A stretch of 64,000 nucleotides of DNA from an uncultured Actinomycetes bacterium (GTDB lineage: Bacteria; Actinomycetota; UBA4738; HRBIN12). Location: positions 1,567,565 to 1,631,564 of the forward strand of contig CAVRAV010000001.1 of the NCBI GenBank assembly GCA_963719165.1, read 5' to 3'. Below the pieces are notes generated by a model that saw only the letters and a list, made by a program, of their open reading frames with translations, was not told the DNA's origin and made no database searches. The position numbers were made by a program, and so were the translations under genes. Below, piece after piece: positions 1 through 64,000 of this stretch (positions are counted from its first letter, which is position 1; the number at the start of each line of letters is the position of its first letter).

Positions 1-4
1 CGCG

Positions 5-853
5 ATGCCGGACTCGATGCGGGCGCCGGACGGCGGACCGATGGCGGCCGTGCACGGCTACCTCGACATGGTGACGCGGTTGATCGTCTCGCGCCGGCCG
101 GCAGAGACCACGCACGTCTACGACCACGACTGGCGGCCCACGGCACGCACGGACCTCTACCCCGCCTACAAGGCGAACCGCCCGCCCGAGCCCGAGGGCC
201 TTCCGGAGCAGTTCGCCCTGCTGCGCGACGTGCTGAACCTCACGGGCATGCCGCAGGCGCACACGCCAGATTGGGAGGCGGAGGATGCGATCGGGGCGTT
301 GGTGCAGCGCGCCGGGTCCGACGACCTGCTCGAGATGGTGAGCGGCGACCGCGACCTGCTGCAACTCGTCCGCGACGAGCCGCCGCCCGTCCGCCTCCTC
401 TTCACGGTGCGCGGCGTGAGCGAGCTGCACGAGTTCGACGAATCAGCCGTGCTGGACAAGTACGGGGTGCCCGCGGACCGTTACGCCGAGTTCGCGATCC
501 TGCGCGGCGACCCGTCCGACGGACTCCCCGGCGTGCAGGGCGTCGGGGAGAAGACGGCACGCGCCCTGGTCCAGGCCTACCCCTCGATCGAGGCGATGCT
601 CGAGGATGCCGTGTCCGGCGCGCCCCCCCGCGACGGACCGTTCAAAGGGAAGCCCGCCCTGCGAGCGAAGGTGCGCGCGGCCGCGGAGTACCTGGGCGTG
701 ATGCGCCGGATCGTCCCGGTGAACGCGACCGCTCCCCTCGCCACCTGGGCGGGCACCCGCGACGATCCCGCGCTGAAGGCGATGGCGGAGCGCCACGGCC
801 TGCGGGGGCCGGTGACGAGATTGCTCGCCGCGCTCGACAGCACGTCGAGCTGA
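5..853 (+). CDS. 5'-3' exonuclease / flap endonuclease (PolA N-terminal-like); true start probably upstream of the window
   Basis: Motifs YKANR, EAEDAIG, SGDRDLLQ and H3TH 'LRGDPSDGLPGVQGVGEKTA'; the usual N-terminal DG..S motif is missing, so the gene is likely 5'-truncated. Confidence 0.9.
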   Translation: MPDSMRAPDGGPMAAVHGYLDMVTRLIVSRRPAETTHVYDHDWRPTARTDLYPAYKANRPPEPEGLPEQFALLRDVLNLTGMPQAHTPDWEAEDAIGALVQRAGSDDLLEMVSGDRDLLQLVRDEPPPVRLLFTVRGVSELHEFDESAVLDKYGVPADRYAEFAILRGDPSDGLPGVQGVGEKTARALVQAYPSIEAMLEDAVSGAPPRDGPFKGKPALRAKVRAAAEYLGVMRRIVPVNATAPLATWAGTRDDPALKAMAERHGLRGPVTRLLAALDSTSS

Positions 854-872
854 CGGACGTTCGGAGCATGAT

Positions 873-2534
873 CTAGGCGGGCCATTCGGACTCGTCGCGG
901 GAGGATCGAGTCTTCTTGCGGGCCGCGTTGCGGGCCAGGCGTTCACGCAGGCTCCCGTCCGTATCGACGGCCCCCGTGGGCTCGATCCAACCATCCAGCG
1001 GTGAGCGCTCGACGGCCGGTCCCCGCGGGATCGTCGCGGCGGGCACCGACTTCGGCTCGGGCTCGGGCGCCGGCTCGAAGGCGGCAGCCTGCTCTTGGAG
1101 CCGATCTTGCAGCTGGGCGCCTCGGTCCTCAGCCTCCCGGGCACGCTCGAGCGCGAAACTCAGCTCCTCTCCCATGCGAGCCATCCGATCGTTGAGCTCG
1201 GCGACCTCGCGGCGCAGGACGATCTCCGCCTCAGCCTGCGCCTCCGCGAGGGCCTGCGCCTCCAGGCGGGCCTCGAGCTGCTCTTCGAGATGATCGGGTG
1301 GGGCGCTCCCGCCCCTCGACCCGCCCTCGAGCTCCGCGATCCGCGCTCGCGCACGCTCGAGGTCCTCCTTGGCGTGCGCGTTGGTCACCTCGGTCCGGGC
1401 AAGCAGGGTCTCCATCTCCGCCTGCGCGGTGGCGGCGGCGCGGCGCGAAGCCTCCGCGTCGGTGCGCGCCTCCTCCACCGAGCGCTCGAGGTTCGCGACG
1501 AGCTCCGAGGTGCCCGCCTCGAGCACCTGGCTGTCGTCCGCCCGGGCCCCCAGCGCCTCGGCCCGCGTCTCGAGCTCGTCGATCCGGGCCGCCAGCTCGG
1601 TGACATGGACCTCGGCCGTCTGTGCCTTCGCCTTCCACCGAGCCACCTCGTCGTCCGCGGTGGGTGAGGCGGTCGCCGCCTGCAGCTCCTGCAGCCGGAC
1701 CTTCGCCTCGCCGAGTTCGTCCTGCAGCTCGTTGACCCTTGCCGTCGCGCGCTCGTTGTCCGCGTTCAGGCGCCCGCTCACGCGCTCCAGCTCGCCCTCC
1801 AGGGTGCGCCGCTCGGCTTCGGACCGCGCGAGCTCGTCGTTGAGGTACTGCAGATCTTCCGATGACGCCGGCGGTGGGGTGCCTCCGCCGTTGGCCGAGA
1901 CGAAGCCGGCGCCGGCCTTCGCGGCCTTACGCGCCGGGATCGCGGCGAGCAACCCCACGGCGATCATGAGCACCATCAGCCCGCCGACCCCCGTTGCGAC
2001 CTCGCGGATGGTGGTCCAGGGCTGCGAGGAGGCGGCGAGCACGGGCGTGTAGGGCTGCACGATCTCGACCGCTCCGAACGGCGCGCCGTCGGGGCCGGTC
2101 CGCAGCGGCAGGAAGGTCGTCATGACCTCCCCGTCGACGATCGTCGTGGCCTTGCCCACGCCCTTCACGGACTCGCGCAGGGTGTCCTCGAGGGCCGTGG
2201 TGTGGTCGTTGTCGATCGTGGAGTAGCGCAGCGTTCCCCCGGGCGTCCACAACCGCACCGCCATCACGACCTCGCCGGCGAGCGCGTGGCGCAGACGCGC
2301 GTCCAGCTGGGCCGAGGTCCGCGCATCGATCGGACGTTCCAGCGACGTGACCCCCAGCGATCCGTCGACCTCGTTCGCGACGGCCCGCGCGCGACCCTGC
2401 GTTTGCCCGCGCGCGGTCGTAAGGGCCCTGCCCTGCATGATCAGCGAGCCCACGAACAGGCCCGCGCACGCGAGCAGGACGACGACGAAGACGCCGCGGT
2501 TGCGGCGGAGCCGTTGCACAGGGTCGAGTGCCAT
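873..2534 (-). CDS. Membrane protein: TM - extracytoplasmic sensor-like domain - TM - long coiled coil
   Basis: Coding part of ORF 873..3914 from MALDPVQRLRRNRGVFVVVLL (GGGAG RBS); second TM GGLMVLMIAVGLLAAI; E/A/R-rich heptads after it. Confidence 0.75.
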   Translation of the reverse strand: MALDPVQRLRRNRGVFVVVLLACAGLFVGSLIMQGRALTTARGQTQGRARAVANEVDGSLGVTSLERPIDARTSAQLDARLRHALAGEVVMAVRLWTPGGTLRYSTIDNDHTTALEDTLRESVKGVGKATTIVDGEVMTTFLPLRTGPDGAPFGAVEIVQPYTPVLAASSQPWTTIREVATGVGGLMVLMIAVGLLAAIPARKAAKAGAGFVSANGGGTPPPASSEDLQYLNDELARSEAERRTLEGELERVSGRLNADNERATARVNELQDELGEAKVRLQELQAATASPTADDEVARWKAKAQTAEVHVTELAARIDELETRAEALGARADDSQVLEAGTSELVANLERSVEEARTDAEASRRAAATAQAEMETLLARTEVTNAHAKEDLERARARIAELEGGSRGGSAPPDHLEEQLEARLEAQALAEAQAEAEIVLRREVAELNDRMARMGEELSFALERAREAEDRGAQLQDRLQEQAAAFEPAPEPEPKSVPAATIPRGPAVERSPLDGWIEPTGAVDTDGSLRERLARNAARKKTRSSRDESEWPA

Positions 2535-2750
2535 CGCCATCTCCCAGGCGCCGACGGGCGCGGTCGATCCATCTCTCCTGCGATACTTCGGCGCTTGCCG
2601 GGCCGACCCTAAGCGGCCATCGCGCAGGTCAGCGCGGCAACGACGCGGTTGCCGGGCGTGCCGCGGCGGTCGCGACGCGGCTCGGTCCAACCATCGAGGG
2701 TCGGGCGACGGTTCGTTGACGCCTCGACGGGGCGTCCGTACGGTTGCCCG

Positions 2751-3722
2751 ATGCGCCGGGCGGTGATGGTGCTGGTTGCAGCCGTGGCCCTCACCTCGTG
2801 CCTGGGTGAGCGCGTGAGCGTGCTCCCGGCCGCCTCGCCGGCCCCCTCCGCCCCCTCGGCCACGTGCGAGGATGCGCCGACACCCGGACGGGTCGCGTTC
2901 GCCGACGCGAAGGGACGCTGCGTGCCTGAGACGGTGCTGGAGCTGCGATCCTGCGCGCTCGATCAGCCCGACGTGCTCGTGCGCTGGGCGGGGACCGACC
3001 GGGAGCGTCGGTACCTGGGCGGCGACTACCGGGTGAACGCGCGCGAGGTGCCCGCAGGCACCGAAACCATCGGAACGTCTCCCGGTGGTCTCGAGGTCTT
3101 CGCGAAAGACGGCGAGCCCGGTTGGGTCTGGGTGCAGGATGCCGTCGGCGTCTCGCGATGGCTCGCGCTCCCCGCATCGATCCCGTGGACCGGACGGGAG
3201 CCCAGCGCGTTCTTCATCGGCGACTCCATCACCGACGGCGCCTCCACATACATCGCCGCCGCGCTGCCGGGATGGGCCACCGGGTTCGACGCGGTCATCG
3301 GTCGCCCGTCCTCGGGCGGCGTGACGCAGGCGACGGCGCAGGGACAGGCCGAGCCGACCCCCGACGCCGTCGTGGTGGAACTCGGCACGAACGACAACGA
3401 TCCCGACCAGTTCCGCAGCAACGCGAAACAGATCCTCGACGCACTGCAGACGGTCCCACTGGTGCTGTGGCAAACGGCCCACGGGCCGGAGACCATGTCG
3501 GCGATCCCGGACATCAACGCGACGATCCGCGATCTGGTCGCGCGCTACCCGAACACGGCCATCGCCGACTGGAACGGCTACGTGAGCGACGACATGCTCG
3601 TTTCCGACGGGGTCCACCCCTTGAGCGATCACGAGAACGCGATGGCGCTCCTCGTCGCACCGTTGCTCGACCGATGGCGCGCGGCCCTCGAGGGCCGCGG
3701 TCCCACCGCCTGCCTCGGTTGA
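2751..3722 (+). CDS. Lipoprotein with C-terminal SGNH/GDSL hydrolase domain
   Basis: Lipobox ALTSC; FIGDSI, ELGTND, DGVHP blocks; TACGGT box 6 nt before ATG. Confidence 0.85.
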   Translation: MRRAVMVLVAAVALTSCLGERVSVLPAASPAPSAPSATCEDAPTPGRVAFADAKGRCVPETVLELRSCALDQPDVLVRWAGTDRERRYLGGDYRVNAREVPAGTETIGTSPGGLEVFAKDGEPGWVWVQDAVGVSRWLALPASIPWTGREPSAFFIGDSITDGASTYIAAALPGWATGFDAVIGRPSSGGVTQATAQGQAEPTPDAVVVELGTNDNDPDQFRSNAKQILDALQTVPLVLWQTAHGPETMSAIPDINATIRDLVARYPNTAIADWNGYVSDDMLVSDGVHPLSDHENAMALLVAPLLDRWRAALEGRGPTACLG

Positions 3723-3765
3723 TCGCGCGGCCGTCGACCTGCGGGCGCGGACTACGCTGAGCGCC

Positions 3766-4689
3766 ATGCCCCCGCCTTCCTTCCGCCCCGGCGTCGTGGT
3801 CCTCGACGGCGGCCTCGCGACCGAGCTCCAGAAGCGCGGCGCGAACCTCGACGACCGCCTGTGGTCCGCCTCGGTGCTGATCGATCGGCCCGAGCTCATC
3901 GCGCAGGTCCACACGGCCTATCTCGAGGCGGGCGCCGACGTCGCGATCACGGCGAGTTATCAGGCGAGCTTCGAGGGCTTGGCGCAGCGTGGTCTCGATC
4001 AGGCAGGGGCCGCCGACCTCATGCGGCGGAGCATCTCGCTGGCCGTCGATGCGCGCGACGCATGGTGGGACGAGCACGGCTCCGACGATCGCGTGCGGCC
4101 GTCGGTCGCTGCCTCGGTCGGCCCCTATGGGGCGGTGCTCGCGAACGGCGCCGAGTACTCCGGCGACTACGGTCGCTCCGTGCGGGACCTTCGAGATTTC
4201 CATGCGCGGCGCCTGGAGGTTCTCGCCGAGCCCTCCGCCGGTGCCGATCTCCTGGCGGTGGAGACGATCCCCTCGGCGCTGGAGGCCGAGGCGCTGGTGG
4301 CGGCGCTCGCCGAGCACCCCGACCGACCGGCGTGGGTGGCGTTCACCTGCCGCGACGACGAGCGCCTGGGAGACGGTACGCCGCTCGAGGACGCGGTCCG
4401 CATCGTCACCGACGCGACGAACGTGTTCGCCGTCGGGGTGAACTGCACCGCGCCGGCGCACGTCGCCTCGCTCGTGGCCCACGCCGCGGCGGCAACCGAT
4501 CGCCCCGTTTTGGCCTACCCGAACCGGGGCGCTCCCTACGACGCTGCCTCCAAGACGTGGGGCGTTCCCGATCCCGTCGATCTGGGGGCCCTCGCGAGAC
4601 GGTGGGTCGATGCCGGCGCCAGCATGGTGGGCGGCTGCTGCGGGACTGGCCCCGAGGACATCCGCGCGATCGCGGCCGCGGTCGCCTGA
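3766..4689 (+). CDS. mmuM: Homocysteine S-methyltransferase
   Basis: LDGGLATEL, LWSA, SVGPYGA, GVNC, YPNRG, GGCCGTGP motifs. Confidence 0.93.
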   Translation: MPPPSFRPGVVVLDGGLATELQKRGANLDDRLWSASVLIDRPELIAQVHTAYLEAGADVAITASYQASFEGLAQRGLDQAGAADLMRRSISLAVDARDAWWDEHGSDDRVRPSVAASVGPYGAVLANGAEYSGDYGRSVRDLRDFHARRLEVLAEPSAGADLLAVETIPSALEAEALVAALAEHPDRPAWVAFTCRDDERLGDGTPLEDAVRIVTDATNVFAVGVNCTAPAHVASLVAHAAAATDRPVLAYPNRGAPYDAASKTWGVPDPVDLGALARRWVDAGASMVGGCCGTGPEDIRAIAAAVA

Positions 4690-4833
4690 TGCCGTGCGGA
4701 ACGCCGTGCGGCGACCCGAAGTCATCCTGAGTGATGAGGGGCCCGAGCGCCGGGTTGTATGGTGGCGCGTCGTTCGCAGCGGGCCGGCCACGGCCTGCCC
4801 TGGCCGGAAGTCACCGCACGTGAGGGGCACCGC

Positions 4834-5100
4834 TTGGCCCTGAAGATCCCGTGTCCGCATTGCGGGCCGCGCGACTACACGGAGTTCATGTTCGGCGGCG
4901 AACTGCGCCCCGTGCCGGGCGCCCCGGGCGAAGGGGCCGCGGCCGAGGACCCTCACGACGACTTCGCCCGGGTCTACCTGCTCGACAACGCGCCCGGCTG
5001 GCAACGTGAGCGGTGGTTCCACCTCTTCGGCTGCCGCCGGTGGCTGGAGCTGAGGCGGGACACGCGCACGAACGAGGTGGCGCCGGAGACCGCCCCATGA
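4834..5100 (+). CDS. soxD: Sarcosine oxidase delta subunit-like
   Basis: IPCPHCGPR..EF.FGGE, ERWFHLFGCRRW, RDTRTNE; TTG start after GAGGGG; ATGA overlap with next gene. Confidence 0.88.
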   Translation: MALKIPCPHCGPRDYTEFMFGGELRPVPGAPGEGAAAEDPHDDFARVYLLDNAPGWQRERWFHLFGCRRWLELRRDTRTNEVAPETAP

Positions 5101-7725
5101 CCTCGATCGACTTCGAGGGCACACCCGTGGAGTCGAACGAGGGCGACACGATCGCCTCCGCGCTCTTCCGCGCGGGCGTACGCACCTTCACGCGCTCGCT
5201 GAAGTATCACCGGCGCCGTGGTCTGTACTGCCTGAGCGGCGACTGCCCCAACTGCCTGATGACCGTGGACGACGTGCCCGGCGTCCGTGCTTGCACGACG
5301 CCGGCGCGCTCGGGCCAGCGCGTGCGCCGCGAGTCCGGATCCCCGTCCGCGGAGCGTGATCTCCTGGGGCTCGCCGACAAGGCACACCGCCTGATGCCGG
5401 TGGGGTTCTACTACAAGTCGTTCACCAGACCGCGCTGGCTCTGGCCCCTCGTGGAGAAGGTCGATCCGCCGCCACACGGGCGTGGGGACGCTGCCCGTCG
5501 ACCGGCTGCCGCAGCGCAAGAGCGCCCGCCATGCGCGCCCCGACGTCCTGGTGATCGGCGGCGGCGTGGCCGGACTCGCCGCTGCCCGGGCGGCCGCCGG
5601 CACGGGCGCCACGGTGGCGGTGGCGGACGAAGGCCGCTTCGCCGCGGCGATCCCGGCGGGACCGCTCCAGCGCCGGATCGAGCACCTCGCCGCCGAGCTG
5701 CGGGCCATCTCCACCGTGGAGCTCCTGGAGCAGCACGTCGCGATCGGCATCTACGAGGGGCCGACCGTTCCCTGCGTGGGTCCCGATGAACTCGTGGAGG
5801 TGGAGCCGGGCCGGGTCATCGTCGCCACGGGCGCCGTGGAGGCCCACGGGGTGTTCACGGGCAACGATCTTCCGGGGGTCTGGCTCGGGCGTGGGGCCGC
5901 GCGCATGGCGGGCGTGCACGGCGTGGCGCCCGGACGATGGGCGGTGGCGGTGATCGATACGACCGAGGGGCTGGAGCATCTCGGCATCCTCCGCTCGGCC
6001 GGCATGCGGGTCGCCGAGGTCGTGGCACCCGACGCGATCGCCGACCAGGTACCGGCGGGCATCGCCGTCTCGCGCAACGCGCGTCTCGTCGCCGCCAACG
6101 GCAGGGGGCGCGTGGAGTCCGTGCTGCTCGGGACCGCCAGGGGTGAGCGGACCGTGGCGTGCGACAGCGTCGTGGTCTCCCTCGGCTACGCGCCGCGCGA
6201 CGCGCTGGTCCGGATGGCCGAAGGGCTGCCCGTCTCGGCGGCGGGGGACGTCGTGATCCCCGGATGCACGGCCGAGGAGGCTGAGGCATCCGGGTCACGG
6301 GCCGGATCCGACGCAGGGCGGGCCGACCACGCCGGCGAAACCGCCCGGGCGCCGTTGGGCGCGGGAGGCTACGTCTGCCTCTGCGAGGACGTAGGCGTCG
6401 AAGACCTTCGCGCCGCGTGGGCGGAGGGGTGGACGAGCGCCGAGATCCTCAAGCGCTACACGACGACGACCATGGGTCCCTGCCAGGGCGCGATGTGCGG
6501 CACCCACCTCGCCGCGTTCGTGGAGGACCAGGGCGGCGCCCAACGGGCGCAAGGCCGCACGACCGCGCGCCCCCCCGTGAGGACCGTCCGGTTGGAGGAT
6601 CTCGCCGGCGGCGTGAACGAGGTGATCGAGAAGCGGACCGGCCTGCACGACACGCACGTCGCGGCGGGCGCGACCTTGGATCGGTCCGGCAGCTGGACCC
6701 GCCCTTCGACCTACGGGGACGTCCCCGCCGAGATCAGGGCGGTGCGCGAGGCCGTGGGCGTGATGGACGTGGGAACCCTGGGGAAGTTCCTCGTCGGGGG
6801 GCCGGACGCGCAGCAGCTGGTGGACCGGCTCTTCACCTGTCGCATGCGCGATCTCGAACCAGGACGCGCCCGCTACCTCCTCGCCCTCGACGAGGCCGGG
6901 TACGTGATGGACGACGGGCTGATCTGCGCGCTCGATGCCGAGCGCTACTACGTGACCTCGACGTCGGGCGGCGCCGACAGGATGGAGGCCTGGCTCCGGA
7001 ACTGGGCGGATCGATGGCACCTGCGGGCGCTCGTGCTGGACCAGACCTCGATGCTCGGCGCGGTCAACGTGGCGGGTCCGCGGGCCCGGGAGCTCCTGCA
7101 GCGCCTCTGCGACGACGACGTCGGCCCGGCAGCCCTCGGTTACGGGCGGCACGGCGAGATCACCGTGGCCGGCGTCGACTGTCGAGCGATCCGATCGGGG
7201 TTCGTCGGCGAGGTGTCGTTCGAACTCCACCACCGGCGGTCGACCGGTGGAGCCCTATGGGAAGCGCTGCGGGGGGCGGGCGCCGACCTGGGTCTGCGAC
7301 CGCACGGTCTCGACGCCCTCGATGTGCTCCGCCTCGAGAAGGGGCACAGTTACCTCGGTCAGGACACCCTGCCCGATGACCACCCCGCCAAGCTGGGACT
7401 GACGTGGGCGGTGGACATGGATAAGCCCGGCTTCCTGGGCAAGACCGCGCTCCTGCGCATGGCGGCCCTGCCGCTGGAGCGCAAGCAGGTGGGACTCGAC
7501 TTCGCCGCCGAACCCCAGCGCGGCGCGCCGCTGTACGCGGACGACGCGATCGTGGGCCGGGTGACCTCGTGCGCCCGCTCCGAGGTCCTCGGACGCTGGA
7601 TCGGCTTGGCGTGGCTGCGCCGGGTGGACGGCGCCTTCCCCTCGCATGTGCGGGCGGGCGAGGTCGACGCCACCGTCGCGGACACCCCGTTCTACGACCC
7701 GGATGGTGCGAGGCAACGTGCTTGA
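5097..7725 (+). CDS. soxA: Sarcosine oxidase alpha subunit-like (2Fe-2S / FAD-NAD / BFD-like / GcvT domains); single-base frameshift near 5463
   Basis: N-part GDTIASAL..RSLKYHRRRG..CPNC in ORF 5013..5789; continues as IRRHTGVGTLP..GGGVAG, KRYTTTTMGPCQG, DVGTLGK, LRLEKG, PFYDP in ORF 5482..7725 after removing one base. Confidence 0.85.
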
Positions 7726-8206
7726 GCTCGCGCCCACCCAAGCCACGGTCCTCACGTGCCTCGGCTCGCGCGACGCCGTGGACGCCGCCGTCGCCGTCGG
7801 CGGTCTCGAGGCCGGCCGGGTCGCGCCGGACGAGGCCATGCTGATCGGGGCCGCCGGGCGCGACGACGAGCGATCGGAAGCCGTGAGCGCCGTCGTCCTG
7901 CCCGTCGACGCCGGCGCGCTCGTCATCGACACGACCGACGGGTGGAGCATCTGGACGATGACGGGCGCCGAGCGCGCGCTGGACCGGGCCATGGCCCGGC
8001 TGACGGCCCTCGAACTCGCGGACTCGGGCTTCGCCCAGGGCGACCTCGCGCGCGTCCCCGTGAAGCTCTTCCTGACCCGGGGCAGCGTCCGCATCCTCGT
8101 GCCGTCCATGTGGGACGCGTACCTGCGCGCGCGCATCCTCGAGCGCTGCGCCACCCTGCAGATCCGCGAACGCCGGGCGCCGCGAGCGTGGGAGCTGCCG
8201 GCGTGA
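7718..8206 (+). CDS. soxG: Sarcosine oxidase gamma subunit-like
   Basis: Overlaps soxA stop; RVAPDE, VIDTTDGW, FAQGDLARVP resemble the SoxG/GcvT-like fold; operon position. Confidence 0.65.
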   Translation: MLELAPTQATVLTCLGSRDAVDAAVAVGGLEAGRVAPDEAMLIGAAGRDDERSEAVSAVVLPVDAGALVIDTTDGWSIWTMTGAERALDRAMARLTALELADSGFAQGDLARVPVKLFLTRGSVRILVPSMWDAYLRARILERCATLQIRERRAPRAWELPA

Positions 8207-9411
8207 CGGGGCTCCTGCGCAAGCGGACGTTCCTGCATACGTCGGACGTGGCGGCGAACTACGACGTGGTGGTCGTGGGGGGCGGGGTCAACGGCCTGTC
8301 GCTCGCCTACCACCTCGCCGAACGACAGGGCATCACGAACGTGGCGGTCTTCGAGCGGGCGTACATCGGTTCGGGGGGCTCCGGGCGGAACACGCAGGTC
8401 GTTCGCGCGAACTACAACACCCCGGAGACGGTTCCCCTGTACAAGGCGAGCCTCGAGATCTGGCAGAACCTGAGTGCCGAGCTGGACTTCAACATCTTGT
8501 GGAGCCCCGGGGGCGAGCTCGACCTGGTCCACAGCGTCGATGCCCTGGAGGTCGAGCGGGACAAGTCGCTGCTGAATCGCGCGTACGGGGTGGCCACCGA
8601 CATCCTCAGCGTGGACGAGGTGCTCACGATGTGCCCACTGGTGGACGCGAGCGGCGGCGGCGAACTGCCGGTGCTGGGTGCGAGCTATCATCCGCCGGGC
8701 TCGATCGCGCACCATGACTCCGTGGTGTGGGGGTACGCGTCGGCGGCGGAGCGGCGCGGCGTCGCGGTCCACGAGGGCGTCGCGGTTACCGGGCTCGACG
8801 TTCGAGACGGCGTCTGCCACGGCGTGCGGACCGACGCGGGGCCCGTGAGCGCCGGCGCCGTGGTCAGCGCCGTGGCGGGCCACAGCAGCGTCGTCGCAGC
8901 CATGGCTGGGATCAAACTCCCCATCAGCACGCACCCGCTGCAGGCGTTCGTGACGGAACCGTACGCGCATGTCCTGGATGGCTTGGTCAGCTCCATGGAC
9001 CTGTTCGTGTACATCTCGCAGACCGCGCGCGGCGAGTTGCTGGTGGGAGCCGAGATCCTCCCCTACAACACCTATTCCACGCGCTCCACCTTCGGCTTCC
9101 TGGCCGAGGCGGCCAAGCGCACGATCCAGATCCTGCCGTTCGCTGCGAAGGCGCGTGCGATGCGCCAGTGGACCGGCCTGTGCGACATGTCGCCGGACTC
9201 CTCGCCGCTGCTCGGGGAAACGGAGGTCCGGAACTTCTTCTTGATGGCCGGGATGGGCACGTGGGGATTCAAGGGATCGCCCATCTTCGGACGCACGATG
9301 GCCGAGATGATCGCCACGGGACGAACCCCGGATCTGATCGCTCCCTTCGCGCCCGATCGTTTCGAGCGCGACCGGATGGTGCCCGATGCGTCGAGCGCGG
9401 GCACCCACTGA
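8203..9411 (+). CDS. soxB: Sarcosine oxidase beta subunit-like FAD oxidoreductase
   Basis: YDVVVVGGGVNG, GGSGRNT.VVRANY, AHHDSVVWGYA, HPLQAFVTEP, GMGTWGFK; GTGA overlap. Confidence 0.88.
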   Translation: MTGLLRKRTFLHTSDVAANYDVVVVGGGVNGLSLAYHLAERQGITNVAVFERAYIGSGGSGRNTQVVRANYNTPETVPLYKASLEIWQNLSAELDFNILWSPGGELDLVHSVDALEVERDKSLLNRAYGVATDILSVDEVLTMCPLVDASGGGELPVLGASYHPPGSIAHHDSVVWGYASAAERRGVAVHEGVAVTGLDVRDGVCHGVRTDAGPVSAGAVVSAVAGHSSVVAAMAGIKLPISTHPLQAFVTEPYAHVLDGLVSSMDLFVYISQTARGELLVGAEILPYNTYSTRSTFGFLAEAAKRTIQILPFAAKARAMRQWTGLCDMSPDSSPLLGETEVRNFFLMAGMGTWGFKGSPIFGRTMAEMIATGRTPDLIAPFAPDRFERDRMVPDASSAGTH

Positions 9412-9441
9412 GATGGAACGAGCGGGGAGGGATCGACGATC

Positions 9442-11040
9442 GTGAGCGGAAGCCGGTACGACGCCATCGTGGTCGGCGGAGGGCACAACGGACTGACGGC
9501 GGCGGCCTACCTGGCCCGCGGCGGCATGCGAACCCTGGTCCTCGAGCGTCGGGAGATCGTGGGCGGCGCGTGCGTGACCGAGGAGATCGCCCCGGGTGTG
9601 CGCGCCTCCACGACGTCCTACATCGCCTCCATGTTGCGGCCCGAGGTGATCCGCGACCTGGAGCTCGGAAGGCGGGGACTGAAGATGGTGGCGTGCGAGC
9701 CCGGCCTCCAGTCGGTGTTCGAGGACGGGACGGTGCTGCCATGGTGGACCGAGCACGCGCGGACCGTGTCAGAGATCGCGAAGCTCTCGGCCGTCGACGC
9801 GGTCAGGTTCGACGAGGTGGACAAGCGGCTCCGGCAGCTCGTTCGCTACCTGCAGCCCTTCTTCCTAGAAGAGCCGCCCGACGTGCACGCCAGGGGCTGG
9901 GCCAGGCTGCGGGAAGGGCGCCGCCTCTTCAAGCGCTTGCGCACCATCGACGGGGACGACATCACGGGCCTCGCCTCGTTCCTCACGGGTTCGCTCGGCG
10001 AGTTCCTCGACCGGAACTTCGAGTCCGAGTACGTCAAACGGATGTACCTGGCCAACAACGTGTACGGCATGCACGCCCCGCCGTACCGCCCGGGGACCGC
10101 GATCGGCCTGATGTTCCACATGCTCTCGGGCGGCGACGATGCGATCCAGGGCTTCTACGGACACGTCATGGGCGGCATGGGGGCGATCACATCGGCGCTC
10201 GCGGACGCCGCCCGCGAGCACGGGGCCGAGATCCGCACGGGGGCACCCGTGCAGCGCATCCTCGCCGGGAACGGTCGGGCCACCGGCGTCATCCTCGAAG
10301 ACGGAACGGAGTTGCGCGCACGCGTGGTGGTCTCGAACGCCGACCCGAAGCGAACGTTCCTCGGCCTCGTAGACGCGAACGAGGTCCCCGAGGACTACCG
10401 GCGCGGCATCGAAGCCATCAAGATGTCGGGTCCGTGCGCCAAGGTGAACCTCGCGCTGGGAGAAGAGCCTCGATTCAGCGGCATGCCTGCCGACGCCGAC
10501 GCAAACCGGCGCTCGCTCGCCACGCTCGTGCCCACCCTCGAGGGCGCCGAGCGCATGTACGACATCGCGAAGTGGGGCGAGATCCCCGAGGACCTGTGGG
10601 TCGACTGCGTCGTGGCCTCCAACGTCGATCCGTCGCTCGCCCCCGAGGGCACCCACGTGATGACGTGCTTCGTGCAATACGTCCCTTACGAGCTACGCGA
10701 AGGCACCTGGGATCGTCACCGCGACCTCCTGGGTGAGCGCGTCTTGGCCAAGGTCGCGCGGTACGCGCCCAACGTGCCGGGCGCCGTGCAGGCGATGCAG
10801 GTGGTGACCCCCCTCGACCTCGAGCGCACGTACGGCCTCACGGAGGGCAACATCTTCCACGGCGATCTCAACATCGAGCAGCTCTTCTTCATGCGGCCCC
10901 TGCCCGGCTGGTCGCACTACCGCACGCCCGTGGACGGCCTCTACCTGTGCGGCGCCGGCGTGCATCCGGGCGGGGGTGTCACGGGAGCCCCCGGCTACGT
11001 GGCGGCGCATCGGGTGCTGCGCGACCATAAGCGCCGCTGA
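9442..11040 (+). CDS. Phytoene desaturase-like (PYROXD2-like) FAD-dependent oxidoreductase
   Basis: GGGHNGL.AAAYLA, GGACVTEE, TPLDLE, GNIFHG, YLCGAG.HPGGGVTGAPG. Confidence 0.9.
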   Translation: MSGSRYDAIVVGGGHNGLTAAAYLARGGMRTLVLERREIVGGACVTEEIAPGVRASTTSYIASMLRPEVIRDLELGRRGLKMVACEPGLQSVFEDGTVLPWWTEHARTVSEIAKLSAVDAVRFDEVDKRLRQLVRYLQPFFLEEPPDVHARGWARLREGRRLFKRLRTIDGDDITGLASFLTGSLGEFLDRNFESEYVKRMYLANNVYGMHAPPYRPGTAIGLMFHMLSGGDDAIQGFYGHVMGGMGAITSALADAAREHGAEIRTGAPVQRILAGNGRATGVILEDGTELRARVVVSNADPKRTFLGLVDANEVPEDYRRGIEAIKMSGPCAKVNLALGEEPRFSGMPADADANRRSLATLVPTLEGAERMYDIAKWGEIPEDLWVDCVVASNVDPSLAPEGTHVMTCFVQYVPYELREGTWDRHRDLLGERVLAKVARYAPNVPGAVQAMQVVTPLDLERTYGLTEGNIFHGDLNIEQLFFMRPLPGWSHYRTPVDGLYLCGAGVHPGGGVTGAPGYVAAHRVLRDHKRR

Positions 11041-11068
11041 ACTCGCCGGCTGCGATCGCGCGACGGGA

Positions 11069-12001
11069 CTAGCCGCCGGGGGCGGGGATCTCCGTGGGAT
11101 CGTCCGGGGCATCGGGGCGGCGGAGCGCGCCGCGCACCAGGATCGCCGCGGTCGACACCAGGACCACGCCGGCGCCGGCGAGCGCGATCGGCGTGAGGAC
11201 CTCACCGAAGACCACCCAGGCCGCCACGGTGGCCACGACGGGCTGGCACTGCGTGATCAAGGCCGCCAGCCATGCCTCCACGTGATGGTGCGACCAGGCG
11301 ACGAACGAGTGGCCCACGGCGCCGGCGAAGATGGTGACCACCCAGACCCAGACCCAGTCCATGCCGCGGGGCGGCGCCATGTCCGTTCCCGTCGCGAACC
11401 CGAGCGCCGTAATCATGATCGCCGCCACGAACATGACGTGCGCCATGTACTCGAGGGCGCCCACCGAGGCCCGTGCGCGTTTGGAGAACAGCCAGTACGC
11501 GGTCCAACTGAACACGCTGGCGAGCGCCGCGAGGTCGCCCAGCGGGCTCCACGACGGCGAACCGGCCGAGCCGACCGCCACGGCCACGACCCCGGCGAAC
11601 GACGTCGCAACGAAGAGGACGTCGCGGCGCTGCACCCGCTCGCCGAACCACCTGGCCGCGCCGAGCGTGATGAACACGGGCGCGAGCGCGGCGATGATCG
11701 TGGCGTTCGCGATGCTGGTGAGCCGGAACGAGGTGAAGCTCAAGAACACGTCGGCGCCGAAGAACACGCCGCCCAGCGCGCAGATCTTCAGGACGCGCCA
11801 TGAGGGCCGCCGCCCCGTGACTGCGAAGACCGCCGCATACACGAGCACCCCCATCCACAGCCGATACGAGGCGAACGCCAGGGTGGGCATCGCGATCCGG
11901 CGCAGGACGAGTGGGACGAGCCCCCAGATCACCGTGGTGAGCGCGACGGCAGCGATCCCCAGCGAACGACGCTCGGAGCGCTCCGTGAGCGTGGCGGCCA
12001 T
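11069..12001 (-). CDS. EamA/DMT family transporter
   Basis: About 10 hydrophobic segments, 'ANATIIAALAPVF', 'FGERV', 'FGEVL'; TACGGT box 7 nt before ATG. Confidence 0.9.
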   Translation of the reverse strand: MAATLTERSERRSLGIAAVALTTVIWGLVPLVLRRIAMPTLAFASYRLWMGVLVYAAVFAVTGRRPSWRVLKICALGGVFFGADVFLSFTSFRLTSIANATIIAALAPVFITLGAARWFGERVQRRDVLFVATSFAGVVAVAVGSAGSPSWSPLGDLAALASVFSWTAYWLFSKRARASVGALEYMAHVMFVAAIMITALGFATGTDMAPPRGMDWVWVWVVTIFAGAVGHSFVAWSHHHVEAWLAALITQCQPVVATVAAWVVFGEVLTPIALAGAGVVLVSTAAILVRGALRRPDAPDDPTEIPAPGG

Positions 12002-12109
12002 GCGTTCGACCGTACCCGATGCCGACCCCTCGCCGGCGGGGGCCCCGGCCGGGCCTTGCCCTCGACGCCATGTCGGCCTCGACGAACCGGCGCGGGGTAG
12101 CATCGGGCG

Positions 12110-12361
12110 GTGATCCGGCCCACCGAACGCGCGACCGAAGTGGTCGTACAAGCCCAGAGGGCCGCGAGGCGCTTCGATCCCGACGCCCGGATCAGGCTGG
12201 TTCGCGGGCCTGCTGGCGTGTCCTTCGCGCTCGCCGACGGTCCGGGTCTTGGGGACGTTGAGGTGCCGTGCGGTGAGGCCGTGCTGTTGGCCGAGGCCGG
12301 CCTCGACGGCGTCCTCGACACCGGGGACCACAACGCCCCCGTGCTTCGCCCTGCCTCCTAG
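12110..12361 (+). CDS. Small protein, weak HesB/IscA-like fold without the conserved Cys set
   Basis: MIRPTERA..., 'ALADGPGLGDVEV' pattern; TAGCAT box 6 nt before GTG. Confidence 0.55.
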   Translation: MIRPTERATEVVVQAQRAARRFDPDARIRLVRGPAGVSFALADGPGLGDVEVPCGEAVLLAEAGLDGVLDTGDHNAPVLRPAS

Positions 12362-12402
12362 GTCGTCTTCTCACGTACGCTCTGCCGGAGACGGGGGGAA
12401 CG

Positions 12403-13005
12403 ATGGGCGCGCTGACGGAACGCTTCGACGACGCCTACGCGTATGCGTCGGCCTTGCATCGTGGTGACCGCCGCAAGGGAAGCGACGTGCCGTACCTGAC
12501 CCACCTGCTCAGCGTCGCGGCGCTCGTGCTCGAAGACGGCGGCGACGAGACACAGTCGATGGCGGGGCTCTTGCACGATGCCGCCGAGGATCACCCCACC
12601 GAGGAAGGGCCCTCGGGCCGCCTCGACGATATCGAGACCCGGTTCGGACCCGATGTCAGGGGACTGGTCGCGTTCTGCACCGACCACCTCGAGGTCGACC
12701 CACCGCCTTCGCAGGTGCGCAAGGATCGCTACGTGGCGCATCTTCGGGAAGCGGAGAACCTCGCCGGGCTGCGCGTGTCGCTCGCGGACAAGCTGCACAA
12801 CTCGCGCAGCATCTTGCGGGATCTCCGAGACGGCGGCCCCGGGATCTGGGAGCGGTTCAACACCGGAGCGGCATTCCAGGTGCGGTACTACCGCGGCCTG
12901 GTGGATGCATTCAGATCGAGGAGGGCGATCGGCTTCCAGAGCTCGATGATCGACGAGCTCGAACGTGTCGTGCAGGAGATCGATCGGCTCACGCCGCGAC
13001 GATGA
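12403..13005 (+). CDS. HD-domain protein, Mesh1/SpoT-hydrolase-like (small alarmone hydrolase family)
   Basis: H..D.RKGS..PY..H, AGLLHDAAED, ADKLHN. Confidence 0.88.
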   Translation: MGALTERFDDAYAYASALHRGDRRKGSDVPYLTHLLSVAALVLEDGGDETQSMAGLLHDAAEDHPTEEGPSGRLDDIETRFGPDVRGLVAFCTDHLEVDPPPSQVRKDRYVAHLREAENLAGLRVSLADKLHNSRSILRDLRDGGPGIWERFNTGAAFQVRYYRGLVDAFRSRRAIGFQSSMIDELERVVQEIDRLTPRR

Positions 13006-13083
13006 GGCGGTTCCGCCGATGATGTGATACGAACACCGCACGACGGACGAGTGCTGGGCCCAGCGCACGAGGAAGGGACGACG

Positions 13084-14571
13084 GTGCAAACGCATACCGA
13101 TGAAGGATCGACCGCCACCGAAGAGAGCGAGAGACCAGACCGGGGCGAAGAGGGGCGTCGCTACCCCGGGGGATCCCGCGTGCCACACCCCACGCCCGCA
13201 GAGCGAGCCGCACGGGGCAAGGCCGCCCGGGCCGAGGTGCCGCGGGAGAGCCACGGCGTCTTCGTGGCTTCGGACAACCGACCCGATCCGATCGCGTTGC
13301 TCGAGTCGCAGGGTCCGGATCGCGTCCCCGAGCTCCTCCCGATCCGGTACGGTCGCATGGGCGTCTCGGCCTTCACGTTCTACCGTGGCGCGGCCTTGAT
13401 CATGGCGTCGGACCTGGACGGCACGCCAGATTCCGGGCTCCGGACTCAGATATGCGGCGACGCCCACCTGTCGAACTTCGGGGCCTTCGGCTCCCCGGAG
13501 CGCAACCTCGTCTTCGACATCAACGACTTCGACGAGACCCTGCCGGGACCCTGGGAGTGGGACCTGAAACGGCTCGTCGCCAGCTTGGAGATCGCCGGGC
13601 GCGACAACGGGTTCGGCGACGCCGATCGTCGCCGGGTCGACCTCGAGGCCGCGCGCGCCTACCGCGAGGCGATGCGGGAGTTCTCGCAGATGGGCAACCT
13701 CGCCGTGTGGTATCAGCATCTCGATCTCGATGCATACATGAAAGCGATGGCCGCCTCCGTCGACCGCAAGCAGGTCAAGCGTCTCGAGAAGAACGTCGCG
13801 AAGGCACGGACGCGCGACAGCATGCAGGTCCTCACCAAGCTGACGGATAGCTCCGGCGGCGAGCCCCGGATCGTGGCGCAGCCGCCGCTCGTCGTGCCCC
13901 TGGAGGACCTGCTCGACGAAGGGGCGCGCCAGGGGATGGAGCACCAGCTCCACCAGCTGGTCCGGGGCTACCGCAAGACGCTCGAAACCGATCGGCGCCA
14001 CTTGCTGGAGCAGTTCCGGATGGTGCAGATCGCGCGCAAGGTGGTCGGCGTCGGCAGCGTAGGCACCCGGGCCTGGATCGGGCTCTTCCTCGGGCGCGAC
14101 GCCCAGGACCCGCTCTTCCTGCAGATGAAGGAGGCGCAGGAATCGGTGCTGGAGCGGTTCGTCGGCAAGAGCGCCTTCGCCAACCACGGACGGCGCGTGG
14201 TCGCGGGGCAGCGCCTGATGCAAACGACCAGCGACATCTTCCTGGGATGGCAGCACGTCACCGGCATCGACGGGGTGGAGCGGGATTTCTACGTGCGTCA
14301 GCTCCGTGACTGGAAGGGCTCGGCGGTGATCGAGGCGATGGTGCCCGAGGGGATGGCGCAGTATGCCCGCATGTGCGGGTGGACCCTGGCGCGAGCGCAC
14401 GCCCGCTCCGGCGACCGCATCGCGATCGCTTCCTACATCGGCAAGGGCGACGCGCTCGACCGCGCGATGGCCGATTTCGCGACCGCCTACGCGGACCAGA
14501 ACGAGAAGGACTACGCGGCGATGCAGGCCGCGGTCGCCAGCGGACGCCTGGCCGCCGAGCCCGGGTACTAG
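13084..14571 (+). CDS. DUF2252 family kinase-like protein
   Basis: RYGRM..SAFTFYRG, CGDAHLSNFG, FDINDFDE, KVVGVGSVG, AHARSGD. Confidence 0.92.
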   Translation: MQTHTDEGSTATEESERPDRGEEGRRYPGGSRVPHPTPAERAARGKAARAEVPRESHGVFVASDNRPDPIALLESQGPDRVPELLPIRYGRMGVSAFTFYRGAALIMASDLDGTPDSGLRTQICGDAHLSNFGAFGSPERNLVFDINDFDETLPGPWEWDLKRLVASLEIAGRDNGFGDADRRRVDLEAARAYREAMREFSQMGNLAVWYQHLDLDAYMKAMAASVDRKQVKRLEKNVAKARTRDSMQVLTKLTDSSGGEPRIVAQPPLVVPLEDLLDEGARQGMEHQLHQLVRGYRKTLETDRRHLLEQFRMVQIARKVVGVGSVGTRAWIGLFLGRDAQDPLFLQMKEAQESVLERFVGKSAFANHGRRVVAGQRLMQTTSDIFLGWQHVTGIDGVERDFYVRQLRDWKGSAVIEAMVPEGMAQYARMCGWTLARAHARSGDRIAIASYIGKGDALDRAMADFATAYADQNEKDYAAMQAAVASGRLAAEPGY

Positions 14572-14595
14572 CGTCCGCGCGTTCCGGGCGGGGCG

Positions 14596-15420
14596 ATGAC
14601 GCGTCTGCGGCCTCACGACCTCGCACGGCCCTGGGGGCGGATGCGGGTCTGGTCCGCCGGCTCGGGACCGGCGGTGTTGGCGATCCATGGCCTGGGCGGG
14701 TCCGGCCGCTACTGGCAGGGGCTCGCCGACCGGCTGGGCGACCGATGCACCGTGATCGCACCGGACCTGGGAGGGTTCGGCGGGTCGGACAAGCCCGAGC
14801 TCGACTACGACCGCGCCTTCCACCTCGGCGACCTGGATGCCGTGGTCGCCGACGCCGCGCCGCCGGGGCCGCTCGCCGTGGTGGGCCATTCGCTGGGCGG
14901 GGTGCTCGGTGCCCTGTGGTGCGTCCGCAACCCGCGCCGGGTGCGCGCCCTCGCCCTCGCCGCCACCCCGTTCCCAACGGGAGCGCACCCCGGACCACGC
15001 GACCCAAGGGAGATGCAACCCTCCTTCGGACGACGCGGCCTGGCGGCCACCGCCCGGCTGGTCTGGCCGCTGGTCGCGCTCCCCGTGGGGCTCGCGCGTG
15101 GGTATTCGGCAGCCGTGGTGATGGACTTCGCCCGGCCCACCGTGCGTGCGCGTGCATGGACCCTGGCCTCGCTGCTGTCCGATCCCTCGATCCGCGAGGA
15201 GGTGGGTGCCCTGGCTCTGCTGGACCCGGCGCCGCCCGCGCTGTTGCTGAGCGCCACCGACGACCGCCGGGTCCCCATCCGGGCACAGGAAGCCTGGGCC
15301 GCGTTGCTCCCGGGAGCCGATCGCCTCGAGGTGCCCACCGGCGGCCACCAGTTCCTCCTGCGGACGGGCTTCGAGCCGCTGACGACCTGGCTCGAGCGAC
15401 CAGACCCGCAGACGCTGTAG
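14596..15420 (+). CDS. Alpha/beta hydrolase
   Basis: IHGLGGS, PDLGGFGGS, GHSLGG nucleophile, C-terminal GGH. Confidence 0.88.
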   Translation: MTRLRPHDLARPWGRMRVWSAGSGPAVLAIHGLGGSGRYWQGLADRLGDRCTVIAPDLGGFGGSDKPELDYDRAFHLGDLDAVVADAAPPGPLAVVGHSLGGVLGALWCVRNPRRVRALALAATPFPTGAHPGPRDPREMQPSFGRRGLAATARLVWPLVALPVGLARGYSAAVVMDFARPTVRARAWTLASLLSDPSIREEVGALALLDPAPPALLLSATDDRRVPIRAQEAWAALLPGADRLEVPTGGHQFLLRTGFEPLTTWLERPDPQTL

Positions 15421-15445
15421 CGCTGAGCGGGGATACTATCCAGCC

Positions 15446-16396
15446 ATGGTCCGACTCAGAAGCCTCCTCGCGATCGCGCTCCTGGGGACGTGCCTCGCCC
15501 CGGCACTGGCGTCGCCGGCCTCCGCCTCCGCCCATCATCCTTCGATATCGCTGTCGCGGTCGGTGGGACCGGTCGGAGCGAAGGTCACCGTGCACGGGCA
15601 TGGATTCGCACACCGCCGGAAGGTCTCGGTGCGCTTCCAGGACCGGGTCCGCGGCGTCGTCAAGGTGGCGTCAACGACCACGACGCGCTCGGGCACCTTC
15701 AGGGTCGCCTTCACGGTCCCTCGCAACCCCGGCGGCGCCCACCTGGTATCCGCCGTCGACGCGACCGGGCGCCGGTCGGCAGCCGTCACCTTCACGATCA
15801 GGGAACGGCTGCGGCAGGGCGATACGCAGCTTGCGCCCTTCGACCGGGTCTGCGCCCAGCAGCGGCTGCAATCGAGAGGCTCCTACACCGCCGCCTTCGA
15901 CCTCACGGGCTACCCCGCACGGGAGCACATCCGCGTGTTCCTGTTGTCCGGCACCGGCGACACGGTCACGGCGAAGGTCGTGACGACCGACCGGTTCGGG
16001 TCGGTCGCCGGCCACTACGTGCAACCGAACGTCCCCTCCGGGTTCTACAAGGTGCGCACGTCATCTCCCACGCAGCGATTCCCGACATCCGTGGCGATCT
16101 TCTCCACGTGGTTCACGTGCTACGCGTTCTCCGGGAACGTGCGACCGATGCACTGGCGGGCCGACGGCGTGGGATTCCTGCCGGGGACCCGGGTGGGGTT
16201 GAACTGGACCGGGACCACGCACAACCCGATCTTCGAAACGCGGGTGCGCGCCGACGGGAGCTGGGGCGTGGCGCGATTCCGCACCGGGTGCGCCCGCCAC
16301 AAAGGCACCTACACGGTCCACACCATCGGTACGGACGGCCAGGGGCGGCCGATCTTCGTCACGAACCACAACCGCATGCGCACCCCCTGCGGCTGA
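15446..16396 (+). CDS. Secreted beta-rich protein with repeated Ig-like modules
   Basis: Signal peptide ending ASA; recurring G.GF / G.F...F.VP segments; TACTAT box 6 nt before ATG. Confidence 0.7.
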   Translation: MVRLRSLLAIALLGTCLAPALASPASASAHHPSISLSRSVGPVGAKVTVHGHGFAHRRKVSVRFQDRVRGVVKVASTTTTRSGTFRVAFTVPRNPGGAHLVSAVDATGRRSAAVTFTIRERLRQGDTQLAPFDRVCAQQRLQSRGSYTAAFDLTGYPAREHIRVFLLSGTGDTVTAKVVTTDRFGSVAGHYVQPNVPSGFYKVRTSSPTQRFPTSVAIFSTWFTCYAFSGNVRPMHWRADGVGFLPGTRVGLNWTGTTHNPIFETRVRADGSWGVARFRTGCARHKGTYTVHTIGTDGQGRPIFVTNHNRMRTPCG

Positions 16397-16471
16397 ACGG
16401 AATTGTGTCGGTGGTGTGGAAACGGGCTCATATCCCACGCGCGACCCCGTTCGGCAGGTACAAAGGTAGGT

Positions 16472-16651
16472 ATGGATCGCAACGACGTATTGGCGCTGAT
16501 GTCGGGCGCCGCCTCCCCCAACGACATCGCCTCCGCGTTCGCCGAAGCACGAGCGTGGCTTGCAGACAACCCCCAGGACGACGCCGTGCGTGCGGCCGTC
16601 CAGGAGCTCGCTCGACGTGAGCGCGAGCAGTGGGGGCTCTCCTACCGCTAG
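16472..16651 (+). CDS. Small hypothetical helical protein (59 aa)
   Basis: MDRNDVLALMSG...; GC3-biased codons, fills the gap between convergent genes. Confidence 0.55.
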   Translation: MDRNDVLALMSGAASPNDIASAFAEARAWLADNPQDDAVRAAVQELARREREQWGLSYR

Positions 16652-16654
16652 GAA

Positions 16655-17581
16655 CTACTCGGTCTTGGATATCGCGAGCGCGGCCAGCCCCGCCGCCACC
16701 CCGAGCAGGGCCGCGAGGAGCAAGAACGCCTTGGCCGAGCCGCCCACCGCAAGGTCGTAGGACAGCTGCGCGCCGAGCGTTTGGTAGACCTTCGTCAGCT
16801 CGCCTGCGGACTGCGCCGAGAAGGTCTGAGCCTGGGTGCTCGCCGACAGCTCCTGTAACAGGCCGCCGCCGGCCGCGGGAGTGGCGGATGCGGCAGGCAC
16901 TTCCGGGCGTTCCGTTCCTCGCAACACCACCGTGAAGACCGGGACCTCCATCGAGCTCGCGCGCTCGGCGGCCTGCTGCGGGGTCACCTGGCTGCCCGTG
17001 TCCGCGCCGTCGGATAGCAACACGACGGCCGCGGCCGCGTCGCCGTTGGCGCTTCGGTCCGCCTCGATGGCGTCGAGCGCCGACGAGAGTCCGTCACCGA
17101 TCACGGTCCCACGGCTGGTGGTGAGCGACGTGATGGCCCCGTCGAGCGGCCCGCGGTTCGACGACGGCGTCACGAGCACGCGGGCCTTCCCTGCGAACGT
17201 CACGAGCCCGATCCGGTAGCCCTCGGGAAGCTTCTGCACGAATGCCTGCGCCGCGTGCTGCGCCGCCGCGATGCGGCTGGGCAGGACGTCGGTCTGGTCC
17301 ATGGAGTCGGAGACGTCGATCGCCATCACCACGGTGGCCTCCTTCGCTTGCCTGCTCAGGCGGAACTGGCCGAACGCCAGCGCCAGGCAGGCCGCCGCCG
17401 CCAAGAGGAGGATCGGCGGGAGCAACGTCTTCCACTTGTACACCCCGCGGGAGGTCACGGACGCGGCGTCGTAGCGTCGCTTGAACCGCTGCTGCCGCAC
17501 GAACTTGGGGCCGATCAGGACGGCAACGAGGATGAGCACGGCGGCGACCCAGGCCAGCAGGACCAGCGCGGTGAAGGACAT
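16655..17581 (-). CDS. Membrane-anchored VWA domain protein
   Basis: MIDAS DVSDSM, GTVIGDG, LLSDG; N- and C-terminal TM; GGAGG RBS. Confidence 0.9.
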   Translation of the reverse strand: MSFTALVLLAWVAAVLILVAVLIGPKFVRQQRFKRRYDAASVTSRGVYKWKTLLPPILLLAAAACLALAFGQFRLSRQAKEATVVMAIDVSDSMDQTDVLPSRIAAAQHAAQAFVQKLPEGYRIGLVTFAGKARVLVTPSSNRGPLDGAITSLTTSRGTVIGDGLSSALDAIEADRSANGDAAAAVVLLSDGADTGSQVTPQQAAERASSMEVPVFTVVLRGTERPEVPAASATPAAGGGLLQELSASTQAQTFSAQSAGELTKVYQTLGAQLSYDLAVGGSAKAFLLLAALLGVAAGLAALAISKTE

Positions 17582-17627
17582 GCACCTCCTATCGGCGCGG
17601 GGCACCCCCACCGTTAGTCTGGGCTGC

Positions 17628-18134
17628 ATGCCCCCACAGACCGGTCCGGGGACCCACCCGCAGACACCGGCCACCCGGGCCGTGATCGGGTCGTCGCTCG
17701 CGTTCTCGGTGTCGCGGACGGAGCCGCCCACGAGCGCCGAAGACAGCGCGGCCTTGCAGGGGATCTCCCTCGACCGGCTGCTTCGTACGATCGTGATCCG
17801 GCGCGGGGTCGAGGACTACGTCTTCGTGCTGGTTCCCGCCGGCCGCCAGATCGACTGGCCGCGGCTCCGCGCACACCTCGGCGTGAAGCGCCTGTCGCTG
17901 CCCGGCGCGGATGAGGCGAGGAGGGCAACGGGCTACGAACGCGGGGCGATCACTCCGTTCGGCTCACGCGTGGCCTGGCCCGTGGTGGCGGACGCGGCCG
18001 TGCGCGGGCGTGGGCTCGTGGCGATCGGGGGCGGGGCCAGGGGCGTGAACCTCCACGTCGATGCCGACGCGTTGCTCGCCGAACTCCGCGCGGACGTCGC
18101 CGACGTGACCCGGCCGACCGAGCACCGGAGCTAA
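17628..18134 (+). CDS. YbaK/EbsC family aminoacyl-tRNA deacylase
   Basis: LRTIV, ATGYERGAITPFG, GGGARG; TAGTCT box 7 nt before ATG. Confidence 0.88.
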   Translation: MPPQTGPGTHPQTPATRAVIGSSLAFSVSRTEPPTSAEDSAALQGISLDRLLRTIVIRRGVEDYVFVLVPAGRQIDWPRLRAHLGVKRLSLPGADEARRATGYERGAITPFGSRVAWPVVADAAVRGRGLVAIGGGARGVNLHVDADALLAELRADVADVTRPTEHRS

Positions 18135-19390
18135 CGGACGGGCTTGCGAGGACGCCTGCGGCGTGCCTGAGCCTCCCCGGCGCGGTGCGACCGCCGTTGC
18201 GCGGGCTGGTGCGCGGAGCGCTCGGGCGCCTTCATGCCTGCGCGGTCGAACTCGACGTGTAGCTTCAACTCGCGGGCCATCTTGGCGACGTCCGAGCGCT
18301 GCTCGCTCGTCACGAAGGTGATGCCCGTGCCGCTTCGCCCCGCACGGGCCGTGCGCCCTACGCGGTGGACGTAGGCCTTCTCATCCTCCGGCGGGTCGAA
18401 GTTCACGACGTGCGTGATGTGCTCCAGGTCGAGCCCACGCGCGGCCACGTCGGTGGCCACCAGCACGTCGCGGTCCCCCGACGCGAAATGGCCGAGGGCG
18501 CGCTCGCGCTGAGGTTGGGTCATGCCCCCGTGGAGCGCGCCGGCGCGGAACCCGGCCTGCATCAGGCCCTTCGCCAGTCGGTCGGCACCCCGCTTCGTGC
18601 GCACGAACACGAGCGTGAGCCCGCGATCCGCCGCGAGCTCGCGTACGAGCCGGCCCTTCTTCTGCGCATGCTCCACGGAGACGAAGCGGTGATCCGCGGT
18701 CGCGATCACCGGACGGTCGTCCACGACCTCGTGGCGCACCGGATCCTGGGTGAAGCGCCGCGCGAGACGCCCCACCTCCCCGTCCAGGGTGGCCGAGAAG
18801 AGCATGGTCTGTCGAACGGGCCGCAACATCTGCAGGATGCGGGTGACATCCGGCAGGAATCCCATGTCGAGCATGCGGTCGGCCTCGTCCAAGACCGCGA
18901 TCCTCACGCGATCGAGCCGGAGCAGCTTGCGCGCCACGAGGTCGAGCAGCCGGCCCGGCGTCGCGATCAGGACGTCGGCATGGCGGGCGCGCTTGGCCTG
19001 CGCGGGGATCCCCACGCCGCCGTACACCGCGGCGATGGTGAGCCGGCGGACGTCGGCGATGGCGCGGAACTCTTCGGTCACCTGGCTGGCGAGCTCGCGG
19101 GTGGGGACGAGGATCAAGGCCGTGGGCGACCTGGTGTCGGGATGGAGCCGTTCCACGATCGGGATGGCGAACGCCAGCGTCTTGCCCGAGCCCGTACGGG
19201 ATCTAGCGAGGACGTCGCGCCCGGCCATCGCATCGTCCAGGACGAGTGCTTGGATGGCGAAGGGACGCTCGATCCCCCGCATCTGCAGCGCCCGCACGAC
19301 CGGTGGCGAGACCCGGTGGTCGGAGAACGACCCCGCCGCGACGGGTCGGTCCCCGGGCATGACAGGTCTGGGTACGGTTTGGGTGTTCAC
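18131..19390 (-). CDS. DEAD-box RNA helicase
   Basis: TGSGKT, PTRELA, TPGRLLD, DEAD, SAT, ARGLD, HRVGRTAR. Confidence 0.96.
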   Translation of the reverse strand: MNTQTVPRPVMPGDRPVAAGSFSDHRVSPPVVRALQMRGIERPFAIQALVLDDAMAGRDVLARSRTGSGKTLAFAIPIVERLHPDTRSPTALILVPTRELASQVTEEFRAIADVRRLTIAAVYGGVGIPAQAKRARHADVLIATPGRLLDLVARKLLRLDRVRIAVLDEADRMLDMGFLPDVTRILQMLRPVRQTMLFSATLDGEVGRLARRFTQDPVRHEVVDDRPVIATADHRFVSVEHAQKKGRLVRELAADRGLTLVFVRTKRGADRLAKGLMQAGFRAGALHGGMTQPQRERALGHFASGDRDVLVATDVAARGLDLEHITHVVNFDPPEDEKAYVHRVGRTARAGRSGTGITFVTSEQRSDVAKMARELKLHVEFDRAGMKAPERSAHQPAQRRSHRAGEAQARRRRPRKPVR

Positions 19391-19524
19391 AACAGCCTCC
19401 TCGGCTCGTTCCTCTGTGGGCGTCGAGTGCTCGATGCCTCGTTCCACAGCGGAGATGCTTCGTGGGCGCTGTTGGATGATTCCTTGCCGGCCCACGGGCC
19501 GGCGACGTCGGTTCGTACGAGCCC

Positions 19525-19734
19525 TTAGGGCTCCGTGCCGCTCCGATCGCCCTGCGGTTCCTCGGCCGGGAGCCCGAGCGGATCCTCGGCCTCCTCGATC
19601 GGGGTTCCCGGTTCGATGAGACCCGCGGCGCGATCCTCGTCACGCTTCCTGCGCGCGAGGCGCCGTTCCTCGATCGCGGCGGCCTTCTTCGCCTTCACTT
19701 CTCTTCGTTGCCGCTTCCCAGCACTGTCTGGCAC
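19525..19734 (-). CDS. Small basic/charged hypothetical protein (69 aa) upstream of the helicase
   Basis: MPDSAGKRQRREVKAKKAAAIEERRLARRK..., C-terminal part of ORF 19525..21108. Confidence 0.6.
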   Translation of the reverse strand: MPDSAGKRQRREVKAKKAAAIEERRLARRKRDEDRAAGLIEPGTPIEEAEDPLGLPAEEPQGDRSGTEP

Positions 19735-19794
19735 CTCCCCAGCGTACAGGACGACGCCCCCTCCTCCGCTACGCTGCTCGCCCAGGAGGTCGCG

Positions 19795-20481
19795 ATGCCC
19801 GAAGGGATGAACGTCGAGGTCGCGCACACATTGAGCGAATCCAGACACGGAGGGCCAAGTACGAGGCGAGGCTGGAAGGAGGCAGCGGAGATCGTCGAGG
19901 TCATCATCTTGGCGATCGTGGCCGTTGCGACCGCGTGGAGCGGGTACCAGGCAGCGCAATGGGACGGGCAGCAGGCGTTCCTCTACGGCACGGCGTCGCG
20001 CCAGCGCATCGAGGCCGACGCCGACGACACCCTGGGTTCCCAGCAGAGGCTGCTCGACGTCACGACCTTCAACACGTGGATCGGGGCGCAGCAGAACGGC
20101 GACCTGGAGGAAGCGCAGCTCTACGTCCGCCGCTTCAGCCCGGAGTTCCGCGTGGCGTTCGACGCCTGGCGGGCGACCCATCCCTTCTCCAACCCGAACG
20201 CGCCGGCCGGCCCGACGTACATGTCCGAGTATCACAACTCCCTCGTGGAGCAGGGAGCAACGCTGAACGAAGCGGCGAGCGTCACGTTCGAGGCCGGCAC
20301 CGCGGCGCGGGAGAACGCCGACCGCTACGTGCGTCAGACGGTGTTGCTCGCGACCGTGCTGTTCCTCGTCGCCGTGGGCCAGCGGTTCACCTTCCGCGCG
20401 GTCCGCATGACCGCCGGGGCCATCGCCGCCGTCCTCATGGTGATCGCCGTGGCGGGCATCGCGACCCTCCCGCGCATCTAG
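19795..20481 (+). CDS. Membrane protein (DUF4337-like architecture)
   Basis: AGGAGG RBS; ILAIVAVATAWSGYQA TM, helical loop, two C-terminal TMs. Confidence 0.75.
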   Translation: MPEGMNVEVAHTLSESRHGGPSTRRGWKEAAEIVEVIILAIVAVATAWSGYQAAQWDGQQAFLYGTASRQRIEADADDTLGSQQRLLDVTTFNTWIGAQQNGDLEEAQLYVRRFSPEFRVAFDAWRATHPFSNPNAPAGPTYMSEYHNSLVEQGATLNEAASVTFEAGTAARENADRYVRQTVLLATVLFLVAVGQRFTFRAVRMTAGAIAAVLMVIAVAGIATLPRI

Positions 20482-20530
20482 CCCTCGCCGCGACGACCGC
20501 GTGGCCCCGACGACCCCGGCCGTGGCAAGA

Positions 20531-20580
20531 TGCCGGAAGGGGCCGGAAGGGGCCGGAAGGGGCCGGAGGGGGCCGGAGGG
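20531..20580 (+). repeat. Tandem 10-bp repeat x5 (GGCCGGAAGG / GGCCGGAGGG)
   Basis: Read directly; ends just before the GGAGG RBS of the next gene. Confidence 0.9.
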
Positions 20581-20590
20581 TGGAGGTGCC

Positions 20591-22690
20591 GTGGACGAGT
20601 CGCAACCGTATGCAGCGCCCGCACCGGTGGCGCCGGCGGCGGACGCGGGTCGTTCGGCACGGCGAAGCAGGCGTCCCACCGGCACGCCGCCACCCCTGCC
20701 GAGGTCACTCGGGCTCACGGGCAAGCTCTGGCTGGCCGCGCTGTTCGTCATCGTCCTGGGCGGGGCCTTGTGGTTGCGGTGGGCCCCCCTCGCGCCCGAC
20801 CGCGTCGACACCGCGATCGCGCGGGCCGTGGCCGGCCTCCGAAGCCCCGCCATCGACGGGCCGGCGCGCTGGATGAACATCTCCAGCTCCCGCGGTGGCC
20901 TCGCGCTGATGTGCCTCGCCATCGTGGTGCTGTTGATCGTGTTCGGTCGCATCCGCCACCTGGTCGTGTTCATGGTGAGCCTCGCCTTGGTGGAGGTGAG
21001 CATCGACGTCCTCTCGAGCGCCATCGCTCGGCACCGCCCCTTCGGCGTGCGACAGATCGCCGGATGGGAGGGGTTCGCGTCCCCGTCGATGCCGATCGCG
21101 GCCCGCACCGCGGTGCTCGTCGGCGTCGTCTACTCCCTGGTGGTCGCGGGACGACCGCGCTGGTACGCGAAGTGGGCGATCGCCGGGCTCATCCTGCTGG
21201 CCGGGGCGGTCCGCGTGTATCTCGGTGTGGACGCGCCCTCCGACGTCCTGCTCGGCGCCATCGTCGGCGTCGCGATCCCCGTGACGCTGTTCCGTACGTT
21301 CACCCCCAACGAGGTCTTCCCCGTCAGGTATGGCAAGCGCGGCAAGGCGGCGCACCTCGACGTGAGCGGTCGCCGCGGAGACGCGATCCGCGCCGCCGTC
21401 CACGACCAACTGGGACTCGAGGTGCTCGAGATCAAGCCCGTGGGGCTCGAGGCCTCCGGCGGGTCCACGCCGCTGCGCATGCGCGTCATCGACGAGGAGA
21501 CGGGACGGGAGCGATCGGCCTTCGCGAAGCTGTACGCGCGCAGTCATGTCCGCGCGGACCGTTGGTACAAACTGGGCCGGACGATGCTCTACGGCTCGCT
21601 GGAGGACGAGACACCCTTCGGCACGGTGCGCAGGTTCGTGGAGTACGAGGACTATGCGCTGCGCCTGCTCGGTGCCTACGGGTTCTCGACCCCGCAGGCG
21701 CTGGGGGTCGCCGAGATCACACCCGAGCGCGAGTACCTGATCGCGATGGAGTTCTTCGATGGGGCGGTGGAGATCGGCGAGGCCGAGGTGACCGAGCACA
21801 TCGTCGACGAGGGGCTCCAGATGATCCGGCGGATGTGGGACGTGGGCCTCGCGCACCGCGACATCAAGCCGGCGAACCTGATGGTGCGCGACGACGAGCT
21901 CAAGGTGATCGACGTCTTCTTCGTCCAGGTACGACCTTCGCCGTGGCGGCAGGCCGTGGACCTCGCGAACATGATGCTCGTCCTCGCGTTGCGATCGGAC
22001 GCCGAGACCGTGTACGAACGGGCCCTGCACTACTTCACGCCCGATGAGCTGGGCGAGGCGTTCGCGGCCGCCCGCGGGGTGGCGAGCCCGACGCAGCTGC
22101 GGAACGAACTCAAGGAGGACGGGAGGGACCTGCTGGCGAAGTTCCGCGCGATGGCGCCGGCTCGACCGCCCATCGGGGTGCAGCGCTGGAGTGCCAAACG
22201 GGTGCTGCTGATCCTCGGGGCGCTGCTGTTGGCGACCGTGACCGTGCAAACGAGCATCGGGCTGTTCTTCCCCAACAACGACACGGTCGCCTCGCCCGGA
22301 TGCGACGGCTCGAGGGAGTTGATCCTGGTCGCGCAGGCGGTGCCGACGGCCGAGCATCTCCCGTGCGTTCGGGACCTCCCGCTCGGCTGGACGGCGAACC
22401 CCGTTTCGGTCCGGCAAGGGCGCGTGGTGGTCGGGCTCACTCCCCTGCCCGGCACGGGTACGCCCGCGGTGACCGTCACGCTCACGCACGACTGTGATCC
22501 GGCGCTCGGCGGGCAGCAGATCGATACCGGCGGTGGGTGCGTCACGTACGTCTCGGCGCTGCGGCCGAGCGACGAGGTCCCGTCGTTCACCGGCCGCGGG
22601 CTCGGCCTCGTGCCGCGCGCCGATCTGGTCAGGCGGGTCGACACCGAGGAGGGTCTGCCGCTGTGCGGCGAAGCGGTCCCGTGCCCCTAG
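20591..22690 (+). CDS. Degenerate PAP2 membrane domain fused to protein-kinase-like domain, TM and Cys-containing extracellular domain
   Basis: ARHRP..SPSMP..RVYLGVD.PSDV (PAP2-like); FAKLY, HRDIKPANL, IDVFF (kinase-like). Confidence 0.8.
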   Translation: MDESQPYAAPAPVAPAADAGRSARRSRRPTGTPPPLPRSLGLTGKLWLAALFVIVLGGALWLRWAPLAPDRVDTAIARAVAGLRSPAIDGPARWMNISSSRGGLALMCLAIVVLLIVFGRIRHLVVFMVSLALVEVSIDVLSSAIARHRPFGVRQIAGWEGFASPSMPIAARTAVLVGVVYSLVVAGRPRWYAKWAIAGLILLAGAVRVYLGVDAPSDVLLGAIVGVAIPVTLFRTFTPNEVFPVRYGKRGKAAHLDVSGRRGDAIRAAVHDQLGLEVLEIKPVGLEASGGSTPLRMRVIDEETGRERSAFAKLYARSHVRADRWYKLGRTMLYGSLEDETPFGTVRRFVEYEDYALRLLGAYGFSTPQALGVAEITPEREYLIAMEFFDGAVEIGEAEVTEHIVDEGLQMIRRMWDVGLAHRDIKPANLMVRDDELKVIDVFFVQVRPSPWRQAVDLANMMLVLALRSDAETVYERALHYFTPDELGEAFAAARGVASPTQLRNELKEDGRDLLAKFRAMAPARPPIGVQRWSAKRVLLILGALLLATVTVQTSIGLFFPNNDTVASPGCDGSRELILVAQAVPTAEHLPCVRDLPLGWTANPVSVRQGRVVVGLTPLPGTGTPAVTVTLTHDCDPALGGQQIDTGGGCVTYVSALRPSDEVPSFTGRGLGLVPRADLVRRVDTEEGLPLCGEAVPCP

Positions 22691-22744
22691 CTGATCGCCT
22701 CTAGGTCCCCCCTGGCTCAACGCCCGGGGTTCCGTCCACCAGGC

Positions 22745-23242
22745 TCAGCGACCGCTCGGCGTGTCCGCGCCGTACCGCTCGACGTCGGACGCGAGATCGA
22801 GGGGCCGCATCCGCATCTTGGCGGACTCCACCTCGTCCGTGATGAACCGTTCCGGCAGGATCCAGCAGACCTCGAACTCGAGCCCGTCGGGATCCTTGGC
22901 ATACAGCGCCTTCGTGGTGGCGTGATCGGTGGCGCCCACCAAGGCGTCCGCTTCGGCGAGCTTCGCCGCGATCTCTTGCAGGTCTCCGAGCGTCTGAACC
23001 TCCCACGCGATGTGGTACAGACCGACCTCGCCCCGGCCGGCGGTGGAGTCCGCCACGTCCTCGCCGATCGTGAAGAGCGCGAGGTCGTGATCGTTCCTTG
23101 AGGCCGGCGCCTGCATGAAGACCGCGCCCGCCTGGGGGATCTCGGACACCAGACGGAACCCGAGCACGTCGCGATAGAACGCGCACGTGCGCTGAGCGTC
23201 CCGGACATACAGGACCGCGTGGTTCATCCGCTTGATCGCCAT
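22745..23242 (-). CDS. VOC/glyoxalase family protein
   Basis: NHAVLYVRD, HDLALF, GLYHIAWEV, YAKDPDGLEFE. Confidence 0.9.
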   Translation of the reverse strand: MAIKRMNHAVLYVRDAQRTCAFYRDVLGFRLVSEIPQAGAVFMQAPASRNDHDLALFTIGEDVADSTAGRGEVGLYHIAWEVQTLGDLQEIAAKLAEADALVGATDHATTKALYAKDPDGLEFEVCWILPERFITDEVESAKMRMRPLDLASDVERYGADTPSGR

Positions 23243-23386
23243 CGCCGCTCCTCTCGTCGCCGGATCCCGAGCGTACGCGACGGAGCGTCTCGGTCTCGAG
23301 GTGCGCACCAGCGCCGTCCGCGCCTGACTTCCTCATGCCACCGAGCAAGAACCGGGGAGGTGTCTGGGGGCGATAGGGTGGCAACC

Positions 23387-23809
23387 ATGGATCAGCGCGT
23401 GACCTTGATCACCCTCGGTGTCGCCGATGTCGCAGCATCAAGGAGCTTCTACGAGCGGCTCGGCTGGCGTGTCGGGTTGGACGTGGAGGAGACGGTGTTC
23501 TTCCAGATCGGCGGCGCCATCCTCACCTTGTGGGGCCGGGACAAGCTGGAGGAGGACAGCGGCGTCACGGATGGAGGGGGTTGGGGTGGAGTCACCCTTG
23601 CACACAACGTGGGCTCACGGGATGAGGTCGGTCGCGTCATCGACGAGGCGCGGGCCGCGGGGGCACGGATCACCCGTGAACCGTCAGAAACGTCCTACGG
23701 CGGCTACGCAGGCGTCTTCACCGACCCAGACGGCCATCCCTGGGAGATCGCCCACAATCCCGGCTTCGCGCTGGGCGAAGACGGCACCATCAAGCTCCCT
23801 CAACACTGA
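23387..23809 (+). CDS. VOC/glyoxalase family protein
   Basis: MDQRVTLITLGV, TLAHNV, FTDPDGHPWEIAHNP. Confidence 0.92.
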   Translation: MDQRVTLITLGVADVAASRSFYERLGWRVGLDVEETVFFQIGGAILTLWGRDKLEEDSGVTDGGGWGGVTLAHNVGSRDEVGRVIDEARAAGARITREPSETSYGGYAGVFTDPDGHPWEIAHNPGFALGEDGTIKLPQH

Positions 23810-23902
23810 AACCCCTACGGAACCGGTGACCGCGCCTTGCACGTCACACTTCGCATCGTTCGTCTGCTCCGAGGTCGCGGCGCGGGACTCACCGCGAGTG
23901 CT

Positions 23903-24133
23903 TCAAGGACGTGCGACGTTGCCAGCGAGCGTCCAACCGACGATCGCGTTGGCGTGACCGTGTCCCATGCCGTACTCGGACTTGAGGAACCCCACGATGG
24001 CCATGTGCTTCTCAAGGCCACATCCCGCGATGATCCGCTGCCACTCCGCGATGGAGCGCCCGTACTTCTTCTCGATGGACGGGAAGTACGATGCCGGACC
24101 TTGCGTCGGCCAGGGCGGCGCGTACTCGGCCAT
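23903..24133 (-). CDS. DUF4287 domain protein
   Basis: GPASYFPSIEKKYGRSIAEW, LKSEYGMGHGHANA. Confidence 0.88.
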   Translation of the reverse strand: MAEYAPPWPTQGPASYFPSIEKKYGRSIAEWQRIIAGCGLEKHMAIVGFLKSEYGMGHGHANAIVGWTLAGNVARP

Positions 24134-24233
24134 GTTGATGTCCTCCGTTCTCCGAGCGCCTCTTCTTGACCTCCGCACCAACGGTGGTTCAGCTGTGGCC
24201 GGGGATGCGCGTGCGCGACGTTATCCTTCGGGC

Positions 24234-24470
24234 ATGCCCGGACTCGAACAGGTGCCGCCGCACGTGCGTACCACCTACCTCGGTGAATTCACGCTCGCGC
24301 ACGCGGAGCTGATCGCGGAAGCCCTCGAGGGCGCCGGCATCGTGTGGTGGTCCAAGTCCCCCGGAGCGATCAGCCGCATCTGGGAGCACGGCGTCCGGCT
24401 CTTCGTCGACCGCACGCGGCTGGACGAGGCCCGCCTGCTGGCGAGCGACCGACTCAGCGGCGCGCCGTAG
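24234..24470 (+). CDS. Small hypothetical protein (DUF2007-like)
   Basis: AELIAEALEGAGI...VRLFV...EAR pattern; TATCCT box 6 nt before ATG. Confidence 0.65.
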   Translation: MPGLEQVPPHVRTTYLGEFTLAHAELIAEALEGAGIVWWSKSPGAISRIWEHGVRLFVDRTRLDEARLLASDRLSGAP

Positions 24471-24513
24471 TGCTAGCGTGGCGGGCTTCCGGCCCCTGTG
24501 AAGGAGACGTTGC

Positions 24514-24930
24514 ATGTCAGAGGCACGCGATTGGAACAGCGGCATCATCGGGGAATTCCGAGCCAACGAGGGCGTCGTCGGCGGTCCCTTCGAGGGGGCC
24601 CCGCTGCTCCTGCTCACCAGCACGGGCGCCAAGACCGGGCGACAGCACACCACGCCGGTGATGTACCTGCCCGACGGCGACCGTTTCGTCGTGTTCGCCT
24701 CCAAGGGGGGGGCGCCCGCCGACCCGGACTGGTACCGGAACCTCGTGGCGAACCCCGAGGCCACGGTGGAGGTCGGCACGGACCGGTTCGGCGTGAAGGC
24801 CGAGATCGTTGGGGGCGCCGAACGCGACGCCCTCTTCGCCCGGCAGGCGGCCGCCTACCCGCAGTTCGCCGAGTACGAGAAGAAGACCGATCGCGTGATC
24901 CCCGTCGTCGCGCTCGTCCGCGCCAACTGA
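24514..24930 (+). CDS. Deazaflavin (F420)-dependent nitroreductase, Ddn family
   Basis: EFRANEG, LLLTSTGAKTG, ASKGG...PDWYRNL.ANP, R.IPVV. Confidence 0.93.
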   Translation: MSEARDWNSGIIGEFRANEGVVGGPFEGAPLLLLTSTGAKTGRQHTTPVMYLPDGDRFVVFASKGGAPADPDWYRNLVANPEATVEVGTDRFGVKAEIVGGAERDALFARQAAAYPQFAEYEKKTDRVIPVVALVRAN

Positions 24931-24935
24931 CGACC

Positions 24936-26357
24936 TCAGCCCGGGGACGCGATGGTCCCGTCGGCCATGGCCACGACGCGGTCCAGCAGAGGCGCTAGCT
25001 CCGCGTCGTGCGTCGCGATCACGCAGCAGGACCCCGAGGCGGCCGCATCCGCGAGGACGGCGAGGATCCGTCGGGACCATCCCGCGTCCTGGTGTCCCGT
25101 GGGCTCATCCGCGATCAGGAGGGCAGGGCCGAGCACCAACGCGCGTGCCAGGGCCGTGCGCTGCTGCTCGCCCAACGATGCCTCACGCGGGTATCGGTCA
25201 GCCAGCTCGTCGAGCCCCAAGGTCTGCAGCAACCCGTCGACCAGCGGGGCTCGCTCCTCCAGTTGCCCCGCGAGGCGCGCCGGGTACTCGACGTTCTCGC
25301 GGATCCGGAGCTCGTCCATCAGGCCGAGCCGCTGCGGGACGTATGCGACGTCGGCCCATGGCGTCGACGATCCGGAGGGCACGCTCACGGAGCCCTCGTC
25401 GGCTCGTTCCCACCCGGCGGCGATGTTCAGCAGTGTGGTCTTGCCCGAACCCGACCGACCCACGAGCCCGACGAGCTCGCCGGTACCCGCGACGAGGCTC
25501 ACGCCGCGCAGCGCATGCACCACCTCGTCGCCGTGCCCGTAGGCCTTCGAGACCGCCGCGGCCGCGAGCGCTGTCCCGCCGGACCCCTCCATCCAGGCGG
25601 GCAGATCGCGGCCCGGCCACCGCAGGACCGTCCCGGGAGCCGGCGCCTCGGGCTCGGGAGAACTCCGTCCCCCTGCGTCGCGCACGCGTCCGTGCTCGAG
25701 TTCAAGCCGATGCTCGGCAGCCGCGATGACGTCGGGGTCGTGCGTGGCGATCACGACCGTCACACCGTCCGCGGCCAACGCGTGGAGGCGTTCGATCACG
25801 AGGGCACTCGACCCGCGGTCGAGCTCGGCCGTCGGCTCGTCGGCAACGACGATGCGAGCACCGGAGGCCAGCGCCTGCGCGAACGCGGCGCGCTGCTGCT
25901 CCCCCCCGGACAACGCCTCCGGCCGATGATCCGCGCGATCCTCGATACCGAGCTTGCGGAGGATCGCGATGAGGTCGTCCCCGCTTCGGTCCGGGCCGGC
26001 CGCCATGCGCAGGTGCTCGGCCACCGTGAGGTCGGTGAGGAAATTCGCGGCGGGGCGCTGGTAGACGAACCCCACCACGTCGCGCAGCAGCCGTCTGCGC
26101 GCCCTGGCGGACGCCGCGCCCACGTCCATTCCCTCGACCGCCATCGACCCCGCGCTCGGGCGGTCCATGCCCGCGATGATGCGCAGCAACGAGGACTTCC
26201 CGCTGCCCGAGGGCCCGACGACCGCGCTCACCGCCGCACGCGGCAGGGACCCCGTTACGTCCCGGAGCGCCCGCACCGCTCCGGTCGGCGCCGGGTACGA
26301 GCGCACGACGCCGTCGAACCGGATCGCCGCCTCCTGCGCCGGATCAGCCCGCAACAC
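24936..26357 (-). CDS. ABC transporter ATP-binding protein with two NBDs (LolD-like)
   Basis: GPSGSGKS / LSGGEQQR / ADEPT and GRSGSGKT / SLGEQQR / ADEPTG. Confidence 0.92.
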   Translation of the reverse strand: MLRADPAQEAAIRFDGVVRSYPAPTGAVRALRDVTGSLPRAAVSAVVGPSGSGKSSLLRIIAGMDRPSAGSMAVEGMDVGAASARARRRLLRDVVGFVYQRPAANFLTDLTVAEHLRMAAGPDRSGDDLIAILRKLGIEDRADHRPEALSGGEQQRAAFAQALASGARIVVADEPTAELDRGSSALVIERLHALAADGVTVVIATHDPDVIAAAEHRLELEHGRVRDAGGRSSPEPEAPAPGTVLRWPGRDLPAWMEGSGGTALAAAAVSKAYGHGDEVVHALRGVSLVAGTGELVGLVGRSGSGKTTLLNIAAGWERADEGSVSVPSGSSTPWADVAYVPQRLGLMDELRIRENVEYPARLAGQLEERAPLVDGLLQTLGLDELADRYPREASLGEQQRTALARALVLGPALLIADEPTGHQDAGWSRRILAVLADAAASGSCCVIATHDAELAPLLDRVVAMADGTIASPG

Positions 26358-29142
26358 GCATCACCTCTCCCAAGTCTCCGCGCCGTGCGGCCCGGTCGGC
26401 GAGCCGCCCTCCGATGAGGGCCGCGACGCCGAGCAACGCTGCCGCGGCGATGAGCGCCGCCCACGGAGCGACCACGATGGGGTGAGGCGGGATGGACGGC
26501 AGGGGGGCGATCGCGTCGAGCACCGTCGGAAGCGTGACGATCCCCGCCAGCGCCCCGGCCGCGAGCGCCAGGAACAACAGGCCGCCGAGCTCGAGCACCA
26601 ACGCGAGGCGCATCGTGCGCGCGCGTATCCCCATACGGATCGAGAGCGCGGAGGCCATGATGCGAGAACGCTGCCGGGCCTGCAGGTACACGACGGCGAG
26701 CAGGACGATGAGCAGAAGCGCCACGAGCCCCAGGACGTCGATCACGAGCAGCGTGTTCACTGCCGCCACCACGATGGGGATGTCCTCGACCTCGTGAGCG
26801 GTGAGGACGAGGTACGCCTGCAGACCGGCCCCACCGACCTCGGAGCGGATCTGCTCCTGGTTGCCGCGGATCCAGTATTCCGTCGTGGCGAACGTGGAGG
26901 TGACGCGATAGGGATCCACGTGGAACACGGGCTCCACGGCATCCGCCGCTACCACGACCATCGGTCGTTGGGAGGACGCGCCCGGGAAGGCGGCCGCGGT
27001 GCCCACGACCTCCACCGGAGCCTCGACACCGCCCAGGGTCATCGAGGAGGGCTCGTCGTCGCCCCCGTTCACAAGCACGATCGGCACGGCGGCGGATCCA
27101 TGACCGGCGATCGCGCTCAGCAACTGCGAGAGCGGCCGGCCGGAGAAGGCGCCGTTCCAGTACGCCGCGGACTCGAACGTCGAAGGATCCACCACGAGCA
27201 GGTCGTACTCCTTTCCCCCCCCGTCGAAGGTGCCGGCCTGCGTGACGCGCTGCACCTCCGTGATGGGGAACGGGAACGACGAGGGAGCCGTGGCACCCGG
27301 CACGGTCTGCACCTGAACGTCGCTGCCCACGAACACCTTCGCCTTGGCCTCGACGGTCGCGTGGAGCGACGTCACGAGACCCTGGGCGGAGACGAAGACC
27401 GCGACCGCCAGCGCCGTCGCCACCACGAAGACGACGCCGAGCCGGTGGGACGCCGCCACCCGCCGCACGGTGAGCCAACCCGCGGTCACGCCGCGGCCCC
27501 CGCCGGATCGCGCGCGCCGCATGACCGCAACCGCCGCGATCCTCGCAGTCAAGATCCCCACGCCGACGGCAAGCGTCAGCGGATACAGGAACACGGCGGC
27601 CCTCGGCGAGGCCACGTCGCCCGCCTGCACGATCCCGCCCTGCGTGACCAGCGACCGGCCGAGTGCCCACGCCGCCGCGAACGCCAGCAGCTCCCACGGG
27701 AACCACATCACGAGTCGCGTGAGCCGCTCCTTGTGCTCATGGCTGGACGCGAACAGGGCGCCGGAGACGCCCCCGACGAGGAGCAGCGAACCGGCGGCGG
27801 CGGCGAGGGAGCCGGCCACCGCGATCCGCTGCGCCGCCGCCCCCACGGCACCGGTGGGACCGAACATCGCCATGAGGGCCGCCGCGAGGGCGAACCCGGC
27901 CACGGTCCCGACCGCGACGGGCACGAACGCCTCCACCGAGGTCCGCGCCCCTACCCGCAGGGGGCTCCATCCTCGCGCGCGAAACAGCCCCGTCTCGTCG
28001 GGTCGCGACGCGACCGCGAAGACCGCGGCGGCGGCGATGGCCGCGAATGCGATCGCGAGCCCCGCGATGAGCAGGACCGAGACCGGGCCGCGGATCGCCG
28101 GGGTCCGCTGATCCACGATCGTGATCACGGCCCCGCTCGCGCTGTGGAACCGGGACTCCGAGGTCGGGAGGGATCGCCCGTTGGGTCGGGCCGTGAACAC
28201 GGTCCCGCAGCATTCGAACAGCTGGCCGAGGCGGGAGCCGGTGCGGGTGACGACGCTGGGATCGCTGCCCCGCTGGATGCGCGAGAGGAGATCGGCCGCG
28301 AAGGCTGCCAGCCCGTGGGCCTCGCTCACCGTGAGCTCCGGCGCGGCGCGGACGGGCGCCTGCCAGGCCTGATCGACCTGCCGTCGTCCCAGTTGATCCT
28401 GGAGCCGCACGAGCGTGTCGGGGTCCGCGATCATGAACTGGGGAGGCAGAGAGCAATCGGGGCACGGAAGGTAGATATCCGGCGACCACGGCTGCCAGTA
28501 CCCGTCGGGCGCCGCGCCCCAGATCGTCTGGAAGATGCCGGCCACCCGTGCCCGGGCGGCTCGCCGGCCCACGTGCAGGATCACCGTGTCACCGGGCTTC
28601 ACGCCGATGGTGTGGGCGATGACGTAGGGCAGCCAGATGCCGTCCCCTGCAGGCCCGGCCAGGATCCGAACGTGGTCGAGCGCTCGATCGCCCGCGTAGA
28701 GCCGACCGCTGACCGGCCCCAACGACGGGTCCTGCCCGGTGTCGTCGGTGACCCGCACCGGCGGTGCCGCCATGCTCGCGAGCGTCGGGCCGAGCACCGG
28801 GTCCTTGGCGGCCTCCGCGGCGAACGCCGCGGCGCGTTCCTGCGTGAGCGATCCTCCGTCGGGCGCCCGCGCGCCGAAGCCCACGTTCGTGGCCTTGTAC
28901 GTGATGCCCACGCCGTAGCGCGTGAACGAGGGGTTCGCGATGGCGGCATCCAGGAGCTGACTCTCCGAGGCCGCCACGAACAGGGGCGCCGCCGCCGCCG
29001 TGACCGTGACGAGGATGCCGCCGAGCGCCAGCGCGACGAACAGCGCCGGGCGGTGCAGCAGGCGGGTCGGCGCCGAGCGCCAGGCGGGCCGCCCGGCCGG
29101 GATGACCGCGCCCTCGCCCCGGCGCGTGAGCGACGTCTTCAT
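26344..29142 (-). CDS. Large FtsX-like ABC permease
   Basis: Two extracytoplasmic domains and two TM clusters; overlaps the ATPase gene; start approximate. Confidence 0.82.
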   Translation of the reverse strand: MKTSLTRRGEGAVIPAGRPAWRSAPTRLLHRPALFVALALGGILVTVTAAAAPLFVAASESQLLDAAIANPSFTRYGVGITYKATNVGFGARAPDGGSLTQERAAAFAAEAAKDPVLGPTLASMAAPPVRVTDDTGQDPSLGPVSGRLYAGDRALDHVRILAGPAGDGIWLPYVIAHTIGVKPGDTVILHVGRRAARARVAGIFQTIWGAAPDGYWQPWSPDIYLPCPDCSLPPQFMIADPDTLVRLQDQLGRRQVDQAWQAPVRAAPELTVSEAHGLAAFAADLLSRIQRGSDPSVVTRTGSRLGQLFECCGTVFTARPNGRSLPTSESRFHSASGAVITIVDQRTPAIRGPVSVLLIAGLAIAFAAIAAAAVFAVASRPDETGLFRARGWSPLRVGARTSVEAFVPVAVGTVAGFALAAALMAMFGPTGAVGAAAQRIAVAGSLAAAAGSLLLVGGVSGALFASSHEHKERLTRLVMWFPWELLAFAAAWALGRSLVTQGGIVQAGDVASPRAAVFLYPLTLAVGVGILTARIAAVAVMRRARSGGGRGVTAGWLTVRRVAASHRLGVVFVVATALAVAVFVSAQGLVTSLHATVEAKAKVFVGSDVQVQTVPGATAPSSFPFPITEVQRVTQAGTFDGGGKEYDLLVVDPSTFESAAYWNGAFSGRPLSQLLSAIAGHGSAAVPIVLVNGGDDEPSSMTLGGVEAPVEVVGTAAAFPGASSQRPMVVVAADAVEPVFHVDPYRVTSTFATTEYWIRGNQEQIRSEVGGAGLQAYLVLTAHEVEDIPIVVAAVNTLLVIDVLGLVALLLIVLLAVVYLQARQRSRIMASALSIRMGIRARTMRLALVLELGGLLFLALAAGALAGIVTLPTVLDAIAPLPSIPPHPIVVAPWAALIAAAALLGVAALIGGRLADRAARRGDLGEVMRVAG

Positions 29143-29161
29143 GCTCTGCGCAGGGTCGGCG

Positions 29162-30278
29162 TCAGCCCGCCGTCGCCTCGATGACGTAGTCCTCGGCGTC
29201 CGGGTCCCATGCAAGTGTTACGAGACCTTCGGTCTCCGCGGCCTTGCAGAACTGCAAGAACCCCCGGTACCCGAACTTCTTCTCGCTGAAGTCGGGCTCG
29301 ACCTTGCGCACCTGGTTCTTGAGACCGGACAGCAGCGGAGCGTCACCGTCGGCCTGCAGGTCTGCGACGACCTGCTGCAGTAGCGCGAACGCCTCCGTTT
29401 CCCCTCCGCGCGACGGGAGGGTCACTTCGGGATCACCGTTGGCCGAGCTCTCGCTCAGCTCCACGAGGTTCCGGTCCGCGAGGTGGCGCAGGAGCTCACC
29501 GAACGCGCGGAACCCGAAATCGTCCTCGCTGAAGGTCGGGTCCTTGCGCAACAACGCGCGCTTGATCGAGGACGCGCGGACGGGGCCGTTGGAGGAACGC
29601 TGGAGCCCGGCGAGCGTCTGCGCGATCAAGATCGCGAGCTGATTCACGTCGCCGGGGGATCGCACTCACCTCGTGCTCGTCGTCGTCCATGGCCTCGGGC
29701 GGGGCCTCGACCACGAGTTCGGGCCCGTGGGCACCCCGATCGCCGGAGCCCGAACCGCCGCGTCCCTGACCCCGGCGCCGACGTCCCCCGCCCGCATGAG
29801 CGTCGACGCCGTCGAGCGATTCGTAGAAGAGGAATTCGTCGCAGGCCGGCGGCAGCAGGGCGGAGGTGGAGTCCTTGATCCCCACGCCGATGACGCGCTT
29901 GTCGAGTTCGCGCAGCTTGTGCACGAGCGGCGTGAGGTCGCTGTCGCCGGTGCAGATAACGAACGTGGTGACGAAGTCGCGCTCGAACGCCATCTCGAGC
30001 GCATCCACGGCGAGCTTCACGTCTCCCGCGTTCTTGCGAGACGCGCCCATCCGTTGCGGGATCTCGATCAGCTCCACGTGGTTGCGGGTGAGCATGCGCC
30101 GGTCCTCATCGAAGTACGACCAGTCCGCGTATGCCCTGCGCGCGATCACACGTCCGCGCACCGCGAGCGCGTCGAGGACGGGCCGCAGATCGAACGAAAG
30201 CCCAAGGTTGTCGCGCGCGCCGATCGCGAGGTTCTCGTAGTCCAGGAACAGGGCGATGCGTTCTTCGTCGGTATCCAC
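29162..30278 (-). CDS. NYN (LabA/DUF88) domain protein with C-terminal OST-HTH/LOTUS domains; frameshift in G5 run 29654-29658
   Basis: ALFLDYEN, AYADW, KNAGD..LAVD, GDSD.TPL, CDEF; second frame gives two repeats KDPTFSE.DFGF..F / EPDFSEKKFGY.GF. Confidence 0.88.
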
Positions 30279-30306
30279 GGCGAACACCCTAGCCGGTGCG
30301 GCGGGC

Positions 30307-31161
30307 TCAGGCCGAGCAGGAATCCGATCCGGAATCGCGAACGGTCCCGTTCACGTCGATGAACTTCCACGTGTACGCCGACGGGCTGAGGTCCAGCTGC
30401 ATGACCCCGTACCCCTTGAACCCGGCGTCGGCCTTGCCCGACGGCGTCCCCGCCGAACGCCCGCCCGTGCCCACGATGAGCCGGCGGATGTGGAGGCCCT
30501 TGTAGTTGTCCCACCGCTCATAGGTGTGCTTGTGCCCCGCGAGGATGAGGTCGGCGCCCGACTGCGCGGCCGCCTTCGGGAAGGTTCCCTGCGATGGATG
30601 GTGGTAGAAGACCAGCTCGCAGAGGTGGCCGTCGGCCGCCAGGTCGTTCTTCAACCAGGTGACCTGCGCGGGGCAGCTCGCGAACTTGCAGTTCGAGTTG
30701 AGCGCCACGATGTGCCACGAGCCGAGATCGAAGCTGTAGTAGCCGCGCGTTGGATCTGAGGCGGCCGCTCCGCGTCCCGCGAGCTGCTGAGCGAAATACT
30801 GGAAGTAACCGCTCGCGTTCTTCGTCTCGTATTCATGGTTCCCGAGCGCCGGCGCGGTGATGTTCTTGAACGCGCCCCACGTGGGGTTGTAGGACTTCTG
30901 GAACTGGGCGTACTCCCCCTTCTCGTACTGCGCATCGCCCAGCACCAACACCTCGGCGGGGTGGATGCGATCGGTGATGAGGTCCGCCGTTTGCTTCTGG
31001 TTCTTGCCGACGTGGCCCGACAGCGCGATATCCCCCGCCGCCGCGATGGTAACGGTGGCGCCACGAGGGCGATCGGCACCTCCGGACGCGGGAGGGGCCG
31101 CAGCGGCGAGAACCAGCAGGATCGACAGCGCAGCGGTGAGTGCGATCGGGATCTTCCTCAT
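30307..31161 (-). CDS. Secreted calcineurin-like metallophosphoesterase
   Basis: Signal peptide; AAGDIA, LGDAQY, GNHEY, YHHP, AGHKH.YER, VGTGG. Confidence 0.9.
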   Translation of the reverse strand: MRKIPIALTAALSILLVLAAAAPPASGGADRPRGATVTIAAAGDIALSGHVGKNQKQTADLITDRIHPAEVLVLGDAQYEKGEYAQFQKSYNPTWGAFKNITAPALGNHEYETKNASGYFQYFAQQLAGRGAAASDPTRGYYSFDLGSWHIVALNSNCKFASCPAQVTWLKNDLAADGHLCELVFYHHPSQGTFPKAAAQSGADLILAGHKHTYERWDNYKGLHIRRLIVGTGGRSAGTPSGKADAGFKGYGVMQLDLSPSAYTWKFIDVNGTVRDSGSDSCSA

Positions 31162-31249
31162 GGACGCCGCCTCCCGGCCGCGGGGGACGGCCATCGACCG
31201 CCATCCTATGGCCTAGGCCGGCCGCAAGGGAAGCCCCGAACGGGGGACC

Positions 31250-31501
31250 TTACGCGTCGTCCTCGGCGGCATCGGCCAACATCGTTGCGGCCCCCGCGTC
31301 GCCGATCGCCGTCGCTCCGAGATCCTCCGCCATGGCCTCCTCCACCACGGCCTCGCTCGCCAGCTCCTCGGCGGCGGCCTCGAGCTCCACGGCGGCCTCG
31401 GCCTTGTCCATCGCGTCGGCGTGCAGGGCGTCGGCCACCTCGGCCTCTTCGACAGCGTCCTCCGCGGCGCCGGCAGCGGCATCCATCAGCTCGTCGTCCA
31501 T
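31250..31501 (-). CDS. Very acidic Ala/Asp/Glu-rich small protein (83 aa)
   Basis: GAGGAAGGAG RBS; MDDELMDAAAGAAEDAVEE... Confidence 0.7.
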   Translation of the reverse strand: MDDELMDAAAGAAEDAVEEAEVADALHADAMDKAEAAVELEAAAEELASEAVVEEAMAEDLGATAIGDAGAATMLADAAEDDA

Positions 31502-31658
31502 GACAGCTCCTTCCTCAAGGGTCGAACGTGGCGCGAAGGATAGCGCGGCCCGGAAAAGCTCGCTCGCCTCGTCCTCCGACGCCTCCTCGGACGCCGTCTC
31601 GGTCTCACCGGCGCCGATGTTACAGTCGCCATCAGCGCAAGATCGAGGGGAGCTCATC

Positions 31659-32783
31659 GTGGCCGCCGAGCCGGTGGAGGGCCTGGGCGCCGTGGTCCGA
31701 GCCCGTGGGGAACCACCGCGATTGGCGCCCATCCTCCTCGACCCTCCAGGCCCCGGCGAGGTCCTCGTGCGCTTGGTGGCAAGCGGCATATGTCACAGCG
31801 ACCACTGGGCCATGTTGCACGGCAACTGGGGCGCCCCCTTCCCGATGCTGCTCGGGCACGAGGGCGCCGGTGTCGTGCAACAGGTAGGCCCGGGGGTACG
31901 GGGCCTCGCGCCGGGAACCCGTGTGATCTTGGCGTGGGCCGTGCCGTGCGGGCGCTGTCGCCCGTGCCGCTGCGGCCGGCCGCGCAAGTGCGACCACGCC
32001 TGGGTCCAGCCCCCGCGGTTGCGCCTTTCGGCGAACGGAGAACCCCTGGCCGGAACGCTCTCGTTGGGAACGCTGGCCACGCATACGGTGGTGCACGAAG
32101 CGCAGGCGATCCCGGTCCCCCACGAGGCCGACCTCGCCCGCGTGTGTCTGATCGGTTGCGGAGTCTCCACCGGCGTGGGCGCGGCCGTGAACACCGCGCA
32201 GGTCCGAGCCGGATCGACCGTTGCCGTCATCGGCCTCGGCGGGATCGGCCTCGCGGCGTTGCAGGGCTCCCTGCTCAGCGGCGCCACGCGTGCGATCGCG
32301 GTCGACCTGGTGCGGGGCAAGCTCGATGCGGCGCTCGGCATGGGCGCAACCGACGTGGTCGACGCGTCGGCGACCGATCCCGTATCGGCGGTCCGCGACC
32401 TGACCGATGGCGAGGGCGTCGATCACGCTTTCGAGGCAACGGGGGTGCCCGCGGTGGTGAGCCAGGCCGTATCGATGCTCGCCCGGGGCGGCATCGCCGT
32501 CGCCATCGGGGTGCCACCGCCCTCGAGCGAGGTCACGCTGAACTGGAGCGAGGGCGACCGCGCCGCGTACCCCAGCAAGATCGAGCTTCGCGTCACCGAC
32601 GGCGGCGATCCCCTCGCCGAGGACTTCGCCACGTGGCTGGGATGGACCATGGAGGGCCGCCTCGACCTGGACGCCATGGTGACGCGGGAGCTTCGCCTCA
32701 CCGACGACGATCTCGCAGAGGGCGTGCGGGCGATGCTCGGGGGGGAAGTCGTCCGTTCGGTGGTGCGGATCGCCGCCGGATGA
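31659..32783 (+). CDS. Zn-dependent alcohol dehydrogenase, class III / mycothiol-dependent formaldehyde dehydrogenase-like
   Basis: GICHSD, LLGHEGAG, CGRCRPC..C, IGCGVSTG, GLGGIG. Confidence 0.9.
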   Translation: MAAEPVEGLGAVVRARGEPPRLAPILLDPPGPGEVLVRLVASGICHSDHWAMLHGNWGAPFPMLLGHEGAGVVQQVGPGVRGLAPGTRVILAWAVPCGRCRPCRCGRPRKCDHAWVQPPRLRLSANGEPLAGTLSLGTLATHTVVHEAQAIPVPHEADLARVCLIGCGVSTGVGAAVNTAQVRAGSTVAVIGLGGIGLAALQGSLLSGATRAIAVDLVRGKLDAALGMGATDVVDASATDPVSAVRDLTDGEGVDHAFEATGVPAVVSQAVSMLARGGIAVAIGVPPPSSEVTLNWSEGDRAAYPSKIELRVTDGGDPLAEDFATWLGWTMEGRLDLDAMVTRELRLTDDDLAEGVRAMLGGEVVRSVVRIAAG

Positions 32784-32877
32784 CGGCGCCGCTCGCACGT
32801 GACGCGCATGGGTGGCCGGCGGATGGGCCCGCGCCGGCCTGCTTGACGGGGGCATGCGCCCAGTGGACGCTGGCCGC

Positions 32878-33522
32878 GTGACGACGCCTCGCGTGATGGT
32901 GGGAGAGCCGATCGACCTATGGCTGGACGCCCTGGCCTCGGATCTGGTGGCGCCCGCCGGCGAGGCTTTCGCGGCCCTCGCAGGGGCCGCGGGGGCGGCG
33001 CTCGTGGGCGCGGTCGCACGCCGGACGTTGAAGCGTCTGGGGACCCAACCCGGCGGCGCCCGGATGCTGGAGATCCAGGACGAAGCGGACGCGGGACGCG
33101 GGAGCTTCCTGCAGCTCGCCGACACGAACGCGAATGCCTACGCGTCGTTCCTCGGGATCCTCCGGACGCCGGACGGGCCCGACGGCGACCGGACGGCTCG
33201 TCTCTTACAGCTCCGCGACGCGTTGGAGGCGACCATCGATGGCCAGCTCCAGATCGCGCGCCGTTCCGTCTACCTGCTGGGCCTCGCCGAGGAGGTCACG
33301 CGCCTCGGTGACGCCAACACGGCGGCGGACGGCTTGAGCGCGGCGGCGTCGCTGCACGCCGCGACGTTGGCGGCGCTCGCCGACATCGAGATCAACGCGT
33401 TCGCGATCGGCGAGACGGAGCGCAGGACGGAGCTCGTGCAGACGTGCGCCTCCCTGCGCAAGCGGGCCGGCGACCTCCTCGCGGCCGTCGACGATGCCCG
33501 CGTGAGCACGCAGACTCGATAG
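32878..33522 (+). CDS. Formiminotransferase-cyclodeaminase C-terminal-like (cyclohydrolase) protein, divergent
   Basis: LDALAS...PAG.A.AALAGA.GAAL, D...AY, G..N..AD, IEIN; start approximate. Confidence 0.7.
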   Translation: MTTPRVMVGEPIDLWLDALASDLVAPAGEAFAALAGAAGAALVGAVARRTLKRLGTQPGGARMLEIQDEADAGRGSFLQLADTNANAYASFLGILRTPDGPDGDRTARLLQLRDALEATIDGQLQIARRSVYLLGLAEEVTRLGDANTAADGLSAAASLHAATLAALADIEINAFAIGETERRTELVQTCASLRKRAGDLLAAVDDARVSTQTR

Positions 33523-33528
33523 CGAACC

Positions 33529-34077
33529 TCAGCCCCGGAAGTCATCACGGCGGATCTCGTACCGTACGCCGTGCCACACCTCGTCGCCGTAGACGTGTTC
33601 GAACCGCTCCACGAGTTTCATCCCGACCTTCTCGGCCACCCGGATCGACGGGACGTTCTCCGCGCTGGCGTAGGCGCGCACCACGTCGGCCTCGAGCGTG
33701 CCGAACGCATAGCCGACGAGCGCGCCGACGGCCTCGGTAGCGTATCCACGCCCCTGGAACGCCGGCGACATCGTGTAGCCCACCTTGATCACGTCCGGCT
33801 CGTCTGCGGGGCTCAGGCCGACGTCGCCCACCAGCGTGCCCTTCTCGCGCTCCCGCACCGAGAACTGGACCCATCCGCCGGGCTCGCCGGGAACGCGGCC
33901 GGCCATCTCGACGATCTCCGTGCGGATGCCATCGGGGTCGGTGCGCTCCCAGCCCTGGTACCGGTGGACGTCGGGGTCGCTTCGGTAGGACGAGATGCCC
34001 CCGGCGTCTTCGGGGACGGAGCGGCGAAGGGTTAGGCGCTCCGTCGTGATCTCGTTCGGCTCTGGGTCGGGGTGCAT
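33529..34077 (-). CDS. GNAT acetyltransferase (RimJ/RimL type)
   Basis: TERLTLR, VGYT..PAFQGRGYATEA, ENVPSIRVAEKVGM. Confidence 0.9.
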   Translation of the reverse strand: MHPDPEPNEITTERLTLRRSVPEDAGGISSYRSDPDVHRYQGWERTDPDGIRTEIVEMAGRVPGEPGGWVQFSVREREKGTLVGDVGLSPADEPDVIKVGYTMSPAFQGRGYATEAVGALVGYAFGTLEADVVRAYASAENVPSIRVAEKVGMKLVERFEHVYGDEVWHGVRYEIRRDDFRG

Positions 34078-34161
34078 CGGGGGTGAAGCGTACCCGGGTC
34101 GCGCGCCGTTCCCGGCGGCAGCTCGTTGCCGTTCGCTCGATGCCATCGCTAACGTCCCGAG

Positions 34162-35145
34162 GTGACCAACGCCTCGGACCGTGCGCGCCGGCTCGCAGAT
34201 GAGCTGCTCTTCCCGGCGGCGCTGTCGACCGACGCGGCGGATCTCGTCCCTGTCGGAAACCTCGACGCCCTTGCCGATTCGGGGCTCTACGGGATGGCCG
34301 CGCCGCGCGACGTCGGAGGGCTCGACCTCGACCGCGCGTCGGCGAACGAGGTGATCGAGGCGCTCGCGTCCGGTTGCCTCAGCACCACGTTCGTGTGGAT
34401 CCAGCACCACAACCCCGTGCGCGCGGTGGCGACGGCCCCGCCGGAGGTCCGCGACGCGTGGCTCGAGCCGCTCACACGAGGTGTGGTCCGGGCGGGCATC
34501 GCGCGGGCGGGCGAACGCGCCGGCCCGCCCGTGCTTACGGCCGCGCGCACCGGGGGCGGCCTCGTGTTGAACGGCGAGGCCCCCTGGGTCACGGGATGGG
34601 GCTTGATCGACGTCGTGCTCGTGGCGGCGCGCGACGGCGAAGACGTGGTGCGCATGCTGATGGACGCCGAGGAGGCGGCCACGATCGATGTGGTACGGCA
34701 ACGCACCGTGGCGGCCGACGCCAGCGGCACCGTGACCCTGCGGTTCCACGATCATCCCGTCCCCCTCGAGCGCGTCGTCGAGACCGAACCCCTCGACGCC
34801 GTGCTCGCGCGCGATCCCGAAGGGTTACGCACGAACGGTTCGCTCGCCCTCGGGGTGATCTCGCGTTGCTGCGCGCTCATAGGATCGTCCGCCCTCGACG
34901 TCGAGCTCATCGAAGCGCGCGCGGAACTCGACGCGGGGAGACCCGACTCGCTCCCCGCGGCTCGCGCGCGCGTCGCGGAGCTCGCCCTGCGGGCCGCGGG
35001 CGCTTTGACGGTCACGGAGGGCGGCCGCGGCATCCTGCGGGACCATCACGCACAACGGCTCGCCCGGGAGGCGCTGTTCCTGCTGGTCTTCGGCACGCGG
35101 CCCCCGATCCGCGACGAGCTGCTCTCCCGGCTCACCCGACCCTAG
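34162..35145 (+). CDS. Acyl-CoA dehydrogenase-like flavoprotein
   Basis: GLYGMAAP..VGG, LNGEAPWVTGWG, GGRG....HAQRLAREA. Confidence 0.85.
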   Translation: MTNASDRARRLADELLFPAALSTDAADLVPVGNLDALADSGLYGMAAPRDVGGLDLDRASANEVIEALASGCLSTTFVWIQHHNPVRAVATAPPEVRDAWLEPLTRGVVRAGIARAGERAGPPVLTAARTGGGLVLNGEAPWVTGWGLIDVVLVAARDGEDVVRMLMDAEEAATIDVVRQRTVAADASGTVTLRFHDHPVPLERVVETEPLDAVLARDPEGLRTNGSLALGVISRCCALIGSSALDVELIEARAELDAGRPDSLPAARARVAELALRAAGALTVTEGGRGILRDHHAQRLAREALFLLVFGTRPPIRDELLSRLTRP

Positions 35146-35157
35146 CGAGGCCCGGTC

Positions 35158-36576
35158 TCAGCCGGAGGAGACCAGCGGCGGACGCCGCGCTCCCACGCCG
35201 GTCGCCTCCTCGAAAGCCTCCGCCAACTGCAGCACCCGCAGATCCCCTCCGGGCCGCCCCACGATCTGCACACCCACCGGCAGCCCACCGGTGGTGAACC
35301 CGCAAGGGATCGAGATGGCCGGCGACCCTGTCAAGGTGATGCACCAGCAGCATTGCATCCAGTCCACGTACGTCCGCATGGGGTGACCGTCGATCTCGGT
35401 GGGGTACTCGACCTCCGCATCGAAGGGCGGGACCTGCGCTGCCGGCATGACCAAGGCGTCGAAGCGCTCGAAGAAATCAGCCACGCGCGATCGGATTCCT
35501 GTGTGCAGCCGCTCGGCGTCGGCGAGGTCATCCGAGGTCAGGCGGCGGCCTTCTTCGATGTCCCGCACCACGGTCGCCTTCATCTGTCCGGGATGCTCGT
35601 CCATCAGCGGCCCCAGCGCCCGATAGGCCAGCGCCCGCTTCACGAGGAACACGCGACGGGCGTCGGATAAGTCCGGGAAGGCGGGCTCGGTGCGCCAGCC
35701 TAAGGCCTCGAACACCTCGCGCTGCCCCTCGAGGATGGGTGCGATCTCGGGGTCGACGGGCATCGTGGCTCCGGCCCCCGGCGCCCATGCGATCACGCCC
35801 CGGTCCCCCTTCGGGAGGGGCGGAGCGAAGAGGAATCCCGGTTCGGGAAGCGAGATCGGCACGCGCGGATCAGGGCCAGCCATGACGGACAGGAGCAGCG
35901 CCGCGTCGGCAACCGTGCGCGCCATTGGCCCCTGGACGCCGAGGAGATCGGCCGGGTCGTCGGCCGGCCACACCGGGACACGGCCGGGCGAGGGACGGAA
36001 CCCCACGACGTTGCAGAAGCTGGCGGGGTTCCGCAGCGAGCCGCCGAGGTCGCTGCCGTCGGCGAGCGGAACGAGGCCGCACGCCAACGCGGCGGCGGCC
36101 CCACCGGAGGACCCCCCCGCCGATCTGTCGAGGTCGTACGGGTTCCGCGTCGGCCCGAAGACTGGGTTGAACGTGTGCGAGCCCGCTCCGAACTCCGGCG
36201 TGTTCGTCTTGCCCACGACGATGGCCCCGGCAGAACGCGTCCGCTCGACGAAGAGGGCATCCTGGTCGGGCACGTGATCGGCGAAGATCGGCGACCCCAT
36301 CGTGGTGCGTATCCCGGCGGTGAGCGCGAGGTCCTTGTGGGCGATCGGGAGCCCGTGGAGCGGACCTACCTCCCGGCCGCGGGCGAACGCGTCGTCGGCC
36401 CCACGCGCCGCGGCCTCGGCGCGCTCGGGCACGAGCGTAACGATCGCGTTCACCGCCTCGTTGAAACGCTCGATCTGTTCGAGGTGGGCTGCGAGGACCT
36501 CTCGGGCGGACAGCTCACCCCCGTGGATCCGGCGCGCGAGCTCCGTGGCCGTCATGAAGCACAACGACTCGTCCAT
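35158..36576 (-). CDS. Amidase (amidase signature family)
   Basis: HGLPIAHKD, GKTNTPEF, GGSSGG, GSDLGGSLRNPA. Confidence 0.95.
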   Translation of the reverse strand: MDESLCFMTATELARRIHGGELSAREVLAAHLEQIERFNEAVNAIVTLVPERAEAAARGADDAFARGREVGPLHGLPIAHKDLALTAGIRTTMGSPIFADHVPDQDALFVERTRSAGAIVVGKTNTPEFGAGSHTFNPVFGPTRNPYDLDRSAGGSSGGAAAALACGLVPLADGSDLGGSLRNPASFCNVVGFRPSPGRVPVWPADDPADLLGVQGPMARTVADAALLLSVMAGPDPRVPISLPEPGFLFAPPLPKGDRGVIAWAPGAGATMPVDPEIAPILEGQREVFEALGWRTEPAFPDLSDARRVFLVKRALAYRALGPLMDEHPGQMKATVVRDIEEGRRLTSDDLADAERLHTGIRSRVADFFERFDALVMPAAQVPPFDAEVEYPTEIDGHPMRTYVDWMQCCWCITLTGSPAISIPCGFTTGGLPVGVQIVGRPGGDLRVLQLAEAFEEATGVGARRPPLVSSG

Positions 36577-36621
36577 TCCCTCCCTCCCTCGCACTCAGAC
36601 CGGATGCGCGTTGCGCCCGCC

Positions 36622-37074
36622 TCAGCCGGGCTTGAAGGCCGGGAGGCCGTCGTCCGGGGTCGAGATGATGGGCGCGGCCGAGCCGACGAGCTCTCCCATC
36701 GCCTCGGCGACCAGGTTGAACCCCGCGCGGTCCCAGGAGCCCACGGATCTCAGGACGCTTCCGTCCTCCCCGATCAGGAACAGGGTGGGCACGGAAACGA
36801 TCCCGTACGAATCGGACACCGCGAAGGGAGGCGCGTCCTCGACCGCGCGGATCTCCATCCCGTAGGTTCGGCGGAAGTCCTCCAGGTCCGATGAGTGATC
36901 CTGCCCGACGGCGATCATGCGCCCGGGGAAGGCACGCTCGAACGCGCGCATGGTAGGCGCCGACAATTGGCACGTGGGACACGTGACCTTGAAGAAGAAG
37001 AGGCCCACCGGGCCATCGCCGAACGCAACGCCGGGGACCGCGGGGGCGACGGCGCCGGGCCGTAGCGGCGTCAT
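36622..37074 (-). CDS. Thioredoxin-like / TlpA-type redoxin
   Basis: FFKVTCPTCQ (CxxC), YGIVSVPT cis-Pro, C-terminal FKPG. Confidence 0.82.
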   Translation of the reverse strand: MTPLRPGAVAPAVPGVAFGDGPVGLFFFKVTCPTCQLSAPTMRAFERAFPGRMIAVGQDHSSDLEDFRRTYGMEIRAVEDAPPFAVSDSYGIVSVPTLFLIGEDGSVLRSVGSWDRAGFNLVAEAMGELVGSAAPIISTPDDGLPAFKPG

Positions 37075-37075
37075 C

Positions 37076-37677
37076 TCAGTAGGTGGTCATCACGGCGACC
37101 ACGGTGTCCTTCACCGGGGTCGGACCTCCCGAGATCACCGTGATAGGGCACCGATACCGCAGGCCGGGCGTCTTCGTCACGATGTTGAGCGTGAGCACCA
37201 GGTTCTTCTTCGTGTCCGACCCGGGGACGGCCCACGTGTACGTGCCGCGCGTGAACGCCTTGGTGATGTTCTTGGCGCGCCAATCGGGCACCTTGTGCTT
37301 TCCGATCAACACGGCGTTGATGCGGAAGCGCGGGTTGCCCTTGCAGCCGTGCAGCGTGAACGTGTCGGCGAGCGTTCCGTCGTTCTGCAGCAGGATCCAG
37401 AACCGTACGCCCTCGCCGTCGTCGATGCGCACGCTGACCTTCTGCCTGGCGCCGGTCGTGTTGTAGACGTCGTTCCCGTGCCACGGGTGCGGCAGCGGAT
37501 CGATCGTGCAGCCGGTGCTGAGCCCGCAGAGCTTGATCCGCGCGTCGGGTTGGTAATCGGGCACCGCGGCAGCTCCCCCCTGAGCGTCGGGGCGGGGGTG
37601 AGGCCCGCGGAGGCCGGAGCGGGGATGACGAACAGCGTGGCGCACAGCGCGAGCAGGAGGCCGACCCGTCGTTCCAT
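37076..37677 (-). CDS. Secreted hypothetical protein; frameshift in C6 run 37575-37580
   Basis: Signal peptide MERRVGLLLALCATLFVIPAPASA in one frame; mature domain DYQPDARIK...LQNDG..ADTF in another. Confidence 0.65.
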
Positions 37678-37749
37678 GGGAGCAGTATCGGCCATCGAGG
37701 CCCTCCACGTGAGCCGAACGAGGACCACGCTTCCGCGAGAGGCGCGGCT

Positions 37750-39318
37750 TCAACCGCGCAGCATCCGGTGCAACACGTTGCGGGTCACCCGCTGCAAGGC
37801 CGGCCGGACGTTGTTTCGCGACCCGTCGCTGCTGCCACCCGGGGCGAGCGCCCACGCCCAATCCATGGTGCCCGTGGCGAAGACCAGCGCCCCCGATCGC
37901 GCGCGGTAGATCGACGCATTGTGCGTGTATGCGATCCCCTGGTAGTTCACGAACGGTGAGCTCGCGAGCAGGACTCGCCACGTGGAGTCGGGCGCGGGGT
38001 ACGAGGGATCGAAGGCGTCGATCTCGTATCCCACGAGCTCGCCCTTCACGGGCTTGCCCTCACGCAGTCCGGTGCCGTTGAACGGCCACGTGCCGGTGTT
38101 GATCGGCACCAGATCCTCGCCACCCCAGTCGATGTTGCCCTCGGTGGGGAACTGCAAGCCCGCGAGCTCCTGCTCGGGCCGGCCGAGGGCGCGCCACTTG
38201 ATCGTGCGGCGGGCGGGGTCCTTCACGGGATCGGGCTTGAAGTCCTTGTAGCCCACGACGACGCGATGGGGGGCGCCCGATCGGCCGCGCTGGTATCGCA
38301 CGTGCCAGTAGATCTCGTTGGAGGCGATGAACATCAGGTTGACCCCGGCATCGCGCGCGGCATAGGCGGCGTCATACATCCGCTCCGACCAGTACTCCGA
38401 GTGGCCGGACACGAGCACCACCCGATGCCGCTGGAGCCCCCGCGGATGTGCGTCCACGTCGACGTCGGTCGCGTACGTGATGTCGTAGCCGCGCCGCTCG
38501 AGGTAGGCGATCGTGAAGGGCTCGAAGTCCGTGAGTCCCCCGTTGCCCGGGTTGCCGTACTGGGAGCTGTACGGGCGGTCGAACGAGACCTTCACACCGG
38601 GTTTCCCGTCCCGGTACCTGGAGTTCACGGGGCTGTTGAAGTCGTAGAGGCTCCGGCCCGTGCGCGGGTGGGCGCCCGAGTTCCAACCGGTGCCCGCGGG
38701 CGGATCGTACGGGAAGTTGTTATACGCCTGGTAGGTGTTCACGGGGGACACGTACACGATGTCTGCCGGACGACGGTCTCGGACCGTGAACATGATCTCC
38801 GACTGGAAGCGCGACCGGGTCGTGAGCACGGCGAGGTAGGACCCGGTGGTCCACCACGGGCGGGTCTGCACGCGTAACGAGGTATGCCATGGACACGTGA
38901 CGGTGCCCACCGCGTGGATCGTGATGCACGCCGGCTGCGGCGTCCCCGGGAAGGGACCCATCCGTTCGATGTGGCGTCCACCGTGGCCTTGGTAGTAGCC
39001 CAATCGGTAGACATCGACGGCGTAGGGCTCGCGGATCGCGGTGCTGATCTTCAGACCGATCGCCTTGCCCTGTTGAACACTCACCGACGAGGCGTAACCC
39101 TTGATGTTCATCCGTCGGTCGTCGGTGATCTTGAAGCCCGGCCAGGGGATGTCCCAGCGGTCCGTGCCATGGTGCCGGTTCTCGCGAACGATCGGGTTCG
39201 GGTGAACGCGGGTCGCACGGCGAGTCGTCCCGGCGTTCGTCGTCGCCGCGCTCCCGGTCCCCGCCGACGCAGACACGAGCGCGAGCACCAGCATCGCGAA
39301 CGTCCCTCGACGCCTCAT
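37750..39318 (-). CDS. Secreted N,N-dimethylformamidase beta-subunit-like (DUF6605-type) protein
   Basis: Signal peptide; ENRHHG, YRLGYYQG, NTYQAYN, VSFDRPY, GHSEYWS, GYEID, VFATGT..W. Confidence 0.85.
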   Translation of the reverse strand: MRRRGTFAMLVLALVSASAGTGSAATTNAGTTRRATRVHPNPIVRENRHHGTDRWDIPWPGFKITDDRRMNIKGYASSVSVQQGKAIGLKISTAIREPYAVDVYRLGYYQGHGGRHIERMGPFPGTPQPACITIHAVGTVTCPWHTSLRVQTRPWWTTGSYLAVLTTRSRFQSEIMFTVRDRRPADIVYVSPVNTYQAYNNFPYDPPAGTGWNSGAHPRTGRSLYDFNSPVNSRYRDGKPGVKVSFDRPYSSQYGNPGNGGLTDFEPFTIAYLERRGYDITYATDVDVDAHPRGLQRHRVVLVSGHSEYWSERMYDAAYAARDAGVNLMFIASNEIYWHVRYQRGRSGAPHRVVVGYKDFKPDPVKDPARRTIKWRALGRPEQELAGLQFPTEGNIDWGGEDLVPINTGTWPFNGTGLREGKPVKGELVGYEIDAFDPSYPAPDSTWRVLLASSPFVNYQGIAYTHNASIYRARSGALVFATGTMDWAWALAPGGSSDGSRNNVRPALQRVTRNVLHRMLRG

Positions 39319-39404
39319 GGCGGGGACGCTACCGCTCAGGGCTTCGGCGCCGCAACTCGGGCGTCGGGCGGTCTCGAACCTCGGCCGGGGGCCCGGAACA
39401 CCGT

Positions 39405-39833
39405 TCAATCGGTGTCGTCCACGCGCCGCAGGCCCTTCGTTCGCGCCCGACGCCGCTTCGCGTCGAGGCGACGCTGCACCGAACCCTTGCTCGCGCGCGT
39501 GGGCCGTCGTCTCGGCGGCGGCGGCGCCACGGCCGCGGCGATCGTCGCGGCGAGCCGTTTCCGTGCGGCTTCGCGATTACGCAGCTGCGAACGATGCTCG
39601 GAGGCGGTAACGGTGAGCACCCCGTCCACCAGCCTGCCGGCCAAGCGGTCCATCACTCGAGCGCGCTGGGTCGGACCCAGCGCGGTCGTCGTCGCGAGGT
39701 CGACGCTGAGCTCCACACGAGAGTCGGCCGTGTTCACGGACTGCCCCCCCGGCCCCGAGGATCGACTGAACCGCCACCGCAGCTCCCGCTCGGGGACGAC
39801 CACGGAGCGGGTGACGCGAAGCGGACCGGTCAT
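39405..39833 (-). CDS. arfB: Alternative ribosome rescue peptidyl-tRNA hydrolase
   Basis: RSSGPGGQSVN, RSQLRNR, basic tail RRPTRAS..RRLDAKRRR. Confidence 0.95.
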   Translation of the reverse strand: MTGPLRVTRSVVVPERELRWRFSRSSGPGGQSVNTADSRVELSVDLATTTALGPTQRARVMDRLAGRLVDGVLTVTASEHRSQLRNREAARKRLAATIAAAVAPPPPRRRPTRASKGSVQRRLDAKRRRARTKGLRRVDDTD

Positions 39834-39917
39834 GCCGGTCAGTATGGGCGCCACCTGACGCCGTGCGCCCGCCACCCAGGCCGATCGACGGGCCCCGGGT
39901 GGCAGGCTCGGCAAGCG

Positions 39918-40202
39918 CTACATGCCCTCGATCTCCCCGTCGTGCCACTCGGGGTCCTCTTCCATGAGCGCTCGATACTCCATGAACCGCTCGTTCTGAC
40001 GTGGGTCATCGGCGTTCGCGTCGTACGTCGCCCGGTCCTCGAAGACCGCGAACAGCCACGTGGCGTCGCTGTCGTTCTCGAAGAGCGTGTAGGCGGCCAC
40101 GAAGCCGGCGGGCGTCTCGCCGGCGTTCTGCCGCTCGAAGACCTTGCGCAGGGCCTCTCGATTCTCCTGCTTGACTCGCGAGCGAGCCACGGTTCCGTAC
40201 AT
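39918..40202 (-). CDS. Small ABM-like (dimeric alpha-beta barrel) protein
   Basis: GGAGG RBS; MYGTVAR..., AVFEDRATY.ANA.DP.Q, PEWHDGE. Confidence 0.75.
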   Translation of the reverse strand: MYGTVARSRVKQENREALRKVFERQNAGETPAGFVAAYTLFENDSDATWLFAVFEDRATYDANADDPRQNERFMEYRALMEEDPEWHDGEIEGM

Positions 40203-40329
40203 AGCGGCCTCCATCCTGCGGGCAGCGGGCGGGCAGGGGGCGACGGTACCGCGACCCGGGCGCTTGCGTCGAGCCCCCCGGCGCGCGTCAAGGAGGGTCC
40301 GGACCGCGTCGATAGCGCCTAGTACGCAG

Positions 40330-41163
40330 ATGAACGCTCTCGATCGTTCCTTCGCTCGGCGGTCCCCGCTCGCCATCCTCGGCGTGGCCCTTGCCATGGC
40401 GGTCGCGATCGGCTGGATCGACTTCGCGACCGGCGTCTATCTGAGCTTCGCGCTCATCTACCTGGCTCCCGTCCTGCTCGCCACCGCGTACGCGGGGCGC
40501 GCCTACGGCCTCGCCGTGGCGGGCGTCTGCGCGGCCGCGGGATTGCTCGGCGATCTCGCGAGCGGCGGGACGCATAGCTTCTACCCCGTGTGGAACGCGG
40601 GGACCCGTCTGGGCGTGTTCGTCGTCGTGGTGATCGTCGTGTCGCAGCTCCGAACCGCACACCAGACGGAGCGATCGCTCGCCCGCACCGACCCGCTCAC
40701 GGGCGTGGCGAACTTCCGGTGGTTCGAGGAGGTGGCGCAGCGCGAGATGTACTCGTCGCGTCGCTACGGAGGACCGCTGTCGCTCATCTATCTCGATCTC
40801 GACGACTTCAAGCGCATCAACGACGAGCAGGGCCACGCGGCCGGGGACCAGTTGTTGCGTTCGGTGGCCTCCGCCCTCGGCGCGTCGTTGCGACCTTCCG
40901 ACCTCGTCGCCCGCATCGGTGGCGACGAGTTCGTGGTGCTCCTCCCCCACACCGATCGCGAGGGAGCCGAAGCCGTCGTCTCGCGCGTGCGCTCCGAGCT
41001 CGCGCCCGTCGGCGTCGGCTTCAGCGTGGGGATCATCCAGCTCGATCAGGCGGTGGGCTCCATCGACGACCTGGTGGGAAAGGCGGACGCGCTCATGTAC
41101 GAGGCCAAGCACGCGAAGGGCCGCGCCGAGGCCTCGCCGCAGACCGAGCCGGTCAGCGCCTAG
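40330..41163 (+). CDS. Membrane diguanylate cyclase (GGDEF)
   Basis: N-terminal TMs, TDPLTG, DLDDFKRIND..GH..GD, RIGGDEF. Confidence 0.93.
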   Translation: MNALDRSFARRSPLAILGVALAMAVAIGWIDFATGVYLSFALIYLAPVLLATAYAGRAYGLAVAGVCAAAGLLGDLASGGTHSFYPVWNAGTRLGVFVVVVIVVSQLRTAHQTERSLARTDPLTGVANFRWFEEVAQREMYSSRRYGGPLSLIYLDLDDFKRINDEQGHAAGDQLLRSVASALGASLRPSDLVARIGGDEFVVLLPHTDREGAEAVVSRVRSELAPVGVGFSVGIIQLDQAVGSIDDLVGKADALMYEAKHAKGRAEASPQTEPVSA

Positions 41164-41216
41164 CGCGGCGTGCCCGCGGCCGCTACTCGCGGGCGCCGGA
41201 TCCGCCTGCGCCGAGC

Positions 41217-41670
41217 TCACCGCTTGGGCTTGGACGTGCTCTCCCGCGTCTCGAGGCCCACCGAGGTTCGCAGCTCCCTCATGTCCTTGTCGAGGGAGGA
41301 GTCCGGGTGCTCGTCCGCCAGGTGCTTCATCAGATCGGCGAGACCGTCGGCGATGGCATTGAGCTTGTGTTGGGTGGCCTGATCCGTCCGGGTCTGGCTG
41401 TTCTGCAGGAGGGCGACCATCAGGAAGGTCACGATCGTCGTCGTCGTATTGATCTCCAGCTGATATTGGGGGTCGAGGAACGCGTGCGTCCCCTTGGAGA
41501 CGATGAGGGCCACGCCTTGGATGAGCCACAGGATGACGAGCAAAAGGCAGAAGGCGAAGAACGGGAGCGCGGCTGGCGAGCTTTGCTGACAGCCCCGCGA
41601 ATCGGTCGAAGAACCCGACCCTGCTCGAGACCTCGCTCGGCATGAGGATCGGCCCGGGCTTCTTGCTCAT
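41217..41670 (-). CDS. Low-affinity iron permease (Fet4-like) family protein; frameshift near 41563-41565
   Basis: FFDRFA..ASRAP then FFAFCLLL..YQL.INT.TTIVTFLMVALLQNSQ.R.D.A..HKL. Confidence 0.82.
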
Positions 41671-41734
41671 CGGACGCTCCTTCCTTCGGCGCGACGCCAC
41701 GGTCACCGACCCACGAGCTCCCGCGTCCTGGTAC

Positions 41735-42116
41735 TCAGATCACGTGGAAGCCCAGGATCCTGCCGACGCGGTCGTTGCCGGGCAGCGACCTCCACTTCAC
41801 CTCGTACTTGCCGTGGCCGCTCGGGGGGAACTGCGCCGCCCACTTGATCGATGAGGACCAGACCGGGCCGTGCCTGTGGACGCGGAACCTCCGGCATACG
41901 GTCGTGTGGTCGGGCGCCGTCACGCAGAGGCGATACCTCCCGAAGTAGCGGGCGGCGAGCGAGATCCGTAAGGATCCTTACCCCGTGGGCCTTGGTCGTG
42001 CTCTGGCAGATGTCACCGGTTGGGCTGCAATAGCTGGTAGGCCGATGATGTGCCTGCGCCGCCACGGGCGTCGCCAGCAGTCCCAGCACGAATGCGAACG
42101 TCACGACCCAGCGCAC
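41735..42116 (-). CDS. Secreted Cys-containing hypothetical protein; frameshift near 41965
   Basis: Signal peptide ending AQA, SYCSPTGDIC, then ISLAARYFGRYRLCVTAP..C..F in the adjacent frame. Confidence 0.65.
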
Positions 42117-42322
42117 GAGTGCACCTCCGTTCTCGAGCCGCCACGGCCTCGACGGCCGCGACATCCTCCCCGAGGCTACCCCACCTCGCTGCGGCGGGTG
42201 GGAACGAAGCGGGTCGCCGTCGGCAGCGCCGGGGCCGCCCGCCAAAGCTGATGCGCCGTTCGTGCCATGATGCGGACGGGCGAGGAGGGTTCCTCGTCGT
42301 GTCGGCTCCGGGAGGAGAGATC

Positions 42323-42934
42323 ATGCCGAGGCTCTACTCGATACGCCCCACGCTGCGCTTCAAGGGGCGCCGGTTCCAAGGGGTGCGGGGGTTCACGGGA
42401 AAACCGTCCCATCCTCCCCTGACCGACTTCCCCATCGTGTGCTACGCGCTCGCCGCCGTCTTCGACCTGATCTCCTACGCTTCGAGCGCGCACGATCCGA
42501 AGGCGCAGGACTTCTTCGCCGCCGCGACCTTCGTGATGGTGGCGGGGTTCATCGTCAGCCTTGGCGCGGTGCTCACCGGCTTCTTCGACTGGTGGAAGGG
42601 GATCCCGCGCGACCGCAAGTCGGGACCGCTCGGGCGCGCGAAGCACACCCAGGTGTGGCGGACGATCAACTGGCACGCCACGGTGATGATCGCTGTCACC
42701 GTCCTGACGATCGTGAACCTCGTGCTGCGGATCGCGGACTTCGACCGGGCGCAGACGCAACTCGGTTGGCTCGTGTTGTCGGTCCTGGCGGGGGGAGGCG
42801 TGCTGTTCGGCGCGGCGTACGGAGGCACGCTCGTGTTCGAGTACGGGTTCAACGTGGAGAACGTCGACGAGGTGTGGAACGAGACCGAGGAGGACTACGT
42901 CCGCCCGGATCGCAAGAAGCGCTCGGCCGGGTAG
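42323..42934 (+). CDS. DUF2231 family membrane protein
   Basis: HPPLTDFPI, TGFFDW, WHA, YGGTLVFEYG. Confidence 0.85.
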   Translation: MPRLYSIRPTLRFKGRRFQGVRGFTGKPSHPPLTDFPIVCYALAAVFDLISYASSAHDPKAQDFFAAATFVMVAGFIVSLGAVLTGFFDWWKGIPRDRKSGPLGRAKHTQVWRTINWHATVMIAVTVLTIVNLVLRIADFDRAQTQLGWLVLSVLAGGGVLFGAAYGGTLVFEYGFNVENVDEVWNETEEDYVRPDRKKRSAG

Positions 42935-42961
42935 GACGTCTCGGCCGCGGGGGCGGTCGCG

Positions 42962-43657
42962 TCAGGGAGGGATCGCCGGCGCGTAGGCGACGCAGAAGAA
43001 CGCGAAGACCGGCTCGCGCAGGGGCGGGGCTCCGAACGTGGCCGGGCCGACCGCGTCGTCGAGGTCGAGTGACAGCGTCACGTCGTCGCGCCGGGGCCGG
43101 TTGGGATCATAGACCCGCAGGGTGAGCGCCCCCCCCTCCTCGGAATATCCATAGGCCAGCACCTGATGGTCCTGCTTCAGCTGCCGCGGATCGGATGATT
43201 TGACCTTGATGAGGCCGAGCGTCGCGGGACGGCCGGCATCGAGGGCCGTTCGGACCTTGGGCCACTCCTCGTGCACCATGCGCCACGCCCGCCCGTGCGG
43301 CACCAAGCCCACGCGACTCCACAGCGACTCGCCGTCGGGCAGCAACGGGCTCATCAACTCCAGATAGCGAGCGGGACCCCACGGCAGATCGAAGCTGTCG
43401 AAGAGGCGTTCGCAGAGGTAGTCGAACAGCGGACCGCTCCCAGGAGCGACCTCGTCGAGCGGCGGGGGTCGCTCGGCTTCGAAATAGTCGCGCGCGGCGA
43501 ACGCCATGCCACCGCACAACCCGTTCGAGGCGTCGCCGACGGGAAGGCTGATCACGCCGGGGATCCCGATGTGCCGAACGGGGACGTGGGGGAAGTCGTT
43601 CGCGAAACGGAACCCCGACGTGCTGGGCAGGAAGCCCGGGATCGAGCGGCTCGTGAT
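42962..43657 (-). CDS. Papain-fold cysteine peptidase-like protein; start appears to be ATC after a GGAGG
   Basis: GFRFANDF, GLCGGM (Cys), HQVLAYGY (His), VYDPN (Asp); reading frame open upstream of the called GTG at 43555. Confidence 0.65.
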   Translation of the reverse strand: MTSRSIPGFLPSTSGFRFANDFPHVPVRHIGIPGVISLPVGDASNGLCGGMAFAARDYFEAERPPPLDEVAPGSGPLFDYLCERLFDSFDLPWGPARYLELMSPLLPDGESLWSRVGLVPHGRAWRMVHEEWPKVRTALDAGRPATLGLIKVKSSDPRQLKQDHQVLAYGYSEEGGALTLRVYDPNRPRRDDVTLSLDLDDAVGPATFGAPPLREPVFAFFCVAYAPAIPP

Positions 43658-43676
43658 GGTCGAAAGCCTCCGCGGA

Positions 43677-44700
43677 TCAGCCGGCCTGCACCGGGGACTC
43701 GTGGGACGTGAGATCGATCGTACCGGCCGATCGGAACTGCGCCACGTACCGCTCGAAATCCCAGTCCGACAGGAACTTCTGGGCTCCTCGGCGCCCGTTC
43801 GCGAAGAGCACGTCCTGGGTGGCCGTGTCGATGTCGAAATCGGTCGCCTTCACCTGCACGGTGTCCACGAACATCGTGCGAGCCAGAACCGACGGATCGT
43901 CGATGTGCATCTGGTCGTGGAAGTTCGTCATCGTCCCCACCATGGCGCGTGCCAACCCGAACGCTCCCTTCACGTCGAAGCGCTGAACGACCGCCGAGGC
44001 AGGCTTGGCGGAGAGCTTGATCCCGAAGGTGGGCCAGCGCGGTGGTTTGCCGTCGGTGCGGTCGAATACCTCGATCGGGAAGTTCGAGAGCATCCCGCCG
44101 TCGACCATGTAGGACCGAACCGCCTTGCCGTCTTCGTCGCGGCCGGTGAAGCGGAGCGGCTCGTAGAAGAACGGGATCGACATCGATGCCCGGACGGCGT
44201 CGGCCACGAGCTGATCGTCGGCCTTGAGACCGTACCTCGGGTAGTCCCAGGGAAGACGCACCAGTTCCCCCCGCGTGACGTCCGACGTCATCACGACGAG
44301 CTTGTACGCCTTCTCCGGCGGGAGCGAGGAGTTGGGATCGTCGATGCGCAGGTCCCCGAACGTGCGGCGGCCGAGGCCGGCGAGGAGCCCGTCCAGCCAC
44401 GCCACCAGGTAGTGGCCCTCGTAGATCCCCTTCTCGAACAGGATCGACAGGCCCTTGCCCACGAGCCCCAGATGGTCGATGAAGCCCTCGTCCTGGAACC
44501 GTCCGTAGTCGACGGTCCGCATGACGCGTTGGAGCTCCTCCGGCTCCATGCCGGACGCGATGAGCGCGCCGACGATGGCACCCGCGGACGTTCCCGCGAT
44601 CCGGTGCACGGCGTAGCGCGCGCTTCTGCAGTTCCGTGAACGCCCCCACGAGCCCGATGCCCTTCACGCCCCCGCCCTCGAGCACGAGGTCACAATCCAT
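43677..44700 (-). CDS. Patatin-like phospholipase; frameshift near 44617-44620
   Basis: LVLEGGGVKG, GTSAG, DGGMLSNFP. Confidence 0.9.
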
Positions 44701-45325
44701 GGCCCGATCCCCCCTGCGTACCCTCGTCGCCCCCGGCGGGTTCCGGCTCGGGGATCCGGATCTTCCGATCGGCCCACTGCGGATCCGGCGGCACTTTGGA
44801 AAGGTGGAACTGGTGCTCGAGCCGCGCCCAACGTCGCTCGTCGATGGTCGGCGACTCCTTCGCGTAGCGGTCCAAGCGGAGGCGCACGCCGTCGAGCTCG
44901 TGCACGGCGTCGGCCCGCGAGGCCCGAGGGATCGCGAGCTCCTGCGTCATGTCGCGCCGGAGCGTCTCGTAGCGAAAGGCGGCGATCCGATGAGCCTCCG
45001 CCCGCGTCCCGAGCCGCAGGAACGTCTGCAGGCTCGAGAGCGCGGCGGCGAGGATGCTCAGCGCGCCGACCAGGGCACGGAGGCCGACCTTCACGTTCGC
45101 GGTATCGAGCGACGCGAACACGCTCGTGCCCACGATCGTCGTGAGGACGACCACGGGGATCCCGAGCAGCAAGGACCCGCGACGGAGCCGGTCCGAGGAC
45201 TGCCGGTGGCCGGCCTCTGCCGCGGCGACCCGTCGCAGCCAGGCTTCGAAGAGGCGCTCGATGTCGTCGTCCCAGGCCGCCTTGTGGACGACCGGTTGGG
45301 CGCTGCGGGTTCGTCCTTCGGCCAT
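44690..45325 (-). CDS. SLATT-domain (2TM) protein
   Basis: H...S..LR....LLGIPVVVLTTIVGTSVF / VGALSILAAALSSLQTFL....RAEAHR.AA.RY..LRRD; GGAGG RBS; stop overlaps patatin start. Confidence 0.78.
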   Translation of the reverse strand: MAEGRTRSAQPVVHKAAWDDDIERLFEAWLRRVAAAEAGHRQSSDRLRRGSLLLGIPVVVLTTIVGTSVFASLDTANVKVGLRALVGALSILAAALSSLQTFLRLGTRAEAHRIAAFRYETLRRDMTQELAIPRASRADAVHELDGVRLRLDRYAKESPTIDERRWARLEHQFHLSKVPPDPQWADRKIRIPEPEPAGGDEGTQGGSGHGL

Positions 45326-45346
45326 AGAGCCTCCGCTCGAGCCGGG

Positions 45347-45366
45347 CCCCGAGCCTAGGCTCGGGG
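45347..45366. promoter_or_regulatory. Perfect 20-bp palindrome containing TAGGCT (-10-like) on both strands
   Basis: CCCCGAGCCTAGGCTCGGGG read directly, 21 nt upstream of the SLATT start. Confidence 0.55.
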
Positions 45367-45569
45367 GCGGACCCGAACAGTCGGCCAACCTCGTGATTCG
45401 CGGAGTCCCCCGAAGAGCCGATGCCGGGCCACGGTCGGCGGCCTCGAGCCCGGCGCGGAGGCAGCGGTCCCGGCACCGGCCGGTCTGCGCCCGGACTAAA
45501 GACCGTGCCGAAGGATGTCGACCGTTGGAAGGAGCGACCCGAAGGTCGGATCGTGAACGAGGTGTGGCC

Positions 45570-46001
45570 ATGCCCGTCGACCCGTCGCCCGAAGAGGCAG
45601 AGTTCCTCGAAGATCCCATCCGGCTGCTGATCGCCGACGACGACAGCCAGACGATGCTCGTGCTGCGCGACAGCCTTCCGGCGTTCGGCTTCGAAGTCGT
45701 GGGCGACGCGCGCAACGGCGCGGAGGCCGGGGACAAGGTTGCCTCGCTGCACCCGGAGGTCGTCTTGCTGGACCTGCGCATGCCGGAGATCGACGGGCTG
45801 GAAGCCACGGTGATGATCAAGGCGCAGGAGCCGCGCACGCAGGTCGTCATCCTGACCGCCTACTCGGAGCAGGGCTCCCGGTGGGCCGCGGAGTTCGTGG
45901 GTGCCGCCAACCTCATCGAGAAGAACGCCCCGCTCGACGTGCTGGTGGACACGCTGCGCGCCGCCGCCCACGTCTACCGCTCCGGAGCCCAGGACGACTG
46001 A
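45570..46001 (+). CDS. Stand-alone response regulator receiver
   Basis: LLIADDD, LLDLRMP..DG, ILTAY, K. Confidence 0.9.
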   Translation: MPVDPSPEEAEFLEDPIRLLIADDDSQTMLVLRDSLPAFGFEVVGDARNGAEAGDKVASLHPEVVLLDLRMPEIDGLEATVMIKAQEPRTQVVILTAYSEQGSRWAAEFVGAANLIEKNAPLDVLVDTLRAAAHVYRSGAQDD

Positions 46002-46005
46002 TCGG

Positions 46006-46791
46006 TTACCGAGGACCGATCAAGAAGGACGTTTCCGTCCGCCCCTTGCCTTTGAGCTCGATCGTGCCCCGGGCCTCGACCACGTACGCCGTCCCGAGGG
46101 CCTCGACGACCGACGACGATATCTGGATCCGATCGGGCAGCGACGACGACTCGAGGCGGCTCGCCATGTTCACGGTGTCGCCCCAAACGTCGTACGCGAA
46201 CTTCCAACTGCCGATCACGCCTGCCACCGCCGGGCCGGTGTGCACCCCGATGCGGATCCGCCAACCTCGCTTCGTGATCTCGTTCGTCCGATGGAGTGCG
46301 TCCACCATCAGAAGCGCCATGTCGGCGGCCGCGGCGACGTGATCGCTCCGGGTGCCGGGGAGCCCCCCCACCGCCATGTATGCGTCCCCGATCGTCTTGA
46401 TCTTCTCCATCCCGCTCGAGGCGCAGAGGGCGTCGAACTCCGAGAACAGCCGGTTCAACTCCGTCACCAAGACATCGGGGGCGAGTTGGGAAGAGATCTT
46501 CGTGAAGCCGACGAGGTCGCTCATCAAGACCGATACCTCTTCGTACCGATCCGCGATCAGTGACTCACCGCGGTCCAGGCGGTCGACGATCTGTCGCGGA
46601 AGGATGTTCAGGAGGAGCTCGGTGGATCGGGTGCGTTCCTCGTCGAGCTCATGCATGAGGTTCGACAGGAGTCTCGAGTTCACATCGCGGATCTCTTCGA
46701 GCTGGCGGGTGTTCGTCTGCAGTCGCTCGAGCCTGCGGACGAGCACCCGGATCTGCTTCGCCAGATCCGGGTCGGGGCTCGGATCGCGCAC
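46006..46791 (-). CDS. Class III adenylate cyclase with N-terminal coiled coil
   Basis: LLLNILP, MSDLVGFT, KIKTIGDAYM, YDVWGDTVN.ASR.ES, LKGKG; Lys/Asp adenine-specificity residues. Confidence 0.93.
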   Translation of the reverse strand: MRDPSPDPDLAKQIRVLVRRLERLQTNTRQLEEIRDVNSRLLSNLMHELDEERTRSTELLLNILPRQIVDRLDRGESLIADRYEEVSVLMSDLVGFTKISSQLAPDVLVTELNRLFSEFDALCASSGMEKIKTIGDAYMAVGGLPGTRSDHVAAAADMALLMVDALHRTNEITKRGWRIRIGVHTGPAVAGVIGSWKFAYDVWGDTVNMASRLESSSLPDRIQISSSVVEALGTAYVVEARGTIELKGKGRTETSFLIGPR

Positions 46792-46796
46792 GGCGG

Positions 46797-47960
46797 CTAG
46801 CTCGTGCCCATGAGCAAGGCGACCATCGTCTCGTTGTGGTAGCGGGCCTCTCCGCCCTCGTCGAGTGGTGCGATCTCTCCGAAGGAGTAGAAGCCGCATA
46901 CGGGCACGCCGTCGCCCAGCATCTGCCGAAGGATCTCGTACTCCGTGCCCGTGCGCGTGCCCAGGAGGTACTTGCGGATCGCGCAGGAGAAGATCAATGC
47001 CGCCTCGGGCTTCCCACCGGCGGGGAACTGATCCATCGCTTGCGACAACGCGGAGCGGGCACCGTCGAAGATCTCGTCGGTAGCCGCCGTCGTCAGCTGG
47101 ACCTCGGCACCTTCCTGCACGTCTCCGCTCACCGTGACGGCCCCCGTTGCCTGATCATGACGCACGGGCGCGCGCAGGTAGAACCGCTCGGAACCCTCAT
47201 CGAACACGGCGAGGGGGGTCGCGAACGCAGGCTCGAACCCCTCGCCCAGATACCGCTCGTAGAAGGAAAGGGCGGGCCTGCCGTCGATCTCGCGCACCGT
47301 GCCACCCGACACGTCGGTGACGCGGCCCTTCGGTCCGACCGGGCGCCAACCCGCATCCGTCCCGAATGAGTAGGTGAGGGGCCCCGACAGGAGCAGAAGG
47401 GGAACGGCGTCGGTCACGACCCGGTTGCCGAAGAACTGCCAGCTGTCCCCTGCGGGATGGCGGTTCGATCGCGGCGCCGCTCCACCGCCTATCACGGGCA
47501 CGTCCGGGCCCAGCGCCTCCCGTAGCGCGTCGAGCAGCGCCCGCATGTCTCCGCCGATCGACGGGGTAACGATGCAGAGCCGGGGCTCCTTCTCCGTCTT
47601 GTTCCGGGCCTGCTCGACCGCCGAGCGAGCGGCGCCCGGCACGTCGTCCCAGAGGCGCTCGGCCACGCCGCCGGTGATGTCCACTTCGTCGGAGGCGAAC
47701 AACGCGAGGGTGATGGAGTCTTCCTGGTAGCCCATCTCCGAGGACATCTCGCCCGAGGAGGTCGAGCCGATGAGCTCGATCCCCGGCACGCGCTCCCTGA
47801 CGCTGCTGAGCACCACCTCGTGGTCGGATTCCCATGCGGAGAAGAGGAGGCCGGCTTTCGGCTCGAGGCCGTCGAGCCCCTCGAGGCACTGATCGACGAT
47901 GATGCGCGCGGCGACGTCGGCGTCGATGTCGTCGCTGTGGCCCACCGCCATCCTGAACAT
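46797..47960 (-). CDS. FIST N/C domain sensor protein (NosP-like)
   Basis: IGSTSSGE, GGGA, GWRPVG, EIDGRPA..Y, FSCAIR, GFYSFGEI, HNET. Confidence 0.92.
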   Translation of the reverse strand: MFRMAVGHSDDIDADVAARIIVDQCLEGLDGLEPKAGLLFSAWESDHEVVLSSVRERVPGIELIGSTSSGEMSSEMGYQEDSITLALFASDEVDITGGVAERLWDDVPGAARSAVEQARNKTEKEPRLCIVTPSIGGDMRALLDALREALGPDVPVIGGGAAPRSNRHPAGDSWQFFGNRVVTDAVPLLLLSGPLTYSFGTDAGWRPVGPKGRVTDVSGGTVREIDGRPALSFYERYLGEGFEPAFATPLAVFDEGSERFYLRAPVRHDQATGAVTVSGDVQEGAEVQLTTAATDEIFDGARSALSQAMDQFPAGGKPEAALIFSCAIRKYLLGTRTGTEYEILRQMLGDGVPVCGFYSFGEIAPLDEGGEARYHNETMVALLMGTS

Positions 47961-47999
47961 GTCTGCAGTATGGCCGCTGCGGACCCAACGGGCCGCGCC

Positions 48000-49282
48000 T
48001 CACGCAACGTGAGCGCCTGCGAGCGTGCGCACGATCGTGTCCTCGATGCCGACGGCCGTGCCCTTGTCGAGCCCGCGGGAGATCACCGAGAACGCGACCC
48101 TGGCGCCGCCCGCGTCGGTGACGTAGCCAGACAACGCCGAGACCGGCGTCTCGAAGAGGGTTCCCGTTTTGGCCCGGACCGGGACGCCGACGAGCCTGCC
48201 CTCCATCGTGCCCTGGCCGGACGGGGCGAGCGAGGCGTCGAGGGCTCGTCCCCAGGGCCGACCTTGCGCGAGGAGGAGCAACGTCGCGAGCCCACGCGCA
48301 GAGACCAGGTCCTGATGGGAGAGCCCGGAACCGTCCTCGACTCGGGCCGTCACGCCGAGCGACGCGGCCCAGGCGGCCACGGCTTCGGCGCCTCCGGCCG
48401 TCGAGCCGGCGCCGTGGTCCGCCGCGGCCCCGATCGCCTTCAAGAGGGCCTCGGCGTAGAAGTTCACCGAGCCATGGTTCTGCACCACGAGGAGGTCTCG
48501 CAGCGGCCGGGACCGCGTGAGGGACAACGCGTGAAGGTCCGCGGGCGCCACGCCGGCCGCCGGGTCGTGGGCGACCGCGATCCCTCGCTCGCGCAGGGCC
48601 GCCGTGAGCACGGCCGCCGCCGCGGCCTCGGGTTGCCCCTGCCGGCGTTCCCGTCGAAGGCGAGCGCGGTCGTCCGCGTGACGTAGCTCCGCGAGAGCCC
48701 CGGCACCCATCCGGGCGCCCACCACGATCGGGAGAACGCCGCCGTATCGCCGATCACGCCGCCGGTGATGCGCAACACGCCCGCGGAGGCAACGGCGTCG
48801 GCGAGCCGCGCCAAGGACGCGGCGTTCACCTCGGGGTCCCCAGATCCCACGAGCCAGAGGTCGCCGCGGATCACGCCCGCCCCGACGGGGCGACGTGCGG
48901 CGGCTACGGTCGGGAACCGATGATCGGGGCCGAGGATCGCCAACGCGGCCATCGAGGTCAGGAGCTTCTGATTCGAAGCAGGGATCCGGAGCTCCCCGCC
49001 CGCATGCTCGAACGAGATCCGATCGTTCGCGCCCACGGCCACCGAGACGTCGCGCCCCCCGACCGCGGCTTCGATCTCCCGCGTCCAGTCCGCCGTGACG
49101 ATCCGGGTGACGACTGCGGGAGCGGGAGAGGATGTGGGCGAACCGACGGACGGTACGGCGACCGTCGCGGTCGGCTTGGACACCGGCGCGGTGGTCGGCG
49201 TCGGGTCCCGAGCGGCCGTCGCCGATGTGCAAGCGGCGAGCATCAGCAGGGCCACGATGGAGGTCGATCGTGGTCGGCTCAT
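48000..49282 (-). CDS. dacB: D-Ala-D-Ala carboxypeptidase/endopeptidase (PBP4, peptidase S13), lipoprotein; frameshift at 48630-48632
   Basis: LAAC lipobox, PASNQK (SxxK), GSGDP, SVN (SxN), DGSGLS, AKTGT. Confidence 0.88.
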
Positions 49283-50586
49283 GTCTCGGGGTCGGGCTTT
49301 CCGAATTCGAAGTGCATGCCGTCGGGGATCAAGAACGCCCCGCCCCAGTTGAACCCATGCGCCCGGAAGATCCGGACGATCCGCGGATCCATCGAAGGCG
49401 TCGCGCCGTACGCGTTCTCCGGAGCGTTGATGTCTACGGCGGCGCCGTACGCGTGGTCAGATGGCGGGGCGGTCGGGCTGCGGGCGACCGTGCGCGGGTT
49501 CCAGCATCCGGAGTTGGTGTGGATCAGGCCGCCCAGCCCCGCTCGCTGCACGTCCTCGAGGGCCGCGATCAGCGCCGGGAACAGTTGCCGGTTGCAGGTG
49601 ATCCTTCCCAGCAGCGGGACCGTGCGGGTCTGGATGTGCGCCCGCACCCACGACGGGTCTTCCGTGAGGTAGGCGGGGTCCGCCTGCGGATGGGCGCTGA
49701 ACTCACCGAACGTCTCCTTCAGCACGACGGGCGGGTTCACGCCGCTGCCCACACGCATGTACCGGCTGCCGTTCGGGGCGACGACACGAAGCGGCGTGCC
49801 ACGCGGGAGCAGCCCACCGACCCATCGCCCGAACGTGGTTTCCGAGGGCGATCCGTCCGGCTGCGCCAAGAGGTAGCGCTCGTCGGTGATCCCCAGGGCG
49901 ATCCCCGCCTCCCGCGAGACCATCATCTCGCTCCAGCCCACCGCGGCGTCCGGCACGACGGCGCCGACATCGACGGTGTGTGCCCCGAACGTCATCGAGC
50001 CGCCGGGACCGATCTCGCGCAGACCGGCGCTGGACTCGCCCAGGACCGCTTCCCCCGCATCGAGCGCGTGCACGACCCGATCCCGGATGACGGCAGGGAG
50101 GAACTGGGCATACGTATCGGGACTCACCGCGAAGGCATCGATCGGTATCGCGAACGGGGGCTCGGGGCGGTCGACCACCGTGCCGTCCGCGTCGCGCGAG
50201 GCCGTCATCCACAAGGTATCGCCCGCGATCACGACCGTTCGCCCGAGCGCTGACAGCGCGTCAGCACGACGGCGGAGATCGGGCGGGAAGCCCCCCGACA
50301 TCCAGGCCAGGTACGCGGGCGGCATCGACGATGCGGCCTCGCCGGGGTCCGGGGAGCCGCCGCCGCCTCCGGTCGGCGCGTCGGCGCGCGGCGGCGGTTC
50401 GGAGGCCCTCGGCGCGAACAGCGTGAGGCCAAGCACGAGCAGCAGCAGGACGCCGACCAGCCCGACGAAGGCACGGCGTCGACGCACGGCCACGCTCGGT
50501 CGGCGGTGGGGAGCCACGAGGTCAGCGTACCGAGCCCACCGTCGGTGCGGGCGGTGCCCGATCGGGCGCCGTCGGCGGGTCGCCAT
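49279..50586 (-). CDS. Membrane-anchored M15 family peptidoglycan metallopeptidase
   Basis: C-terminal CWNPR, SDHAYGAAVDIN, WGG, DGMHFE; overlaps the dacB start. Confidence 0.88.
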   Translation of the reverse strand: MATRRRRPIGHRPHRRWARYADLVAPHRRPSVAVRRRRAFVGLVGVLLLLVLGLTLFAPRASEPPPRADAPTGGGGGSPDPGEAASSMPPAYLAWMSGGFPPDLRRRADALSALGRTVVIAGDTLWMTASRDADGTVVDRPEPPFAIPIDAFAVSPDTYAQFLPAVIRDRVVHALDAGEAVLGESSAGLREIGPGGSMTFGAHTVDVGAVVPDAAVGWSEMMVSREAGIALGITDERYLLAQPDGSPSETTFGRWVGGLLPRGTPLRVVAPNGSRYMRVGSGVNPPVVLKETFGEFSAHPQADPAYLTEDPSWVRAHIQTRTVPLLGRITCNRQLFPALIAALEDVQRAGLGGLIHTNSGCWNPRTVARSPTAPPSDHAYGAAVDINAPENAYGATPSMDPRIVRIFRAHGFNWGGAFLIPDGMHFEFGKPDPET

Positions 50587-50614
50587 CGGTCCGCGGGGGT
50601 GCCATCATCGCGCG

Positions 50615-51154
50615 ATGGCGCACCCTCGCAAGCCCAAGGTGAACAAGACGGGCCGACGCAGCGCCGGCATCATGCTGTGGCGCACTCGGGAAACCGGCCT
50701 GGAGGTGCTGCTGGGTCATCCCGGCGGTCCCTATTTCTCGCGCAAGGACGACGGCGACTGGACGGTGCTCAAGGGAGAATCAGAGCCCGGTGAGGAGCTC
50801 GAGGCCGTGGCCCAACGTGAGTTCGCGGAGGAGACGGGCCACACGATCGGTCCCGACGCTCCCCTGTACGAACTCGGCGACATCCGTCAGAAGTCCGGGA
50901 AGGTCGTGGTGGCGTGGGCAGTGGAGGGAGATCTTGATCCCGCGGCGGCGGTGAGCAACACCTTCGAGATGGAATGGCCGCCTCGCTCCGACAGGATCGA
51001 GGTGTTCCCCGAGATCGATCGGGTGGCGTGGTTCACGCTGGAGAAGGCCCACCGGAAGATCAAGGCCGCGCAGGCCCCCTTCCTCGAAAGGCTCGCACGG
51101 GCGATCGAGACGGGAGCCATCGGCGGGTCGAACGAGGACGCGATCGAAAGGTAG
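50615..51154 (+). CDS. NUDIX hydrolase
   Basis: SAGI, HPGGP, KGE...E....A.REFAEETG, EWPPRS, FPEIDR. Confidence 0.92.
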   Translation: MAHPRKPKVNKTGRRSAGIMLWRTRETGLEVLLGHPGGPYFSRKDDGDWTVLKGESEPGEELEAVAQREFAEETGHTIGPDAPLYELGDIRQKSGKVVVAWAVEGDLDPAAAVSNTFEMEWPPRSDRIEVFPEIDRVAWFTLEKAHRKIKAAQAPFLERLARAIETGAIGGSNEDAIER

Positions 51155-51233
51155 GGGCCACCGTGGTCCGCACCCGTGTGGTCGCGGGCCGGATGGGATC
51201 ACCCCCGTCACGTACCGCGTCGTTGGATGAGGA

Positions 51234-52190
51234 TCAGGTGCGCAACCCTGCCAGCGCCTTCCCGGCACGGTGCACGTCTTCCCCGGTCGAACCCGCGGGC
51301 ATGTTGAAGACCAGACCCTGGAGTCCCGCGTCGAGGAACGCTTGCGCCTGCTCGGCCACGGCGTCGCGGTCGCCCCAGACGAGGCGCATGGCCAGGCCGT
51401 CGTCATCGACCCCGCGATCGCGCTGCCACTTTGTCCTGCGGCGATCCGCGTCCTCGGCGGAATCGGCCACGATGAGGGTCCCCAGCCGCGTGGCGACGAT
51501 CTCGGAGCGATCGCGCCCCTCGGCGTCGCAATGCTCGGCGAGCACCTCGAGTTTGTGCCTGATCGTCCCGGCGTCGCCGAACCCGTTCCACATGTCCGCG
51601 TAGCGCGCCGTGAGTCGTAGCGTCTTCTTCTCCCCGCCGCCGCCGATCAGGATGGGAGGCCCGCCCGGTCGCACCGGCTGCGGGACGTTCATCGCGCCCT
51701 CCACGTGGTGGACCGATCCTCGGACCGTCGACTCACGCTGGGTAAACATGGACCGGCAGATCCGCAACGCGTCCTCCAGGCGCTCGAACCGCTCGCCCGC
51801 CGACGGCCATGGATAGCCGTAGGCACGCGACTCCTCCTCGTTCCAGGCGGCGCCGATACCCAGGATCGCTCGGCCCGAGGAGATCACGTCCAGGGTCGTC
51901 ACGACCTTCGCGAGGAACGCGGGATTCCGATACGTGACGCCCGTGACCATCGCGCCGAGCTGGATCCGCGACGTTCGAGCCGCCACCCCGGCGAGGAGCG
52001 TGTACGCCTCGAGCATCGGATCGGTCGTGGGCCCGATGGCGGCGATCTGATGATAGTGATCCATCACCCAGAACGAATCGAATCCGGCCTCCTCGGCCGC
52101 GAGGGCGATCCCGGCGATCCGCTCGAAGAGCATGTCGTCGGAGACGTCGGCGAACGTGAAACTCGGGAGCTGTAATCCGAAGTGCGTCAC
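51234..52190 (-). CDS. LLM-class F420-dependent oxidoreductase
   Basis: GFDSFWVMDH, GVTYRNP, LDVISSGR..LGIGA.W, IGGGGEKKTL. Confidence 0.93.
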   Translation of the reverse strand: MTHFGLQLPSFTFADVSDDMLFERIAGIALAAEEAGFDSFWVMDHYHQIAAIGPTTDPMLEAYTLLAGVAARTSRIQLGAMVTGVTYRNPAFLAKVVTTLDVISSGRAILGIGAAWNEEESRAYGYPWPSAGERFERLEDALRICRSMFTQRESTVRGSVHHVEGAMNVPQPVRPGGPPILIGGGGEKKTLRLTARYADMWNGFGDAGTIRHKLEVLAEHCDAEGRDRSEIVATRLGTLIVADSAEDADRRRTKWQRDRGVDDDGLAMRLVWGDRDAVAEQAQAFLDAGLQGLVFNMPAGSTGEDVHRAGKALAGLRT

Positions 52191-52321
52191 GCGATGGCTC
52201 CTTCGCTCTCCTCGGTGCTCTGTGCCCGACTCCCGGGCACCGATGGGAGACAGGATAGGCCGGCATGCGCGAACCGAGGCTTTCCGGCGCGGCGCTGCGC
52301 CTCTAGCGCAGGGTCGGCTCG

Positions 52322-52460
52322 ATGGACCTGAGGAACGCCGTCGACAGCATCGCCGGGCGCGCACGATCCGGCCACGACGAGCACCTTCACGGTGATCTCG
52401 AACACGTCGGAGGGAGCGTGGCCGATCGTGGAGCTCCTCGAGGGGCGCCTGGCGGACTGA
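52322..52460 (+). pseudogene. Possible remnant of a serine hydrolase (beta-lactamase family) gene with nearly all of the interior deleted
   Basis: MDLRNAVDSIA.. fused out of frame to HDPATTSTFTVISNTSEGAWPIVELLEGRLAD*; resembles the termini of actinobacterial serine hydrolases (from memory). Confidence 0.5.
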
Positions 52461-52476
52461 CCGCGTCGTGGCTCGG

Positions 52477-53340
52477 TCAGCAGGGCCGGTGCAGGTGGTA
52501 GGACGGGAACCGACGGCGCGCCCCGGCCCAGGTCGACAGATGCACGAGGTAGGTCTTCGACAACGAGCGCCAGGCCGGGTCGTCGGCGCAGTAGATCGTG
52601 GTGGCGCTCGCATACCGCGAGGCGTAGTACCCACCCGGGCTCGGGCCGGAACCGACCGAGGTGCCCTGACCGGTCGCACCGGGCGCTCCGCCCAAGTAGC
52701 GGCGATAGGCCGCCACCCAGTCCCCCGCCTCCTGACGCTGCGCCGCTTGCAGGGAGAGCTGCCCCGAACAGACCAGGTCGTGCAGTCTGTTCTCCAGTCT
52801 GTCCTTGGTGCGGGCGCCCCAACGACCCGCGTACGGCTCGGGCCAGAGGTTCCTCACGGCGTTCGATCCGCCGAGCTCGAGGGAGATCAGGTGATCGACC
52901 TCGTGCCGATACGGGACCCACGCCACGTGATAGCGCGCGTAAACCCGCGCCTTCAGCGCGTCGGACACGTCGCGCACGGACGAGGCGTAGCCGGGCGTGC
53001 AGATCTGCGCCGGGCCGACGCGGAACCTCGCCCCCGGCGTGAGCCCGTGCCGGGGCAGATCGGCGACGGGGATGCCGGCATGGTCGGCGTGCTCCTGTGA
53101 CGGTGGCGGGGGTTCGTGATGAACGCGCCCCGACGGGGTCCACGTCGGCACCCAAGACGGATGCCAGGCGCCGCCGCCAGGCGGCGGCGTGGAGTTCGCC
53201 GACGAGCCCACCGGTCGGGCCACCGGGTCCGGCGAAGCGGCCGCGCTACAACCGACCAGGAGGGCGGCGGCCACGAGGATCCCGAGCGTCGACGTACCGA
53301 CGCAGCGGCGCGATCGCGCGAGGCTCCCTCCAGCATCCAC
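52477..53340 (-). CDS. Putative lipoprotein with HNH-like nuclease domain
   Basis: LLVGC lipobox; LTPG, ICTPGY, HEVDHLISLELGGSN..RNLWPE, KDRLEN.LH..VC. Confidence 0.78.
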   Translation of the reverse strand: MDAGGSLARSRRCVGTSTLGILVAAALLVGCSAAASPDPVARPVGSSANSTPPPGGGAWHPSWVPTWTPSGRVHHEPPPPSQEHADHAGIPVADLPRHGLTPGARFRVGPAQICTPGYASSVRDVSDALKARVYARYHVAWVPYRHEVDHLISLELGGSNAVRNLWPEPYAGRWGARTKDRLENRLHDLVCSGQLSLQAAQRQEAGDWVAAYRRYLGGAPGATGQGTSVGSGPSPGGYYASRYASATTIYCADDPAWRSLSKTYLVHLSTWAGARRRFPSYHLHRPC

Positions 53341-53357
53341 CTCGTACAGTCTGGCGC

Positions 53358-54167
53358 GTGCCGCACCGCCTCGCAGCCGAATTGCTTGCCCGTTACGACG
53401 CCGAACTGCGCGGGCACGTGCCGGATCGATTGCCGCGAGGCGTCGAGGTCGAGCGCGACGGACCCCTCCTTCGCTTCGTCGGCTTCGCAGGCGGGGGCTT
53501 CGTCGGCTATCGCGATCTGGGAGGACTCGACGGAGCCGAGCTCGACGAGCTGATCGCCCGCCAGGTGCGCATCTTCGCGGCGCGCGGTGAACCCTTCGAG
53601 TGGAAGTTCCACGAGCACGACCGGCCGGCCGACCTCGCAGAGCGCCTGATGGCGGCGGGATTCGTGCCCGAGGATCGCGAGACGGTGGTGATCGCGCCGG
53701 TGGCCGCCGTCACCGGCGACGTGGTCCTGCCCGCGGGCGTGGCGTTGCGAGAGGTGCACGAGCGTGCTGATCTCGATCGCATCGGCGCCATGGAGGAGGC
53801 GATCTGGCGGGACGGTCGCCAAGGCTGGCTCGCCGAGACCCTCGAAGCGGAGCGTTCCGCCGATCCCTTCGCCATGACGATCGTGGTGGCCGAGGCGGGC
53901 GGACAGGTTGCTTGTGCCGGCTGGGTGCGGTTCGTGCCGGGGACGGGGTTCGCGACGCTCTGGGGGGGAGGCACCCTGGAACAGTGGCGCGGGCGCGGCA
54001 TCTACCGCGCGATGGTGGCCTACCGTGCGGATCTGGCCGCAGACAGGGGCTTCCCCTATCTCCAGGTGGACGCCTCGGCCGACAGCCGGCCGATCCTCGA
54101 ACGACTCGGGTTCGTCGCGGTGACGACGACCACGCCGTTCGTCTGGACGCCCTCGGTGCCTGCCTAG
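53358..54167 (+). CDS. GNAT acetyltransferase
   Basis: LWGGGT...WRGRGIYRA, VDAS..SRPILERLGF; TACAGT box 7 nt before GTG. Confidence 0.9.
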   Translation: MPHRLAAELLARYDAELRGHVPDRLPRGVEVERDGPLLRFVGFAGGGFVGYRDLGGLDGAELDELIARQVRIFAARGEPFEWKFHEHDRPADLAERLMAAGFVPEDRETVVIAPVAAVTGDVVLPAGVALREVHERADLDRIGAMEEAIWRDGRQGWLAETLEAERSADPFAMTIVVAEAGGQVACAGWVRFVPGTGFATLWGGGTLEQWRGRGIYRAMVAYRADLAADRGFPYLQVDASADSRPILERLGFVAVTTTTPFVWTPSVPA

Positions 54168-54238
54168 GGCCACAAAGATCAGCAGATCGGGCCTTGTGGC
54201 GGACCGTCATCGTGGCCTAGATTCACCAGGGGGGTCTC

Positions 54239-55060
54239 ATGCACCGGTACCTCGTCGTTGCGAACCGGACACTCGGGGGGGAACAGCTCCTGGCGACCGT
54301 CCGCGAGCGTTCTGAGGTGGCGCCCTCGGAGTTCTTCATCCTCGTTCCCGCGTCGACGCCACGAGGCACGGCCACCTGGAGCGAGAGCGAGGTCTCGCTC
54401 ATCGCAAGGGACCGGCTCGATCGAGCCCTCGCGCGATTCCGTGCGGCAGGCGTCAAGGCCGAGGGCAGCGTCGGCGACGCCGACGCCTTCCTCGCCGTCG
54501 ATGACGTGCTCCGGGGAGCCACGTTCGACGAAGTCATCATCTCCACCCCGCCGCAGCGCGGTCGAGGGAAGAAAGGCGGCCTGCCAGCTCGGGTCGAGGG
54601 CGCCTTCGGCCTCCCCGTCACCCACGTCGCTTCGGCGTCGGAGCCCTCGCCCGACGAGCGCGCCCTGAGGCTGGTCCCCTGGCTCGCCTCGTTGTCTCGA
54701 CATCGTCTGCACGTGCTTGCCAGAGCAAGCGTCATCGGCGAGTTCCGCGACGGAGAGACCATCGTGAAGGACGGCACGTCGGGATCGGACCTCTACGTGA
54801 TCCTCGACGGGCGGGTCAACGTGCAACAGCACGGGCGGACCGTGGCCCGGATGGCCGCGGGCGAGATGTTCGGTGAGATCTCGCTCCTCGATCCGGGGCC
54901 TCGGACGGCCGATGTCATCGCGGATGGGCCGACGCGATGCCTTCACCTCGCCGGAAGAGACTTCCAGGAGGCTCTCGAGTCGGACCCGAAGCTTGCCCTC
55001 TCGGTGCTCCAGGCCGTGGGAAAGCGGATGAGGGACCTCGTTCGGTCTCCCTGCGCCTAG
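54239..55060 (+). CDS. USP-like domain fused to cyclic-nucleotide-binding domain
   Basis: YLVVANRTLGG, GDAD, DEVIIST (USP-like); FGEISLL..GPRTA.V (CNB phosphate-binding cassette). Confidence 0.85.
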   Translation: MHRYLVVANRTLGGEQLLATVRERSEVAPSEFFILVPASTPRGTATWSESEVSLIARDRLDRALARFRAAGVKAEGSVGDADAFLAVDDVLRGATFDEVIISTPPQRGRGKKGGLPARVEGAFGLPVTHVASASEPSPDERALRLVPWLASLSRHRLHVLARASVIGEFRDGETIVKDGTSGSDLYVILDGRVNVQQHGRTVARMAAGEMFGEISLLDPGPRTADVIADGPTRCLHLAGRDFQEALESDPKLALSVLQAVGKRMRDLVRSPCA

Positions 55061-55066
55061 CGTCTC

Positions 55067-56458
55067 CTAAACAGATTGCGCTTCGCGGGCGTCGCCGCCC
55101 GCCAGCCGGTAGAGGAGCCAGAGCTCGGGCACCCCTTTGAGCCTGTGCTCGCCCGCGTCCTCGAACAGGAGACCGGACCCGGACACGAGCCCCTGCACCG
55201 TATGGGACACGAGCACTTCGGAAGGGGCCGCCAGCGACGCGATCCGTGCGCCGATGTTGACGGCGATGCCTCCGACCTTCCCTGCGATCGTCTGAACCTC
55301 CCCCGTGTGCACCCCCGCGCGGACCTCGATACCGAGACCTTTCACCGCCTCGGCGATCGCGTGGGCGCATCGCACACCCCGCGCCGGCCCGTCGAACGTC
55401 GCGAAGAAGCCGTCCCCCGCGGTGTCGACCTCCTTGCCCCGGAACCGACCGAGCATCGCCCGCACGATTCCATGATGGCGTTCCACGAGATCCCTCCATC
55501 CCTCGTCCCCGAGCTCCGCGGCCTTCTCCGTCGAACCCGCGATGTCGGTGAACATCACCGTGGCGAGCATGCGGTCGAGGTCGGCCTCCTCGCCGTGCAC
55601 CTCGGCCACGAAGCGCTCGATCTCATCGAGCAGATCGTCTTGCGGGCCCATCACGAAGAGGTGCTCGTTCCCAGGGAACGACACGAAGTGTGATCCACGG
55701 ATCTGGTCGGCGAGCCATCTCGTCTCCTCCACGGCGTAGTCGAGGTCATCGTCGCGGGCGAGCACCAGCGTTGGCACGTGGATCGCCGGAAGGGCCGACC
55801 TCACATCGATCGCCCGGTTCATCAGGCCGAGAGCGTTCACGGCCCCCGGGCTCGCGGCGTTCCGCATGTACTCGGCGAGCCACGCTTGCATCGCCTCGTC
55901 GTCGGCCGAAGGGGGTGAGAACGACTCCACGAGGAACTCCCTGGCCAGCTCCTTCGTTCCCCACAGCCGTTCGCGCCGTTCCCGGAACGCTTCGAGCTCC
56001 CGCTCCTCGTCCTCGGACGCCCGAAACGGGTAGTCCGGGGCGTTGTTCCAGCACGCGCTGGTGCCGAACACGATCAGCCCGATCGTGCGCTCCGGGTACG
56101 TCGCGGCGAAGAGCAGCGCCATGGGACCTCCCTCCGACACGCCGAGCACGACCGCGCGTTGTGATCCGACGGCGTCCATCACGGCCCGCGCGTCATCCAT
56201 CCTCACCTCGAGCGACGGGAGCCGATCCTCGGCCACCCGATCGGAGAGTCCGACGCCTCGTTTGTCGAACACCATCACCCGCGAGAACGACGCGAGACGC
56301 GAGAAGAACCGCATGAATCTCGGCTCCGTCCACATGCGTTCGATGTGCGTGACCCAACCCAGCACGAACAAGACATCGATGGGCCCATCTCCGAACACCT
56401 GGTACGCCACATGGACACCGTCGACCGTCGTCGCGTAGCGGGTCTCGGGGATCTCCAC
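55067..56458 (-). CDS. Alpha/beta hydrolase - adenylate/guanylate cyclase fusion (LipJ-like)
   Basis: PETRYA, FDKRGVGLSD, GVSEGG; ATVMFTDI..ST, DTAGDGF, GVHTGE, LKGVP. Confidence 0.92.
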   Translation of the reverse strand: MEIPETRYATTVDGVHVAYQVFGDGPIDVLFVLGWVTHIERMWTEPRFMRFFSRLASFSRVMVFDKRGVGLSDRVAEDRLPSLEVRMDDARAVMDAVGSQRAVVLGVSEGGPMALLFAATYPERTIGLIVFGTSACWNNAPDYPFRASEDEERELEAFRERRERLWGTKELAREFLVESFSPPSADDEAMQAWLAEYMRNAASPGAVNALGLMNRAIDVRSALPAIHVPTLVLARDDDLDYAVEETRWLADQIRGSHFVSFPGNEHLFVMGPQDDLLDEIERFVAEVHGEEADLDRMLATVMFTDIAGSTEKAAELGDEGWRDLVERHHGIVRAMLGRFRGKEVDTAGDGFFATFDGPARGVRCAHAIAEAVKGLGIEVRAGVHTGEVQTIAGKVGGIAVNIGARIASLAAPSEVLVSHTVQGLVSGSGLLFEDAGEHRLKGVPELWLLYRLAGGDAREAQSV

Positions 56459-56600
56459 ACGCGTATCCTGAGCGTGATCGCCCCTCGGCGACAAATCGAT
56501 CGGCGCGGCGGCTCCTCGGCGGACGCGGCCGAAAGGCCGACACGGACATGGACATTCGGCCGATGCCGACTCCCCCCCAGATGCCCTACGGTCCAGACCC

Positions 56601-56819
56601 ATGGAGACCGTCGAACATCCTCAACGAGCCCTGCTTCCCCGCCCCTCAGATGCGCGCCGCGTCTACTGCACGATGTGCGAGCACACCGAGTTCGTCCACG
56701 GAGACCACGGTGGCCGCCGGTGCTTGTACTCCGAATGCCGCTGCGGCGGCTTCACGCTGGGCTCGGTCTCGCAGATCTACGTGCCGCTCGAGGACCCCGC
56801 GCTGCGGTCGGCAAGCTAG
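56601..56819 (+). CDS. Small Cys/His-rich putative zinc-binding protein
   Basis: CTMCEHTEFVH..CLYSECRC; TACGGT box upstream. Confidence 0.6.
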   Translation: METVEHPQRALLPRPSDARRVYCTMCEHTEFVHGDHGGRRCLYSECRCGGFTLGSVSQIYVPLEDPALRSAS

Positions 56820-56971
56820 CCGGTCGTCGGGCCTTCGGGCCCTGCTTGCGCCCTCCCGTGAACATACGAAGGGCGGGGGGATGAGCACCCCGCCCAACGC
56901 ATGTTCGCCGATGCTCCCGAGGGAGCGCTCGCGTTCGTACCCCTCCTCGGCCGACATAAACGGGTCGGGAG

Positions 56972-58573
56972 CTAGAAACGGCCCGCCCGTCGCACGTCGC
57001 GAGGACGTCCGTCCGGGTCGGCGCCGAATCGGTTGAGCGTCCGGGCCCACGGCCTGGCCCACATCGGGAGCGGTTCCGGCCGATGGCGGCGGGCGCGCCC
57101 TGCCGGCCTGGGGTCTCCTCGCCCCCTCCGGTGCCATGCATCGAGCGCGTCGGCGGTTCGGCGCCACACCTCGAAGCCACGGTCCGGGTCGAGGAGCTCT
57201 TCGTCGGTCGGGCCCTGACCCAGATGCTCGCGCCACAGCTGAAGGCGAAGCTCACGCGGCAACGCCCGGGCTCGATCGCCCGTGCCGCTGGGGTCCGTGG
57301 GTTCGCGGGGGTCGACCCGCGGGTCGAGGAGCGCGCACGATAGCTCGGAGTCGTGGGTCCACGAGCGCAGGTTCAGGTTGTCCGAGCCGATCGTCATCCA
57401 CACGTCGTCGACGATGCACACCTTCGCGTGCACGTAGATCGGGCGTCCGGCCTCGCTCTCGAGATCGTAGATCGCCACGCGGTCGCCTCCGGCGCGCTTC
57501 ACGAGCTCCACGGCCTCGATCTGCCCCACTCGCTGGATGGGTCCGGAGATCCGCCCATCCCGGTCCGGATGACGAGGAACGACGGCGATCAGGCGCAGGC
57601 CGGGCGACCGTCGCAGGGCGCGGGCCAGACCGTTCGCCACCTCTCGCGACCACAGGTACTGATCCTCGACGTAGATGAACGACCGCGCCCGGGCGAACGC
57701 CTTGCTGTAGGCGCGCGCCACGCTGCGCTCGCCCCTCGGAGCGAACGGATAAGGTGGACGCCGGCTCGGGTAGGTCCGCAGAACCTGCACGGCCACATCC
57801 CCGGCCGGAGGCGGCGCCTCCGCCTCCGGAGGCAGCGGCTTGGCGCGACGCGGAGCTCGCACGGAACGATGCAGGAGTCCTCGGATCGCACCCATGTGAT
57901 CGAGCCGGGTCGGGTCTTCCCATCGCTCCCGGAACGTGTGGACGAGGTCGCCCACCACGGGGCCGCGAAGCTCCATCTGCACGTCGTGCCAGGCGGGTGT
58001 CGGACCGTATCGCGCGTCCAAGCTGATCGGCTGGGGATCGCCGAGGTGCCGCTCGTCGTCGTTGCGGCCGTGACACAGGTCGATGCCGCCGACGAAGGCA
58101 ACATCTTCGGTGGGGTCCTGGCGGCGGATGAGGACCATCTTCTGGTGGTGCGAACCGAACCATCGCACGCGTTCGTCGAGCAGGATCTCGCCGCCCGACC
58201 GGTTCACCCGTTCGCTCAGCTTCGCGTTCTCCTGCTCCGAGAAGTTCTCTTCATCAGGGTGCGAGCGCCACACGAGTCCGCGCACGTCAGCACCCCTCGA
58301 GGCCGCGTCCGCGAGGAGCGTGCCGATCTCCGACCCCGGCCCGTCCATGCGTTCATCGGCGTCACTTCGCCAGTCGAATAGGTACACGCGATCCCCCGAG
58401 CCGAGGGTGCGCAAAGCGTTTGCGAGGCGCGTGAAGTACGTGCGGCCGTGCACGAGCGGCGTGACGGAGTTGCCTTCGGTCCACGCACGCCCGTCGGCGT
58501 GGATGGCATCGAGCCGGGTTGCCGAGTTGTTGCGCTCGCCCTCGGTGAGGAACCATCGGTCGGTGCCGTGCAT
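56972..58573 (-). CDS. Phospholipase D family protein
   Basis: SHHQK..AFVGGIDL, WHD, YVEDQY, YVHAKVCIVDD..GSDNLN.RS. Confidence 0.92.
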   Translation of the reverse strand: MHGTDRWFLTEGERNNSATRLDAIHADGRAWTEGNSVTPLVHGRTYFTRLANALRTLGSGDRVYLFDWRSDADERMDGPGSEIGTLLADAASRGADVRGLVWRSHPDEENFSEQENAKLSERVNRSGGEILLDERVRWFGSHHQKMVLIRRQDPTEDVAFVGGIDLCHGRNDDERHLGDPQPISLDARYGPTPAWHDVQMELRGPVVGDLVHTFRERWEDPTRLDHMGAIRGLLHRSVRAPRRAKPLPPEAEAPPPAGDVAVQVLRTYPSRRPPYPFAPRGERSVARAYSKAFARARSFIYVEDQYLWSREVANGLARALRRSPGLRLIAVVPRHPDRDGRISGPIQRVGQIEAVELVKRAGGDRVAIYDLESEAGRPIYVHAKVCIVDDVWMTIGSDNLNLRSWTHDSELSCALLDPRVDPREPTDPSGTGDRARALPRELRLQLWREHLGQGPTDEELLDPDRGFEVWRRTADALDAWHRRGRGDPRPAGRARRHRPEPLPMWARPWARTLNRFGADPDGRPRDVRRAGRF

Positions 58574-58643
58574 GTCACCCATCCTGGCAGGGATGCGCCT
58601 CCGCACCCCTGCCACGAGCTCGCCCGCCTGGCATCCTGGAAGC

Positions 58644-59381
58644 ATGACAGACGTCGACAGGGGGATGCCCGGACCGCTCGCGCTCGTCGGCGGCGACGAG
58701 CTCAACCCCGGCAATGAGCCGCAGGACCGGGTCCTGGTGGAGGCGGCCGGGGGCGGCGCCGCGTACATCCTCGCGACCGCGGCCGCCCGCCATGGTCCCG
58801 ATCGGGCGGTGGACAACGCCCGCAGCTGGTTCCAGGGGTTGGGGTTGGCGGTGGACCAGCTTCCAGCCACCACGCGGGGCGCGGTCAAGGATCCCGCGAA
58901 CGTAGAGAAGGCGCGGACGGGCCGCTTCTTCTACCTGGTTGGCGGCGATCCGGGCATCGTCCCGGACGTTCTCTCGGGTTCGCCGGTGTGGGAGGCGGTC
59001 GTGACCTCCTGGGCCGGGGGCGCCGCGCTGGCAGGCTCGTCGGCCGGGGCGATGGCGATGGGCGGCTGGACACTCATCCGCGACCGCCACCCCGGCGACG
59101 ATCGGCGTCGGTTCAAACCGGCGCTCGGACTGGTGCCGGGGGTCGCGGTGATCCCCCACTTCGACACGTTCGGTCAACGCTGGGTACGACCCGCCCTCGC
59201 CGCGTCTCCGGCTCCCGACGTCGTGCTCGTGGGCATCGACGAACGCACCGCCGCGATCGAGCGCGAACAGCATTGGGAGGTCCTCGGCGCGGGCGGTGTC
59301 ACCGTGTTCCGCGGGGGCGACTCCCGAAGGTTCCCGAGCGGCGCCGTCCTCGAGGGTCTTCCGAGCCCCGCGCGGCCGTGA
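58644..59381 (+). CDS. Peptidase S51 / cyanophycinase-like protein
   Basis: LVGGDE, YLVGGDP, GSSAGAM, IPHFD, GIDERTA. Confidence 0.88.
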   Translation: MTDVDRGMPGPLALVGGDELNPGNEPQDRVLVEAAGGGAAYILATAAARHGPDRAVDNARSWFQGLGLAVDQLPATTRGAVKDPANVEKARTGRFFYLVGGDPGIVPDVLSGSPVWEAVVTSWAGGAALAGSSAGAMAMGGWTLIRDRHPGDDRRRFKPALGLVPGVAVIPHFDTFGQRWVRPALAASPAPDVVLVGIDERTAAIEREQHWEVLGAGGVTVFRGGDSRRFPSGAVLEGLPSPARP

Positions 59382-59453
59382 GGCCACGCGGTCGCGAGGG
59401 CCGCGAGGCTCTCGCGCGGCGTTGCCCTAACGTCGGCCGAACCCGGCGTCGAG

Positions 59454-59849
59454 CTACGGTTGGGACACGAGGGTCGCCGTGCGGATGTGACAGTAGCTGC
59501 CCAACGGCACGTCCACGCGCAACGTGCGGACCGGTCCCCGCCAGCTGAACTCGCACGCCTTGCCCCGGATCTGATGGATGTCGGCGCTGACGGTGGCCGG
59601 GCCCACGAGGACCCCCACATCCTTCAGGAACCGGAACCGAACACGAGCCCCCGCGGTGGCGTGCGTCCTCGGCGAGCAGTCGACCCGAAGCTCGGTGGTG
59701 TGCACGTCGTCCGGGCCGACGTCACAACCGCCAGGGTTCGCCACGCCGTTGTGTTCGACCCCCAGCCTCGTGATGGGGCCGGCGGCCGCGAACGCCGTGC
59801 CGGCCAGCGCGGTGAGCAAGATCACGGTGGCGATGAACATCTTCTTCAT
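59454..59849 (-). CDS. Secreted hypothetical protein with four Cys
   Basis: MKKMFIATVILLTALAGTAFA signal peptide. Confidence 0.7.
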   Translation of the reverse strand: MKKMFIATVILLTALAGTAFAAAGPITRLGVEHNGVANPGGCDVGPDDVHTTELRVDCSPRTHATAGARVRFRFLKDVGVLVGPATVSADIHQIRGKACEFSWRGPVRTLRVDVPLGSYCHIRTATLVSQP

Positions 59850-60048
59850 ACTTGACCCCCCCGACTCGGACCCATCATCACTACCGCATGATCCGCCCGG
59901 GCGTCCACCCGAGGAGGACGAGGGGCTCGCGGTCGCCGGGAGGATGCGGTCCACGCTCGGTAGACCGCACGGCCGATGGCCGGATATCCGACACCGCATG
60001 CGGGCCCGGCGCGCTAGCGTGTTGCTCGATCCTCACGAGGGAGCCGAC

Positions 60049-61596
60049 GTGGAACGGCATGGCTCGGAGAGTTACTTCGTCATCGGCGAAGGCCTCCTGT
60101 CCGAAAGCCTCGGAGGCCGAGAGCGGAGCCTCGCCGCCGACGTCGCGGCAGACCCGCCGTTCCGCTTCACGAGGATGGGGCCTAAGGGGACCGATCGGCA
60201 GCTGAGCGACGCCAATCGCAAGAAGCTCGGCAACGCCATGGTCACGGCCGGCGGTGGGGAATCGCAGAGCCCGGCCGGCTTCACGTACCTCGGCCAGTTC
60301 GCCGACCACGACCTCACCTCGGACAAGACCAACGTCATGCTCGGCCAGAACGTCTCGCCGGCCGACCTGTTGCAGGGTCGTTCGCCGAGCCTCGATCTGG
60401 ATTCGCTCTACGGCGCGGGGCCGGCGGATCCCGGATCGGCCATGTTCTACGAGGCCGACGGGATCCACCTCAAGATGGGCAAGACCGTCGCTTCAGGCGG
60501 GATCGCGGCCAAGGCCGGGTTCGACCTTCCCCGCGGGGAGGGAACCACAGCCGCCCAGAAGCGCAAGGCCATCATCCCGGAACCCCGCAACGACGAGAAC
60601 CTCGCGGTCGCCCAGACGCACCTCGCCTTCATCCGCTTCCACAACCGCGTCGTCGACACGCTGCCTTCCTCCGTGCCGCCGAGCCAGCGCTTCGTCCACG
60701 CGCGGCGGATCGTCACGCGCCACTACCAGTGGGTACTGCGCACCGACTTCCTTCCCCGCATATGCGCCGCGGGCGTGGTGAACGACGTCTTCACCAACGG
60801 TCGGAAGGCGTTCGAGGTGGGGGCGAGCCCGACGGACGTGCCCACGATGCCGATCGAGTTCTCGGTAGCGGCCTACCGGCTCGGACACTCCATGATCAGG
60901 GACGCGTACAACTGGAACGCCGTGTTCGATAACGGCTCCGGATCGCTCGACCTGCTGTTCGCCTTCTCCGGGCTGAACGGAGACTTCCTCGGCGATCAGC
61001 GTCTGCCCAGCACGTGGATCGCGGACTTCCGACGGCTCTACGACTTCGGCGATGCCGGCAAACCCGGGCTCGTGGTGCCCCCGGCCAAGTCGAACCGGGC
61101 GATGCGCATCGACACGAGGCTCGCGAACCCCCTCGCGCACCTGCCCGGCTTCCCGCCTGCCGAAGACAACCTCGCGGTACGCAACCTGACCCGGGCCCGG
61201 ATGGTGAAGCTCGCGACCGGTCAGCAGATGGTCACGTTCCTGAAGAACAAGGGCGTCACGCTGACGAAGCTCACGAACGGCCAGGTCCGCGACGGGAACA
61301 ACGGGGCTTCGCTGGAGGGGCTCACCGACCAGCAGCGGGCCGCTGTCGTCGCGAACACACCGCTGTGGTTCTACATCCTGCGGGAAGCAGAACTCAACGG
61401 GGGGAAGCTGAAAGGGGTCGGCGCCCGGATCGTCGCCGAGACCTTCCACCGGGCGATAGAGGGCAGCCAGACATCGATCGTGCGCGACGCGACGTGGCAC
61501 CCGACGCTCGGCCCCGATGCCACCACGTTCCGGATGGTCGACCTCCTGTTGTTCGCGTTCGAGGGGAAAAAGTCCCTGCTCGCGCCCCTCGGGTAG
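60049..61596 (+). CDS. Animal-type (peroxidase-cyclooxygenase superfamily) heme peroxidase
   Basis: AGFTYLGQFADHD, LDLDSLYG, RNDEN, FHN, HYQW, EFSVAAYRLGHSMIR, PLWFYILREAE, IVAE. Confidence 0.92.
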   Translation: MERHGSESYFVIGEGLLSESLGGRERSLAADVAADPPFRFTRMGPKGTDRQLSDANRKKLGNAMVTAGGGESQSPAGFTYLGQFADHDLTSDKTNVMLGQNVSPADLLQGRSPSLDLDSLYGAGPADPGSAMFYEADGIHLKMGKTVASGGIAAKAGFDLPRGEGTTAAQKRKAIIPEPRNDENLAVAQTHLAFIRFHNRVVDTLPSSVPPSQRFVHARRIVTRHYQWVLRTDFLPRICAAGVVNDVFTNGRKAFEVGASPTDVPTMPIEFSVAAYRLGHSMIRDAYNWNAVFDNGSGSLDLLFAFSGLNGDFLGDQRLPSTWIADFRRLYDFGDAGKPGLVVPPAKSNRAMRIDTRLANPLAHLPGFPPAEDNLAVRNLTRARMVKLATGQQMVTFLKNKGVTLTKLTNGQVRDGNNGASLEGLTDQQRAAVVANTPLWFYILREAELNGGKLKGVGARIVAETFHRAIEGSQTSIVRDATWHPTLGPDATTFRMVDLLLFAFEGKKSLLAPLG

Positions 61597-61643
61597 GGAA
61601 CGGGCAGAGGCGACCGCACCGGGCGGCGACCGCCGGGGCGGGA

Positions 61644-61700
61644 CGGAGAGGGAGCCGGAGAGGGAGCCGGAGAGGGAGGAGCGGAGAGGGAGAGGGAGGA
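61644..61700 (+). repeat. Purine-rich imperfect tandem repeat (CGGAGAGGGAGC, about 4-5 copies)
   Basis: Read directly; runs into the RBS of the NlpC/P60 gene. Confidence 0.85.
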
Positions 61701-61703
61701 AGC

Positions 61704-62375
61704 ATGAGCGCCAAGAGCTTCCAGGTGACGACCTTCGGGACGGGGTTCCACGATCCGGGACACGCGCTGCCCGAGCAGGCGATCGATCTGGCTCGGGACC
61801 GCCTCCACCAGGTCGCGCCGCCGTACCACTTCCACGACGACCCGAAGCAGGAGCACACCCGCCCCGCGATCCTGACCCTGTTGCAGGAGCGGCTCGCCGA
61901 GGGCACGTTCGGCGACAAGTTCGTGATCAGCGGATCGAACTACGACGAGCCAGGGGTGGCGGTGCGGATCATCCGCGACGACCGGCGGGAGTCGCCGCTC
62001 GTCACCGCGGCCACCAAGCTCCTGGGTGAGAAGTACGTCTTCGGGCACATCTTCCCCCCGGACGGGGACTGTTCGGGTCTCGTGGTCCGGGCGGTTCAGG
62101 AGGTGCGGGGCCTCACGCTCCCGCATCTCTCCGAGGGGATCCGAGTGGACGGCCGCGTTACGACGTTCCACGACCACGACGACACGCAGTCGGGCGACTT
62201 CATCTTCTATCACTTCTCCGATCGCAACGGGGTGTGGCCGCACGCCGACGACATCACGATGGTGGTGGACGACGATCGTCAGATCGGGGCGCGACCCTCG
62301 CGCGGGGGCGTAGCGATCTTCGATCGGGAGCCGGAGCTCCGGTGGTTGGTGGAGTATGGACGTCTGGAGGCCTGA
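61704..62375 (+). CDS. NlpC/P60-like protein
   Basis: A.KLLG.KYVFG, GDCSGLV, LPH.S, GDFIFY. Confidence 0.78.
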   Translation: MSAKSFQVTTFGTGFHDPGHALPEQAIDLARDRLHQVAPPYHFHDDPKQEHTRPAILTLLQERLAEGTFGDKFVISGSNYDEPGVAVRIIRDDRRESPLVTAATKLLGEKYVFGHIFPPDGDCSGLVVRAVQEVRGLTLPHLSEGIRVDGRVTTFHDHDDTQSGDFIFYHFSDRNGVWPHADDITMVVDDDRQIGARPSRGGVAIFDREPELRWLVEYGRLEA

Positions 62376-62456
62376 ACACGGGATCCATGCGCCGGGTGGC
62401 GCTGTAGGCCGCTCGTCGGACCGCGCGCCGCCCGCCGGTTCCCGTAGGGTTTAGCC

Positions 62457-63557
62457 GTGCTACGGAACATCTTGATCGTGATCGGCGCGATCCTCGCGCT
62501 CAACGTGCTCCTCGTGGGCGGGCTGGCCCTGTCGAATTGGCTCGACGCGTCCCGACAGCGTCGGGAGATCCGCGAGCTCGAGAGCATCTGGCGTGCGCAG
62601 CGTCGCGGCGCACGGGAAGTGCCGCGGGCGGGACACACACGCCTCGCGGGCGTGGCGTTCGTGACCGTGCTCTTGGCGGCGACGACGACCCTGGCGAGCC
62701 CGCAAGGCCGCGGGGCCCTCACGTCGGCGATCGGGGTCGTGACCCGCGGACTGCACCCGCAACGGGTCGAGCAGGCAGCCGCTGCCTCCGGCAGCGATGG
62801 CCCGCTCTCGTCGCAGGAGGGACCGGGAGCGAACCGGCAGGCACCCAAGACCCCAGTGGATGCGCGCGACGGGGCCGTTGGCCCGGACGCCACGCCGGTC
62901 CGAGATTCCGCGGTGGCGAGCACGCCCCCGTCGGCGGGACAGGCGGCTCCCTCCACCCCGACCGCAGTGACGATGGTGACCGCGGTCTCGATCTCCCCTC
63001 GTCAGGTCCGGGTGCGCTGGGCCGACGTCCCGAGGGAATCCGGCTATCGGGTGGAACGATCGCTGAACGGGGTCACGGGCTGGGCCCCCGTCGCGAACGT
63101 CAGCCGGGACGCCACGTCCGCCGTCGATACGGGCCTCGTGGCCGACACCACCTACTACTACCGGGTGATCGCGACCAACCTGGGCGGCGATTCCTCGGCT
63201 TCGAGCGTGGCGTCGGCGACGACGAGCGTCGTTCCCGCGACGCCCACGCCGCTCACCGCGATCGCGCTCTCCTCGAGCCAGATCGAGCTCGATTGGACCA
63301 ACGTCGGGAACGAGACCGGGTACCGCGTGGAGCGGATGCTCGTAGGCGACCCCGGCTGGACGACGCTCGCGACCACGGGCCAAGACGTCACGCAGTTCAT
63401 CGACGTCGGCCTCACGGGGGGCACCACGTACTACTACCGGGTGATCGCGATCAACGCCAGCGGCGAATCGGCCCCGACCGATGCTGTGTCCGCCGCGACG
63501 AGCACCGCTCCCGCCGGCGACCCGGAGGCCACGACGGCACCGCCTGTGAGCCCGTAG
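62457..63557 (+). CDS. Membrane protein with two fibronectin type III domains
   Basis: W.D...ESGYRVER..TTYYYRVIA.N..G.S twice; TAGGGT box 6 nt before GTG. Confidence 0.88.
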   Translation: MLRNILIVIGAILALNVLLVGGLALSNWLDASRQRREIRELESIWRAQRRGAREVPRAGHTRLAGVAFVTVLLAATTTLASPQGRGALTSAIGVVTRGLHPQRVEQAAAASGSDGPLSSQEGPGANRQAPKTPVDARDGAVGPDATPVRDSAVASTPPSAGQAAPSTPTAVTMVTAVSISPRQVRVRWADVPRESGYRVERSLNGVTGWAPVANVSRDATSAVDTGLVADTTYYYRVIATNLGGDSSASSVASATTSVVPATPTPLTAIALSSSQIELDWTNVGNETGYRVERMLVGDPGWTTLATTGQDVTQFIDVGLTGGTTYYYRVIAINASGESAPTDAVSAATSTAPAGDPEATTAPPVSP

Positions 63558-63618
63558 GTCGGTCGATAGGCAGGCCCGCAGACCATTCGTCATCGGGTCG
63601 CCGACGACCGCTTCGTTA

Positions 63619-63647
63619 TTGCCTTTCGCTTACGCCTGCGGCACCAT
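63619..63647 (+). promoter_or_regulatory. Putative sigma70-type promoter (TTGCCT-17 nt-CACCAT)
   Basis: -35-like 63619-63624, 17-nt spacer, -10-like 63642-63647; implied start near 63654. Confidence 0.45.
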
Positions 63648-63653
63648 AGGGGC

Positions 63654-63903
63654 ACGAGAGGAAGGAGGTGGTCCAGCTTGCATGAACAAGACGAGACCCT
63701 CGAGGTGACTGGCTGCTGAGCCGTCCCTCGCGGGCCGGGGCCACCATCCCGCCCGCTTGCCGGGAGACCGGCAGAATCCACACCAGCTCACCGACCTCAC
63801 GGGTTCCGGCTGGTCTACCGGACGAAGCCTCGTATGAGGCCGCAGCGCCTGTGAGGAGATCCAGCGAACGAGGCCGGGCCCCGGTTGGGGCCCGGCCGTT
63901 CGC
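63654..63903 (+). ncRNA. Candidate structured small RNA with extended anti-16S (super Shine-Dalgarno) 5' segment and micro-ORF
   Basis: AGGAAGGAGGTGGTCCAGCTTGCA; GAGA-tetraloop hairpin 63758-63773; CCTCACGGG/CCTGTGAGG stem enclosing two hairpins; terminal hairpin. Confidence 0.6.
63864..63903 (+). terminator. Strong GC hairpin, probable intrinsic terminator without U-tract
   Basis: GCGAACG-A-GGCCGGGCCCC-ggtt-GGGGCCCGGCC-GTTCGC. Confidence 0.65.
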
Positions 63904-63973
63904 ATTGCGGGGCCCCGGGGTGCCCCTCGACATGGTGCAGGGCAACGACGTGGCCGGTCGTATGCTCGCGTGC

Positions 63974-64000
63974 ATGCGCATGGCTTTCCGCAACCTCCCC
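63974..64000 (+). CDS. Probable 5' end of a leaderless gene running out of the window (MRMAFRNLP...)
   Basis: TATGCT at 63961-63966, 7 nt before ATG. Confidence 0.4.

Follow-up and report, generated by a model that had tools for sequence, protein, structure and literature searches.

Near the downstream end of a 64,000-nt stretch of DNA from an uncultured Actinomycetes bacterium (the window, meaning the whole stretch that was analysed) lies a structured RNA element that, judged by its sequence, belongs to the orphan actinobacterial sRNA family Ms_IGR-5 (RF02471), as a divergent member scoring below threshold. Its 5′ end is complementary to the host 16S rRNA tail, and this complement is followed by a micro-ORF whose frame, start and stop position are conserved among relatives. 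On balance, we think it probable that the element is a translation-coupled, structured, stand-alone RNA of the Ms_IGR-5 type, with a maximal Shine-Dalgarno sequence and a translated micro-ORF. Its features are the following:

63619-63647, + strand: promoter-like region, TTGCCT (63619-63624), 17-nt spacer, CACCAT (63642-63647); from conservation
~63653-63905, + strand: whole RNA, ~253 nt, divergent Ms_IGR-5-type sRNA; from conservation, RF02471 score and fold
63659-63678, + strand: 16S 3′-end complement, from pairing with the host 16S and conservation; 63659-63674 (16 nt) is the family-conserved part and putative maximal Shine-Dalgarno, 63675-63678 a lineage-specific extension
63670-63698, + strand: hairpin P0, GGUC (63670-63673) with GACC (63695-63698), start codon in the loop; invariant in the order alignment (helix 1)
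63678-63719, + strand: micro-ORF, TTG start, 13 codons, TGA stop; conserved frame, start and stop position
63704-63792, + strand: long-range helix P1, GGUGACUGG (63704-63712) with CCAGCUCACC (63783-63792, one bulge); from covariation
63711-63722, + strand: small hairpin just inside P1, GGC/GCC, stop codon in the loop (UGCUGA); from folding
63730-63756, + strand: hairpin P2; covariation in the order alignment (helices 3-5)
63758-63773, + strand: hairpin P3 (UGCCGG/CCGGCA); two pairs change on both sides in the order alignment (helix 6)
63774-63779, + strand: conserved single-stranded junction GAAUCC, directly 5′ of the P1 3′ strand
63795-63856, + strand: 3′ domain; from compensatory changes
63795-63803 with 63848-63856, + strand: helix P4 of the 3′ domain, enclosing P5 and P6
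63804-63823, + strand: hairpin P5, loop CUGGUCUA, inside P4
63827-63840, + strand: hairpin P6, inside P4
63865-63903, + strand: terminator-like hairpin, long GC stem, GGUU loop, weak U tail; from fold and covariation

Membership of the Ms_IGR-5 family

A sequence-only reading that preceded this analysis recognised no named family, but a scan against Rfam finds one: RF02471 matches at 63654-63848 with 28.5 bits, which is below its gathering score of 45 (E = 3.2e-4 in a 1.5-kb scan and 1.4e-4 per genome). This is the sole match in the genome, and no Rfam family reaches its gathering score within 62500-64000. The element aligns to the RF02471 consensus over positions 1-184. In the phylum, 50 of 151 genomes score with RF02471, nearly all with a single match and in an unbroken range of 185.6 to 21.9 bits, and 19 of the 151 exceed 45 bits; the homologue from the same genus scores 41.7. 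Reciprocal confirmation of the assignment comes from a covariance model (R1) whose 26 source sequences all belong to the window's order: it recovers 27/27 Rfam-derived loci where they are expected, 25 with E < 0.001 and two with E values of 0.0033 and 0.13; among the controls, 0/8 chance hits fell below E 0.1.

The anatomy held in common comprises a 5′ ACAC..GGAAGGAGGUGGUCC, GGAC..GAGGUGRCUG, an AAUYC junction and a long 3′ helix with an inner hairpin. Ms_IGR-5 is thus like the window copy in its 5′ motif, micro-ORF, P1, GAAUCC junction, single copy per genome, and 3′ helix around a hairpin whose loop is of the GUCC type. It differs in that the mycobacterial-type ORF has 12 codons and ends in TAG, whereas that of the window has 13 codons, the last for Cys, and ends in TGA. 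Inside P1, the window copy further has the extra hairpins P2 and P3, with a loop that resembles the 16S tail, and the Rfam consensus structure leaves the P1 strands unpaired.

Alignments A1 and A2, model R1 and the locus counts leave out L020, L029, L030, L051 and L061, which come from unpublished genomes; the unpublished genomes G020, G037, G029, G058, G087, G155 and G041 are included in the conserved-block and RF02471 genome tallies, and unpublished sequences also enter the alignment in which the -35 TTG is retained and the other-family sequences compared with it. Also excluded from the locus counts are duplicates (L001 and L002, which are the L004 locus, and L056, which is the L021 locus) and chance hits (L068, L099, L107, L118, L129, L154, L160 and L165). 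The locating regular expression missed six loci: L016, L017, L022 and L023, with ATT or ATC at the A/T codon, and L043 and L050, with a GGAGG variant. The sequences are related, and their counts overstate independence.

The 16S complement and the micro-ORF

The 3′ end of the host 16S rRNA was read directly from its gene, which is located in another part of the genome, outside the window; the mature end is assumed to be ...CCUCCUUUCU. Against this end, 63659-63678 forms 20 contiguous pairs with no gap, 17 Watson-Crick and 3 G-U, in agreement with the earlier claim that the substitutions in this segment are allowed wobbles. Past one bulged base, 3-4 further pairs are possible (-40.8 kcal/mol against 25 nt), so that the pairing of about 20-24 nt originally proposed stands except at its last position, which is unpaired because the host has a G where a C had been assumed. 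The 20-nt run is the longest in the genome (2,746,831 bases, both strands) bar the 16S gene antisense, the next best being 17, and only one genome site besides that antisense pairs all 16 nt of the free tail, the next best pairing 14. The duplex energy is -29.4 kcal/mol; the sites that rank next reach -21 to -23, and GGAGG by itself reaches -11.6. A degenerate version of the 16-mer occurs once in the window and in 0/100 shuffles.

The sequence-only reading had named a lack of conserved complementarity beyond GGAGG as grounds for its own refutation. Conservation in fact extends to 15-16 nt, though only that far, and every variant keeps the pairing via wobble. The four bases 5′ of GGAGG, which the search patterns leave unconstrained, are G in 156/158 sequences and then R, R and R in 158/158 each, and the R/G variants here are all able to pair with the 16S terminal bases. 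G-R-U-Y-C follows GGAGGUG in 30/30 Rfam-derived loci; GGAGG itself varies in 2 of these 30, by one wobble and one mismatch. Positions beyond +10 pair in just 49-77 of 158 sequences, a purine preference at +11 excepted. A pattern fixing GGAGGUGRUYC and GAGGUGRCYG found 111 of the 158 counted sequences, and those columns are no independent evidence. The complement is therefore longer than a normal Shine-Dalgarno sequence, as had been claimed, but a selected reach of 20-24 nt into helix 45 has to be given up: 63675-63683 is unconserved and varies even within the genus. The complement likely binds the 30S subunit.

Across the family, the conserved complement lies 7-14 nt 5′ of the micro-ORF. In the window, the TTG start comes 9 nt after GGAGG, and the translation (table 11, first codon as initiator) reads LHEQDETLEVTGC up to the stop. 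In mycobacteria, according to the literature, a consensus Shine-Dalgarno sequence permits ATG and GTG starts and also TTG and ATT. The stop lies exactly five codons past GAG in 157/167 sequences (8 of the 167 are chance hits). A canonical start at 3-16 nt past GGAGG, with the frame then open as far as the anchor, is found 143 times in the ORF frame versus 41 and 0 times in the others (n = 167). Between GRUYC and GAGGUG, a stop occurs in frame 0 in 2 of 140 distinct sequences, the figures for the other frames being 60 and 133. Family members (n = 158) have 11-19 codons and end in TAG (110), TGA (34) or TAA (14). Their starts are TTG (68), ATG (53), GTG (18), CTG (14) and ATA (2), with none in three, which leaves 19 of 158 without a canonical start; the three startless members are Solirubrobacterales MAGs in which the frame is still open.

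These patterns bear on the function that the sequence-only reading had suggested, namely a small RNA that, through pairing of its 5′ end with the 16S tail, sequesters 30S subunits or pre-16S in storage or maturation control. On this view, the RNA would not be translated and its ORF features would be by-products of RNA constraints. We regard this as unlikely. It would explain why the 16-nt complement is genome-unique and very stable, and it sits well with the RNA-level constraint on GAGGUG and its flanking bases and with the members that lack a canonical start. Ribosome footprints on Ms_IGR-5, which published work describes in M. abscessus and M. smegmatis, would also come from 30S or 70S binding without elongation. 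However, a pure binding site accounts for neither the stop, the start nor the frame patterns: three stop codons interchange at one fixed position, ATG, GTG and TTG interchange at the start, indels come in whole codons, and stops are avoided in one frame only. Moreover, the complement past the free tail is unconserved. Given that a conserved micro-ORF start follows 9 nt after GGAGG, the complement would be a maximal Shine-Dalgarno sequence that starts translation and not a passive sequestering site.

Helices, flanks and expression

The whole RNA has a minimum free energy of -133 kcal/mol (z = -4.57 against 200 shuffles), and its structure is backed by covariation in alignments of relatives; the several GC stems noticed in the sequence-only reading are real. 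Looking for homologues and covariation had been recommended at that stage, and both are found among Actinomycetota relatives. Family-wide covariation at one pair of P0 is partial (GC 113, AU 10, GU 4 and AC 8 of 140). For P1, among 52 distinct strand pairs, position 5 is paired in 51, and position 9 is GC in 13, CG in 18, UG in 4, AU in 3, UA in 1 and GU in 1. Variable cells of P1 are paired in 203 of 260 cases, against a mean of 172 and a maximum of 186 in 1000 permutations, and the helix is 98.3% paired in the order alignment (helix 2). Thermodynamic folding of the window RNA favours a local hairpin over P1. The 5′ strand of P1 is the 3′ half of the ORF (codons 9-12, about the last five codons), and a translating ribosome would therefore have to melt this helix. 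An arrangement like the hairpin with the stop codon in its loop is seen in other lineages by eye, not by a systematic count.

In P2, the loop together with the 3′ arm (63737-63749) is similar to the 16S tail and able to pair with the Shine-Dalgarno region at the 5′ end, for which this stretch is the best intramolecular partner (-26.0 kcal/mol). An internal 16S-tail mimic that sequesters the Shine-Dalgarno sequence was considered as a general feature and rejected: the motif is real in the order (z about -2 to -3.8, with -2.5 for the window copy), but it is present in 50 of 104 sequences with a mean z of -1.0 and is lineage-limited. Where the regular expression located P1, which was in 106 of 159 family sequences, GAAUCC stands before its 3′ strand. 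Pairs 170-179/238-248 of the 3′ domain show many compensatory changes (for example, AU 12, UA 5, GC 4 and GU 3 at one pair), and the GUCC/GGUC loop motif is common to Actinomycetota copies; the 3′ domain is absent from the non-actinobacterial copies examined.

The helices leave their mark on the codons. Codon -3 is NGG (CGG 29, AGG 25, TGG 13 and GGG 11 of 107) and codon -2 is ACN, a pattern that the P0 arm GGAC accounts for and no amino acid does, and on these grounds selection on the peptide was rejected. All 107 distinct sequences counted have GAG GUG, and none has a synonymous codon in its place, although the pattern imposes this for L064-L182; the apparent coding conservation is therefore partly at the RNA level. 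Read from the sequences, the residues follow P0 and P1 and not protein selection, the frame being conserved and the peptide not. An ordinary small-protein gene, with a peptide of 11-19 residues (C-terminal ...E-V-A/T-x-x) as its product and a structured 3′ UTR making up the remainder, is accordingly quite improbable. Such a gene would have the strong Shine-Dalgarno sequence and conserved frame seen here, E-V-(A/T) is kept near the C-terminus, and peptide-encoding dual-function sRNAs are known. Against it stand the R, W or G that NGG-ACN yields while helices and not residues are conserved, the two residues after the A/T position that covary with the P1 3′ strand, the unconserved N-terminal half, the lack of synonymous change in GAG GUG, and the conservation and covariation of the RNA 3′ of the ORF itself.

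The RNA might instead act in trans by base pairing, with the 5′ purine tract, GAAUCC and the GUCC loop as mRNA seeds and ribosome binding incidental. A stand-alone sRNA with conserved unpaired motifs would suit such a role, and the founding study reportedly recovered Ms_IGR-5 by pull-down with heterologous Hfq. Yet every base of the 5′ tract has its counterpart in the 16S tail and varies only by wobble, which no mRNA target set would impose across phyla, and we hold this role to be very improbable.

The conserved block of the relatives runs from query positions 33-37 to 302-307 of window positions 63600-63910, that is, from promoter to terminator. In the -35 place, TTG is retained in every aligned relative while the flanks diverge, and relatives from other families have TANNNT-like hexamers at an equal distance. 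Transcription would start near 63653-63655, about 5 nt before the complement. The terminator hairpin shows covariation (for example, GC 11, AU 7 and GU 4 at one pair). Both the promoter-like sequence and the terminal hairpin had been pointed out in the sequence-only reading and are present, but a strict sigma-70 consensus scan finds no promoter and a T-tail scan does not flag 63865-63903; the two features therefore rest solely on conservation and folding. Minus-strand ORFs across the region (e.g., 63616-63993) were discarded given the 1-2-nt indels between close relatives and the RNA covariation.

Sequence 3′ of the element is unrelated among relatives. Of 105 loci, 45 have an opposite-strand and 29 a same-strand downstream neighbour, and at 31 none is called (a crude GC3-based gene call); synteny rests on this neighbour-strand count, as stop-to-stop ORF clustering mostly grouped spurious antisense ORFs over the RNA. 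Together with the conserved block and the one copy in the host genome, these counts bear out the view that the element is a stand-alone unit and unlikely to be the leader of the next gene. A 5′ leader or attenuator whose leader peptide controls that gene (a 154-residue membrane-like protein, start near 63933) is hardly tenable, even though a leader peptide followed by a terminator hairpin has the classical look of attenuation and the gene is on the same strand, since no same-strand downstream gene is conserved and, according to the literature, Ms_IGR-5 of two Streptomyces species is a discrete, RNA-seq-validated sRNA unit.

RNA-library contigs 82-99% alike span 63634-63856 in 4/4 libraries; these are relatives' contigs that may include DNA and map only conserved sequence. 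In four RNA runs, 63492-63611 and 63876-64000 are uncovered, which has no bearing on the transcript ends as relatives' flanks cannot map. Each of 24 RNA runs (19 studies) held only 0.04-0.09 of the sampled words.

Possible role and related RNAs

We propose that the element forms a transcription unit of ~253 nt, present once in the genome and flanked by a promoter and a terminator of its own, in which the 5′ 16-nt complement of the entire free 16S tail would act as a maximal Shine-Dalgarno sequence. This would set a 30S subunit on the TTG downstream, and the 13-codon micro-ORF would be translated. A ribosome on the micro-ORF would need to unwind both P0 and P1; the stop codon lies in the hairpin loop just inside P1. 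We infer that ribosomes do initiate at the micro-ORF and that the useful output would be a ribosome-dependent change of RNA conformation, or ribosome occupancy, and not the peptide. In the part of the literature that the searches covered, there is no description of Shine-Dalgarno complementarity, a micro-ORF or a function for Ms_IGR-5.

The proposed RNA shares traits with several known systems. Dual-function sRNAs (SgrS/SgrT, SR1/SR1P, VcdRP and rnTrpL/peTrpL) are likewise stand-alone or released RNAs with a small translated ORF, and in the window element's family the ORF within the sRNA keeps its start, frame and stop; in those sRNAs, however, the peptide is functional and has a conserved sequence of its own, whereas the residues of the conserved frame here track RNA pairing. 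In leader-peptide attenuators and translation-sensing uORFs, too, a very short ORF is translated in competition with RNA helices, but the window element ends at its own terminator without a conserved downstream gene. The analogy with sequestering RNAs such as 6S and Ms1, which bind RNA polymerase, goes with the model of the sequence-only reading and is that of an abundant structured RNA mimicking the nucleic-acid ligand of a core machine; the putative partner of the window element would instead be the ribosome, and the element appears to be translated.

A wider and more tentative idea, which we would not yet count as likely, is that Ms_IGR-5, its relatives in Acidobacteriota and a few other phyla and, by analogy, CC2171 (RF01867) are cross-phylum maximal-Shine-Dalgarno micro-ORF RNAs that gauge or buffer free ribosomes. 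As a gauge, the RNA would use the whole 16S tail to capture a 30S subunit, the micro-ORF would then necessarily be translated and P1 melted in the process, and the conformation, with the action of the 3′ domain or freed strands, would report the supply of initiation-competent ribosomes. As a buffer, an abundant RNA would keep ribosomes on a dead-end message. Three findings lead to this hypothesis: the invariable whole-tail 16S complement, the micro-ORF conserved in frame but unconstrained in its residues, and the ORF inside a covarying helix. Ms_IGR-5 and CC2171, orphan Rfam sRNAs without a proposed mechanism so far, thereby gain a hypothesis open to testing in cultured Streptomyces, M. smegmatis or Caulobacter. 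If translation itself were the signal, this would be a ribosome-sensing RNA without an attached regulated gene, unlike attenuators and known dual-function sRNAs.

With these results, the family takes in an actinobacterial order that has received little study and, as far as the 5′ module goes, Acidobacteriota and scattered other phyla; from their sequences, the modules in Acidobacteriota and alphaproteobacterial CC2171 appear related. In Acidobacteriota, a loose pattern matches in 52/301 genomes, but reversed-pattern controls also match several dozen, and only ~23 rows look family-like by eye. In Alphaproteobacteria, a strict pattern is found in 3/301 genomes, of which only the seed genome is family-like. 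CC2171 scores at the window are 21.3 and 12.5 bits, below 75, with only the 5′ Shine-Dalgarno part and a terminator aligning; the likeness is at the 5′ module. CC2171 is likewise an orphan stand-alone sRNA with a terminator hairpin at its end, and its expression was detected by Northern blot in two species. In the ten loci resembling real members, a 5′ complement to 13-15 nt of the 16S tail is present in 10/10, and ATG, GTG or TTG 7 nt past GGAGG opens a short ORF in all ten. These ORFs are longer than that of the window element (18-30 codons), begin with M-S and lack the E-V-A/T-x-x-stop module, the Seohaeicola copy (L119/L213) excepted.

Complementarity to the host 16S rRNA and family assignment

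The sequence of the element had been read correctly, and the 3' end of the host 16S rRNA can be taken directly from the single 16S gene, which lies on the same contig. The relevant parts of the element are:

63653-63905 (approximate), + strand: small RNA of about 253 nt
63659-63674, + strand: Shine-Dalgarno (SD) complement of the 16S tail
63678-63719, + strand: micro-ORF of 13 codons
63704-63712 with 63783-63792, + strand: long-range helix P1
63795-63856, + strand: 3' domain, with an inner hairpin at 63804-63823

Positions 63659-63678 pair without gaps with 20 nt of the host 16S 3' end (17 Watson-Crick and 3 G-U pairs), and 3-4 further pairs are possible beyond one bulged base. The proposed pairing of 20-24 nt holds except at its last position, which is unpaired because the host carries G where the canonical C had been assumed. 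In a search of the entire 2.75-Mb genome on both strands, with rRNA-gene antisense set aside, the longest pairing run was that of the element (20, runner-up 17), and only here was the free tail paired over its full 16 nt (runner-up 14). The duplex energy is -29.4 kcal/mol, compared with -21 to -23 for the next-best genome sites and -11.6 for GGAGG alone.

In the family, the complement reaches well past GGAGG but is conserved over only 15-16 nt in total. The four bases 5' of GGAGG, imposed by no search pattern, are G in 156 of the 158 family sequences among the matches listed, followed by three purines (each 158/158), and every variant there can still pair with the 16S terminal bases. On the other side, G-R-U-Y-C (R, purine; Y, pyrimidine) directly follows GGAGGUG in all 30 Rfam-derived loci; in L064-L182, loci from the pattern scan, these columns were fixed by the search pattern. 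Within GGAGG itself, two of the 30 differ: one change is a wobble, the other a mismatch. The pattern scan of named genomes yielded at least 119 stretches, eight of them chance matches inside genes. Past G-R-U-Y-C, pairing is at background level across the family and varies even inside the genus. The reach into helix 45, claimed in the sequence-only reading, is thus particular to the one genome.

That reading had recognised no named family. The single meaningful match from a permissive Rfam scan is to model positions 1-184 of Ms_IGR-5 (RF02471), at 28.5 bits and below the cut-off of 45. Homologs are not lacking: BLAST finds the element in 34 of 41 relatives at 72-90% identity, and a same-genus homologue reaches 41.7 bits on RF02471. 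Across the phylum, RF02471 matches occur in 50 of 151 genomes, nearly always one per genome, with scores falling continuously from 185.6 to 21.9 bits; the element, too, has one copy in its genome. A model built solely from 26 sequences of the element's own order recovers 27/27 Rfam-derived loci at the expected coordinates (E < 0.001 in 25), while 0/8 chance controls fall below E 0.1. Given the match, the score continuum and the reciprocal recovery, the element is filed as a divergent member of Ms_IGR-5, with the formal Rfam threshold unmet. It is a new, divergent copy within a known orphan family. The portions of the literature open to our search describe Ms_IGR-5 as a conserved actinobacterial sRNA that RNA-seq validated as a discrete unit in Streptomyces lividans and S. 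avermitilis, and on which ribosome footprints fall in both M. abscessus and M. smegmatis; they gave no function, the founding paper lying outside their range.

A structured, stand-alone RNA

The claim of a structured RNA is borne out by the fold of the window RNA (z = -4.57) and by covariation: RNAalifold, run on 26 sequences, predicts 53 pairs, of which 19 show compensatory changes, chiefly in the 3' domain and terminator. The promoter-like hexamers, GC stems and terminal hairpin are all present, although strict consensus scans flag neither promoter nor hairpin. In relatives, the block conserved by BLAST runs from between the two hexamers to the terminator. The element had been held unlikely to be the leader of the next gene, and the strand of the downstream neighbour is indeed not constant: by a crude GC3-based gene call at 105 loci, it is opposite in 45, the same in 29 and uncalled in 31. 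Contigs of relatives from four RNA libraries cover 63634-63856, with a DNA origin possible and transcript ends not resolvable.

Upstream, just past the stop of the neighbouring gene, lies a terminator-like hairpin whose tail is rich in T (63596-63609), so that the RNA unit begins after a separate terminator. The 366-residue product of this gene (62457-63557) has a hydrophobic segment at its N terminus and a pair of fibronectin type III domains; the two repeats share 75% DNA identity over ~107 nt. Further upstream, a 672-residue ORF (59578-61596, + strand) contains …FTYLGQFADHDLT…, a stretch that we take to be typical of animal-type haem peroxidases.

The micro-ORF and its coupling to the fold

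A TTG 9 nt past GGAGG opens the 13-codon frame, which ends in TGA. With frames of sequences among the matches listed anchored on a conserved GAGGUG, the stop falls exactly five codons past GAG in 157/167, eight of the 167 being chance matches. A canonical start 3-16 nt past GGAGG, open to the anchor, occurs in frame in 143 of these 167 and in the other frames in 41 and 0. Between SD and anchor, stops interrupt frame 0 in 2 of 140 distinct sequences and the other frames in 60 and 133. Length changes by whole codons, from 11 to 19. Among 158 sequences, starts are TTG (68), ATG (53), GTG (18), CTG (14) and ATA (2), with none in 3; stops are TAG (110), TGA (34) and TAA (14).

This pattern suggests that selection acts on the frame, not on the peptide. 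Residue identity is not the conserved feature: codons -3 and -2 from the anchor are NGG (R, R, W or G) and ACN, coinciding with the helix arm GGAC, and GAG GUG has zero synonymous variants. In three Solirubrobacterales MAGs (L111, L123, L131), the start position is TTA, CTC or CTT, where close relatives L171 and L175 have TTG; the frame is nonetheless open as far as the conserved stop, reflecting either non-canonical initiation or loss of translation.

Two helices join the micro-ORF to the fold. Firstly, in P0 the GRUYC at the SD's end is paired with a GRAY that spans codons -3/-2, and the start codon lies in the P0 loop. Secondly, P1 pairs GGUGRCYGN (codons E, V, A/T, x) with a strand 3' of the conserved GAAUCC junction, and the stop codon sits in a small hairpin loop immediately inside it. 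P1 was located by regex in 106/159 sequences. Among 52 distinct strand pairs, position 5 is paired in 51 and position 9 varies (GC 13, CG 18, UG 4, AU 3, UA 1, GU 1); 203 of 260 variable cells are paired, against a permutation mean of 172 and maximum of 186. Within the order, the proposed 5'-domain structure is 95.4% paired, slid partners reaching 49% at most. Single-sequence folding of the window RNA alone favours a local hairpin over P1, and hence alternative pairings exist. Within the molecule, the SD's best partner in this order is the loop of hairpin P2 (-26.0 kcal/mol), which is similar to the 16S tail, a feature restricted to some lineages.

Across Actinomycetota, the inner hairpin of the 3' domain has a loop that retains a GGUCC/GUCC motif. 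The GGUCC pentamer is identical to the SD 3' end, and the motif is complementary to the P0 arm GGAC and to some lineages' GGACCACC motif, which may allow strand exchange or a pseudoknot. In a minimal version (L050, 1500-1593), P1 encloses nothing but a hairpin of four pairs, whose loop holds the stop codon, and a GGAAUCC junction; this may be the core of the family.

We consider it rather probable that this Ms_IGR-5 RNA carries a translated micro-ORF behind a maximal SD. The SD would load a ribosome onto the micro-ORF, whose translation would force P0 and P1 open; the output would be the act of translation or ribosome occupancy, not a peptide or passive 30S storage. A small RNA that sequesters 30S subunits, as first interpreted, agrees with the stand-alone, structured RNA and its 15-16-nt complement, but sits poorly with the micro-ORF and the unconserved helix-45 reach. 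The original observation is confirmed and its interpretation partly supported. That the element gauges ribosome availability is unlikely. The architecture of a maximal SD and a micro-ORF is testable and previously unremarked within the literature searched.

Similar modules in other bacteria

CC2171, an orphan alphaproteobacterial sRNA, likewise has a 13-15-nt 16S-tail complement at its 5' end in 10/10 family-like loci. It reads GAAAGGAGGUGRUCC in nine, with CAACAA just before it in most. An ATG, GTG or TTG lies exactly 7 nt past GGAGG in all ten, opening an ORF of 18-30 codons that mostly begins M-S-H or M-S-S; an eleventh match (L216) is without this module. Unlike Ms_IGR-5, CC2171 has no E-V-A module, except in the Seohaeicola copy (L213). 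The two share the principle; common ancestry is not claimed.

The Ms_IGR-5-type 5' module itself (maximal SD, in-frame start, ...E-V-A/T-x-x-stop and P1) also occurs outside Actinomycetota.

Loci with a 16S-tail complement and ORF outside Actinomycetota (Ms_IGR-5-type copies among the matches listed)
CC2171, alphaproteobacterial genomes G498-G539: L206-L215
Ms_IGR-5-type, Acidobacteriota MAGs: L084, L090, L102, L109, L122, L141, L143, L144, L170
Ms_IGR-5-type, further copies: L066, L100, L120, L130, L119

Judged by eye, the module is present in about 23 of the 301 Acidobacteriota genomes sampled, and the matches listed include single records from Ignavibacteria, Leptospira, Syntrophobacter and Seohaeicola. 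It is single-copy in all five genomes searched whole (these four and one Acidobacteria MAG), and a terminator directly follows P1 in the copies inspected. L109, from a MAG labelled Acidobacteriota, scores 47.7 bits, above the RF02471 cut-off, and E 4.8e-7 on the order-only model; the Rfam label is nevertheless 'Actinobacteria sRNA'. In L100, from an unclassified MAG, the family copy and a group II intron domain (RF02005, 168.6 bits; 5987-6211) are separated by only a few hundred bases, probably by coincidence.
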